64,000 bases of DNA from Mobula hypostoma. Taxonomy: Eukaryota. Positions 1 to 64,000 of the stretch are shown in pieces. Within the stretch, counting starts at the first letter, position 1, and each line of letters starts with the position of its first letter. The notes beneath the pieces are model-generated. The model saw only the letters and a program-made list of their open reading frames with translations, searched no databases and was not told where the DNA came from. The stretch is from assembly GCF_963921235.1 (NCBI RefSeq), contig NC_086105.1, positions 98,332,001 to 98,396,000 on the forward strand, read 5' to 3'. The translations under genes were made by a program, and so were the position numbers.

Positions 1-187
1 AACCTACTCTGCACTGCCTCCAAAGCCCGTATATCGTTCCTGAAGTACGGAGACCAGAACTGCACACAGTACTCCAGGTGTGGCCTCACCAGTACCCTGT
101 ATAGTTTCAGCATGACCTCCCTGCTCGTGAATTCAATCCCCCTAAGCAATGAAGCCCAACATTCCATTTGCCTTCTTAATAACCTGT
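1..187 (-). mobile_element. CR1-clade LINE fragment (ORF2 C-terminal region)
   Basis: Reverse strand reads [25 protein letters not shown], the typical CR1 ORF2 C-terminal motif. Confidence 0.9.
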
Positions 188-194
188 TGATGGA

Positions 195-470
195 GTGGAG
201 CTGCTGGACAAAATGGTCCCCCAATTTACGATGGACCTCACCAATGTAGAGGAAGCCACATCAGAAACACCAGACAACATAGACAACTTCAGCAGAAGTG
301 CTGTCTCACCTGGAAGGATTGTTTGAGGCCCTGAATTGGGGTGATGGAGCACTTTGGCAACTTGCTGGGATGAGTACTGGGAGGCAGGTTAGTGGTGAGG
401 GACTAATGGACAAGGAATCATGGAGGGAGTCACCCTGTGGAAAGGAAAGACATGGGGAGAGGTAAAGGTA
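195..470 (-). mobile_element. Penelope-like element fragment (GIY-YIG endonuclease remnant)
   Basis: Reverse strand reads QGLKQSFQVRQHF...[15 protein letters not shown], a PLE-type GIY-YIG motif with an internal stop. Confidence 0.75.
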
Positions 471-489
471 TGGACAACGGTGTTGCCCA

Positions 490-745
490 GCATTCTAGTT
501 CAAGAAGGGGACTAGTGAGGGAGGTTACCAAGAGACATATGACAACGCTGGAGGTGCTTCAGTGGCTGAGATGGGAGAGGCTGCACATACAACAACTGTT
601 GTCCAGGTGCAACTTTATGGGAGACTGGCAAAGAGAAAGTCACTGTTGAAAAAATCTCACATGAAATCTTGGCTTGAGTTTGCCAGAAGGCATGTGGAAG
701 ATTCTGAAGTCAGCTGGAAGAAGGTTCTATGGTCTGATGAAACAC
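490..745 (+). mobile_element. Tc1-family transposase fragment
   Basis: RRGLVREVTKRHMTTLEVLQ then LYGRLAKRKSLLKKSHMKSWLEFARRHVEDSEVSWKKVLWSDET; broken off at the first catalytic D motif (WSDE). Confidence 0.9.
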
Positions 746-969
746 AATCCCCATGGGAAGAAAAGACTATGTGCTTCCACCCTGTCCCTGCCCTTCACAA
801 TCCTGTATATCAACAGCAACGCACCCCTCAAACTCCTATAAGTCTGAGATCTCTCTGTTGCTCCGAGCTTTGGTCCTTGGTTCGTACTTACACTCTTGCT
901 CTATACTGGTTTAAAATTCTTCCCGTTTTCAGAACTGCTTCTATAGATGGAGCTAATTTGAAAGTCCAT

Positions 970-1281
970 TTCTTTTTTTTTGGTGTGTTCCTGCATGTCT
1001 GTGAGTCTGTGTGTCCGCGTCTGTGTATCCGTGCGTGCATCCGTGATGATGTCTTTTTCATGGCTTTTTTACAAGGCGCAGAGCGAGAGAGAGACTGTAT
1101 GGTACGCCATTCCTCACACAGACATTTTCACAGTATTTTCCCTTTTATTCTTACAACACTCTCTCAACACCCAACCCGGCACGGATGGAAAGCATACTCG
1201 GGAGCATACCCGACTAGTTTCGAACCTGGGAACCTCCACTCCCGGGTCCAGCACCGATGTCATTGTGCCACCAGCCGGCCC
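970..1281 (-). mobile_element. tRNA-derived SINE with A-rich tail and 12-bp TSD
   Basis: Perfect TSD TTGAAAGTCCAT at 958-969 and 1282-1293; minus-strand head GGGCCGGCTGGTGGCACAATG (A box) ... GGTTCGAAAC (B box); T-run at 970-981 is the A tail. Confidence 0.85.
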
Positions 1282-1677
1282 TTGAAAGTCCATCTCAATG
1301 TCGTATATGATCCTCACTAACCTAGGCTGGAAATGCATGCACCAATTTACCCTGCAGCGTGTGATCCTGAAACGGCAAAGTTTTGATAGCACAAGTCTTT
1401 CATGCCAACTGTATATTTGCTATTTGCTTCTCTTGACATTAAACTTACAATTCTCAGCACAAATTGATTTTGTACTTTTCTATTACTTTGTAAAACAGAA
1501 TATCAGTTTTCCTATTTGGTATAAATAGGTTTGCCACTGGAATGTAGGAACCTTGCCTTCTTTCTACCCATTCCAATCATTATCTACACCCTCTCCTCAG
1601 TGATGTTGTTCACCCAAAGAAACTTTTCCATCCTTTTGATGAATGATTTGAAAAATCATCCACTGTGGAATCTAATC

Positions 1678-2270
1678 TAATCCCAGTGCCAAAGAAAAAC
1701 ATGGGTACATGCCTTAATGACTACTGACTGGTGACTTTGACACCCACTATCATGAAGTACTTTGAGAAACTAGTTGTGTCACACACCAATTCCGGCCTTC
1801 CAGCACCGCGATCCACTGCAATTCACCTATCACCAAAAAAAAGCTTTTAAAAAATCAACCACCGAGGCTATCTCCCTGGTCCTACATCAGACTCCTGCTT
1901 ATCAATGTTAAATCTGCCTTCAGTACCATATTTCTAAACAAACTCACTCCAAACTCCTAGACATAGGATCCTGCTCCACCAGCTGAAACTGAATCCTTGA
2001 TTTCCTGACCAACAGGCCACATTCACTGAGAATAAGCAGCAACACAATTATCCTCACACGTATTTGCACCACACTTTCTCTGTAGCTGCCACATTGTATT
2101 CTGCATTTTGCATTTGTTTTCTTTTTACTACTCCGGTTTACTTACGCATTGCATGATCTGCAAGGTTTAGCGTGGGCCAGATGGGCTGAATGGCCTGTTT
2201 CTGTTCTGCAATGTCCTATGATTCTAAATATAAGCTTTTCACTTCTTCTTGATACACATGGCAATAATAA
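1678..2270 (+). mobile_element. Degraded Rex1/Babar LINE (RT fragments and 3' tail) with an embedded CR1 3'-end fragment (~2160-2226)
   Basis: IPVPKK..TCLNDY*LVTLTPTIMKYFEKLV, DPLQFTY and ILDFLTNRP motifs. Confidence 0.8.
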
Positions 2271-2442
2271 ACCGATGACTTTGTTAATGATTGTCAATGA
2301 TTTTAATTATCTGAAACTAGTCTGTTATATTGTAATGCTCATTACACTGACAATTGCTTGGCTTGACATCTTACTTCACTCAATTTCACTACTTTTTTCA
2401 TGGTCTCACGCTTACTACTGCTCATCAGATTTGTTACAATTA

Positions 2443-2752
2443 GCAGCACAGTAGCGAAGCAGTTGGCACATCACTTTACAGAGCCAGCCGTCTCCGATTT
2501 GAGTTCAATTCCCACTTGCTTCTAAGGAATTTGTAAGTTCTCCCCATGACCACGTGGGTTTCCTCTGGGTGTGCCGGGTTTCCTCCCACATTCCAAGCAC
2601 GTACGAGTTAGGGTTAGTAATTTGTGGGTATGCTATACTGGAACCAGAAGTGTGGTGACATCTCCAGCTGCCCGGTCCTCACCGATTGCTTTATGCAAAT
2701 AATGCATTTCACTGCATGCTTCGATGTACATGTGGCAAATAAAGCTAATCTT
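2443..2752 (+). mobile_element. V-SINE-type tRNA-derived SINE
   Basis: tRNA-like head with B box GAGTTCAATTCC; V-domain core TTCTCCCCATGACCACGTGGGTTTCCTCTGGGTG..GGTTTCCTCCCACATTCCAA. Confidence 0.8.
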
Positions 2753-3459
2753 CTCCTGAATTAATCACAAGCTTCAAATCCCCTTCCAACAGAGGTAACT
2801 GGCCCCTGTCTTTGCTCTCCTTGTTGTCAGTGTCAAGCACAGATGGTCCATGAGTTCCTAACCTCTACTGAAGTCCAATACGGAGGGTTCCGACTTAATA
2901 CATGTCAGATGCAAGTATGCGTTGTTAATTCAAGAGCTCTTCACAAACCCCTCCTCCGGAACTTTCCACAGTTGTCATTGCAATCTAGACCACAGGTAGT
3001 CACAATCCTCAGAAGAGTGGCACACAATCATTATTAACATCTTATTTTAAGTCTGTAAGCCAATACCATCCAAAATTTCTGACAGTCTTGGTCCAATTAT
3101 CAATAATTGATTTCCAGAGGTTTGGTAAGAGTGACTAAACTTGACTTCAATTAATTATCTGACCACGTGTGGCATCAAGGAGCCATAGTGAAACTGAAGG
3201 CAAGGAACTTCAGTCAATATTTCAGTGGCAGGACCCTTTCACTAGAAATGGCCCTTTCTCAAATCGAATGGGGGGTCCCAAGTTCAAAATGTTAACTCTT
3301 TCTCTCCCCACAGAATCTGCTGAGCTGCTGAATGCTTCCAGCACTCTCTGTTCTAACAAGAAGTCACCTCCATCCCACAAAGACTGTCTGAGCTGCCGAG
3401 TGCCACCAGGTTTATTGTCTTGCTGAGAACGGTGTTTGTGTTCCCCCTCAGTTCCTGGG

Positions 3460-4746
3460 TGTTGTGTTCTTATATTTATACATACCACGGGTTAACAATA
3501 GAGAAACATATTCTGGAAGAATTAGAACTTTTATTTACAGCGACGAAACCAAACCACATTTTTACCAACCCATGTTCCAGAAAATCCTAACGTTTCTGTG
3601 TGTGTTCAGAACTCTCTCTTCAGAATGTTCTTACACGTGATATCACCACAGCTTCCTTTCCTTAAAAAGAAAGTTTAATTTATTATGTAAGAGATATTTT
3701 TGTTAACTGTATTTATTTATATTTGCTGTAAGCTGTCACATGTGTAAAGTTAACTTCATGTTGTCTTCTGGGGCTGTGGACACATGGCGGCAGCCCCCAC
3801 CCCCACCCCGGGTCATTGCATCCTTCCACATCTTGGGCTCAGCCACTCATGCGAGCATTGTCATTCACAGGGTGGCCATCTCCTCGACCCTGCATGTGAG
3901 GGCTCCAATTTCCTTCAACATCCCAGAGCAGTGTGGGTTCGTAGGTTGATTGGGTGTGGTAACTTGTCCCTAGTGTGTGAGTGAGGGGCAGAATCTGGGG
4001 TTGTTGGTGGGAATATGGGAGAGTAAAATAGGGTGAGTGTAAATGGGTAGTTGATGGCTGGTACAGGTGATGGGCCAAAGGGCCTGTTTTCTTCTTCTGT
4101 GACACAATGACTGATTGTTTAGTTGCAGTTGCTGTGACATTAATTCTAACTCTTAGCATTTATAAAGCTCCTTTAGCCTGGTAAAACATCACAGGAATAT
4201 TATTTTACAATGTTTGGCAGGGGCTACAGAAAGAGATATTTGGACAAATAAACAAAATCTTGTTCGAGGAGACAAGGACACTGATGGAGAGGTTTCAGGA
4301 GGGAATACTAAGCTGTGGGCTTCGCAGTGGCTGCCCCCGATTAAACTCAGGGATCACTGAGAAGGTAAATCTGGGGAAGAGTGTGTTTGTAAACCAAGTT
4401 ACCTATGAGGGTTTGTGGTTTCCCTAAAGCATGTGGTATTGTGGTTGAGTGATTGGTAGTTTAGATAGAATATTGAAGGAGTTAAGATAGTTACAGAGTA
4501 TCAGAACCTCCTTCATTTATACAATTTTCTGGCATTGAATCCCACTTCTGACACCATGTTGTGTTCTTATATTTATATGTACTGTGGGTTAACAATAGAG
4601 AAACATATTCTGGAACAATTAGAACTTTTACTTACAGCAACAAAACCAAACCACGTTTTTACCAAGCCATGTTCCAGATCATTCTAACATATCTGCGCAT
4701 GCTCAGAACTGTCTCCAATCACGTTCTTACATGTGATATCACCACA
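3460..4746 (-). mobile_element. Non-coding miniature LTR retrotransposon (TRIM-like); LTRs at 3460-3650 and 4557-4746
   Basis: Two ~190-bp TG..CA direct repeats; TSD CTGGG (3455-3459 and 4747-4751); PBS TGGTGTCAGAAGTGGGATTC matching the tRNA-Leu 3' end at 4537-4556; PPT AAGGAAAGGAAG at 3652-3663. Confidence 0.88.
3850..4105 (+). mobile_element. Degraded V-SINE inside the miniature LTR element
   Basis: Degraded V-domain (GCTCCAATTTCCTTCAACATCCCA...GTAGGTTGATTGG) and CR1-like tail GATGGGCCAAAGGGCCTGTTT. Confidence 0.6.
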
Positions 4747-4957
4747 CTGGGGAAATGGTTCATCCACAAGCAATGTAGGTCTGTGGAGGAAGGCTGAGTC
4801 AAGGAAGGTCTTTCCAGCCCATCCCCCTTCACCCTGTTCATTCTCATCTAGTCCTGCATGGTTTCACCACATATTCTCTGCTTCCTTTTACTGAAGTTTC
4901 TCTATGCGATGACAGGCCTAGATAGATGCAGAGCGAGAAACCCGCTGGAACACTCTG

Positions 4958-5138
4958 CAACACACTCTAAATGCTGGAGGATCTCAGCAGGCCAGGTAGC
5001 ATCTAGGAAAAGGGTACAGTCGACATTTCGGGCCAAAGGGTTTCTCCATTCCGAGATGCAGCCCGGCCTGCTGAGTTCCTCTAGCATTTTGTGTGTGCTG
5101 CTTGGATCTCCAGCATCTGCAGATTTTCTCTTGTTTGT
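4958..5138. repeat. Penelope-derived palindromic repeat
   Basis: AAATGCTGGAGGATCTCAGCAGGCCAGG ... CCGGCCTGCTGAGTTCCTCTAGCATTT inverted arms; same family as 8251-8685 and 39441-39580. Confidence 0.75.
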
Positions 5139-6131
5139 GACCGGAACACCTTGCGTTGCCCAGACGCTCACACTACATCTCAATGTACGTGTCAGATCCA
5201 GAACTGTATGGTGAAAGATGCTGGTGTTTGACAGACTCTGCAACGATCTTGGAACCTCCTACTGTGAGCTTTCAACAGGAGAAACCTCATTCCTTCCCAA
5301 ATCTAGACAGGTTGACAGTGCAGACTGTTTCCATTGGCACTGATTTACAACTGAGGAATGGTGAAGAGAGAGAGAGCCACTGTTAAATACTCTGACATCT
5401 GTCTAAACACTGGCATAGAGCAGATAGCAACCCATTTATAATAATCATTTAATGTAGGGGATAAAATAATGGACAGAGCAGTAGTAGGAACTCACTAACT
5501 GCTTGGCAGCTCATATATCCAATTGGGATTTTCAAGGTTTATATTTTAATTTCCTTCTCCAATGTAGGACTTGGATGATAAAATGATATTATTACAGGAA
5601 ACCAGTCAGGGCCTTTATTCTCATCAGCCTGTAACCCAGAGTCTTCCACATATCCTCACCCCAAATCCCTTGATAACCTCATCATCAAAATTCTTCTAAC
5701 TATCTGCAATCTTCCAAAACAATTTTTTATAATATTAATGATCTGTTTTGGCAATTGTTAATAATTTTCAAAAGCAGTGCATGCCTCCCATAACTTGTTA
5801 CAGCAGCCTGACTGCCATTCTACATTTCTTTAAGCCTAACCTATCCACCACTACATCCTGCACCCTCACCGTCACCCTCCGCTCATACAAATGTCCCTCA
5901 TACTACGTGACAGCCTTTGTCCTTCCAGTTTCATTGCCTATGCTGCTACAATCTCACTTTTCTCCACCTATCCTGCACCTTCCCATCTGTATTCCTTGAC
6001 CTGTTAGCTTTCAGAATCAGGATTAATAACACTGGCATATGTCATGAAATTTGTTGTTATGCGGCAGCAGTACAGTGCAATACATGATAGTTAAAAACTG
6101 TGAATTACAGTAAGAAGTATATATATATACA

Positions 6132-6920
6132 CAGTAAGTCCCTGGGTTACGAACATCTGACTTACGGACAACTCTTACTTACGAGCGGACTGCCATAAAA
6201 CCTATTATGTTAAAAACTTGAGTTAAATACAATGGTTCATAATAATGAACGCATGCACTACTTTGTGACGCTCATGAAAACATTGTGCGGGTTTAGCGGT
6301 TCATCGGCTCGAGGAAGGAGAACGCTGTCCAACATTTTAAGTCAGATCACATTGCCGTTAACACTGTGTTGAGTGTGTAACTGTGTATTTGGCTTAAATT
6401 TTTCTCTTATTTGCCCTTGTAACCATGCCTCCAAAGTGTAAATCCAATGCAAGTGCTGGTGATGCATCAAAGAAAAGGAAAACAATCACAATTGAAAATA
6501 AATTGGAAATAATAAAGCGATCGGAAAGTGGTGAAACACTATCGGTCATTGGAAAAGCGTTAGGCTACAGTCGGTCAACGATCCGAACAATTTTAAAGGA
6601 TAAAGTGAGAATAATGGAGCACGTGAAAGGCCCTGCCCCGATGAAAGCTACAGTTATTACTAAGCAACGCTGTGGTTTAATTATTGAAATGGAAAAGCTA
6701 TTGATAATTTGGTTAGACGTTCAAAATCAGCGTAATATGCCTATTAGCCTTACTTTAGTGCAAGAGAAGGGTCAAAGCCTTTTCAATGATTTAAAAGCTG
6801 CCAAACATTTGACTAACTGATACTAAATAAGAACCGTATGTACCTGTTCTGACTTACCTACAAATTTGGCTTAAGGACAGACTTAGGAACGGATCTGGTC
6901 CGTAACCTGGGGACTGCCTG
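6132..6920 (+). mobile_element. Internally deleted Tigger/pogo DNA transposon
   Basis: TIRs CAGTAAGTCCCTGGGTTACG / CGTAACCTGGGGACTGCCTG; TA at the right flank; inserted in the (TA)n tract of a Rex tail. Confidence 0.88.
6425..6820 (+). CDS. Truncated Tigger/pogo transposase: N-terminal CENP-B-type HTH DNA-binding region only, no DDE domain
   Basis: 131-aa ORF from an ACCATG start: KKRKTITIENKLEIIKR..GETLSVIGKALGYSRSTIRTILK...MEKLLIIWLDVQNQRNMPISLTLVQEK. Confidence 0.75.
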   Translation: MPPKCKSNASAGDASKKRKTITIENKLEIIKRSESGETLSVIGKALGYSRSTIRTILKDKVRIMEHVKGPAPMKATVITKQRCGLIIEMEKLLIIWLDVQNQRNMPISLTLVQEKGQSLFNDLKAAKHLTN

Positions 6921-8250
6921 TACATAAAAAGTTAGTACAAAAAAAAGTAGTCAGGTAGTGTTCATAGGTTCAATGTCCATTCAGAAATCTGATAGTGGAG
7001 GGGAAGATGCTGTTCCTGAATCGCTGAGTGTGTTCCTTCAGGCTCCTGTACTTCCTCCCTGATGGTAGCAATGAGAAGAGGGCCTGTCCTGGGTGATGGG
7101 GGTCCTCAATGATGGGTGCCGCCTTTTTGAGGCATCATTCCTTGACGATGTCCTGGATACTACGGAGGTTTTTGCCCATGATGGAGCTGACTGACTTCAC
7201 AACTTGCTGCAGCTTCTTTCAATCCTGTGCAGTAGCACCCCACCCCCCACCCAAACCGGATGGTGATGCAGCCAGTTAAAATGCTCTCCACAGAGCACCT
7301 GTAGAGATTTTCTAGTGTCTTTGGTGACGTTCCAAATCTCCTCAAGCTCCTAATGCAATGTAGCCTCTGTCATGCCTTCTTTGTAGCTGCATCGATATGT
7401 TGGGCCAAGATGATCCTCAGAGATGTTGACTCCCGGGAACCTGAAATTGCTCACTCTTTCCTTCTATGATCACTCTATCAGAATTAGTGTGTGTTCCCTT
7501 GTCTTACCCTTCCTGAAGTCCACAATCAATTCTTTGGTCTTCCTGATGTTGAGTGCCAGGTTGTTGCTGCAACACCACTTAACCAGCTGATCGATCTTAC
7601 TCCTGTACGCCTCACCATCACCGTCTGAAATTCTGCCAACAATAGCTGTATTGTCAGCAAATTCACAGATGGCATCCACCCCTCTTCCTCCTTCTCATCT
7701 ACATTTTTGTAGATGAGACCATACCTTTCACCAGCTCTTTCTCAACTGCAGACCTCCTGATGTTTGGACCTTACCATTTTCCACTCCTCTCCTGCATCTT
7801 ATCTGTACTCTTTCTGCTGTTAGGACCTTATTTTTCCCCACCTTCTCCTTTTGGTTCATCTACATTCTTTGAGCTGCCAGGGCTTTACCTTTCCCTGTAT
7901 CTCCTCAACTTTCTTGTCTGGACTGACAGGCTGACTTGTTTAGAGATTTAAGGATAGAGAACAACAAATTGGGTGTATTAGAGTGAAATCGTGTACAGAA
8001 TTACAAACTGAGTTTTACTGATTGGCATCTTGTATCTCCTCCCAGCATCAACCTTCTATTCTCCTAGAAGTCACCCGTACTAGTAACTAATCCTGACTAA
8101 GAGCTATCCCCCCAGTGAAAACCAGCTCATGATTGCTCACTGGGGGGAGATGTTCAACGGGAAGTTTTGCTGCATATTGCATCCATTCTGCACTTAACCC
8201 AAGAGTGTTCAGAGTCTCAGTGCTGAGAGAGCTTGATTCTGTATCTAACC

Positions 8251-8685
8251 GTAAACACGAGGAAATCTGCAGATGCTGGAATTTCAAGCAACACACATAA
8301 AAGTTGCTGGTGAACACAGCAGGCCAAGCAGCATCTATAGGAAGAGGTACAGTCGACGTTTCGGGCCGAGACCCCCTCACTATACCCCTTGCGCATCCTC
8401 TGGTTTTTCCCCCCCCCTCCCCCTTTTCTTTCTCCCTAGGTCTCCTGTCCCATGATCCTCTCATATCCCTTTTGCCAATCAACTGTCCAGCTCTTGGCTC
8501 CATCCCTCCCCCTCCTGTCTTCTCCTACCATTTCGGATCTCCCCCTCCCCCTCCCATTTTCAAATCTTTTACTAGCTCTTCCTTCAGTTAGTCCTGACGA
8601 AGGGTCTCGGCCCAAAACGTCGACTGTACCTCTTCCTAGAGATGCTGCCTGGCCTGCTACGTTCACCAGCAACTTTGATGCGTGT
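8251..8685 (+). mobile_element. Penelope-like element terminal fragment (inverted plus direct pseudo-LTR arms) with 14-bp TSD
   Basis: TSD TTCTGTATCTAACC at 8237-8250 and 8686-8699; arm ~8290-8374 is the inverse of ~8602-8685; pyrimidine-rich tract between the arms. Confidence 0.82.
8589..8626 (+). ncRNA. Minimal type I hammerhead ribozyme motif (core G12 mutated to A)
   Basis: TAGTC-CTGACGA-A-GGGTCTCGGCCC-AAAAC-GTC-GACTG; the inverted copy at 8350-8374 keeps GAAAC. Confidence 0.7.
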
Positions 8686-8942
8686 TTCTGTATCTAACCT
8701 GTGTTTTTCCTGGAAACACAAGAGACTACAGGTACCAGAATCTTGACCAGATGAAAGGTCTCCACCTGAACATTGACTGTGCATTTCCCACTACAGGTGC
8801 TGTCTGACCTGCTGTGTTTTATGTACATGTGAGGTTCTGCCCAGAGAGTGTAAAGGGAGCTGCTCTGAAATGTTTAATGAACGCAAATAGTGCCAAACTG
8901 ACTCTGTGCAGCAATTACTTCAGAGAGGGGAGAGTAATTCTC

Positions 8943-9362
8943 AAGAATGTAAAAATATAGGAGCAGGAGTCGGCTACCTGGCATTCAATATGATCATGGC
9001 TGATCTGTGCTGGCCTCAAATCTCATTCTGTGCCAATTCGCCACAGCCCTAAATAGGTTTTCCCCGGGTGCTGTGTTCAATCGTTCAAATTTTTGTCCCT
9101 CTCCGCCTTAAGTGTATGTAAGGATTTGGAGAAGTAATTACAGAGGTTTCTTCAAAGAGAAGAAACTTCTATGCACTACAGTTTTAAATAACCATTGCCT
9201 TGTATTGTAACTATGTCCCCTCAATCATGGCTCTCTCAGTGATGTCAAATCCCCTTAGGAACTTACGTGTTTGAATATGGTCACCTCTCATTCTTCTAAA
9301 CTCCAACGAATGCCCAAACTTGTCCATCTCTCTTGATCAGACATCCTTCTCACCCCAGGATT
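8943..9362 (-). mobile_element. Degraded CR1 LINE 3' end
   Basis: CR1 3' UTR signature ATAGGAGCAGGAGTCGGC...ATGATCATGGCTGATCT and GGTCACCTCTCATTCTTCTAAACTCCA. Confidence 0.75.
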
Positions 9363-9469
9363 TCAGTGTATGTTTAAGAACTGCGTGTACTCCATGGTGT
9401 GACTAATGTATGTGAAGATACAGAGCGAAGTAGCCTTTCTGGCGCTTTGAGCTGCAACCCTCGACAACC

Positions 9470-9690
9470 CTCATTTAATCCTAACCTAATCACAGGACAA
9501 TTTACAATGACTAACTAATCTACCTGACACATCTTTGGACTGTGGGAGGAAACCAGAACACTCAGGGAAAACCTATGCACTCCACAGGGAAGACAGACAG
9601 AGATTCTTTGCAGATGACGCTGGAATTGAACTCGGAACCCTGACACCCTGAGCTGTCATGGTGTCACACTAACCGCTACGCTACAGTGAC
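9470..9690 (-). mobile_element. V-SINE-type SINE
   Basis: Reverse V-domain TCTTTGGACTGTGGGAGGAAACCAGAACAC and tRNA head GGAATTGAACTC...AACCGCTACGCTAC. Confidence 0.8.
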
Positions 9691-10224
9691 ATCCAATATG
9701 CAGTCAGACTAGACACGACTGCTACTAACCTTCAATGCAGATGTTTCTGCGATGTTGTCCCCCTTACATGGCTCCAAATCAACAGGCAGAAGTGCTTCCC
9801 GAGGCCACTTTGGCACTGAGTTGGGGCGTTACTACTGAGGGGTGAGTGAGGCAGTGATCCAGTGGGGCTAATGCAGAGCAAGGCTCCTCAGGCAGAGCTG
9901 GGAAGAAGCAGGCAGCAGACATGGTATACGCAACGCTTTGCCGAAGGGATATGAGCGGACTCTGCCGCTTGTCCGCTCTGGCGAGTGCTCCCGAGGGTGA
10001 ACAGCACGGCGTGACTCCAGGGAGGACAGAGAACAGGGGAGTGTGGACGTTTGCAAGAAAAGACCCATTGTGAAGGATGTAGCTGTCAGTAAAGGTGGAA
10101 GTCTCCCACTCAGAAGTGGGTATGGCTGTTGAACAGTCTCGTTGGGTTTCTGCAGACAGGGTAGACAATGAGAAACCCAAATGCTTACTGGCATCTACAG
10201 CAGATCTGCAGAAGATAGAGGGAG

Positions 10225-10732
10225 CAAATTGGTTTACTATTGACACATGTACCGAGGTACAGCGGCAAACATTGTTTGACATCCAGATCGTTGAATCACA
10301 TCAGTGCATTGAGGAGTACAACAGAAACCAATAACAGAATGCAGAATAAGGTGTTACGATAACAGAGGGAATGCAATGTAGGCGGATATTAAGGAACAAA
10401 GGCAGACATTAAGGAACAGGATAGAATTGTTAATCAAGGGTCCATCTGATCATACTAGAGAATCATTCAATAGTCTTATAATAGCAGAATAGAAGCTGTT
10501 CCTGAGACTGATGGCACGTATTTTCAGGCTTTTGTATTTTCTGCCCAATGGAGGGAAGAAGAAAGAATGAAGGATGGGTGGAAACTTCAATGACATTGGC
10601 TGATTTACTGAGGCAGTGAGAAGCACAGGCAGAGTCCGTGGAGGGGAGGCTGACTTCCATGATGTGCTGAGTTGCGTCCAGAACTCTCTGCAGTTTCTTG
10701 CAGTCACTGGGGAAGCTGTTGCCTCGAGCATT
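10225..10732 (-). mobile_element. Rex1/Babar LINE 3' end
   Basis: LGRKYKSLKIRAISLRNSFYSAIIRLLN C-terminal motif plus tail. Confidence 0.75.
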
Positions 10733-12957
10733 GGAGAGGGATGGGAACAGACAAGTTAGGAAAGTGTTTAATCAGAGTAAGGGGAAATATGAGGCTATCA
10801 GGCAGGAACTTGGAAGCATAAATTGGAAACAGATGTTCTAAGGGAAATATACGGAAGAAATGTGGCAAATGTTCAGGGGATATTTGCGTGGGGTTCTGCA
10901 TAGGTACGTTCCAATGAGACAGGGAAAGGATGGTAAGCTACAGGAACCGTGGCGTACAAAGTCTGTTGTAAATCTAGTCAAGAAGAAAAGAAGAGTTTAC
11001 GAAAGGCTCAAAAAATTAGGTAATGATAGAGATCCAGAAGATTACAAGGCTAGCAGGAAGGAGCTTAAGAATGAAATTAAGAGAGTCAAAAGGGACCATG
11101 AGAAGGCCTTGGCAGACAGGATTAAAGAAACCCCCAAGGCATTCTAGAAGTATGTGAACAGCAAAAGGATAAGACGTGAGAGAATAGGACCAATCAGTGT
11201 GGCAGTGGAAAAGTGTGTGGAACCGGAGGAGATAGCAGAGGTACTTAATGAATACTTTGCTTCAGTATTCACTATGGAAAAGGATCTTGGCAGTTGTAGG
11301 GATGACTTACAGCAGACTGAAAAGCTTCAGCATGTAGATATTGAGGAAGAGGATGTTCTGGAGCTTTTGGAAAGCATCAGGGTGGATAAGTCACCTGGAC
11401 CGGACGCGCTGTACCCCAGACTACTGTGGGAGGTGAGGGAGGAGATTGCTGAGCCTCTGGCGATGATCTTTGCATCATCAATGGGGATGGGAGAGGTTCC
11501 GGAGGATTGGAGGGTTGCGGATGTTGTTCCCTTATTCAAGAAAGAGAGTAGAGGTAGCCCAGGAAATTATAGACCAGTGAGTCTTACTTCAGTGGTTGGT
11601 AAGTTGATGGAGAAGATCCTGAGAGGCAGGATTTATGAACATTTGGAGAGGCATAATGTGATTAGGAATAGTCAGCATGGCTTTGTCAAAGGCAGGTAAT
11701 GCCTTACGAGGCTGATTGAATATTTTGAGGATGTGACTGAACACATTGGTGAAGGTAGAGCAGTAGATGTAATGTACATGGATTTCAGCAAGGCATTTGA
11801 TAAGGTACCCCATGCAAGGCTTATTGAGAAAGTAAGGAGGCATGGGATCCAAGGGGACATCGCTTTGTGGATCCAGAACTGGCTTGCCCACAGAAGGCAA
11901 AGAGTGGTTGTAGATGGGTCATATTCTGCATGGAGGTTGATGACCAGTGGTGTGCCTCAGGGGTCTGTTCTGGGATCCCAACTCTTCGAGATTTTTATAA
12001 ATGACCTGGATGAGGAAGTGGAGGGATGTGTTAGTAAATTTGCTGATGATACAAAGGTTGGGAGTGTTGTGAATAGTGTGGAGGGCTGTCAGAGGTTACA
12101 ACGGGACATTGATAGAATGCAGAACTGGGCTGAGAAGTGGCAGATGGAGTTCAACCCAGATAAGTGTGAGGTGGTTCATTTTGGTAGGTCAAGTATAATG
12201 GCAGAATACAGTATTAATGGTAAGGCTCTTGGCAGTGCGGAGGATCAGAAGGATCTTGGGGTCCAAGTCCATAGGACACTCAAAGCTGCTGCGCAGGTTG
12301 ACTCTGTGGTTAAGAAGGAGTACGGTGCATTGGCCTTCATCAATTGTGGGATTGAGTTTAAGAGCTGAGAGGTAATGTTGCAGCGATATAGGACCCTGGT
12401 CAAACCCCGCTTGGAGTACTCTGCTCAGTTATGGTCGCCTCAACAAGAAGGATATGGAAACCATAGAAACTGTGTAGAGGAGATTTACAAGGAGGTTGCC
12501 TGGATTTGGGGAGCATGCCTTATGAGAATAGGTTGAGTGAACTTGGTCTTTTCTCCTTGGAGTGATGGAGGATGAGAGGTGACCTGATAGTGATGTACAA
12601 GATGATGAGAGGCATTGATTGTGTGGATAGTCAGAGGCTTTTTCCCAGGGCTGAAATGGCTAGCATGAGAGGGCACACTTTTAAGGTGCTTGGAAGTACG
12701 CACAGAGATGGCAGGGGTAAGTTTTTTACACAGGGAGTGGTGAGAGCATGGAATGGGCTGCCGGTGACGGTGGTGAAGGTGGAAATGATAGGGTCTTTTA
12801 AGAGACTTCTGGATAGGTACATGGAGCTTAGAAGAATGGAGGGCTATGGGTAACCGTAGGTAATTTCTAAGTTAAGAACAGGTTCGGCACAGCTTTGTGG
12901 GCTGAAGGGCCTGTATTGTGCTGTAGATTTTCTATGTTTCTATGTTTCTATGTTTTT
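10733..12957 (+). mobile_element. 5'-truncated CR1 LINE, relatively young (ORF2 RT with a few stops and frameshifts)
   Basis: KSPGPD, WRVADVVPLFKK, NYRPVSLTS, YMDFSKAFDKVPH, GVPQGSVLG and KFADDTK motifs; (TTTCTATG)n tail at ~12928-12956. Confidence 0.95.
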
Positions 12958-13104
12958 AAATCTGCCTCCATCTATCATCTGTCTGATGGTCTCCCAACAC
13001 AATCCACTCCCTCGCCAGTTCCCTACCTTACTCAGTCTCTCCAGTGTCCTTCATTCTCCCCTTCCCTCAGTCTACTAATCACCTTAGGCCCCTGCCTCAC
13101 CATT

Positions 13105-13432
13105 ACATAGTGAAAAAGGAGGCAGATGGAGGGAGACGAGGAGAGGGGAGGGTGGAGGTAGAGACAGTTTGATCATTGGGAACACAACGATCATCAGCAC
13201 TGGAGTCTGATGAGTCTGATGGGGAAGAAAGGTAGTACCGGAACCGAGGGGGAGAGGTAAAAGGCAGATGGAACCAGGACCAGATGGAGGGAGAGCCAGT
13301 GGGTGAACAATATGGGTAGAAGGCTGACGGAACTAGGAGGTGGACAAAAATCTTGATACAGAATTTTGACTTGAAACGTTGATAATTTCTTCTCCCCCAC
13401 AGATGCTGCTTGCCCCACCGAGTTCCTGCAGA
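13105..13432. mobile_element. Degraded Penelope-derived terminal repeat
   Basis: Purine-rich tract followed by GAAACGTTGAT..CACAGATGCTGCTTG..GAGTTCC, homologous to the other Penelope arms in the window. Confidence 0.6.
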
Positions 13433-14849
13433 AGACTGGTGCTTATATTCTACGCCCTGACCTCTGAAGACAAGCATGGCACACACCTTCCTCACCTGCA
13501 CTACCACTTCCATGGAGGTTTAGCAGGGTAGAGATCTTCTCTTCTGCTCCAGGAGCGTTCACACAATCAGCACATGATTAAGAAGGGTAAAACTCCACAC
13601 AGCAGCTGTGGCACTTCATCGATGTCACATAGTAACTGGCATCTTCATCTGTCTAGCCTGCCTATCTCTGGCTGGCATTCACGGTGAGCACCAATGCCCT
13701 CATCAGTATGACTGGCCTCTCATTCTGTGTGTGTGCTTTGTAGATGCATTTTTGAGTTCCAGCCTCAGGAGATTTATGTCTGACAGTGAGACTACTGTCC
13801 ATTGAGGCTCATTCCACCTGAAAGGGAAGTTCCTCCTTCATCGGGCTCAACGTGGAGGGGGCTTCCTCTGTTACAACCATTTGCAGCAGGGAGGGGGAGT
13901 ATCAATAGAACATCATCCAGAGAGGAAGGATATTTCCAGTCGGCACTAATCTGAGAAGTTTCTCACTTACATAGTTCAGGACCCAGACAATGCGAAACAC
14001 AACCTCAGCAGAAAAATACTTTTGTCAGCCATCAGACAGAGGATCTGTTACAAATTCAATTAATTCTCTGCCCCAGTGCAGAAGCGAGAGATCTCGTCGA
14101 CACAAGCCAACCCTCATTAATCCATCTCATTATTTTGTGACACACAATTAAAAGGTAAATTGCCGTATTGCAGTAAAATTCTTCAGCACCATTAAATCTG
14201 AAAATTAAATTTAATTTAAATCCTTTAATATCATATGGACCTCACCATTTTTTTAAGAAGAAGTAATTGAATAGGGGAAGGACTGAAACCTTTCATCGAC
14301 TCAAATATCTTCCGCTGTTGATCCAAATCCTCTTTGATCTGTCATTCCACTCTTCCACAATACCCTTCCTTAGAAAACATCCACTGACCACAGTTTCAAC
14401 ATCAGCAGTGTTTTGTGGGGAGATTTTTGATTCCCATTACCATCCTGTGAGAGTCTTCTTTTTAATTTCATTCCTGAATGACCTTGCTGCATTTTCCATT
14501 TTGTGAGCTGTTGTCCAGAATCTCATTCTTGTTTTTAACACTATGATTAGATTATTGCCTGACTTTCCAAGTTCAGGGAACTACAAGCCTAGTCCCGTTG
14601 CTTCGTATGTAGATTTTAAGCAGCACTTGCAGTGGAGCTGCAGCGGTGACGTCCAACACTTAACCACTTGAAAAATCATGTACCTTTCCGAGTATGCACA
14701 GCCCAGGACAAGATACAGGTAAGTTGGTGCTTTTTTTTATTATTGTATATTGAAGAACTTCGTTTCGCATGCCATTCTACAGAACTTTTAATTACAGCAG
14801 TCCATCACAGAAGTACAACACAAATGTGGAACTAGAATGCAGAATTAAT

Positions 14850-15300
14850 GAGGACTATGAGGAGACTTGGGTATGTCACCAAGGACTCTTACAAATTTCC
14901 ATAGGTGTATGGTGGAGAGCATTACAGCCTAGTATGGAGCCTCTGGTCCACAAGATCACAAGGTGCTACAGAGGGCTGTAGACTCAGCCAGATCCATCAC
15001 TGGCACAACCCTCCACACCACCAAGGACATGTCCAAGAGGCAGTGCATCAAAACGGCAGCATCCATCATTGAGAACCCAGACCATCCAGGACATGCTCTC
15101 TTCTCATTACTAGCATCAGGGAGGAAGTACAGGAAGTAAAGTTTAGGAACTGCTTTTTTCCCTCTGCCATCAGACTTCTGAATAGTCCACGAACTCGGGA
15201 ACACAATTCTTTTTTTTTGCACTATTCATTTATTTTAGTCATTTATATATTTTTATGTTTTTACATTGTACTACTGCTATAAAACAACACATCAGGATAA
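14850..15300 (+). mobile_element. Rex1/Babar LINE 3' end
   Basis: LQRAVDSARSITG and AASIIENPDHPGHALFSLLASGRKYR motifs. Confidence 0.8.
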
Positions 15301-15742
15301 TTAATCAGAGAATATCATGAACCCTTCAGACTGGCAAACTGCGGTGGGTAGCGACAGGCCTCGACACACCTGAGCATTATTTATTTGAGTTTATTAGGAT
15401 CGTTTAATGACTCCTTTTATCAATCAGCCGACACTGTGTTATTTGTGATGCTCATTATGTGAATACCGTTTCCTTATTCTTCTCATTCTTAAGTGATTAG
15501 TTTTTGATTTTGACCTTCACACATTTCCTGTGTTTTATGTTCTGTTTAAGGATATTCTGGACCAGTGATCATTGCTGAGTCCTGGATTCGAGTTCTGTGT
15601 GCTCAAGTACAGAGTAAGCGAACTGTTTAGTTTGATTATCCCTTGTATCATTCTTCAAATAAATCTTCTTTGTTAATTTCTACTACCGAATCCTGAGTTT
15701 ACTCCACACCCGGAAGATTGCTGGAGCAGGACTCAGCCAATC

Positions 15743-17072
15743 ATGGACCCGGCGGAGATGGATCAACTTCACACAGCATTGGTTTGTCAAGGTCAGGCAA
15801 CTGACTGGCTTGAGCAGCTTCTCCAGGAGATACCTGCATCATTGCAGAAGGACTCTGGTTTCGAGCACTCGCCTGTGTGTCTTGCTACCTGTCGCCAGAA
15901 TGGCCAGCTGATCCCGGAGCAGTGCAATGGGGAGCCTGAGTCTTCTTAAACCAGTGCTCCCTAGTCTTCAAATTGCAACCCACAATGTTCCTCTTGGACA
16001 GGAGTAAGGTGGCACATATAATTCCCTCCCCTCAACAGGGCACTTTCGTGGGCAACAACTTTATTGGAGAAGGACGCTCCAGATATAAATCTATCTCTAA
16101 GAATGATGAGGATATTTCATCCCACCGGGGGCTCAGAGGCAGCTGGAGGACTCCTCCGGCTACATCAGGGAGCACGATCCGTGGCCGACTGTTGCGTTCA
16201 ATTCCGTACCCTGGTTTTAGAAAACGGGTGGAACAATGAGGCTTTGGTTGCTCTGTTTGGACGGGGATTAAATCATCAGTTTAAGGACGCTCTTGCGACC
16301 AGGGACCAGGTGGAGGGTTTGGAAGAACTTATGGACATGGCCCTAAGAATCAATGACTGTAATTTTGAAAGAAGGAGGGAGAGACGTGGTGAGTTCACCC
16401 GGACGGCCGGTTGTCAGGACTACCCAACGCCTACCCAAGTTCCTCGGTCTGATAACCAACACAGTCACCTCCAGCAGAACCATGGAACTCAGAAGAAGCC
16501 GGGTCTCCCCAGTGGAGCGAGAGGGACATGCGAAGCAGAGGTGTTGCTTATACTGAGGTAAGACTTCCAAGTCAGCTGTTCCAAGTTGCCGGGAAAACTT
16601 CCAGAACTGTCCAGAGGGGAGAACTGTAATGGTCTCAAGTCCCTCTCCTGTTTTACTAGCCCTATTATCTTGGGGGAGACATCAACATCTGTGAGAGCTT
16701 TGGTGGACTCTGACTCGGTGGGAAATTTTTTGGACATTGGACTGCCAGAGAGATACCAAATTCCTAAGGTACGCTTTGACCAGCCTATCACTGCTGGGCT
16801 CTCAACTCAGGTCATCAGTTGAGTTGTTTCCTGACTGCTGAAGACTGGACTTGAACTCAATGGAGCTGTCTAGAGTGCATTCAGAGTATTCAGATTTGTT
16901 GGAGGTCTTCAGCAAGAGGAGAGTCATTACACTGACCCCATATAGGGACAACAATTGCACCATCAATTTACAACCTGGCACACGTCCTCCCCGGGAAGGC
17001 CTTATACCTTGTCCACTCCCGAGAGGCAAGCTATGGAGGAATATTCCATTAGTTTTGGCAGGGATCCTTTAG
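15743..17072 (+). pseudogene. Degenerate gag, protease and start of RT of the Sushi-like element
   Basis: MDPAE; LLRLHQGARSVADCCVQFRTL..GWNNEALVALFGRGLN..KDALA (Retrotrans_gag); ALVDSDSVGNFLD (aspartic protease); EYSDLLEVFSK...CTINLQPGTRPPR (pre-RT). Confidence 0.85.
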
Positions 17073-17084
17073 TTTACTTTCTTA

Positions 17085-17630
17085 TAGCCGGGGGTGGTAG
17101 TGGGAGCTTGTCCAATGGTATGTGCCTCAAATAGCCTCTGACAACCAAGTCCAGCTCCTGGCCTTCATGTGTGGCTTAGCCACGAAGCCCGACAGAACCA
17201 TTTCTACTGACAGGAGAAGGGGCAAAGACGAGCTCCTGGCACTTTAAAACCAGTCGCTTTGGGTAGATGGAGCTCGTTAGCTATGGTTGGCAGCTCATCC
17301 AGGAGGAGGAAAACTCTGATCTCGAACCTCCGCTGCCTTGCGGCTATATCCACTCATGGAGAAGGCTTTGGGAGTAAACTCCGAGGGAAAAATCCGGAGC
17401 TAGAGTCCCTAAGGCAGTCCTACATTGAGTTCAACACTCACTGGCAACTCCTGTGACACTGCTGGTACCAAATTGTATCAGTCTCTAATGTTCCTTTAGG
17501 TTCATCAGATGCATGATGAGAGGGAGCCTGCTACATGGGCAACAGTTTGTTCCACTGTACTGCCCTGGCTTGGGTACCTAGACAGCTAGGATGCAATATC
17601 CATGGTCAACCCGGACCAACGGAGGCCCTC
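17085..17630 (+). mobile_element. Non-coding interspersed repeat, probably RTE-related, between the RT remnant and the USP35 copy
   Basis: Distinct GC-richer block that resembles RTE-type 5' UTR repeats; family assigned from recognition only. Confidence 0.45.
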
Positions 17631-17744
17631 ACCTCTCTGTCTTTGCCCTGTGAGTCCATCAGGTAACTGTTTGATCTCAACTTGTAACTTTCCATAGACG
17701 GCATTTAAAAGTTGAATGTTTGTTGTATAGGAACCTTCAACTTC

Positions 17745-19565
17745 AGTCAAGTACATTCATGCAAGACATATTTAAAAGCAGAAAAAGATCCTCTCAACAG
17801 TAAGCAATGAATTGTCATGTTTGAGTTCTTTGCGTAGAATGATACACAATTCCAAAAGGATGTGGATGTATTTGATAGGCCATCAAAAGTATTAGCCACT
17901 GTAGTCCAGTATGTATGTGCCCTCAGAAATCATGGATGGGGTTATTCAAAACCTGATGAATGATGATTACATGATGGATATAGGGATGATGACTGCTTAG
18001 ACCAATATGATCGATTGGCTTTCATGGCCATTAGCCAATAACATAGATAGGTGGATTATTGGCTTACTGAAAGGTTAGACTGCTGTGAAAAAGTTCAGCA
18101 TTTTGATCCAAGTCACACTTTCAAAAATGGAACAGGTGTTCTCAAGGCTCCTTTCCCAGTTGTAAGAGCAGCAGCACCTGCTGTGCTGAAATACATGCTC
18201 TTAAGTTTCCAACATTCATCGGAAGCATTCCATGTGCTTGTTCCTCACATTCCCACATTAATGACATCACTCTCTAAAGAAGAGTCCAACTCTGCTACAA
18301 GCTGTCATCAACTGTCTGAATTGGTACACTGCATGATCTTCTAATTTTCGGGGTTCCCTGACTGATATGAACCTGTCACACGAGCACTAAAGGATTTTCT
18401 AATTTGAAATGAGGGAAAACTGTAGCAGCTGCTCAATGGCAATGTCTGCATGTCACAAGGAAGTACATTGGATGCTTTGTACTTTGTGCAAAGTCGGAGA
18501 GAGGAAAGACAGAACTGGCAGATCGTGGCAAAACCTGCTACAGGAATAGTTTCATTCAAGTCCTTTTCATGGCTTCTGACTTCAGGCATGCTGTTATGCT
18601 ACTCAAGGCAAGTGATTCACAGTCATTAATGTTGAAACTTCAATGGTTATTTCCTTTCCTGGAATATAGCCAGAGATCTGCCATCTCTCCCAGTAGCTTC
18701 TTGAAAGCTTCATCTCCTCCATGGTTTAATCAAGGGGAGCAACAGGACCATTAAGGTATCTATTGGACAAGCTACGTGAAGAAGAGAATACTAGTAAAGG
18801 AATTTCTCGTGAACAGAGACACTCAGGCAGTGAAACTTCTACAGAAGGTCAAGATCCTGAGAAAGCACTAATAGAAAGAATATTTGGTGGGAAGATGGGG
18901 ACTAGGATTCTTTGTCTTTGTTATCGCAATGTTTCCTTCCAAAAGGAAGCTTTTACAGACCTATCCCTGGCACTTCCACCACCTAACAAGGTTCTACAAA
19001 GGTGTGATCATTCAAGTGACCCTAGTATTTCAGTGAAGATAACTAGTGCACTTAATTTAGCATCACAAGTTGAGCAACAGCACGTGATTGCCAAGTCTCC
19101 AAGTAACCAGACAAAAAAAATCAGTGAGAGTGGTACCATTTGGAACAATTGGTACCCATGGAAAAGCAAAAGAGGGGACTGCAGCATCTAGAATTGCCAA
19201 AGAATGATTTTGTAGTAGCCTCTAGGGAGGAAACATGTAACTCAGCATATTGGTGATCAGTTTCTGACCTTATTCACTACTTTCTTTCACCAGAAATGCT
19301 ATCAGATGATAACAGATATTATTGCAATAGATGTACCTCATTACAGGAAGCAGAAAAGTGGTAAAATTAACTGGAAATCTGCATGATTTTATCTTGACGT
19401 TATTACGATTCTCCTTTGATTTTGCAACTATGAAATGCAGAAGTTTTCTGGATAACCTATCTGTCCCTTTAGTCATTAAACCACCCATTAGGATTAATTC
19501 AAAGGGTGAACAGAAAAATTGCAGCAGAAATCAATGATGGAGACTGGGAGAATGGAAACCTTTTT
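17745..19565 (+). pseudogene. USP35: Processed (intronless) pseudogene of ubiquitin-specific protease USP35, truncated at both ends
   Basis: Collinear peptides MIDWLSWPLANNIDRWIIGLLKG, VLKYMLLSFQHSSEAFHVLVPHIP, ELVHCMIF*FSGFPD*YEPV, GKTCYRNSFIQVLFMASDFRH (Cys box, C codon 18536-18538), LQWLFPFLEYSQRSAISP, IFGGKMGTRILCLCY..KEAFTDLSLALPPP, YFLSPEML..NRYYC, FILTLLRFSFD. Diagnostic residues fit USP35 better than its paralog USP38. Stops and frameshifts present; His box absent. Confidence 0.9.
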
Positions 19566-20111
19566 TAAAGGAAAGATGTCTCAGGATATTCTAGGCCCTC
19601 AATTAATCATGGACTTTCATAACAGATCGCCCTGGGCTGTCAGTGCTGGTTGGGGTCGGGGGATGTGGGAGTGGTCCTATCATGAACTCTTTGGAGACCA
19701 GCTAGGTGCATTGGGACCTGATGCACCTGAACATCATTTTTTAGAGCTTATTAGTGTTGTTTAATGACTACTTTTATCCTTAAGCTATCACTGTGTTTTT
19801 CGTGATGCTCGTTATGTGAATACGGTTCTCTTACGCTTCTCATTATTGTGATTAGATTTGATTTCAACCCCCGTGTCTTTCCTGTGTTTTATGTTCTATT
19901 TCAGGTTATTCTGGACCAGCCATCATCACTGAGTCCTGGATTCAAGTTCTGAGTGAACTACCATTCCTAGTGCACAAGTCCCAACTATGTGAGCTCTTAG
20001 TTTGACTATTCCTTGTATTATTCTCGGAATAGATCTTCATTGTTATTTTCTACTATCAAGTCCTGAGTTTACTCTGCACCCAGGTCTGCTCGTCTGAAGA
20101 CTGTTACAATG

Positions 20112-20510
20112 AAAGTGCAGTGCAGGCAGACAATAAGGCGCAAGGCGATGACGAGGTAGATTGCGAGATCAAGTGTCCATTCTATCGTGCCAGAGGACCA
20201 TTCATTTGTCTTATAACAGCAGGGTTGAAGCTGCTGTTAAGCCGAGTGGTACATGCTTTCAGGCTCGTATCTTCTGCCTGATGGAAGGGGGGATGAGGAG
20301 AGAACGTCTGATTATGTTGGCTGCTTAACCGAGGCAGCAATATGTGGTGTCAAAGTTCATGTATGGAAGGCTGGTTTCTGTAAAGTACTTAGCTGTGCCC
20401 ACATACCTCTGAAGTTTCTTGTGGTCACAGGCAGAACAGTTGCCAAACCAAGCCATGGTGCATCCAGATAGGATGCTTTCTGTGGTGCTGCAATAAAAAC
20501 TAGTGATGAG
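20112..20510 (-). mobile_element. Rex1/Babar LINE 3' end
   Basis: TSFYCSTTESILSGCTMAWFGNCSACDHKKLQR motif. Confidence 0.8.
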
Positions 20511-20644
20511 ACTGGGCTCAGCACTCAGGCTAGCATAGTCTGTCAGGAACCAACTACTCCCAATGTGTTTTCTCAGGGATTGAATAAAACAGCAACCCAT
20601 TAGAATATCTTTTTGGGAGGAGCTCCTGTTCCTTTCACTATCCA

Positions 20645-20876
20645 TGTCCCTCTCTCCCCCTACTCCCTCCCTCTCCCCTTTCTCCCCTCCTCCCCCTCTC
20701 CCCTCTCCCATACCCCCTTCCAATACCCCATCTCCCTCCCATTCCCCTCTCCCCCTCACCCTCCCTCCCCACCCTCTCCCTCTCACCGTCTCCCACTCTC
20801 CCACCCTCCCTCCCCACCCACTCCCTCTCACTGTCTCCCACTCTCCCACCCTCACCCCCACCCACTCTCTGCCCCT
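20645..20876. repeat. Polypyrimidine/polypurine low-complexity tract with an internal ~38-bp tandem duplication
   Basis: About 230 bp of almost only C/T; the unit CCCTCTCAC(C/T)GTCTCCCACTCTCCCACCCTC occurs twice. Confidence 0.85.
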
Positions 20877-21260
20877 GATATTTATTTGTGCGTTCTTACG
20901 TGCGCTACAGTTCACTTCGACTACAAAATTAATCATAGAATATGGTTGACAGAAATGAAATTGAATCTCTGCTCTGTGTGATGCAGTTGTGTTGTCAGTC
21001 CATATGTAACACTTGCACATTTAATGTCACACTGACAAAGTAAGTGTTGAAGAGTCTGTTGATTCATTGATCACAAAAGCAGGCCTTCACGGGAAGATGA
21101 ATGTCTGTTCAAATGTTAATTAAAAGACCCATCTTTACCTAGGCCATGGCAAGGCAGCTGTCACTGGGGTATCACCAATAGACCAGGTATCTCCTCCATT
21201 CCAATTAAACTGATTAACCCAAATCAAGTATACCTGTCAGGTCTGTGGCCCATTAAGACT

Positions 21261-21580
21261 ATGCCAGCCACGGTGCCCAGCCAGCTAGTGCCCCAGCCAT
21301 TGGCAATACCATGCCAACCACAGTGCCCAGCCAGTTGGCACGACGATGCCAACCATGGTGCCCAGCCAGTTGGCACGACGATGCCAACCATGGTGCCCAG
21401 CCAGCTAGTACCCCAGCCAGTTGGCAACACCATGCCAACCACAGTGCCCAGCCAGTTGGCAAGACCACACCAACCATGGTGCCCAGCCAGTTGGCAAGAC
21501 CGTGCCAATCATGGTGCCCAGCCAGCTAGTACCCCAGCCAGTTGGCAAGACCATGCCAGCCATGGTGCCCAGCCAACTAG
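21261..21580 (+). repeat. 35-bp minisatellite
   Basis: Unit ATGCCAACCATGGTGCCCAGCCAGTTGGCACGACG starts at 21311, 21346 and 21381; periodic GCTAGTACCCCAGCCA variant inserts. Confidence 0.9.
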
Positions 21581-22465
21581 TCGCAATTTCCTATATGTGG
21601 ACCATATCCCTCTTAAGCCCCACCCTCCACATATCTTTCCAAGTTCATCTTAAGTGAAACTCTTGTACCTGTTTGAACTAAATCCCCTGGCAGCTCATTC
21701 CACATATTCACCACTCTCCACATGAAAAGGTTGTCCCCAGGTCCTTTTTAAATCTTTTCCCTCTCACCTTGAATCTAGTATTGCACTCCACCACCCTAGG
21801 GAAAAAGACTGTTACCATTCACTTTATCTATAATTTTAAACATTTTCTGTAAGATCACCCTGCCCTCACCACAATTCTCCTACATTCTAAGGATTAAAAG
21901 CCCAGCCTCCATAATTCAGGCCCTCCTGTCATGGCGGTGTCCTCGTCAGTCTTTTCCCCACTCTTTCCAATTGAACCACATTTTTCCGATAACAGGGTGA
22001 CCCAAACCGTACACAGCACTCCAAGTGTGGCCTCACCAGTGAATTATACAACTGCAACTTTTTGTCCCAAGTCACTCTGTCTACCTGTAATGCCACTTTC
22101 AATAAACTATGCTCTTGTACACCTAGGTCCCTGTGTTCCATTACACTCCCTGATATTCTACCATTCATTATATAAGTCCTACTCTGGTTTGACTTGCGAA
22201 AATGCATCACCTCACATTTATCTGCATTGAAATCCCTAACTCAGCCCACTTCCCTAACTGATCAAGATCACCTTTTAATCTATGATAACCTTCTTTACTA
22301 CCAACAACCTCTCCCAATTTCATGTTTCTGATCAAGCATTGTGCATGATTGTCATTTATATAAATAACAAGGGTCCCAACACTGACTCGGTGGCAAAGTA
22401 CGAGTCACCGATCTCCATCTGAGAAACAACCTCCAGCCCTCTGCTTCCTATCTCAAAACCAATTC
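21581..22465 (-). mobile_element. Degraded CR1 LINE 3' portion
   Basis: LQLYNSLVRPHLECCVRFGSP, RDLGVQ and VMHF motifs. Confidence 0.82.
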
Positions 22466-23637
22466 TGGCTTATTTCTCTTTCCCCCTCATTCTCTCACAC
22501 ACAGGACTCGAGTCTTTGTTTTCTGCTTCTTCCTACTACACTAGTGCCATGTTATCTCCAGAAACACACACGTGTTAATGACCATAAGCATTAAATTGGT
22601 GCCCTTTCTGGAGAGCCCAGATGATTTGCTGATGTCTGTGTTTGAGACTCACAGAGACAGCAACAAAATAATTGAGAGTTTCTTCACAAGCTCACTGATG
22701 GTAATGAATAAGAAATCCATACATCGATATATTCAGCCACCAGACATCCCGTCATTTCTCCAAGTATCTGCAATGTACATTAACCATAGCTGCCTGAATT
22801 TGATCCTTATTCCTGAACAGGGAATTCCTTAAAAAAAAATCTTTTAATGAAGCAGTGCTAAAAGTCGTGAAATTACTAATGATGAATCCTTAATGAGATT
22901 AAATGAATTCACTTCTGATGTTAAATACATGGAGATGGTAGACTCTCTCCAGTTAAGTGTGGAGGATTTACTAGCGTATTAGTTGAGGAAGTTTGAAGCC
23001 TGTGATGGGAGAGTGTGTTCGTGGGATGAAGGAAGAGGCACACACTGAGTAACAGAGGATCCGTGATTGAGGGGAGTTTACATGTACTGTGGGAGGAGAA
23101 TCAATGAGTGGAGAGAGTCTAACATTGGGCAAATGTGTATATACAGCACAGAGAGATAAAGAAAACATGATTTAAATGTTCTGCAAAATAATTATTTTTT
23201 TGAGCTGGTGGCTACAGAAGGATGGGTCTTGAAAACTGCAATAATACCTGTACCTGAAGTGGTCCCCCAAAATCAGCAGATGTCTGTAAGGCTGAGAAAA
23301 GCCCACTATGTCACGGTTATTTCAAGAGGGTGTGACAAACAGCTCAGCCCAGATGCCCGCCTGTGGCCAGTGTAAACTCCACCTCTGCACCGGCTGTGAG
23401 TAAAGGCAGGGACGTCCCTGTGCAGCACAAGCATTGAGATTTTCACCTCAGATGGTGCTACGGAAGGACAAAGCTCAACGTTCAAAGTAAATTTATTACC
23501 AGAGTACGTACATGTCACCAGATTCTACCCTGAGATTCAGTTTCTTGCAGGCATCCACATTTGAACAAAGAAATACAATAGAATCAATGAAAAACTGCAC
23601 AGAAAGACTGACAAGCAACCAGTGTTCAAAAGAAGGC

Positions 23638-25575
23638 AATCAGAATCAGGTTTAATATCATCAAAATATGTTGTGAAGTGTTGCTGTCCTTTGCAGCAGC
23701 AATACAATGCAATACATAATAATAGAAAAAATACGGATTACAGTAGGTATATATATATATATTCTAAATAATTAAATTAAATAAGTCATGCAAGAATGGA
23801 AATAAATGAAAGTAGTAATGTTCATAGTTTAAAGTCCATTCAGAAATCAGATGACAGAAGGGAAGAAGCTGTTCCTGAATTGCTGAGTGTGTGCCTTCAG
23901 ACTTCCTCATGGGAACAATGAGAACAGGGTATGTCCTGGGTGGTGGGGGTCCTTAATTATAGATGCCGCCTTTTTGAGGCTTCACTCCTTGAAGATGTCC
24001 TGGATACTACAGAGCCAAGTGTCCATGATGGAGCTGACTAAAAAAGAAGGCGGAGCTAAGTAGTTATGGCGCACAACGGCAAGTCCTTCGCTTGCATCTT
24101 CAAAAACAGTCCTATTTCCATCTTTAATATCTCTATTTTTCCCTTTCAGGGTTCTTTTGAAGACCCTGACCTGGAGTTACACGCTGACTACGGTTCTTTG
24201 AGGGATTGGGACCCGCTCTCGGCATTCCACAATCGGCCGCTATTCGGCATGCCAAAGTCTTGGCCTAAGATTTCGGCACGGTTCAGGATCTCGAGTAAAT
24301 GGAGACGGGCGGATCACGGGTCTGTGTCGCCACAGGAGACCTGTGTGTCGTTGGGGGAGTCGGAACATCTGGTGTGTGCCTGGGGACGTGGGATCTTTGC
24401 GATCTTCAGGTACAGAGCTCAAAAAAGTGACATAAAGGACTTTTAACATCGTAAACCAGAGAGTTGTTTGTTATGTCTCCCCGCTCATTGGAAAATGGAG
24501 TCACCTCTTTCTCCCTTATTAGGAGAGAGAGAGCCTGCAGCATGTCGAATTATCAGGTGAACAACGTAGTCTTTGGGGTAACTGCAAGTCTGTGTCTTTG
24601 CTATTGCTTTGCTCACACTTCAGTGCTGCTAGCGGGTGCACTTTATTTTTGCCAGTGGGGGGAGGGGGATTGTTGCTCACTGTTGCATATGCACAGGAGG
24701 GAGGGGAACTGGGGGGAACTTTGGGGTTCCAACATTTAACTGTCATTCATTCTTTGGGGCACTCCTCTGTTTTCGTAGATGGTTGCAAAGAAAAAGCATT
24801 TCAGGATGTATATTGTATACATTTCTCTGACATTAAGTGAACTTTTGAACCTTTGAACTAAGTTTACAACTCTCTGCAGCTTACGTTGATCCTGTGCAGT
24901 AGCCGCCCCCCCCCCCCCCCACCATAGCAGACAGTGATGCAGCTAGTCAGAATGCTCTTCACGGTATCTGTGGAAATTTTTGAGTGTTTCTGTTGACCTA
25001 CCAAATCTCCTCAAACTCCTAATGAAATAAAGACACTGTCGTGCTTTCTTTATAACTGCATCGTTATGTTGGGTCCAGGTTAAAGTCTCAGAGATATTAA
25101 CACCCAGGAACTTGAAATTGCTCACTCTCTCCACTTCTGATCTCCCTATGAGGACTAGTGTGCATTCCCTTGTCTCACCTTTTCTGAAGTCCCCAATCAG
25201 TTATTTGGTCTCACTGACACTGAGTGCAAAGTTGTTACCGTGACACCACTCAACTAGCTGATATATCTCACTCCTGTACGCCCTTTCGTCACCATCTGAA
25301 ATTCTACCAACACTGGTTGTATCATCAGCAAATTTATAGATGGCAATTGAGCCATGCCTAGCCACACAATCATGGGTGTAGAGAGAATAGAGCAATGGGC
25401 TAAGCATCATCCCTGAGGTGCACCAACCTTGATCATCAGTGAGGTGGAGACGTTATTCCCCATCCACACAGATTGTGGTCTTCTGGTTAGGAATTCGAGG
25501 ATCCAGTTGCAGAGGGAGGGACAGAAGCTCAGGTTCTATAGCTTTTCAACCAAAACTCTAAGAATGATTGTATTA
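23638..25575 (-). mobile_element. Rex1/Babar LINE (RT and 3' end), interrupted at 24042-24855
   Basis: LSPLLYSLYTHDCVA, YKFADDTT and FKFLGVNISE...KKARQCLYFIRSLRRFG motifs. Confidence 0.9.
24042..24855 (+). mobile_element. Non-autonomous non-LTR retroposon with Rex-like tandem tail
   Basis: Splits the Rex sequence GAGCTGACTAA|GTTTACAAC with ACTAA duplicated; CpG-rich 5' part; tail TGAACTTTTGAACCTTTGA; no coding homology recognised. Confidence 0.65.
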
Positions 25576-26016
25576 ATGCTGAAGTCTAGCCACTGTTGTG
25601 CCTTCTTTGTAGCTGCATTGATACATTGCTTTTTTTGTATTTGCACATTAAAATGTGCAAAATACCAAAAAAAATAATAAAAAATAAATATCAGATGGAT
25701 TTCCAGCATCTGCTGAATCTCTTTTGCTTCAGTAAAATAAATAATAATGAGAACAGGAGTTATAGAGCCCTTGCGGGTAAGCCCATAGTTTTTGTTGGTT
25801 GCATCTGGACAACTACATATCAAATAAGTAAAGGCACACCCTCAGAGAAGAAGTTAATACGTATATATTCAGTTTTCAGAGAGAGCAACAAATTAATGCA
25901 CATGCACAAGTTATCAGTCAATAATCAGTGCTAAGGTGAGTCATTGTGCCAAAAGAAATAGATCCATAGATTACACTTTCACCCCCTTTTGATTAATGTA
26001 ACACAAAACTGCATAT

Positions 26017-26163
26017 TAGACTAGATTAGATTATGAGGACAAGCAGTCCTCTTTTATTGTCCTTTAGTAATGCATGTATTAAGAAATGATACAATGTTCC
26101 TCCAGAATGATATCACAGAAACACAAGACAAACCAAGACTGAAAAACTGACAAAAACCACATA
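26017..26163 (-). mobile_element. 3'-tail fragment of the AAGATGGCG retroposon family
   Basis: TAGATTAGATTATGAGGACAAGCAGTCCTCTTTTATTGTC is near-identical to the tail at 33325. Confidence 0.75.
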
Positions 26164-26469
26164 TGCATATGTAACAAAACATTCAATTTCCCTTTAACAG
26201 ACCATGTCCAAATAAACACAATAACAGCATTTTCTTGATTTTTCTCTTTTTTAAAAAACAGTCCACAACTAACTTCACTATACTGAAAATCCAATCTTTT
26301 GGATGGCACTCTGCTTCTTTCAGGATAGTGCCTCTGGACACGTGGAGTGGCGTCAGGTTTGGTAGCAGTCTTGTCTAAGCCAACTTCCTCTGTTGCAGAT
26401 GTCACACTGGTGTTGGTGACATGGTCACCACTGAGAGGTAAGTCATGTGGATGCAATATGTCTGATACA

Positions 26470-26968
26470 GAAGAGAGGAAATTGTGTGGACTAGGTTAAG
26501 GCTGGGACACTGTGCATTAAACAAAACATTGAAAATGATAGGGAAACACCTGACAGGATTGTGTGATGAATGTCAGGAAGAGGAGTCAGTAGAACATGTA
26601 GTTCTGAGTTGCAGGAAGTACGAGAGACAGAGAGAGATGATGAGAATTAATCTAAGGGAATTGGGGGTGCAGGAATTCACATTAAAAGGGTTGCTGGGCA
26701 TGGGTGAGAGAGCACAGGTCGGGGTATTTTTAGCTTTCTTAAGGGCTACAGGGGTTTTTATAGGATATGATGGATAAGCAGGAATAGGGTACTACGATGG
26801 CCAAAGATGGGAGGATAAAATGTAGGTTAGGGTATGTGTGTGTGTGTGTGATTGGGTGAAGGGATTTAGAATGTAAGTCTATTGCAGACTCCGGAGTAGA
26901 AGGTGGCGGTAATGCACCACTAAGCTGGGTGCCAACCACCGTAAAACAAGATGGAGAAGAAGCAGAAG
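26470..26968 (+). mobile_element. I-group (Nimb-like) LINE 3' end inserted in the Gypsy element
   Basis: TRLRLGHCALN..L..I...C..C.EEESVEHVVLSC CCHC zinc finger; tail GGTGGCGGTAATGCACC...GAAGAAG. Confidence 0.75.
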
Positions 26969-29900
26969 TCTTGTTAAATGCAGTCAGCTCAGGCGTGTTC
27001 TTCGGTTGAACATCCAGTATCTGGTCTGCATAATGTCTCTATGTCTGATCTCCAACATCCACTGTTTACAACAGTGGTCCAGTTCTTGTAGCTATCCTAT
27101 TGGGTGTCTACTTATCTTCTCGGTCATTGTGCACAAAGATTTCCTGTCCAATCTCAAAGCTCCTCGTTGGTTTACCTGGCAACTGGCTGAACTGTTTATT
27201 CTGCACTGTCCTCCATAGATTGGGTTTCAGGAGGTCTATGAAAAGCATTGCAGGTGTTTGATTTGTCATGGCATGAACAGAGTTCCGATACACAAAGAGG
27301 AAGGTGTCCACCTTATGCTGCAGAGGAATGTCCTCCTTGCCTATCACTTTAATGGACTTGGTAAAGGTTTGGATAAACCTTTCAGATAACCCATCCATTG
27401 CTGGATGGTGAGAAGCTAAGGTGAAATATCTGATGCTATTTTTCGTCATGAATAGTCTGAGCTCCACTGACATGTATTGTGGTCCGTTGTCTCTCATAAT
27501 TTTGTCTGGTAAGCCATTTATGGAGAAGATAACCCGTCAAGAGAGGAAACAGTCTTTTCAGTATAATCTCCGGCCACTTCAAATGAGCATCCACATCAAT
27601 CAGAAGGTTGGAGTCCATGAATGGCCCAGCAAAGTCAATATGCACTCTTTGCCATGGTGAAGGCAGCCACTCACACAGGTGTAACGGAGTCTGTGGGGGT
27701 GAATTATGAACTTTGTGGCATCTTGAATAGCTTTTGGTCAAGTCTTCAATCTGTCTATTTATTCCCAGCCACCACGCGTAGCTCAAGGCGAGACCCTTCA
27801 TCTTGACTGTACCCAGGTGTCCTTCATGCAGATTCTCTAACACTCTTGTGCGCAGTTTGGCGGGAACCACAATACGAGATCCACTCATCAGTGTTCTTTG
27901 ACATACAGACAGTTGGTTTTGAACTCTGGAATCATAGGATAACCATGAGCTGGTGATCTATGATGAAGTCATAGACTTTTGACAATGTCGGGTTATTCCT
28001 CATTTCCCTTTGTATTTTGGAATTTTTTCTGAACTGGTCCTCTGATGTGGAGTGGAACACTTCTGCTGGGTCACAGTATGAAGACTTTTTTTCTTCAGTT
28101 GCCAACAGTGGAAGACATGTCAAGCAATCAGCATTGCTGTGTTGTTTGGTACTCTTGAACTCTATGTCTTAAGAGTGGGCTCCTAGGAAAAGTGCCCAAC
28201 GTTGTAATCGAGCAGCAGTCATCACTGGGATTTCTTTCCTGGGATTGAGAATGGACACAAGGGGCTGGTGATCTGTCACTGGTGTAAACTTTTGCCCATA
28301 AGGGTAATGGTGTATCTTCTTTATTCTCTATACTAGACTAAGGGTCTCTCGGCCGAACTGTGCGTATTTGCACTTTAATGGAATTGGGCGTTCAGATCCA
28401 TCTTTCATAATGTGTGACAAAACAGCTCCAATGCCATAAGGGGACACATCACATGCCAGTCTGATGGACAGCGATGGGTCGTAATGGGTGAGCAGTTCTT
28501 CTGATGTTATTAGTCTCTTTCTTTCCTTGAATGCTTTTTCACATCTTTCTGACCATTCCCACTTTGCTCCTGTCTACAATAGTATGTCCAATGGGTGCAG
28601 CACTGTCGCAAGATCTGAAAGAAACCTGTGGTAGTAGTTTACAAGGCCCAAGTATGACCTGAGTTGTGACACATTTTCCAGTTTGGGTGCCTGTAACACT
28701 GCTTCAGTCTTCTCTTGGGACTTAAGTAAGCCATGCTCGTCAATGACATGTCCACAATATGAGATTTCATTCTTGAAAAACTCACACTTCTCTCTCTTTG
28801 TATGCAATCCATATTCACTCAGCCTGGTAAGGTTCGGAGGAGCTCTTCATCATTTTTGTCAGTCACAATGATGTCCTCAAGGTAACATTGTGTTCCTGAG
28901 ATATCTTGAAATGCTTGGTCCTTTGCTCCACCAAATTGCTGGAGCTGACGCGATGCCAAAGACGAGACGATTATACTGGAAACAGTTCCTTGTGAGTGTG
29001 GATTGTGAGGAACTTCCTGCTTGACTCCTCAATCTCATTTGCAGATAGGCTTGTGACAAGTTAATCTTTCAAAACCTCTCCCCGCCTGCCAAAGATGCAA
29101 AAATGTATTCTATCCATGGCAGGGGATTCTGCACAATACGCTGCACCAGGTTGATACTCACTTTGAAATCCCGAAATATACGAACAGCTCCGACCTTCCC
29201 TTTCTTGATCACTAGGACAATGGGTGTGGCCCAATCACTCCACTCAACCTTGGAGAGAATTCCAGATGCCTCCAAGCTCAACAGTTCAGCATCCACTTTA
29301 GGATGTAGTGCATAAGGCACTGGACGCACTTTATGGAATCTTGGTGTGCTGTTTCATTCAGATCAATTCTGGCCTTCATGCCTTTGAGCTTACCAATCCC
29401 CTTCTCAAACACCTTCTCATTAGCATTAAGCAGCTGTGACAGTCTCTGATTAGTGCTACCATTTGGGCAGCAGTTGCCTTTTGATGACACATTGAGAGCT
29501 TTGATTTTGGGCTAATGTAGTTGGATTTTTCTCAACATTCCCACCTGAAAAGTATTAGCTTTTCTACACGCAAAGCTCTAACTGCTGTGTTTGGCCTCCA
29601 TGTGTCACATTCACTTTCAGCTTTTCTTTGGGAGACACTTTTTCACCTGTGCAAGTCTTCAGGATCACTGATGCCTTTTCTAATGGTAGCTTAGAAAACA
29701 GTCTGTTGTCGTTAGTCTCTGAAATTACAGACGAAGCTGACCCTGTATCCAGCTCCATTTTCAGATTTACACCAGACATATCTGTTGTGAACCAGGTGAT
29801 TTTGCAATTTACTTCAGTAGCATTATGCAGTTCTAGACTTGACAGCTCACCTTTGTCAGACTCTGTGCTAACTGATTCAGTTTCACATTCAGTCACTTTA

Positions 29901-31074
29901 CGCATTTGTTTTGTTTTCTGTTTGAATCTTTTCACTCTGTGTGTGTTTTTCTCTTTGGTTGTGCTTTTTGTCTGGCTTGCACACTCTATCTATGTGGCCT
30001 TATCTGTGGCACTTTCTGCAAACTTTTTCTTTGAATCAACCATCATTTGCATCATGGGAGGATTTGGCACATCGATAACATTTTTAGCTTTTTTGCACCA
30101 TTCAGGGATATTTTGTGTATTTGGCATTCTAAACTCTTTTTCTGTAGTTCTGCCACATCCTTTGCTTCAGTCTCTAATGATATTGCAATGGTCAATGTCC
30201 GTTCTAAGGTTAAGTTTCTTTCTGACAATAGCCTCTTTTGAATGCTTTGACTATGCATGCCACCTACAAGCCTGTCCCTTAATACATCAGAAAGTCCATC
30301 CCTAAAGTCACAGCATTGGGAAAGTTTGCACAGTTCTGCAATGAATTCAGAAATGCTTTCATCCTTTGACTGGTTCCTTTTAGGAAATCTAAAATGCTCA
30401 GCTATTATTAGCGGTTTGGGGCTCAAGGGAATTTGCAAAATTGCAACAATTTCATCAAATGCCTTGCTTGCTGGCTTTTCAGGAGTTACTAAGTTGCATA
30501 AGAGACTGTACGTTCTACCACCCATTAAGCTAAAAAGTGTAGAAACTTTCTTTAGTTCATCCACATTGTTAGCATTACAATACAGTTTAAGCCTCTCGAT
30601 ATACAATTCCCAGTCCTCACTAGGACTATCAAATTCATCAACTTTCCTGTCTAAGGCCATTGTCATGTTATTTTCACTTTAGCTTTGCTAGTTGTGCGTC
30701 CCTCACTGTGTACCGTGCACCGTTACTCACATGTCCTTTTCTAGCATCCATGACAGCCTTCTCCATATTGGTTCACTCTTTCCTCTCACTGTCTCCCTCC
30801 CTTCCTCCAAATTCTGTTGTCTCATAACTGTTGGTGCAGCTGACATTGAGGTTCATACTTGTCACCAATTTGTTGTGTCTGTACAGCTACATATCAAATA
30901 AAGAAAGCCACATACTCAGAGGTGAAGTTAACGTGCATATTCACTTTGCAGGGAGAGCAACAAATTAATACACAAGAATAAGTTATCAGTCAATAATTGG
31001 TGCGAAGGAGAGTCATTGGGGTAAAAGAAATAGATCTGTACATTACAGTGTTCAGCGATCAGCTCAGTATTATG

Positions 31075-32450
31075 GTCAGTGAAGTTATCCACCCTGGTTC
31101 AGGATCCTGATGGCTGCTGGGTGTTAACTGTTCCTGAACATGGTGGTATGGTATCTAAGGTCCCTGTACCTCCTTCTCGATGCCAGGAGAGAGAAAAGAG
31201 CACAGCCTGGATGGTGAGGGCCCTTGATGATGGGTACCGCTTTCCTGAGACACCACTCTTTGTGATCAATGGTGGGGACAGCTTTTCCAGTGATGAACTA
31301 AGCTGTATCCACCACTTTCTTTAAACTTCCTGTTCTTGAGCACTGGTGTTTCCATGCCAGGCTGGGACTCAGCCAGTCAGAATGTATAGATAGAAGTTTG
31401 TCAAAGTTTTAGATGACATGCCAAACCCGTACGAACTTCTAAGAAAGCAGAGGCACTGGGCTCAGGACACATTCTCTGATATGATAATGTCCAGGAATTT
31501 AAAGTTACTCACACTCTCACCTCTGATCCCCTAATGAGCACTGGCTCGTGGATCCCCAATTTCTTTCTCGTGTAATCAATAACCAACTCTTTGGCTTTGC
31601 TGACATTGAGTGAGAGGTTGTTGGGGTACCAATCAGCCAGATTTTCAATCTCTATCCTATATGCCAATTTATCACCTCCTGTGATTTGGCACACAATGGT
31701 ATTGCCACCAAACTTAAATATGGCATTGGAGCTGTACTTAGCCTCACAGTCATAAGTATAAAGTGAGTCGAGCAGGGGGCTAAGCACACAGCCTTGTGAC
31801 ACACCTGTGCTGATGGTGACTGTGGAGGAGATACTGTTGCCAATTTGAACAGACTGGGGTCTGCAGATAAGGAAATCAAGGATCCAGTTGCAGAAGGTGA
31901 TATTGAGGCCTAGGTCCTGGCTTCAAGGGGATGATAGTGTTGAATGTTGAGCTGCAGTCATCGAGGACCATGCATCTTCACTGTCCAGATGTTCCAGAGC
32001 TGAGTGAAGAGCCAATGAAATGGCAGCTGTTTTTCATCTGTTCAGAGAAAGGCAGGCTGGAGTGGATCCAAGTCACCGCTCAGGTAAAAGTTTATGTGCT
32101 TCATGACCAGTCTCTCAAAGCGCTTCGTCACAGTGAATGTAGGTGCTACCGGACAATAGTTATTGAGGCAAGTTACCTCACTTTTCTTGTGCGCCGGTAT
32201 AAGGGAAGCCTGTTTGAAGAAGGTGGGTATCTCAGACTGACGAAGTGAGAGGTTGAGGATGCCCATTAACACATCAGCACAGCTCTTCAGTACTCGGCCA
32301 GGTATATTGTTTGGGCCAGATGCTTTCCATGGGTTCACCTTCCTGAAGGATGCTCTCATGGTGGCCTCAGAGACTGAAATCACAGGGTCGCCAGGGGCCA
32401 TGGGAGCTCGCAAAGGTGCCTCCATGTTTTGTTGGTTAAAACAAGCATAA
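31075..32450 (-). mobile_element. Rex1/Babar LINE (RT)
   Basis: KASGPNNIPGRVLKSCA, CLNNYCPVAPT..FERLV, LDPLQ and QGCVLSPLL motifs. Confidence 0.88.
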
Positions 32451-33214
32451 AGCTCTCTCTTAACTGCATTATCAAATACTCCCAGGGCTGGAAAAGTAAG
32501 CATTAGACTTAAGGTAAAATTTCCCCTACATTCTTCCAACAAGCACTGCCGGGTCAAGTACAGCAAAGATAAAGTTCTTTCTACTCTTGACCACCGGACA
32601 GATTAGACACAGTAATGTGCTCTCAACATCATACCATCAAATACTCCCAGTTCAGGTACAAATGGTTTAGGTTCAGAGTATAACTTCCTCCATGCTGTCT
32701 CACCAGACAAACCCAGGAGAGACACAAGAGGCTGCAGCTAGAATCTGCACCAACAATCTGCTGGAAGAACTCATTGGGCTGAGCAGCATCTGTGGGAGCA
32801 AAGAAATTGTCTGATGCAGGGTTTTGGCCGAGATATCAACAATTCCTTTCCTCTGTCAAATGCTCCTTGACTCACAGAGTTGCTCTATAGCAGAGTGGTA
32901 GCTACACCCAGGAGGGATACAGCATGGATCACACTCAGTAAAGCTCCTGCTACATTGGTCTAATCTAGCACCTGAACAGTGGCTGCTGTAGGAGAATAGA
33001 CAATGGATTGTCTGTGATATGGGGTCCAGCAAAATACTGCTTCCAGGAATCAGTGTGTACATTCCAGAAGGTGGAAGATTGTACCAAATGGACAATCTGA
33101 AGCTGAGAGATGAATACAGGAATGGGAAGAAGTGAATCGATATGGTCATAGTTGACCACTTTCTGCATGACTCTCCACATTCCTCAATATCTCCAGTCTC
33201 ATTCTGATTGGCAA

Positions 33215-34790
33215 GATGTTATAAGTACTGGAGCCTCAACTATTTACAGTTTATACAAATGACTTGGGCAGAAGCACAATACCCATGGCTGCTAACTATG
33301 CTTTTAACAAAAAGGTAGAGAAATTAGATTAGATTAGATTATGAGGACACGCAGTCCTCTTTTATTGTCATTTAGTAATGCATGCATTAAGAAATGATAC
33401 AATATTCCTCCGGTGTGATATCACAGAAACACAGGACAGACCAAGACTGAAAAACTAACAAAAACCACATAATTATAACATATAGTTGCAACAGTGCAAC
33501 AATACCATAACTTAATGAAGAACAGGCCATGGGCACAGTAAAAAAGTTCAAAGTCTCTCGAAAGTCCCGCATCTCATGCAGACGGGAGAAGGAAGAAAAC
33601 TAAACCTGCCATGCCCGGCTACAGTCCCAAAACTTCAAGCCTCCGATCAGCCCTCTGACACCAAGTACTGAGCACCATCTCTGCCGAATGCTTCGACCCC
33701 AGCCCCGGTCGCCAGCAGCAGGCAAAGCCAGGGATTTTGGGGCCGTCCCTCTGGAGATTCTCTATCGCACAGTGGCAGCGGTGGCAAACCGGGCATTTCA
33801 GAAATTTTCTCCAGATGTTCCTCTGTGCTTCTCACGTCTGTCTCCATCAAATCAGAATCGTACACGGCATCCTACTTACAAATACGATGTCATTTCACCA
33901 GAGAGCTGTGCGCGCTGCATCATGCCGCCATCTTCTCCTCCTGCCTCTTCGTTGTGAAGAGAACATAACAAGATTATAAAGGGAATTAGATAGGTTAATG
34001 AGTGGGTAAATATCTGGTAAATAGAAAATAATGCAGGAAAATGTGAAATTGTCCATTTGATGGGAAAAATGAAAAAAAAAGCATGTTATCTAAATGGTAA
34101 GAAATTACAGAACTCTGAGATGCAGAGGGATTTGCATATGTAATTCAGGGAAGGCTAGCATGCAGATGCAGCATATAAAACTAGCAAAATCTGACTGTTG
34201 ATTGCGTGGGAATATTACTGTATGCAAAATCAGGGAGGCTTTGGTTCACTTATAGAAGACTTTGGTGAAACTAAAGCTGGATTACTGAGCACAGTGCTGG
34301 TCTCCTTGTTTAAGAAAGGATTTTAATGTGATAGGAACAATTAAGAGAAGCTTTACAAGATTATTACCTGGAACGTGCAGACTGTGTAATGAGGAAAGGA
34401 TGGGAAAATTAGGCTTGAGTCTGCTGAAATTTAGAGGAATGAGGGGACACTTGAGTGAAACAATTCAGACCCTGAGGGTGGATTTGGGAAGATGCTTCCT
34501 TTTGTAGAATCTGTAACTATGGAACACTGTTTCAAAAATAAGAGACCACTATTCAAGACAGAGACAGGGCATCATTTTTCTCACAGAACTTTGTCAGTTA
34601 ATTCATTTGGAGCTCTCAGTCTCAGACTGCATTGGAAGCTGTGTTTCTTGACTATTTTCATGGCAGCCATTGATAAGCGAGGGGATGAAATGTTACCATG
34701 GATTGCATGCAGATTCAGAGTACAATCCAATCAGCCGTGATCTTATTAAATTGTGGAGCAGGCTCAAAGGGGCAAATAGACTACTCCTGA
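33215..34790 (+). mobile_element. Degraded CR1 LINE, interrupted at 33325-33950
   Basis: NAGKCEIVH, YYLNG-like and LVKLKLDY..QCWSP remnants, plus the CR1 3' UTR. Confidence 0.75.
33325..33950 (-). mobile_element. Non-autonomous retroposon, AAGATGGCG family copy 1
   Basis: 5' GAGAAGATGGCGGC; 3' AATAAAAGAGGACTGCGTGTCCTCATAATCTAATCTAATCTA; homologous along its length to 36375-37035 and 63146-63785. Confidence 0.8.
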
Positions 34791-35799
34791 TCGAATTTCA
34801 AATGTGTGTTTGAATTCATATGTGTATTTTTTAGGTTTAAAATTACCATGTACTCGATCCAATTGTTATTGGAGTCCCAATGATTCCAAACTTAATTTCT
34901 GTGATAAATGGCTCTAACTTTTAGTCCATTATCCCCAACCAATCAACAGGAACAGTTGATTCCCATCTCACCTTTCCATTGCTCTTCACATCTCAGAAAT
35001 TTCAATCACTCTTTAAGTTCCAGGGAATTCTCCCTTAGATGGTGAAGTATGTGAACTATTGGAATTCAAGTTTCAATTTAGTAATTCAACACAGGTCTCC
35101 CTCCCACTCCCGCATCCCTCAGGAGATGTGGTATCAGAACTCCAGAGGTATGGTCTGAACATGGCTTGAATTGAAATGAAAGCTTAGCAGAGGTCAAAAT
35201 TGGCTATATCTTTTTCAAAGCAAAAGCAATGTGTGTTAATCTGCTCAGTGTGATATTTAATTAGTTATCACACACATGGCCCCATCTAATATTTTTCCCT
35301 TGAGGCTTCTGAGTAAGAATAAATTTTTAATGTCACATCCAATTAAACTTCCAAGTTTAAAATGAAATGTGGTTTTCTCCCCATTAAAACTTGTCACAAA
35401 TTGTAAGCTTTAAAGGAGAATTAACTTCACAACAAATCAAATCACAGTGACTAAAAGAACACTGGATGGTTGACTCAGGGAAACTGATCGTTGAAGTGCT
35501 TCGGTGTCCTGAGCAGTGAACTATTGCTTTGTATCTATCAGAGAATCATGGACACTGATGCCTTGAGACATGACAGATGTCTTCTCAAGTAACCACACAA
35601 CTTTGACAGACCCATACATTTAATCTCCCACTCCCTTTGCTTTCCCAAGACCCACAACATTTCCTTGCAAAGATTAATATTGAATTTATTTCCACTGGGT
35701 TTTTTTTTAGTCAGTGATTCTAATAATGTAAAATATCTCACTTCATCTCGTATTGATTGCTTTCATAATCACCTTTATACCACGGGCAGTAGAGTGGAG

Positions 35800-36110
35800 C
35801 CTGAATGCAGCTAGTAAAGGTGCCTCCTCACGGCTCCAGTGGCCTGAGTGCAATCCGAGCTCCGGTCCTGCCTGGGTGGTGTTGGCACATTCTACCTACA
35901 ACTACAGAGGTTTCCTCTGCATGCCCTGGTTTCCTCCCACATGCCAAAGACTTGCACATTGATAGGTCAGTCATCCACTGTATGACAGTGAAGATAGAAC
36001 CTGGGGAGGTGATGGGAATCTGGGGAGAATAGGTTGTAGCAAAAAGTGCTGAGGACTGGGAGTGCTCTGTGAGCTAGCACTGTCTTGATGGGCCAATTAG
36101 CCTCCTTTTG
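35800..36110 (+). mobile_element. Degraded V-SINE
   Basis: GGTTTCCTCTGCATGCCCTGGTTTCCTCCCACATGCCAAAGAC V-domain. Confidence 0.7.
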
Positions 36111-36374
36111 CATCTCAAGGAAGAATGCAAATGTACTGGATGCAGTTGTGAAAAGGCTTACTAGACTAATACCTGGAATGTTTAAGACAGTGCTGGTGAA
36201 ACACAGCGACACATTCCAGCAGCAAACAAAGCTACTAATTACTTTATCAGTCTCACCTTTTCTGGAAACTGACCACTGCAATCAATAGCCTGTAACTTCT
36301 CTTTCAGAGATGAGCTTTTGAACTGACTGTACGACTTGGAATTTTTGAGTTGCGAACTGAGGTCTCGAAGGTGC

Positions 36375-37035
36375 AGGACACGCAGTTGTCATTTATTGTC
36401 ATTTAGTAATGCATGCATTAAGAAATTATACAATATTCCTCCGGTGTGATATCACAGAAACACAAGACAAACCAAGACTAAAAAAGACTGACAAAAACCA
36501 TGTAATTATAACATATAGTTACAACAGTGGAAAGCAATACCATAATTTGATAAAGAACAGACCATGGGCATGGTAAAAAAGTCTCAAAGTCTCTCGAAAG
36601 TCCCATCATCTCACGCAGACGATAGAAGGAAGAGAAACTCTCTTCCTGCCATGAGCTTCCAGCGCCACAAACTTGCCAATGCAGCACCCTGGAAGCACCC
36701 GACCACAGCCGACTCTTGAGTCTGTCCGAAAGCCTCGAGTCTCTGACCAGCCCTCCAACACTGAGCACCATCTCTGCCGAGTGCTTCGACCCCTGCCCCG
36801 GCAACAGGCAATAGGCAAAGCCGAGGATTTGGGGCCTTCCCCTCCGGAGATTCTCAATCGCACAGTAGCAGCGGCAGCGAAGCGGGCATTTCAGAAGTTT
36901 CTCCTGGTGTTCCTCCGTGCTTCTCACGTCTGACTCCATCAAATCAGGATTGTGCATGGTACCTATCTAACAAATATGATATGAGTTTGGAGCAACCGCG
37001 CACGCTGCGTCGCGCCGCCATCTTCTCTTCCCCTC
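36375..37035 (-). mobile_element. Non-autonomous retroposon, AAGATGGCG family copy 2
   Basis: GAAGATGGCGGCGCGACGCAGC 5' end at ~37025; body and tail shared with the other copies. Confidence 0.8.
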
Positions 37036-37039
37036 CCCA

Positions 37040-37470
37040 TATCGAAGCGTCTGGGTCTGAGAGCGAGGAACGGCCCGCTGTTTGGTTAATTTAAGCACCG
37101 GGCCAGATTGAAAAGGTCAGGGTGTCGTGACTGCAGGAGTGGAGGAGAGGGATGGGCTGGTGTTCAGCTCACAAGGTTTACTCGGCTCTGCGCTGAACTG
37201 AGGCAGTGGCCTGCAATTAACGGGTTCCTGGATTGGCTGCGAGTGTCTTTGTGGCTGTGGACTCATTTTTGTGAACTTCAGTTCTGAATGTTATTTGCTT
37301 ACTTTTATTGTTTGCACAATTTGTTTATTTTTTCTGCACATTGATTGTTTGATAGTCTTCATTTTTTAATGGGCTCTTTTGTGTTTGTTTTGTGACTGCC
37401 TATAAGAAATCATATCTCAAGGTTGTACAATGCATACATACTTTGATGATAAATGTCTTTGAACTTTGAA
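37040..37470 (+). mobile_element. Non-coding retroposon with Rex-like tail
   Basis: Tail ATACATACTTTGATGATAAATGTCTTTGAACTTTGAA, similar in type to 24042-24855. Confidence 0.5.
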
Positions 37471-38409
37471 GGTACTATAATTCCATTGAAACATGAGCCC
37501 CTAGATGTGAACCCTTGCAGCTTCTCCTTACTCACACCATATTAATGTTACACTGATAAAGTAAGTGTTGACAACTCTGCTGATGCCTTGACCTCAAAAG
37601 CAGGCCTTCGGAGAAGGTTGAATGTCTGCTCAAATGTTGATTTAAAGACTCATGGTGAGAGAGCCGTTACTGGAGGTATCACCTCTAGACCAGCTAACTC
37701 CTTCACTCTTCAGGGAGGTGAGAGTTTGCAGGGTTGGGCACAGCTATTCCAATTAAACCATTGACCCAAAATAAATATATCAGTCAGAACTGTGCTACTA
37801 AGAGTTCCCAACTTGGCAGGGGAATACACAGGTAGCTACTAATTCTTGGGGAAATGAATTAATCAGAAATAAAAGAAATAAAAAGTTGTGTTTAAGTAGC
37901 TCCTTGGATGCTTCTCTCAGCTTATGCTAAAGTGTTTTACAGCCAATGATGACCTCAGAATTCGGTGTCTAATTTGTGTAAGTTTATTAATTGGACCTCA
38001 CTTTCCTCCCTGAGCTCTTCCCCTCCTAACACAGCCTCTCCCTCCCTCTCTCAACTCCTCTTGTCCAGCTCTATCCCATTCAACCCCTCAGCTCCTTCCA
38101 TTTTACAGGGACAACCGATTGTTTGGAAAGATTTACAGATATATTGTACAACCTTTACTAGTGTGTCACCTGTACCAGTCTATAAATCTCCAACACTTGA
38201 TAAATCCTTCAAAAAAATCCTCACAAAATCAACTAATATACCAGATCTAACTATTACTGAAATGTAATGCAGAAAGTTAGTCTGTAAGCATCTGTAAGAG
38301 TAGACTCATTTTTGTGACGGCAATTCCATTTAAATTTAAATGAATATTTGATTTTGGAGTGCTTGAATTAATGAATAGTTACTTCCAAACCCTCCAGTCC
38401 TCCTTATTC

Positions 38410-38985
38410 ATTTTTTTGGATCCTGATTCTTCTGCCAAAGCTGGTGGTTATTGACCATCTTTAATTGGTCTGGAGAAGGTGTTGATGAGCTAGTTCCTTG
38501 TCCATTTGATGAAGGTACCCCCAGGATGTTTTTGGGGAGGTTTTCAAGACAGGCCTGCATTTCTAACTCCGGATGGTGGGAATCTTGCAGGGGAACCTGC
38601 AGGTGAGTCTGCTGCCTTGTTTTTCTTGATGCTGGAAGCTGGTACTTTAGCAGCAGCAGTGGATGAGTCGGAGCAGCGACTGCAGTGTACTTTGTAGGGT
38701 GATGCAAGCTGCAGTCTCTGGACGTACTGAAGGGAGAAGGAATAAATACTGAATAAGATGCCGTGCCAGTCAAGGGGCTGCCTTATCCTAGATTATCTCA
38801 AACTTCTTGAGGGTTCATGGGGCTGCGCTCATCCAAGAAAGTCAAAACTATTTATTGCACTCCTGATTCCCATGCCTTGTAGATGTTGGGCACAACATCA
38901 GGCCACAGGATACTCTGCCTCTGACCTGCTCTTGCAGACACAATATTTGTGGCTGATCAAGTTCTGGTCAATAGTGCCCTCAATC
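38410..38985 (-). mobile_element. Old degraded LINE (CR1/L2 group) 3' portion
   Basis: Degraded LINE C-terminal and 3' UTR-like sequence; recognition only. Confidence 0.45.
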
Positions 38986-39440
38986 TGTACCCCTCTCTAA
39001 AAGCATTTGTTAGAATCAGAATCAGATTTATTGTTGCTGACATAAAACAACAAATTTCATGACTTGTTGCAGCAGTACAGCGCAGGCATAGCAAATTGCT
39101 CTAAGTTAACGATAATAAAAACTAAGCGGGGCAAAAGATGAACAGTGAGATAGTATTTATGGGTTCATGGACAGTTTGGAAATCTGGTGCCAGAGGGGAA
39201 AATGCTGTTTCTAAAACATTGAGTGTGGGTCTTCAAGCTGCTGTACCTCCCTCCTGATGGAAGTAATGAGAAGAGAGCATGCTCCAGATGGTGAGTGTCC
39301 ATAATAATGGATGCTGCCTTCCTGGTGCCCACCTTTTGATGTCTTCAGTGGTGGGGAGGCTTGTCCTGTGATGGAGCTACAACCCTCTGAAGCCTCTTGC
39401 GATCCTGTGCATTAGCGCCTCAGTACCAGACAGTGATGCA

Positions 39441-39580
39441 CAAGCACGAGAAAGTCCACTGATGCTGCAAATCCAAAGCAACACACACACAAAATGCTGG
39501 AGGAACTCAGCAGGCCAGGCAGCATCTATGGAAAAGAGTAAGCGGTCGATGTTTCGGATCGAGACCCTTCATCAGGACTG
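39441..39580 (-). mobile_element. Penelope-derived terminal repeat containing a hammerhead motif
   Basis: AAATGCTGGAGGAACTCAGCAGGCCAGGCAGCATCTATGG arm; splits the Rex sequence GTGATGCA|ACCAG. Confidence 0.8.
39543..39580 (-). ncRNA. Minimal type I hammerhead ribozyme motif
   Basis: Minus strand CAGTC-CTGATGA-A-GGGTCTCGATCC-GAAAC-ATC-GACCG; both conserved core boxes present. Confidence 0.72.
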
Positions 39581-42500
39581 CAATGCAACCAGAGTGCTCT
39601 CTGTAGAACTTTGCTGAAGCCTTTGGTGACGTACCAAATCTCGTCAGAATCCTGATGAAGTTGAACTGCTGGTGTGCCTTCCTCGTGATTGCATCAATGT
39701 GTTGGACTCCAGAGCAGATCCTCTGGGATGCTGATAACCAAGAACTTGAAGCTGCTCACCCTTTCCTCCACTGATACCTCATTGAGAATTGCTGTTTGTT
39801 CTCCTGACTTCCCGTTTCTGAGGTCCACAATCATTTCTTTGGTTTTGCTGACATTGAGCGCAAGGTTCTCTTGTGACATCACTTGACCAGACTGCTTATT
39901 TTGTTCTTGCACATCTCCTCATCCCCATCTGTGACATGGATATAATAAAGCCCCTGTTGTCAATGGGTTTATCTGTGGAATTGGTAGAGGAGTTATTGGT
40001 AGGTGAGATGAGGTTGTCAGCGGGATTGTCAATAGGGGTGAAGTTAGCAGTGGATGTTGTGATGGCATTTAAGTGGGTTTGAAGTTCTGATAGCAGTGAA
40101 TCTTGGAGCCGTTTGCTGTGATGGTTGGCGTAGGTTGGGATAGGATTGGGTTGAGGGTTGACAGTGAAATCTGGGTTGGTGGTGGTGTGTATTAGAGTGG
40201 GTTTGGGCTGAGCTTGGACTTGGGTTGGCGGTGGGCTGGCAGCTGATCTGGGATGGGAGATGGTGGTGGGGGAACAGTGGAATGCTTGTTGGGTTGCAAC
40301 AGTTGAATTCACTGGAGACATGCTGTGCTCACGTCTTCCATCTATTGACAGCCTGATAGAGGCTTAGGCTGACCATAAGACCATAAGACATAGGAGTAGA
40401 ATTAGACCATTTGGCCCGTTGAGTCTGCGTCACTACTCCAACATGGCTAATTTATTATTCCTCTCAACCCCAGCCTTGCTGTGAGATTTCCAGCAGATAC
40501 AACTTGAATCTGTATGTCACTGAGTGCAGGTTCACGTTCCTGCCATCTCTCACCCACCAAACCCATTCTCCTTCTCCTTCACTCATTGGGATGCAGGTCG
40601 GCAACATAACCCAGCCCAGCTACCAGGTAAGCTCAGTTCAAACTGCTGAAGTCCTTCTGACGAGGGTCTTCCCACGCCGCTGCTGGGGAGGGCACTCCGG
40701 GGATCGGAGCGACAGGCAATATTTCCACGTCAGCAACGTGGGTGACTTCGGAATCTGCAATCACTTTTGATGAATCTTTGACATGAAACATTAACTCTGC
40801 TTACCTCTGTCCAAATGGATGCTGCCTAATCCAGCAAATGTTTCCTGCATTTTCTCTTTTTAAGTAGGCACATAGTTATTAGCTGAACATTATTTTATTT
40901 GCGTTTCAGTGTACTGAGGCAAGTTACCTCAATAGCCCGAGTCATTACCAAACAAGAGAGCTGGGCCAATCAAGATTACGTCTTGGATTTTTCCTTTTTC
41001 TTTTAAGAGAAAAAGAATTGATGGATTTGTTCATATGCTGAGGCTATATGTGCTCCTTCTGATCCATGAAATAAGCTGTCTGGAGAACAGACTATGGCAC
41101 ACTTGAACTCCAATTATCAACTGCACTTTGATATAACACACTGTGCAATACGGAAACCACAGTGATATTCTGCAGCCTCAAAGAGCTTCGCTTCTGTTAA
41201 TCCAGTGATGGAGAGAAAAATACTAGTTAGCTTCTCCTTCTGCTGACAGGGCGCATTTGGATTATGGCATCAGCGTCTCCCATCGTTCAGCTACATCTGC
41301 AGAAATCTGGGCTCACGGTCCTCACACTACTGTTTAACCATTTCCTTCCCTTGTTAGAAGGTGTACCAAAGATTGATGACAGAATGAATGACAGGTGGAG
41401 GGAACAAGTCCCGGGCTTGCCAACAGGCATGTTGGGGGGGATACCAATAGCCCAGGCTCCAGAATTAATCTGCTGATGCTGGGATATGTTGACTGTCCAT
41501 TTCCCTCCACAGATGCTGCCTGAACTGTTGAGTTCCTCCAGCATCTTGTTTGTTGCTACATACACGCACTCACTCACATCTTGTGCAGTACACTACCCAT
41601 CAAAACACAAGATGATCAAATTTGGTCATATCTATGGTTTTCTTTGATTACTGAGTCCCGGACACAAGATCTCCCATTACAAATCATCGTGTCTCTGGGA
41701 TCACAGGTTCCTGTGCCATTGCACGATTCTGAAGTGAGTTAAATCCCATTTACAAACCCCATTTCCCTCCTACTCCTTCTGTTCTTCTCCAGTGAAAGAG
41801 TACTTCATCGATCATCCAGTCCAGGGGTTCCCAACCTGGGGTCCTTGGTTAATGATAGAGCTCGACGGCTTAAAAAAGGTTGGGAAGTCCCGAACCCATC
41901 CAAGTCAAACCTATCTTTTGCATCTTTGCTCTGTTATGGCTGTCCTATTGGCTACACAGTGCCTCCTCCATTTTCTTCTTCAGTTGCATAGTTTCTGGTT
42001 ATTGGTCCTGAGTCAGTCAGGTAGAGAGGAGTGCGAAATTGATTGCTTTTGATAGCTCATACAAGAGCCTCATTCTGCACATCAGTCTCATGACCAACGA
42101 TTACCAATACAGCTATCTCTCTGCCTCAATGTAAGCTGCTAGTAATTCCTCAAACGTAATGGTCAGTGCTTCTGCCTGCAGCTGAGGTTCTAAGTGTCAC
42201 TACAGATGTCAGAGTGGGCCCATTGTTTCTTATCTCACGACCAGCAGAAGCTCACTGTCTAGTTGCTTCCAATTTATTAGGCCTCTGAGACTTTGGGCCT
42301 CAGTATAGTGAGTTTCTTCCCAATTTATAGCTGCTGCTTAGCGAAGCTGCGCAAATGTTTCAGTGGGGTATCGTCCCTTATCTCTCAATGGCTTGCTTCC
42401 AGCCTGTTTATTCTCCAGAGTCTTAATTGACACTGATGGCTTCTTAAAGCAATTCCTGATTCATATTCCTGTGATTAGTCAACACTGGGGATTCATTTCT

Positions 42501-42969
42501 CTGACTAAATCATCATCAATCTCCTCGCTTATATTTTTTCAGCCTTCTCAGAGAACCTCACACACAGTTGACTACCTCTTGGAGGGAGCAACTTCAAAAT
42601 TCCTGTTAAGGCTGTCCACACAGCCCATTCTTCCATCCTGAGGTGGCTGTTTTAACTCTCCGACAGCCGTACTGTGAACCACCCCCAGAGTCACCAATCA
42701 GAGCACTGTGTTATGACTTGCTCTTTCTTCCCACAGAAATCTTCCTTCACAGTCTGCAGAAGGTGAGGTCAGGGATCAAATTTTGGGAGACCAGTTCATC
42801 ATTTGCTGCTGCCTGGTCGTTACCAGTCAGAGCAGGAGGAGGACACAGAGGACATTTCAGTGTCCATTTCCTATTTCCAAGGGGCAACCCACCTTACGAC
42901 CATGCCCTCGTGGTACCAGGATATCACGTGGTCTGTACATACTGGCTTTGAGGTGAAAAAAGCACCTCA

Positions 42970-43510
42970 GATGGTTGAAGAAGTTCGGCATGAGTCCCCA
43001 AATCCTAAGGACTTTCTATGGGGGCACAATTGAGAGCAACCTGACTGGCTGCATCACTGCCTGGAATGGGAACTGTACTTCCCTCAATCGCAGGACTCTG
43101 CTGACAGTGGTGCGGACAGCCCAGCGCATCAGTGGATATGAACACCCCACTATTCAGGACATTTACAGAGACGGGTGTGTAAAAAGGGCCCGAAGGATCA
43201 TTGGGGACCCGAGTCAACCCAACTGCAATCTGTTCCAGCTGCTGCCATCTGGGAAATGATACCGCAGCATAAAAGCCAGGACCAACAGGCTCCAGGACAG
43301 CTTCTTCCACCAAGCCATCGGACTGATTAATTCATGCTGACACAATTGTATTTCTAAGCTATACTGACTGTTCTGTTGTATATCTTACCGTACATGCTAT
43401 TTATTACAAATTACTATAATTTGCACATTCAGATGGAGACGTTATGTAAAGATTTTTACTCCTCACGTATGTGAAGGATGTAAGTAATAAAGTCAATTCA
43501 ATTCAATTCC
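42970..43510 (+). mobile_element. Rex1/Babar LINE 3' end
   Basis: KKFGMSPQILRTFYGGTIESNLTGCITAWNG..LFQLLPSGK; (CAATT)n tail. Confidence 0.88.
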
Positions 43511-44291
43511 ATGAGGAGTGTACCGAACTGGGCAATTCCACTTAACAGCTAAACGTGATGTCTCTACTCCTCCCATGGGACTATAAGACATAGAACAGAA
43601 TTAGGCCATTCAGCCATTAAGTCTGCTCCACCATTCAATCATGGCTGTTGAGTTGTTTGTTCACCCCATTCTCCTACATTATCCCCATAACCTCTACCCC
43701 CCGCCTTACAAATAAAAACATAAAAATCTCTGATTTAAATACACCCAGCTGGTGACATCCATGTTGTGCCAAACTATTGAAGCTAATGGTATCTTCTCCC
43801 TTCTTCCTGCACAAGATCTATATCCCTCCACTCTCTGCAGATTCGAGTGCCTTAAGAAGATCACAAATTCTGGGCCTGCGTCACTGCCTCTATTCTAAGT
43901 CTCCTGATTGATGAGGGTGGTCGTTTTTAGTGTGTGTCTATACCCAGGTTACGGCTCAGCTGAGATACCTGAACACCGAGCATCTTCGCAAACAACATAC
44001 TTTTTCTACTTTTATGGTTACTGCCTCCGGGATGACACACAGCTGCCATCAGTGTTAGGCACCCATCTCTGCACGAATTCACTGAGGTTTTTCTGAGTCT
44101 GAGACAGGGTCATCTCCCGCTCAAATACTTCCCTGCTGCAAGAGGAAGGGATGGAGAGATGACAGCACACCAAAGCGCATGATACCAAGTCTCATAGCAG
44201 AAGCCTAAGGGACCCCTATCACTGTGAAACGGTCCCAACCAAGCTGAATTCCAACCAGCCAGTTTGTTCATCAAACCTAGTCCCTGAAAGC

Positions 44292-44602
44292 CTCAACATT
44301 AAGTTCTTGGTATCCATGATTCTCTCCATCGTTCAGGTACCTGCCTGTCTCACAAAGCTTCAAGCCAACAAGCAGGTTCTGCTCCTCGGCCTTGTGGTCT
44401 TATGGTGTTATCAATGGAGGGAGTAAACAGTAGATATTTTGGGCCAAGACCCTTCATCAGGATTTGGTCTCAGCCCAAAACGTTGCCAGTTTACTCTCTT
44501 CCATAGATGCTGCCTGACTTGCTTGTTGGCTTGAAACTTTCTCAGGCAGGCAGGTACCTGAAGGATGGAAAGAATCATGGAAATCAAGAACTTAATGTTG
44601 AG
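44292..44602. repeat. ~83-bp inverted duplication flanking a Penelope-derived hammerhead remnant
   Basis: 44292-44374 is the reverse complement of 44520-44602, with some mismatches; 44415-44520 is a Penelope arm. Confidence 0.85.
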
Positions 44603-45447
44603 TTTTTGTTTAATTATATTAATGAAGCCACACACAAAATGGGGCCCCAAGTATAGAGGATAAAGATAAATTCTGTGTGTGCTTTTGTTTACAGAATCTT
44701 ATTAAATAAACAAAATGAGCCGGATGTAGAGTAAAGCTCCCTCCACACAGAACCAGCAGTAAACCACCATGGAAGAAGCTCTCCTGTGGTGTGACCTTCC
44801 ACCTTCCTAAATCTCCATGACGTTCATGGCCCCGAGACCCTCCACTACAATCCTCGACAGCATCAAGACTGGAAGGAGGAGGAAACATGTCATTTGCCAG
44901 CGGCCAAATTGAAGGTCAGCTCCCTTCTGATACACCCGCCATTAGCTACTGGCTCAAAGGTCACTTTTGTTTTCTCTTCTGCATTAACCGTTAATATCAC
45001 AGTATTTGATTCAAGCAGAAGTACTCTTTCCCTTAGGCATCATAGAAGTATATCCTACACGATTGAATATTAAATTTTTAGCATATTCAAGCCAACATTT
45101 CTCATTACAAAATTCTGATTCCCTTGCTAAGAACCAATGCATTATGAGCTCTGACAGCACAGTTAGTCCTGCAGCCTCTCAGATCCAGGGACCCAGGTTC
45201 AATCCTCGGTACTGTCAATGTGGAGCATGAATGTGGCCTCATGGGTTTTTTCTGCCCTCCACCCGGGTGCTCCTGTTTCCTCCCTCATCTGCAGGTTACC
45301 TGTCTGCCGTCAAATGCCCCCCCATGTGTACGTGTGTGGGGATTCAGGGGAGAGCTGATGGGAATGTGGGGGAGGAGCGGTTAGGCAAACTAAATGGGAG
45401 AGAAGGAATGTCCAGCGAGCTGGCAGAGGATCTTCGGTTCACATGAT

Positions 45448-45845
45448 AAACACAAGAGATTCTACAGATGCTGGAAATCCAGAAAGGAAGGTGAAAGAAG
45501 CCAAAATAAGAAGGTGGGGTGAGGGGAAGAAGTACAAGCTGGCAGGTGATAGGTGAGGGGGAAGGTGGGTGGGTGGGGGAGGGGGATGAAATAAGAAGCC
45601 GGGAGGTGATAGGTGGAAGAGGTAAAGAAGAAGGAATAGGATAGGAGAGGACAGTGGACCATGGGCAAAAGAAAAGGAGGAGGAGTACCTGAGGGAGGTG
45701 ATGGATAAGTGCAGTGAAGAGAAGAGAAGCTCCCCTTCCTTTCCAGTCCTGATGAAAAGACTTAGCCTAATGCGTCAACTGTTTATTCCTCTTCATAGAT
45801 GCCCCTGATCTGCTGAGTTCCTCCAGCATTTTGTGTGTGTTGCTT
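45448..45845. mobile_element. Penelope-derived terminal repeat (purine-rich tract plus arm with degenerate hammerhead)
   Basis: AAACACAAGAGATTCTACAGATGCTGGAAATCC head; CAGTCCTGATGAA...TCAACTG..GATCTGCTGAGTTCCTCCAGCATTTTGTGTG. Confidence 0.75.
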
Positions 45846-46792
45846 TGGTTCAAATAGCCTCCTTTAATGTTGTAAGAAAAAAAAAGGAATTTTCTGACAA
45901 TTGTTACAACCTTATATCCATTGGAAGTAAGTGAAAATGGACATACATTGTCAGAAGTGAAAAGCAATCCCTTTGAAAGTTGGACAATGGCATTTCTGAG
46001 GGAAACAGGACAAATCTCTGATGTGTTCTGATCTGGTTTCTCTCACTTTCTTATTTCATGGAGTGTTAAGTCATGGGCAGAGGAGGCAGCGATGTCATTG
46101 CCTGCAGATCTAATATGTTAGCACTGCTAGTGGGGAGTTCCTTGCTGATAGATTTCAATAAACACTCTAATCTGAAGCTCCTACAAGAGCCTACCAGCAC
46201 TCTCCTCGTATTCCAGGTCCACACTGGGATGAGAAGGATTGAAAACAGCAGGAAAACAAAACCAGCAATAAAAAAGTTGTGTTGTACCTTTGAAGTAGTG
46301 TTTGCACCTCATGATCTTTGTGAGAACCACCCAAAAATAAAACCTGTAGAGAACAGGAACTGAAGATTCCGTGCCCCGTTGATGGGAATGGTAGGTCCAG
46401 ATTAAGCTGATCCTTAGAGTTAGATCAAAGGGAGCCAGGGGAACTGCAGGCAGCTGCTTCCCAACTCTGGAGCAGCAGCACCTGGTCTTAAAGCTTCACC
46501 AAACAGCTGTTAAAGCGAGAATGGCTGGAAGTCTGCAGTCAGTGGTACAAGGTAAACATAGAAGTTTCAGCATCACTACAGTGCGTTGAAGGAAAAAGAG
46601 AGGACATTATACATCAGGCAAAACTGAGTCTGTATAATGCTTGGGTGGGTGTGACAAAATGTATTAATCACTCTCCTGAAGATGTTTCTCAAGGGCAGTG
46701 AGGGCAATTCTGAAAAAGCACTGGCTGTATTGAGAGTCTAAGAAAGCAATATTACTAGTGGGCATAAATTCTGGAGAGTATCACATACTAAT

Positions 46793-47830
46793 CTCAGAAT
46801 CAGATTTAATTGCACTGGCAAACACTGAGTATGTGTCTTCAAGCTCCTGTACCTCCTCCCTGATGGAGAAGACAGCATGTCCTGGTGTGATGGAGAGCCT
46901 TAATGATAGATGCCACCTTTTTGAATCATTGCCTTTGAAAATTACCTCAACACAGGGGCTGGTGCCCATGATGGAGCTGTCTGAGCAGACTGGCAGCCCT
47001 CTGCTGTGTTTTCCAAACCTGTGCAGTGGCCCTCTGTACCAGATGGTGATGGAACCAGTTAGCATGCTCTCCACGGTACATGTGTAGAAATTTGCTAGGC
47101 TTTGATGACGTACCAAATCTCCTCAAACTCCTCACCAAGTATAGCCACTGTCAAGCCTTCTTTGTAATTGCATCAATATGTTGGGCCCAGGATTGACCGT
47201 CAGAGATGCTGACACCCAGGAACTTGAAACTGCTCAACCTTTCCAATGCTGATCTCTCAACGAGGACTGATGTGTGTTCCCTCGACTTCTCCTTCCTGAA
47301 GTCCATAATCAACTCCTTGGTCTTAATGATGTTGAGTGCAAGGCTGTCGTATGCCTTCTCATCACCATCTTAGATTCTGTCAACAACAGTTGTGTCATCG
47401 ACCATCTTATAGCTGGCAATTGTGCTGTGCCTAGTCAACAGTCATGGTGGCTAGGGACAGTGAGGATAATAATTATATCCCACAGACTGTGGTCTCCTGA
47501 TGTGGAAGTCAAAGATCCAGTTGCAGAGGGAGGTACAAAGGCCCAGGTTTTGAAGTTTGTTGATTAGTACTGAGGATATAATAGTGTTTAGCGCTGAGCT
47601 GTAATCAATAAACAGCAGCCTGATGTAGATATTGCTGTTTTCCAGGTGGTCCAAGGCTGACAAAGAGCCAATGAAATTGCATCCACTGTGGACCTATTGT
47701 GACAGTAGGTGAATTGCTGTGGGTCCTGGCTCTTGCATAGGTAGGAGTTGATTCTGACCATGGCTAACTGCATCACCATAGATGTGAGTGTGTGGGCGGC
47801 AGCTCACACTGATCTTCTTGGGCACTGGTA
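46793..47830 (-). mobile_element. Rex1/Babar LINE (RT and 3' end)
   Basis: [24 protein letters not shown] and NFYTCTVESMLTG motifs. Confidence 0.88.
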
Positions 47831-47892
47831 TGGCATGATCTAACAGATTTGCACAACACTGGAGACTTCCAATCTCCAGGGATAGTTTAGAG

Positions 47893-47972
47893 CAGGGGTC
47901 CCAACTTTTCTTTCATGCCATGGACCCTTACCATTAATCGAGCGTCTGTGCACCCCAGTTTGGGAACCCCTG
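47893..47972. mobile_element. hAT-type MITE (related copy at ~41822-41890)
   Basis: TIRs CAGGGGTCCCAAC / TTTGGGAACCCCTG; flanks GTTTAGAG and CACTAGAG form a degenerate 8-bp TSD. Confidence 0.65.
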
Positions 47973-49151
47973 CACTAGAGGATGGGAAGTATGTTAACCT
48001 GCAGCAGCGAGCAATCAATTCAAGGCTGAGCAAAACTTTCAGTGATTGTATCATCTTACAGACTATTACACAGTCCCTTTGTGAACAAGATGGACTCTTG
48101 AGCTCACAATCTACCTCGTTATGACCTTGAAATTTACTTTCTGCATTTTCTCAGTAAATTGTAACACTTTGCTCTGTGTTTCTGTGTTCTGTTATTGCTT
48201 TTCATTTATACTACCTCAATGTGCTGATCAGATGAAATTATCTGTATGGACGACATGCAAACCAAAGTTGTCCACTCTACATCAGTACCCTTAACAATAA
48301 TAAACTAACTACTGATGTACCACATCCAAAGACCCCTTTGGAGAGGTTTTGGATCATATGCTGGAAGACATGATTGTGTGTAGGACGTTAGGAATTGCAG
48401 CCAAGAATATGGAAGAATTCCACCTGGGTCGGCCAAAAATGTAATGGTAGTCTTTAGTCAAAGGAGAACTCCTGAAGCTTTTGTCCAGAAGCGTATCACA
48501 AGTGGCGTAAATGGGTGTCACTAACGCTATTAGCAGTCACTTCCATTACAATAGTTCCTTTAAAGGATCTGTGGGCTACTTGTGACATAACAACGGCTAG
48601 TGAGAGAATACAATCTAGTTCAAGAAGGTAATTGTGTTCAAGAACACAAATCTTACTTATAACTTTTCAGCCCATCCTTCTGTTTGGGTCAAGGATGTAT
48701 TGCTGTTGAAGAGCTGTGAATGGAACTGACCAATGCTGAAGCATCAGTGAAGATGCTCATCTTCATGCTCATCCCTCATTATGATGGAGGGAAGATCTTT
48801 GATGAGCCAGCTGTAGATGGTTGCGTTGAGAATACTGTTCTGAGAAACCCTAATCCCCAATGTTGTCCTGGGGCTGGGATGGCAGCCTCTTACAGCCACA
48901 GTCATCTTTCTACAATAATGTGCGTGTAACATCCCTGATGATGCAGAGCTCCATCAGACACTTCTCCAATACTGCAGCAATTTTCGGGACTGCACTGGAG
49001 ACCCACCAGAGCCACAGCCATGCAGCAACCCATCAGCTCAGCAGTGACTGAGTAGTATTCATTATGTACTGAACTGGAAATCCTCCAACATTGCAACACA
49101 CTGTATAATAAACATGAGAAATTCCACAAATGCTGGAAATCCAAAGCAACA

Positions 49152-49780
49152 CAAACAAACAATCTCCGAGATATAATATACATCAAAGTTGCTGGTGAAC
49201 GCAGCAGGCCAAGCAGCATCTATAGGAAGAGGCGCAGTCGACGTTTCCTATAGATGCTGCTTGGCCTGCTGCATTCACCAGCAACTTTGATGTATGTTGC
49301 TTGAATTTCCAGCATCTGCAGAATTCCTGTTGTTTCCGAGATATAATAGTGGCCAAAGAACCTAGGGTAATGGATGAACTGAAGGAAATTTATATTAGGC
49401 AGGAAATGGTGTTGGATAGACTGTTGGGTCTGAAGGCTGTTAAGTCCGCAGGACCTGATGGTCTGCATCCCAGGATACTTAAGGAGATGGCTTTAGAAAT
49501 CGTCGATGCATTGGTAATCATTTTCCAATGTTCTATAGATTCAGGATCAGTTCCTGTGGATTGGAGGGTGGCTAATGTCATCCCTCTCTTCAAGAAGGGA
49601 GAAAGAGAGAAAACAAGGAATTATAGACCGGTTAGCCTGACGTCGGTGGTGGGAAAGATGCTGGAGTCAATTATAAAAGATGAAATTATGACATATCTGG
49701 ATAGCAGAAACAGGATCAGTCCGAGTCAGCATGGATTTACGAAGGGGAAATCGTGCTTGACTAATCATCTGTAATTTTTT
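49152..49780 (+). mobile_element. CR1 LINE ORF2 fragment, ending at the assembly gap
   Basis: KSAGPDGLHPRILKE, WRVANVIPLFKKG, NYRPVSLTS and QHGFTKGKSCLTN motifs. Confidence 0.92.
49179..49334. mobile_element. Compact Penelope-derived hairpin insertion with 14-bp TSD
   Basis: TSD TCCGAGATATAATA at 49165-49178 and 49335-49348; ~50-bp near-perfect inverted arms. Confidence 0.82.
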
Positions 49781-50129
49781 NNNNNNNNNNNNNNNNNNNN
49801 NNNNNNNNNNNNNNNNNNNNNNNNNNNNNNNNNNNNNNNNNNNNNNNNNNNNNNNNNNNNNNNNNNNNNNNNNNNNNNNNNNNNNNNNNNNNNNNNNNNN
49901 NNNNNNNNNNNNNNNNNNNNNNNNNNNNNNNNNNNNNNNNNNNNNNNNNNNNNNNNNNNNNNNNNNNNNNNNNNNNNNNNNNNNNNNNNNNNNNNNNNNN
50001 NNNNNNNNNNNNNNNNNNNNNNNNNNNNNNNNNNNNNNNNNNNNNNNNNNNNNNNNNNNNNNNNNNNNNNNNNNNNNNNNNNNNNNNNNNNNNNNNNNNN
50101 NNNNNNNNNNNNNNNNNNNNNNNNNNNNN
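49781..50129. other. Assembly gap (N run)
   Basis: Continuous run of N. Confidence 1.
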
Positions 50130-51104
50130 GTGAGGCCAGTGTGGGGAATAGAGGAATAGGGGAGGGAAAAGATTCCCTGCATCTCCCCTCTCACTTCTCA
50201 CAGGAATTCTTTCCATTATTGCAATATACCCTCAGTGTCGCACTGGTGACCCTGTCAATCCCTAGTAATGTAGCACTCCTTCAGTACAGCCCTGGACAGC
50301 CCACTAGCAGTTCAGCACTCCCTCAGATATGTGCTGCTGGATTATCTGACAATACTCCACTCCTTTTTCACTGCGTGCAGCACTTCCCCATTCTTCGTGT
50401 CTGACTGGTAAACAAATAACAATGAGTTACATATATCAGGGTGACACCCTCACCTCCACTGCCGTCTCTCACTGGTAATGTTAATGCAGGTGGTTCTTTA
50501 TTTTTACTGGATGGGTACCTTGAATGGGCTAGTTTTCCGATGAGTAGACTCTGTATATATCCACTGGAATTTGAACGAATAAGAGGGGCCTTGACTGAAA
50601 TATACAGTATAAGATCTTCAAACCCGATCACAGAATATCTGTGGGGACCTGACATGGGTCTGAATGAAGGATGCCAACCAGAAACTGCCTATTTCCATCT
50701 ACAAATGCTGCCTGAGCCACAGAGTTCCTCCAATCGTTTGTTTATTGCTCTTGACAGGGGTGAGTGTGACATTGATGGATGAACCAGGGCTAGTGTTTAA
50801 GTATAAAGGTTTCCCTTTTAAGGTAGAGAGGAGGCATTTCTTCTTTTCCTCTCAAAGGCTTTTTCTTAAAGGACAGGAGAAACATTTTTTGTTTGTTTCA
50901 AAGAGGCTGAATAGTTGATAATCAGGGGGGCAAAAGGTTACCATGTGTAGGCAGAAATGGGGAGTTGAGATTACAGTCAGGGCAGCTGTGAGGTCAGTGA
51001 ATAGCAGAGAAGGCTGACGTGATCAATTGGCCTCATGCTGCTCATAATTTGCATATTTGGATGTGTTCTTGTTTCATTCAGCAATGCCCTACTCAGTGTT
51101 CAGT

Positions 51105-51543
51105 GTTCGTCCATCGTCAGTGTCGATGAGGACCTTGACACCATTATGATGGTGTCGAGACTAGCGCGTGATTTGGATTTAAGTGAGGGAGAGTTGCGCA
51201 GCGTCAGCCTCACTCTCTCTTCCCAATTCCCATCTGGATCCAGCGGCAAGACGAGAGTCGAGACTGCTGGAGATGGGACTAGGCGTAGTGGATGACCTTC
51301 TGTGTCTAGTCCTGCTCTACATGTTCCACGACACTTGCAGAGACCGCCTTCTTGACCGTTGGACCTTCCATTGGTCTCGTCCGCTCAATCCGCCGGAGTC
51401 TGTCTTCACATGCTGGGATAGACAACTCCCTATCTCACCGAGGGTTTGAGACCCGTCGGCTACCCTCACCTGGTTTAGCCGGCTTGTCGAAGCCGTTGCC
51501 CGGGGTGTGGTTGCTGTCACATGCAAACAGCTACGGGGAGCCC
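51105..51543 (-). mobile_element. CpG-rich non-coding retroposon, probably RTE-related
   Basis: CpG-rich block with a stem-loop near its 3' end (CTTGACACCAT-TATG-ATGGTGTCGAG); family assigned from recognition only. Confidence 0.5.
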
Positions 51544-51646
51544 TACTACCGTGTCTCAAAAGGCAATAAAAACCGTTTCTAAAGTCATTCAATGCACAGA
51601 ACTCTTTGCAATGACTGCTCAACACTTTCATCAGGCCAGCTGACCA

Positions 51647-51666
51647 GAGCACCCCCTAGTGGCAGG
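51647..51666 (-). promoter_or_regulatory. Candidate CTCF binding motif
   Basis: Minus strand GCCACTAGGGGGTGCT is close to the CTCF core CCAC(C/T)AG(A/G)GGGC. Confidence 0.4.
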
Positions 51667-52136
51667 TTATGACTTGCCCTACTTCACTCAAAGTTGCAGT
51701 CTCCCTCAATCACATTCCATGCATAAGATACACAAACCCTCAAGCTCACCAATACAAAACAGCCCTTACCTGACTGGGGCTTGAATGGAAGACTTTGTAA
51801 ATTAAAGTATTTGCTAGTCAGATTATAATAACTGTTCCTTGTTAACTCTAGTTTGTAGTGTAATTCTGTAATGCAGCATTAATTAAGAAATTAGTAGCAA
51901 CGTGCTGCACTTGGAGTGTGGTAAGATACATCAGTGGGAACTGGAGAAGGTGTGCATCCAGACTGTGGTGTTGTGTGTTAAATATATTAGTAATATTTGA
52001 ATGATATTGTAAATATATTGTTTGACTAAGCATTCTTTGTTTAAATAAATCATTATGATATATATATATAAAAGTACGTGAAAGGCATACATTATCAACC
52101 ACCATGTCATAAGTGTGTGCCTTACCAAAATAAAAG

Positions 52137-52590
52137 TCAGAATCAGAAACGGTTTATTATCACAGCATGTGTCATGAAATTTGTTAACTTAGCAGCGGCA
52201 GTTCAATGCAATACATAATATAGAAGAAACAAATAATAATAATAAATAAATAAATTGCTGTAAACATATATTGAAAAGATTAAACTAGTGCAAAAACAGA
52301 AATAATATATATTTAAAAAGTGAGGTAGTGTTCACAGGTTCAATGTCCATTTAGGAATCGGATGGCAGAGGGGAAGAAGCTGTTCCTGAATCGCTGAGTG
52401 TGTGCCTTCAGGCTTCTGTACCTCCTACCTGATGGTAACAGTGAGAAAAGGGCATGTCCTGGGTGCTGGTGGTCTTTAATAATGGACGCTGCCTTTCTGA
52501 GACACCGTTCCCTGAAGATGTCCTGGGTATTTTGTAAGTTAGTACCCAAGATAGTACCGACTAAATTTACAACCCTCTGCAGCTTCTTTG
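52137..52590 (-). mobile_element. Rex1/Babar LINE 3' end inserted in the LTR of element A
   Basis: KAASIIKDHQHPGHALFSLLPSGRRYRSLKAHTQRFRNSFFPSAIRFLN. Confidence 0.9.
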
Positions 52591-53510
52591 TGTAAACAAA
52601 ATTTACACGCATCGCTCGGTCTCCCTTGTTTTTTCTTTTGATTAGTTTTATGTTTTAGAATTACATAACATAACAGAAGCATCGAGAAAGTTTTAAACAA
52701 ACTTGAGATGACTACCTACCAGTTGAAGTACAGCAAAACGTTCGGCTTCCAAAAAACTGTAGCAAGACATTTGTACTTAGGTGCAGCAGGTACTTCTTCA
52801 GGAAGGGACAGAGATGCTCACGTTTCAAAAAAGGCAGAAAACAGACAAATTCACAGGTTCATAAACCATGAGTACCAAGTTACCATAATCATAAATGAAA
52901 ATAAATCAGAAATGACTGGCTACATCAGAAAGATAGACACATTTGTTTGCACAAGAAATAACTGGATGAAATAACAAGAAATAACAAGAAATAACATTGG
53001 GTAGCCTTGAGATTTATGAACGACAAGCAAAATGGTGTACACCAGGAGTAAAAAGCAAATTAATTTAAATGGAATTGTTCACTGGCTCAGCTGTTTTCAA
53101 TCAACTAAAAAATGAGTTTTATTGGCCAGCACTGAGGGAATATGATTGTTTGAGCCAACTACAACTTGATTGGAGATCCATCCACAATTTGCATGCCACA
53201 TCCACTGCAACAGAGTCAACCGAAAGTGATTTACTAGATGATGCCACTGCAATGTTCAAGGATGGCATTGGAAAGCTCAAATATATCACTATTTAACACA
53301 AATAGTGCTAAATGAAAATGCCACACCCAAGCTTTACAAAGCCCATCCGGTACCTTATATCATCTGTGATAAACTAGCCAATGAGTTTGATCAAATGGAG
53401 GCTTAAGAATTTCTTTCCAAGGCTGAGTGGGGCCCATGGGCAACATTAGTGGCCCTGGTAGCCAAGGCCTGTCAGAATCTGTGGTAATTTTAAGGTCACC
53501 ATAAACCCAG

Positions 53511-56500
53511 TGTAGATTTTCACAAATAAAATGAAGTGAAGCATTTTATATTTAATGAAATCTGTAACACATTTTATTGAAATTCAAAACCTAAACACAA
53601 AAGTAGGCTAAAAATCCTTACATAAGAATGTCATCACGTCAGACCAGCCCCTTAAAGTGACATCCCAATTCAATGCTGGTGGTTGTGAGTTATGTACGTT
53701 TCTCCCAATTATGTTACCCTACACAGGCCTCCCCCCCCCCCCCCACACCCAGAATTCACTAAAACTGGCATTGTGAGCCAGTCTGGAGCTAGGACCAACC
53801 GCCTGGCTCAGGTCCTGTTCAGATCCTATTTTTTACGGGGGGAGGAACAGCAGGTTTCTCTGGCTCATCCAGAGGTGTGTTGTCACGCTTATGGTCATGT
53901 TGTGATGCCAGTAGCATGGCAGTGGAATCCTCCAAATCTTGCTGGGGCAGTTTAAGGCGATCTACTGAAATACGTTCAGGTTTGCCCCTCTTATCTATGA
54001 TAAAAGTCTTTTCTCCCTATTCCAAAACGTGGAACAGACCATCATAACGGGGCCTAGGGAGATGTTAGTGTGCATCATGAAGTATGAAAACAAACAAGGT
54101 GGAATATAGGTCAACAGGTATCCAGTGATGCTGTACACCATGAAGGGGGGGTCAGAACAGGTGAAAAGGAATTGAATTTACTGGGAGTGGAATGCTGTTA
54201 AGAGGCCAACCAGCCGGTCGTGGCAACAGAAATGAAATCTCCTGGCACTCGTAATGGCTGCCTGTATACCAACTCAGCCCGCAGACTTCTGTAGGTCCCC
54301 TTTCGGAACTGTTCTGAGCCCCAACAGGACCCATGGGTCTGCGGCCATCATTGATGCTAGAGGGATGACCTCTGGCCACCTGGTGATATGGTCCACCATG
54401 GTAAGAAAGTGTGGAAACTGCGGGGGGGGGGGGTAACAGAACCAACAAGGTCCACATTGACATGGTCAAACAGTCTCTCAGGGACCTCAAGATGTGCCAA
54501 TGGTGCCTGATCATGACGGTTAATTTATGCCCGCTGGCACTCCACACAGCTGCAGTCCAATCACACGCATCCTTTCCGAAGCCGTGCCACACAAACTTTA
54601 GTGAAACCAGTTTCTCTGAGGCCTTGCAGCCCAGATACGAGAGGCCATGTATGGAGTCGAAAACAGTCCATCGCAAGTTTGCAGGCACAATGGTGCAAGG
54701 GCGACCAGTTGAGACATTGCACAGGAGAGAAAACTCAACTTCCCAGAGCTTAATGTCAGCCAACGGCAGGCCCGTGACTGGTGTTCGGTAAGCCTGGACC
54801 TCTGGGCCAGTAGCTCGGTCAGCCGCCACGCCAGCAGAGTCAGCACCTACCATGCCCAAAAGCTCCTGTAGTTTTTTTGTAGTGTGGGGGTGGTGGGAAA
54901 TCCATAATAGGGGCTACTTTTGATGGGAGGGCTTTCATACCATCTGCTGAGATGCAATGGCCAAGAAAGTCAATGGCTGACGACCCAAACTGACACTTAG
55001 CAGGACTAATAATCAACCCGTGTTGGCTTAAGGGCTCGAAGAGTGTGCAGAGATGAGATACGAGTTTGGAGTTGTTCACACTGGCCACAAGTATGTCCTC
55101 CAGTTAAGCAAAAAGAAAATTGAAGTCCATCAGCCGTTGGAAATGCATCTGTGCTGCATTTTCAGTCCCAACACCATGCACAGAAACTCAAAAAGGACAA
55201 ACGGGGATATCACAGCCATTTAGTACAGATGGTAGCCCCTAACTAGGTCAACTTTGTGAAAAAATTAACTTCTTGGCTAAATGTGCCTAAAGGTCTTGGA
55301 TATGTGGGACAGGGAAATGATCAGAGGTCATTCGCTTGTTCAAGCATTGGAAATCACCACATGGGTGGCAACCACCATCGGATTTAGGGACCATCTGGAG
55401 GGATGAAGCCCAGGGGCTATTCAACCGGCGTACAATGCCAAGTCTTTCCATGTTGGCAAACTCAGTCTTCACAGCTGCCAGCTTTCTGGGTCCAGTCTAC
55501 ATGCACAGGCATGGACTGGTGTGCCAGTTGTAGAAATGTAGTGCTCAACCCTGTGTCTTGTGACTGTAGTGGAGAATGTGGGCTTGGTGAAGTTTGGAAA
55601 TTCACCCAGCAGTCGAGTAAACTCACATACAGTGTTGCAAGCCCTTGACAGAGTCATTGTGGGGAACTTAATGGGGGAGCAGGGTACCAACCCAAAGTCT
55701 TTGACATCCACAAGCGGGCAGTTCTTAAGATTGACAAACAGTCCTTGAGCACACAGGAAAGCTGCTCCGAGCGGACGTCTAGCCACTTTAGCCAGGACAA
55801 AGTCCCATGTGTAACGTCGTCCACCGAAGCAGATTATCACCCATTGTTTCACGTAAGTCTGGATCCTGCTGCCGTTGGCGGCCTCCAGCAAGGTTTTGCC
55901 AGTCTTTGCCTTTTCATCAATAGGCGATGCTGGCAGCACATTCACTTGAGCACCGATGTCACACAAGAAGCGTTGCCCTGAAAGGGTGGCTGTAATGAAC
56001 AGCAGACGACCCTCTGATGTCCCGATGCACTGGCCCTGACGAAGCTGCAAGATGGTCGGCACTTCCTAGCGTTCCTACCAAAGCAAGCGTGGTAAAAACA
56101 CTGTCCCGTTGTCTGTTTCACAGCCGTGGGCCACTTACGTTGGGAGCCTTGCTGAGGTTCAGAAAGGAGGAGGAATGATGCATGGCTGCCCGGCTGAGTG
56201 TGAACTATCAGCCATCTTAGCAAGCTCCCTATAGTCCTTCAGGGGTGCATTAGTGTGGGCTATGCAAACTCAATCAGGCATTTTAAATAAAGCAAGGATG
56301 GTGATTTCCCAGGAGAGACAGCATGTGGTCCATTAGCTCTGACCATCGCCGAGACCGGGTAAGCAGAGCAACTGTTTGGTGCACTCAGACATCAATAGTC
56401 CAAAAGTTGGTAAAAGGTGAGTTATCAGCGATCAGTATTTATCGTGTTCAGACAGGTGTTAAGCAGACTCACTACTCTGGCGGCCATGGAACTGCTGAGT

Positions 56501-59500
56501 GATGTTACCACCTGGTAAAATTTGGTGTTGTCGGTGGTGATTTCTGGCCTCAGCTTGTACAAACCAAGCGACGGCATTTTGCTCCCAAAACTCCAGCAGT
56601 TTCAAAGCGACTGTATGGTTGACGTGCTTAATAACTCTAGAATCAACCTAGAGTATTGGGGTCACCAATGTAAGTTTTTGCAAATAAAAGTGAAACAACC
56701 CAGTTTCTATGGCTGCTTAAGTCTAGAGAAAACAACCTCCAGCCTCGCCAAACTTTAGAGATTCAGGCACATTGAATCACACCCCAAACCTCGGTTTATA
56801 TGGATGCTGTGTCATTTGCTACCCTGTTACAAATTAATGCCACAAAATAACGGACAGCACACTGCATACAATTAAAGGAATTGTGTTTATGAATCTTAAC
56901 TAAAGGGTTAGTGAAGAATAACAAAAAGAAAAGGGCCCATTCTAATTAAACAGTCAAATGTTCATAAGTTGGAGCTCATCTTGAACTTCTCTGTCACTAA
57001 CGCGCTGGGCCCTCGGTCAACGTGAAAGCACACACCACCTTCCGAACGTCGCCTGCAATCCATCTTGAACAAACGGGTCTCCCACCGGATCGTATGCTAT
57101 GACCAGCTCTCCCTAGTGTCTCCTCTCTTCATCTCCTCTCGAACAAAACCTCCAAGGCCAACCTTATTGTCCTTCACCAAGAATAACCTCCCGCTAATTG
57201 GATGGCACGCATTCCACATCATCCCTTATCTTCAACAATAACCCAAACAGGCTGAAAGCAGAACAGCAGCTCTTACAGTGCCGCTAAATGAAATACGTAC
57301 AGCGTAACCGTAAAGATGTGATCCAGGGCATTACACTCTCCCCCCACCCCCCACCCCCCACCTCAAGTAGTCATGTCCTCATAACTTTGAAATAATTTGT
57401 CATCCTGTCATTAATAACACCATTTTCAAAGGAATTTTGTGATGTCAGAACCTCCAATTCATTTGTAAAGGGTAGTGACAAATCTCACTAGGGGGATAGT
57501 CGCAACCCTCTGTTCCCGGGGTGCTACACAGGCCAGCCTATCTCTTCCAGACCTCTGTAGCCCATCGTCTATACCTTCAGTTTCAGACACTCCTTGGGAT
57601 ACTTCTGGTCTACATGACGAGGGTTCCCCCTGTCTATTGTGCCTTCCGGCAACTCAGGCCTCTCTGCCACTGGGCTGAGCTCTACTTCATTCCCAGTTAC
57701 GTCAGAGCCCAGCCCCCCGCATGGTCCAGCTGCAAAGCGGCCTGTCCACAGATAGCTCCCCGATTTCACCTGCCCCAGAGATTGGGTATCTCTTCCTCAT
57801 TCAGTGGGGAGTTAGCAAAAGGCAGCATATACCACACCCCCATTTCCTCACCCTCTGAGTCCGTATCCTATTTAGGGGCGAGGGCCAGTCTAATCTTTCC
57901 TGCTGCTGGTTCTTCAGTCTCCCCACATCTCCGCAGAGTCCTCTTACTGGGTGTAGGGTCCAGGTCGGGCTCTGGGTCAATCCGCACCTCTTGTCCCAGA
58001 GGTAGAACGTGGTTCTGATGGAGAATCTTGACAGACCCATTCCCATCCTCTGGTTTCATGTGGAAAACTGGTACGTTTGGCATCTGACTCTCCACTACAC
58101 AGGGTGTAGCGGCCCTGTGGTCAGCCAACTTCTGCTTCCCAGGTAGCCTCAAATTCCTTATGAGAACTTTGTCTTCAGGGATGAATTGGGAGAACCTCAC
58201 CTTTTGATCATACCTCCTCTTATTTCCTTGATCCTGCTTGGCAGCCAAGACCTCAGCTAATTCATTTCAGCTCTCTTCTCATATCAGACACATACTTCAG
58301 ATGTCTTCTGTTTATCAGCCTCACACATGGGTATCTGATAATACCCTCTCCTCAAGTCCAGCACACTGAACCACGTCGCACCATTCAGGCAGGCCAGCGC
58401 ATCCTCGATTCTTGGGACTGTATGCCGGTCAGGGACTGTACACCTGTTCAGAGTCTGATAGTCCACACATATCTGTACCTTCCCATTCTTCTTCCTGGCC
58501 ACTACTATTGGAGATGTGCAAGGGTTTCTGGATTCAGTGAAGATCCCAGCTTCCTTCAACTTCTGCAGATGCTGCCGAGCATCCTTCACCTCTGCCGGTG
58601 CCAGTCACCGTGACCTTTCTCTGAACGGGGTGTCCTCTGTCACCTGGATGGTGTGGTGAGTGCTCTTGGAGCAACCCACATCAAACTCGCCAGTAGAAAG
58701 ACATCTTCCAGCTTCAACATCTTCTCTAGCAACCTCTTCTTCCAACCTCTAGGTACCGGGGAGTCCCCAAAGTTAAATGACTCGGCAGTCATCTTTCCTC
58801 TTTTCAGAGAGAGTTTCCCCCCGGCTCATCTCACAGGGACACTAGACATTACCGTCACCAGGAAGAGGTGCGCCATTGCCATCCCCCGCCTGAGGGTAAT
58901 CTCCTGCTCCGAAGTGTTCCTGACACTCACTGTCTTTTCTCGTCATCAGGGCACTGCCCCTCATCCAGCAACTGAGAGGTCTGTTCTGCCCAAGTCTCAT
59001 ACTCCTCTTCCCCTTTAGGGGTGGGCTTCGTTCCCCAGAACAGGCTGAGCCTACAATAGCTGGGACTTTGAAACTGGGTATTTTGCCATTTATTCACCAG
59101 GGAGGTAAGGGCTACCAACTCAGAATGTTCAGACCTCGCTGGAGGATTCAATAGACCCTCTACATCAGTCCACTCCTCCTCCTCACTCTGCAGAAATGAG
59201 AGCAATTTGTCTTTAAAGTCTCTGCCCCCAGCTACGGGAAATTCGGTTTCCGATTCTGCACGCTCGCCTTCACTCCCCTCCTCCTGGAAAGAATGGACAG
59301 CCCACGGCCCCCTCCCATCTCCTGGGACCCCAGTAGTACCAGGCAGTTCCACTGCCCTTACGTCAGCGCTAGTCTGAACTAGAACAAAGCCTTTACCCGC
59401 CATTTTATCAAACCTCCACTCCACCTCTGCAGCATCCATAACCACATATCGTAATCACTTTATTGGACAATAGTTTAGCACAGATTTAAACACACAATCC

Positions 59501-60404
59501 ACTGGATCAATGCTCAGGGCAATCACACAGCATCCAACAAAATCGATCCCAGATGACCCCCCCCCCCAATGAAACACCCCAGTTTCTGGGGTGCGTAAGT
59601 CTAGGGAACACAATCTCAGGCCCCACCAAACTTTAGAGATTCAGGGGCACTGGATCCCACCCCAAACCCCCTGTTTGTGTGGATGCCGTGTCATTTGCTA
59701 TCCTGTTACAAATTAATGCCTCAAAACAATGGACAGTACAGTGCATACAATTAAAGGAATTCTATTTATGAATTTTAACTGAAGAGTGAGTAAAGAATAA
59801 CAAAAAGAAAAGGGCTCTTTCTAATTAAACAGTCAAATGTCCACAAGTTGGAGCTCATCTTGAACTTCTCTGTCACGCTCGCGCTGGGCCCTCGGTCAAC
59901 ATGAAAGCACACACCACCTTCTGAATGTCACTCACAATCCATCTCAAACAAACGGGTCTCCCACCGGATCATATGCTACGACCAGCTCTCCCCAGTGTCT
60001 CCTCTCCTCATCTTCTCTCTAACAAAAACCCAAGACCAACCTTATTGTCCCTCGCCAAGAAAACCTCCCGCTAATTGGATGGCACACATTCCACATCATC
60101 CCTTATCCTCAACGATAACCCAAACAGGCTGAAAGCAGAACAGCAGCTCCTACAGGGCTGCTAAATGAAATTCCTACAGCATAACCATAAAGATGTGAAC
60201 CAGGTCATTGCAAAAGGGAGAAAGGCGTTTTATGTTTTATGAAACCGGTAACACATTTTATTGAATCCAAAACCTAAACACAAAAATGCGCTAAAAATCC
60301 TTACGTAACAACGTCATTGTGTCAGACAAGCCTCTAAAAGTGAAACCCCAACAATCTCAGTGGTTGTGAATTATGTACATTTTTCCCAATTACATTACCC
60401 TACA
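53511..60404 (-). mobile_element. Gypsy element B, CsRn1-like; LTRs at 53511-53723 and 56669-56690 + 60213-60404
   Basis: TSD CCAG (53507-53510 and 60405-60408); PBS TGGTGACCCC (tRNA-Trp-like); gag CHCC motif CFYHACFGRNARKCRPSC; protease FLCDIGAQVNVLP; RT SPWASSLQMVPKSDGG..CGDF. Confidence 0.88.
56691..60212 (-). mobile_element. Gypsy element C with PNMA-like gag, internally deleted; LTRs at 56691-57335 and 59570-60212
   Basis: About 645-bp direct repeats TG..CA; TSD AAAG; degenerate tRNA-Pro PBS TGGGG..TCATCTGGGATC; gag LSLFWGTKPTPKGEEEYETWAEQ..DDEKRQ; RT SPIVVARKKNG..CVDYQTLN..FSVLDLRRGYYQI; integrase C-terminus. Confidence 0.9.
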
Positions 60405-60495
60405 CCAGTACTGAAAGTAGATCAATACCCTGTGCACGGGATCGAGGATATCTTTGCAAACCTGTCTGGAGGAAAACACTTCAGTGAAGTGGACT

Positions 60496-61281
60496 TAGAA
60501 ACATAGAAACATAGAAGATAGGTGCAGGAGTAGGCCATTCGGCCCTTCGAGCCTGCACCGCCATTTATTATGATCATGGCTGATCATCCAACTCAGAACC
60601 CCGCCCCAGCCTTCCCTCCATACCCCCTGACCCCTGTAGCCACAAGGGCCATATCTAACTCCCTCTTAAACATAGCCAATGAACTGGCCTCAACAGTTTC
60701 CTGTGGCAGAGAATTCCACAGATTCACCACTCTCTGTGTGAAGAAGTTTTTCCTAATCTCGGTCCTAAAAGGCTTCCCCTCTATCCTCAAACTGTGACCC
60801 CTCGTTCTGGACTTCCCCAACATCGGGAACAATCTTCCTGCATCTAGCCTGTCCAATCCCTTTAGGATCTTATACGTTTCAATCAGATCCCCCCTCAATC
60901 TTCTAAATTCCAACGAGTACAAGCCCAGTTCATCCAGTCTTTCTTCATATGAAAGTCCTGCCATCCCAGGAATCAATCTGGTGAACCTTCTTTGTACTCC
61001 CTCTATGGCAAAGATGTCTTTCCTCAGATTAGGGGACCAAAACTGCACACAATACTCCAGGTGTGGTCTCACCAAGGCCTTGTACAACTGCAGTAGTACC
61101 TCCCTGCTCCTGCACTCGATTCCTCTCGCTATAAATGCCAGCATACCATTCGCCTTTTTCACCGCCTGCTGTACCTGCATGCCCACTTTCAATGACTGGT
61201 GTATAATGACACCCAGGTCTCGTTGCACCTCCCCTTTTCCTAATCGGCCACCATTCAGATAATAATCTGTTTTCCTGATTT
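60496..61281 (-). mobile_element. Young 5'-truncated CR1 LINE inserted in the RT of element A
   Basis: Intact C-terminal reading frame [46 protein letters not shown]; (TTTCTATG)n tail. Confidence 0.93.
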
Positions 61282-62397
61282 GGCTGAGTCCCGTGTTTAG
61301 ATGGAGATGGAAGAAGAGTCCAGAGTGTTTTGCACCATAAACATTCTCAAAGGGCTTTATCACTATAGCAGGTCTGGCCAAAATATGGTTCTGTGCTCCA
61401 CCCCTTGAGCTCATTCTACAGATCAGGATGAAATGGCAATGGACAAAGCAGTGTGAGGTGGCCCTCAAAAAAATAAAGGAAATGGTGATGACAGACTCTG
61501 TACTCACAAATTATGATCAACATCATTCATGCCTTGCCATATGGTACAGAAGCAGTCATGTCACATGTTATGAGTGATAGAAGTCAACATCCCATAGCCT
61601 TTGCATCACATTCCCTTACCACTGCACAGAAACATTATGCACAGATTGACAGAGAGGCCTTGAATCTGGTTTGAGGTGTAAAACGCTTCATCTAGTACTT
61701 GTATGGGAGAGAGCTTACACTAATCATGGAATTGCTAATGGATTTTTCCATTTACCCTTAGAAAAGGAAATAGCTGAAAAATTGACAAAAGAGGACACGC
61801 CTCTTGATGTATTCTCCCTAATGCAAATTGAAAGTCTCTCTGTTACAGCAGAGAAGGTCCAAAGGGAAACCAGAAAAGACCCCACACACCCTCAGGTCTA
61901 CATGACAACCCAAAGTGGCTGGAATGTGCAGCAGAAACTCCAGTCCCCCCCCCCCCACTTTTACTTGTGCTGAGATGAACTTGCCCTTGGCAGAGGTTGC
62001 CTTATGTGGGGATTGAAAGTTGTTGTTCATCCAGTCTGAGAGATGAAGTGCTGGAGGATCTATATGCCGGTCACCTACGCGTGGTCAAAATGGGAGCGCA
62101 GGCTCAGAGTTCTGTTTGGTGGCCTGGTAGATCAGTAAATCGAGCAGCTTGGCCTACACTTTTCAGGATGTTGACATGTCCAGAGAAAGCCATCCAGAGC
62201 TGCTAGAACCACTTCCAGCAGTCCCAGAGTCAACTCTGACAACCACTAGGGAGGAGGTCCCAGAAGCTGAGATATATACACTGTAGATAAGTTGAGGTGC
62301 ATTCTATATTGAGTTGGAGTTTATAGCTAAGCAGGAAAGTGTGCTGTGTATTTAATATATATTAGTAATGTTTGCATAATATTGAAAATATATGATC

Positions 62398-64000
62398 ATA
62401 AGACACAGGAACAGAATTAGGCCACTTGGCCCATTGAGTCTGCTCCACCATTTCATCATGGCTGATCCACTTTTCCTCTCAGCCCCAGTCTCCTGCCCTC
62501 ACCCGAATCCTTTCATGCCCTGAGCAATCAAGAATCGATCAAACTCTGCCTTAAATATACATAAAGGCTTGGCCTCCACAGCTGCCAGTGACAGCAATTC
62601 CATGGATTCACCACTCTCTGGCTAAAGAAATTCCTCATCATCTCCATTCTAAAAGGATGCCCCTCTATTCTGAGGCTGTGTCCTCTGGTCTTAGAATTTC
62701 CCACCCTAGGAAACATCCTTTCCATATCCACTCTGTCAAGGCCTTTCACCATTCGATGTTTCAATTAGGTCATCCCTTATTCTTCTAAATGCCAATGAAT
62801 ACAGGCCCAGAGCCATCAAATGGTCTTCATAAGACAAGCTATTCAATCCTGGAATAATTTTTGTGAACCTCCTTTGAAGCCTCTCCAGTTTTAACACATC
62901 TTTTCTAAGATAAGAGGCCCAAAACAGTTCGCAGTACTCCAAGTGAAGCCTCACCAGTGCTTTACAAAGTCTCAAAATTATATCTTGGCTTTTATATTCT
63001 AGGTCTCTTGAAATGAATGCTAGCATTGCATTTGCCTTCCTCAGCACAGACTCAACCTGCAAGTTGACCTTTAGAGAGTTCTGCACAAGGACGCCCAAGT
63101 TCCTATGCAGCTCAGTTTTTTTTGTATTTTCTCTCTATTTAGAAAGAGAGAATCGGGAGGCGGGAGAAGAAGATGGCGGCACGCCTGCATGTGGCAGCCC
63201 TCCGGTGAAAAATGATACCGTATCGGTTAAATAGGAGCCGTGGACAATTCTGATTTGATGGAGAGTGGACGTGAAAGCACAGAGGAACATCTGGACAAAT
63301 TTCTAAAACACCCGTTTGCTGCTGTCACTACTGTGTGGTCGGGAATCTTTTGGAGGGTAGGCCTCAAAATCCCCAGCCTTGCCTGCTTTTGGCGACCGAG
63401 AAGGAGGTCGAATCGTTCGGATAGAGATGGTGCTCAGTACTCGGTGTCGGAGAGCTGATCAGAGCTCGAAGTTTTCAGATGACTCAGAGTCGGACCGTGG
63501 TCAGCCTGGCAGGGAGAGTTTTTCTTCCTTCTCCCGTTTGTGTGAGATGTGGGACATTTGAGAAACTTTGAACTTTACTGTGCTCATGGACTTCTTCATC
63601 AAGTTATGGTATTGTTACACTGTCTGTAACTATATGTTATGATTATGTGGTTTTTGTCAGTTTTTTCAGTCTTGGTTTGTCCTGTGTTTTGTGATATCAC
63701 ACCGGAGGAAATAATGTATCATTTCTTAATGCATGCATTACTAAATGACAATAAAAGAGGACTATACATCTTCATAATCATCATAAGTAGTCTACCCTTT
63801 CATTTTTCCCACCAAAATGCATGATCATACACATTCCGACACCATATTCCATCTGCCATTTCTTTGCCCATTCTTCTAATCTGTTGAAGTCTTTCTGTAG
63901 CCTTTCCTCAAAACTACTCGCCCCTCCACCCTCCACAAAGCCAGAAATTCCGTCATCCAAATCATTAACATATATCGTAAAAAGAAGCAGTCCCAACACA
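62398..64000 (-). mobile_element. CR1 LINE 3' portion, interrupted at 63146-63785
   Basis: LLFTIYVNDLDDG, WAKKWQMEY, LVRLHLEYC and KTRGHSLRI motifs. Confidence 0.9.
63146..63785 (+). mobile_element. Non-autonomous retroposon, AAGATGGCG family copy 3
   Basis: GAGAAGAAGATGGCGGC at ~63163-63180; shared body; tail AATAAAAGAGGACTATACATCTTCATAATC; splits the CR1 sequence TTTAGAAA|TAGTCTACC. Confidence 0.8.

Follow-up and report, generated by a model that had tools for sequence, protein, structure and literature searches.

Replacement of the pol core by spliced USP35 sequence in a family of decayed chromovirus-type LTR elements of Mobula hypostoma

Results

The window, a stretch of 64,000 nucleotides of Mobula hypostoma contig NC_086105.1 (positions 98,332,001 to 98,396,000), contains at 15313-20108 a Tf1/sushi-like chromovirus LTR element with a spliced USP35 mRNA in the place of reverse transcriptase (RT), RNase H and integrase. 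Apart from one inserted repeat, to which no strand was assigned, all features lie on the forward (+) strand. The 5' LTR (15313..15725), decayed at both termini in comparison to the TG...CA of the family, and the 3' LTR (19678..20108), with terminal TTACA, were aligned with 79.2% identity over 399 columns (K2P 0.25). They are bordered by GAGAA (15308..15312) and ATGAA (20109..20113), a degenerate target-site duplication (TSD) that agrees in three of five letters and is weak when taken alone. The primer-binding site (PBS; 15727..15737) is of the self-priming Tf1/sushi type: it is exactly complementary over 11 nt to a site inside the LTR at the element's own 5' end (15574..15584), and the two were paired in the folded stretch, from which self-priming is predicted. 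The same register was found in 4/6 further copies checked (6-9 nt). The polypurine tract (PPT), read from the sequence, is located at 19658..19677.

Stops and frameshifts are present throughout gag (15743..16600), which gave a Pfam match to Retrotrans_gag (E 4.6e-4, weaker than the curated cut-off) and had PEG10 as its best PDB match (E 0.0019). This stretch includes a slippery-type site, GGGAAAAC, at 16591, and five of ten copies have a candidate -1 frameshift site of the GG(G)AAAAC type where it is expected between gag and pol. A protease remnant follows at 16601..16821, assigned by blastn to relatives and by a motif recognized by eye (ALVDSDSVGN; the C40 sibling has ALVDSGAAEN). An internal deletion around 16795-16807 is specific to this copy. 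The beginning of the RT region (16822..17040) was identified by alignment to pol-bearing relatives and extends up to the left switch point, where the word AGGA (17037-17040) is common to the host gene and the relatives. The short reading frames of the window itself gave no Pfam match to a protease or a chromodomain, and ARAGORN and Rfam gave no matches in the window.

The USP35 sequence begins with the first part of 5' UTR exon 1 (17041..17082), aligned to the host exon at C21:128920369-128920282. It is interrupted at 17083..17636 (approximate boundaries) by a high-copy repeat without an Rfam match, for which 12,299 candidates were counted in the genome; its absence from the C40 and C45 siblings marks it as a later insertion, and the initial annotation had rightly set it apart as unrelated. 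The UTR resumes at 17637..17737, where the end of exon 1 is fused to exon 2, and is followed by spliced coding sequence (17743..19572; residues about 16-60 fused to 228-805, Hypanus numbering) with 10 stops and 8 frameshifting indels. This contains an alternative splice junction at 17865/17866 and the catalytic Cys codon at 18536-18538. The right switch point (19567..19572) reads GGAGGA in the host gene and in pol, and is mutated in the window copy. Next to it are the last integrase chromodomain residues and a spacer (19573..19657), in frame with USP35 and aligned to the pol-bearing relatives. The LTR pair, gag, RT start, chromodomain tail and USP35 mapping together bear out the initial annotation, which had placed USP35 in the position of RT, RNase H and integrase; the decay it had noted is seen in the stops, the LTR divergence and the imperfect TSD.

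The USP35 part of the window maps exon by exon to a parent gene at C21:128.880-128.920 Mb, whose best protein match is the Hypanus sabinus USP35-like protein (94%). The parent has 11 exons across the captured span and all ten introns are GT-AG, so it is not intronless, the case that the initial annotation had named as refuting its reading. As had been proposed, the captured segment is intronless: exon junctions 3-10 of 10 are covered and fused in the window, and five USP35 copies cover all ten. Pfam recognized Usp38-like_N (E 2e-23) and UCH (E 3e-7) in the USP part of the window. The initial annotation had both ends cut inside the coding sequence, which is correct for the 3' end, at residue 805 (Hypanus numbering), but not for the 5' end, as the capture begins in 5' UTR exon 1; the USP35 ATG of the window copy was lost through a later deletion of ~100 nt. 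The captured mRNA is an in-frame isoform without 167 codons. Its alternative splice donor is identical in all ten copies that cover it, and the skipped 501 nt are single-copy in the genome.

An active USP deubiquitinase has a Cys-His-Asp/Asn triad and a C-terminal dimerisation domain, according to the accessible text of PMC13193824. With the cut at 805, ahead of His831 and Asn866 of USP35, the captured piece includes neither the catalytic His nor the Asn/Asp box, and the dimerisation domain is missing as well. As the His box is missing, the Cys box alone cannot form an enzyme. The chimera of gag and USP35 that had been suggested exists as DNA but not as protein: between pol and USP35 is a 210-nt UTR in which each frame contains 3-8 stops, and as USP35 does not start in the pol frame, a Gag-USP35 protein is excluded. 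A Gag-Pol-USP35 fusion protein was rejected on the same grounds. At the right junction the USP35 frame continues into the chromodomain tail; this is a point against the preferred reading, with a chance of 1 in 3.

At both switch points the host gene and the element have short words in common, AGGA (4 nt) and GGAGGA (6 nt), with chance probabilities of 0.019 and 0.0019, respectively; this is the microhomology that the initial annotation had proposed to look for. The right junction is common to 8/8 aligned copies, and the left one is directly visible in four of six aligned insertions, the others being interrupted by a later insertion or without the UTR. Pol was replaced and not merely interrupted: about 2.5-3 kb is missing in the carriers, with 0 nt of pol interior in 12/12 carrier rows, compared to at least 500 nt in 14/21 other rows.

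LINE-made retrocopies usually retain the 3' end and the poly(A). The USP35 insert shows the opposite pattern, with the 5' end retained and the 3' end lost. The insert could have started as a LINE-made processed pseudogene inside an existing LTR element, the composite being trimmed and copied afterwards, and LINEs are indeed abundant in this genome; a 2026 preprint also ties vertebrate retrocopy counts to non-LTR content in its accessible part. However, none of the 23 loci has a poly(A), the last exon or the 3' UTR of USP35, the 3' USP35 junction of the window is likewise without a poly(A), no TSD surrounds the insert, and pol is missing exactly between the two common words, which makes this origin very improbable. 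Capture by the LTR machinery, as initially proposed, is favoured by the multi-exon parent, fused exons, microhomology, replaced pol and missing poly(A).

The same USP35 insert was present at ten dispersed insertions with unrelated flanks and at one further insertion that was later multiplied on C73; carriers make up 7/27 of the family copies having a recognisable 3' tail. On C73, 12 pieces lie clustered in 0.65 Mb and have common flanks that are 87-96% identical over kilobases, and the eight of them in the copy tree form one clade (support 92), so here segmental duplication does hold. As an account of the whole family, with a single insertion multiplied by duplication instead of retrotransposition, it has next to no probability and is refuted for the dispersed copies, since nine of these stop at the LTR terminus with mutually unmatched 3' flanks, and the 5-mers differ between the three carriers in which the two ends can be read (TSD agreement 3/5, 4/5 and 3/5). 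Two of four USP35-free copies checked had no TSD. With the same junctions at many loci and different flanks, amplification as a non-autonomous family was upheld, although the TSDs are degenerate.

The copy tree is near star-like, with 16-23% divergence between copies and 12-16% between copy and parent, and LTR-pair K2P values (0.18-0.28) have the same range in carriers and non-carriers. The gag-protease alignment does not resolve the carriers as a clade (one diagnostic column in 1481; shuffled labels gave a mean of 2.0), and a single origin therefore rests on the common junctions and the isoform, not on the gag-protease tree. In the pol-bearing relatives, Pfam identified RVT_1, RT_RNaseH, Integrase_H2C2, SH3_Tf2-1 and Chromo; the chromodomain (PF00385) reached E 7.9e-9 in relative L064, the tail of which was aligned to the window, and the nearest PDB match of the RT was Ty3 RT (E 9e-21). 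These partners have the LTR and gag in common with the carriers and are of the same age. Every relative seen is now broken, and no intact helper element was found among them. Upstream of the 27 chromodomain tails no second captured gene was detected, three unexplained cases being other repeats where matchable. A search of other genomes for similar stretches gave no match; the same insertion was present in four other organisms examined, and the capture is likely older than the divergence from Hypanus.

No USP35 copy is intact, and their decay is near-neutral, with an omega of about 0.9. Each of the 11 copies has 2-10 stops and 6-17 frameshifting indels, and the longest open USP35-like stretch is 193 aa. 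A naive dN/dS of 0.64 was rejected as a mutation-spectrum artefact, and terminal-branch omega after spectrum correction was 0.86-0.92. The singleton value was 0.92 (p 0.24-0.39); a dN/dS estimate on the copies had been suggested at the outset. The all-site value, somewhat lower than 1, counts against full neutrality: it was 0.86 (p 0.005), or 0.90 (p 0.04) with trinucleotide context, though an off-frame control deviated equally in the opposite direction (1.15-1.23). Two stops considered as founder defects were dismissed, being at CpG-type codons and present in only 5/7 and 4/8 copies. Sushi-like elements are the source of the mammalian PEG10/RTL genes. Here the comparison concerns ancestry only: an intact frame, purifying selection and a fixed locus, as in PEG10/RTL-type domestication, were not found together in the USP35 family. 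Among public runs no RNA holder was listed for the element, which weighs neither way on expression.

Discussion

Based on these results we consider, with a probability of about 0.9, that the window contains a decayed chromovirus-type copy whose pol core was swapped for spliced USP35, and that its family was copied to at least 11 sites. The replacement likely occurred via two template switches of reverse transcriptase. A particle of the family would also have packaged a USP35 mRNA, and the growing minus strand would have left the chromodomain coding sequence for USP35 at GGAGGA and switched back to element sequence at AGGA. All cis signals and gag-protease would then have been retained by the hybrid; LTRs, PBS and PPT are still present in the carriers. 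Mobilised in trans, presumably during the single burst of the family, it likely reached its eleven or more sites through enzymes supplied by intact relatives.

The USP35 cargo is most likely a passenger, because no frame links it to gag-pol, an active deubiquitinase cannot be made from it, and it is decayed in every copy. That it aided the spread, with the in-frame product from USP35 to the chromodomain tail acting as a catalytically dead decoy, or with host-like sequence shielding the transcript from piRNA silencing, appears improbable. The share of carriers (7/27 tail-bearing copies), an isoform that is in frame and continues in frame into the element tail, the all-site omega of 0.86-0.90 (p 0.005-0.04) and a copy at C1:52.25 Mb with pol fused in frame to the USP35 ATG would fit such an advantage. 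However, the singleton omega is non-significant, about 10 amino-acid changes are common to most copies where the host retains the ancestral residue, and the USP35 ATG comes after gag, protease and the stop-filled UTR, with no acceptor remaining to reach it. The family also has cargo-free internal deletions (L095, L114, L121), and pol loss alone favours spread according to the accessible text of Tan 2016 (PMC5131818).

The capture mechanism, including re-mobilisation, has already been published (Tan 2016; Bs1; FAM8A1), and the USP35 family is a clear vertebrate example of this known gene-copying route. In the available part of Tan 2016 (Genome Res 26:1663, PMC5131818), the Drosophila retrocopies CG17604_r and CG10212_r are described as LTR-mediated and re-mobilised as a non-autonomous element. 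Similarly to the USP35 carrier, such retrocopies have a partial mRNA in place of internal ORFs, show microsimilarity at the two switch points, keep both LTRs, are truncated at the 3' end and lack a poly(A). However, the cases presented there are young with few insertion sites and come from species that include no cartilaginous fish, whereas the USP35 family is old, has at least 11 insertions and preserves an alternative splice isoform. Maize Bs1, as summarized in PMC5131818, carries pieces of three genes, occurs in one to five copies and has been argued to be protein-coding, in contrast to one gene, more copies and all of them broken here. FAM8A1 (Jamain 2001, as outlined in PMC5131818) is likewise a vertebrate host mRNA in an LTR element, with microsimilarity and now a pseudogene, but its carrier is a human endogenous retrovirus and not a Ty3/gypsy chromovirus. 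Tf1/sushi chromoviruses, as far as described in the accessible text of PMC6317226 and bioRxiv 10.1101/2022.12.06.519325, have in common with our element a chromodomain integrase, a PBS of the self-priming type, a PEG10-like gag and possibly a -1 frameshift-type gag-pol junction; unlike them, the USP35 carrier is without RT, RNase H and integrase. In the literature within reach of our search, which excluded most subscription papers, no element carrying USP35 was found to be reported.

A 2026 VGP preprint lists SUDS3, in its accessible part, among the top retrocopy parents of cartilaginous fishes. Sampled SUDS3 copies adjoin gag-protease-like frames. Membership of the SUDS3 carriers in the USP35-carrier family was rejected, as 10/10 loci gave no blastn or tblastx match. 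It is a speculative and rather unlikely extension that in rays, Gypsy elements of unrelated lineages exchanged pol for host regulatory mRNAs on several occasions (USP35, and SUDS3, which was partly checked), that the cargo gave the hybrids an edge, either as a dead-enzyme decoy or as camouflage that resembles the host and protects from silencing, and that LTR carriage, and not LINE activity or host selection, is behind the top retrocopy families of cartilaginous fishes.

These copies do not reveal a new host function. They document, with unusual completeness for a vertebrate, how a non-retroviral LTR element transduced a gene: the parent, the helper family, the two switch points, some dozen insertions and orthologous copies in other organisms are all available. 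They have also fixed an ancient germ-line USP35 splice isoform in the genome. Additionally, retrocopy counts in cartilaginous fishes may be inflated by one capture followed by re-mobilisation, as a retrocopy pipeline would tally about 20 USP35 pseudogenes from a single event.

Structure of the element

In our genome search the window corresponded to G000:C36:98,332,001-98,396,000 (G000 is the host genome; C-numbers are contigs), and the anatomy proposed in the initial annotation for 15313-20108 was correct. The LTR pair (15313-15725 and 19678-20108) is 79.2% identical over 399 columns (K2P 0.25) and encloses a broken gag (Retrotrans_gag, E 4.6e-4; top PDB match PEG10, E 0.0019) and a protease motif recognised by eye, for which the Pfam search of the window frames gave no match. 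These are followed in order by the RT start, a repeat, USP-family coding sequence, the tail of the chromodomain and a purine tract. The repeat (17083-17636; 0.55 kb in the window, ~520 bp in the genome search) was inserted later, is represented by 12,299 candidates across the genome (83-85% identity) and had no match in Rfam. An 11-nt PBS complementary to the element's own LTR is retained, a self-priming hallmark of Tf1/sushi elements according to the available text of PMC6317226 and bioRxiv 10.1101/2022.12.06.519325. The PPT is kept too, so that in kind the cis signals remain intact.

Outside the element the window consists of transposon debris, with further Gypsy-like elements (Integrase_H2C2, PNMA-like gag) and, by eye, LINE-like RT fragments at 27436-30678 and 54152-59454 (both minus strand), 11148-12368 and 60593-61510. 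No host gene was recognised among the ORFs of at least 170 aa in the remaining window. Positions 49781-50129, outside the element, are 349 N.

Parent gene and captured transcript

Window 17740-19560, used as a query against the genome, returned 41 matches (36 candidates, all scored), and one locus, C21:128.88-128.92 Mb, matched exon by exon. The large exon of this gene shares 94% identity with Hypanus sabinus USP35-like, and among the 120 protein matches listed for it nearly all bear the name USP35, which makes the host a likely relative of the stingrays. The captured span covers 11 parent exons with 10 GT-AG introns; the window copy crosses junctions 3-10 without introns, and five sibling copies cross all ten, so that the expected multi-exon parent and fused junctions were both found. 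The copy had been described as cut inside the CDS at both ends, which holds for the 3' end (residue 805, Hypanus numbering) and fails for the 5' end, as the capture begins in 5' UTR exon 1; the ATG is kept in sibling copies and deleted from the window copy.

In 10/10 copies spanning the site, an internal GT donor of the first coding exon (G000:C21:128913957 in host USP35) is spliced to the exon that follows, an in-frame skip of 501 nt that gives an isoform without residues 61-227 of the N-terminal domain. This exact isoform was not among the 13 annotated relatives aligned. The genome contains a single copy of the skipped stretch. None of the 23 loci includes it, and none includes the remainder of the large exon, the final exon or the 3' UTR.

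Switch points and mechanism

RT, RNase H, integrase and chromodomain are present in relatives sharing the LTR and gag. The pol interior was found in none of 12 carrier rows (copies with the USP35 insert), and at least 500 nt of it in 14 of 21 other rows. At the right junction GGAGGA is common to host gene and pol, and all eight aligned carriers switch there; at the left, AGGA is common to both and directly visible in four of six aligned insertions, the exceptions being C59, where another sequence inserted later, and C1b, from which the UTR was lost. Random switch points would give such overlaps with chances of 0.0019 and 0.019, and the search for junction microhomology was positive at both ends (6 nt and 4 nt). 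Insertion of the USP35 copy by a LINE is very improbable.

Two-switch, LTR-mediated capture is the most likely mechanism. The USP35 transcript would most likely have been co-packaged with element RNA; reverse transcriptase would have jumped to USP35 at GGAGGA and back to the element at AGGA, and the hybrid would have integrated with both LTRs. Because junctions are shared and flanks differ, it would then have been copied again in trans while the family was in its burst.

The reading frame is kept across the right junction and lost at the left one, where a 210-nt UTR separates pol from the USP35 start; the three frames of this UTR contain 8, 4 and 3 stops, and the ATG is one base off the pol frame. 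At L046:1330-1500 (a fetched locus, G000:C1 ~52.2514 Mb, minus) the USP35 5' UTR was lost in a later deletion that fused the pol start in frame to the ATG; downstream this copy is broken, as the other copies are.

Amplification across the genome

The insert was found at ten dispersed loci (two each on C36, C1 and C9; one each on C45, C40, C59 and C22). C73 has 12 further pieces, and C96 a scrap of 75 nt. In nine of the dispersed copies the element stops at the LTR terminus (C9a, rearranged, was left out), and pairwise comparison of their 400-nt 3' flanks gave no matching pair. In the three carriers with both ends readable, the target-site 5-mers were GAGAA/ATGAA, TAGAC/TAGGC and CCACA/CCATG (chance ~10%, 2% and 10%, each weak alone); two of four USP35-free copies checked had no TSD. 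The suggestion of a mobilised chimera is supported by the shared junctions with different flanks. Spread by segmental duplication, the least probable of the alternatives, is true only for C73 (8.47-9.11 Mb; L071-L084). There the 12 pieces have 87-96% identical flanks, and one clade unites the eight whose length allowed them into the tree, so the pieces were counted as a single USP35-carrying insertion multiplied by segmental duplication, making eleven in total. The C96 scrap (L050:5104-5181; G000:C96:8.574 Mb), beside LTR and gag remnants, was not counted and is probably a twelfth, heavily deleted insertion.

A 3' tail search gave 38 matches; 30 loci were fetched and 27 had the tail, seven with upstream USP35 and 20 with pol remnants or internal deletions. 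The 7/27 carrier share is an approximate figure: with an RT query, 40 of 399 genomic candidates were scored. In gag-protease, carriers were indistinguishable from others (1 diagnostic column in 1481, shuffle mean 2.0; distances 0.23-0.25), a likeness that fits one burst. Since this region does not separate carriers, single origin rests on the junctions and the isoform.

Decay and age

All 11 independent copies carry 2-10 stops and 6-17 frameshifting indels each, in agreement with the earlier description of the element as decayed. The naive omega calculated on the copies was 0.64. Correction for the observed mutation spectrum gave 0.86-0.92: 0.86 overall (p 0.005), 0.90 when trinucleotide context was included (p 0.04), 0.88 when limited to non-CpG-prone sites (p 0.08) and 0.92 for singletons (p 0.24-0.39), with five off-frame controls spanning 0.93-1.23. 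The copies decay at or near neutrality, and there may have been brief early constraint. Over 596 codons, the commonest codons of the copies differ from the host at 31 synonymous and 30 amino-acid positions, the latter arising in the host line (17), in the copies (10) or unassigned (3). The captured part extends past Cys454 and stops short of His831, Asn866 and the C-terminal domain; activity requires His, Asn and this domain, as stated in the available part of PMC13193824. The cargo was probably a passenger, and an advantage to the hybrid from USP35 is unlikely.

The copy tree is near star-like, with differences of 16-23% among copies and of 12-16% between copies and parent. At 30 residues host and Hypanus share a state that sets them apart from all deeper relatives; of these, the copies are derived at 20 and ancestral at 9, with one tie, and four residues lost by host and Hypanus are still kept in copies. 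From these residues we infer that the capture would have occurred on the stingray stem, after the sawfish split and before the Hypanus split. The stretch was found in 20 of the 24 sequencing runs listed, from eight organisms. Among contigs from four runs of four other organisms, those of two span the 5' flank and LTR, those of three the junction of USP35, tail and LTR, and those of two the protease deletion peculiar to the window copy. The difference was 7-10%, well below what separates paralogous copies; only 29 letters reached across into the 3' flank, which was left out of the orthology count.

Relation to known gene captures

The USP35 capture element is real and well supported, and its probable mechanism is already known. 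The LTR-mediated retrocopies of Tan et al. 2016 (PMC5131818) show every one of its features: the available text describes ORF replacement, microsimilarity, absence of poly(A) and secondary retroposition and cites Bs1 and FAM8A1 as precedents, and the supplements may hold more vertebrate cases. Our literature search found no published report of a USP35-carrying LTR family.

A PF08598 (Sds3) profile search of the genome gave at least 119 matches (150 scored of 331 candidates), and the ten SUDS3 loci sampled (L124-L133) belong to a different family. L125 (G000:C76:11.187 Mb) shares 1.4-3 kb at ~90% with the other nine and has a single frame with few stops, comprising gag-like, DTGS protease-like and SUDS3 parts. 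Judged from its sequence, the SUDS3 carrier is a younger, unrelated Gypsy-like element with an in-frame fusion, whereas the USP35 carrier has none. The available part of a 2026 preprint associates the number of retrocopies in vertebrates with non-LTR elements and places SUDS3 among the top retrocopy parents in cartilaginous fishes. Because that preprint credits non-LTR elements and lists SUDS3, the wider pattern of gene capture is the more interesting question.
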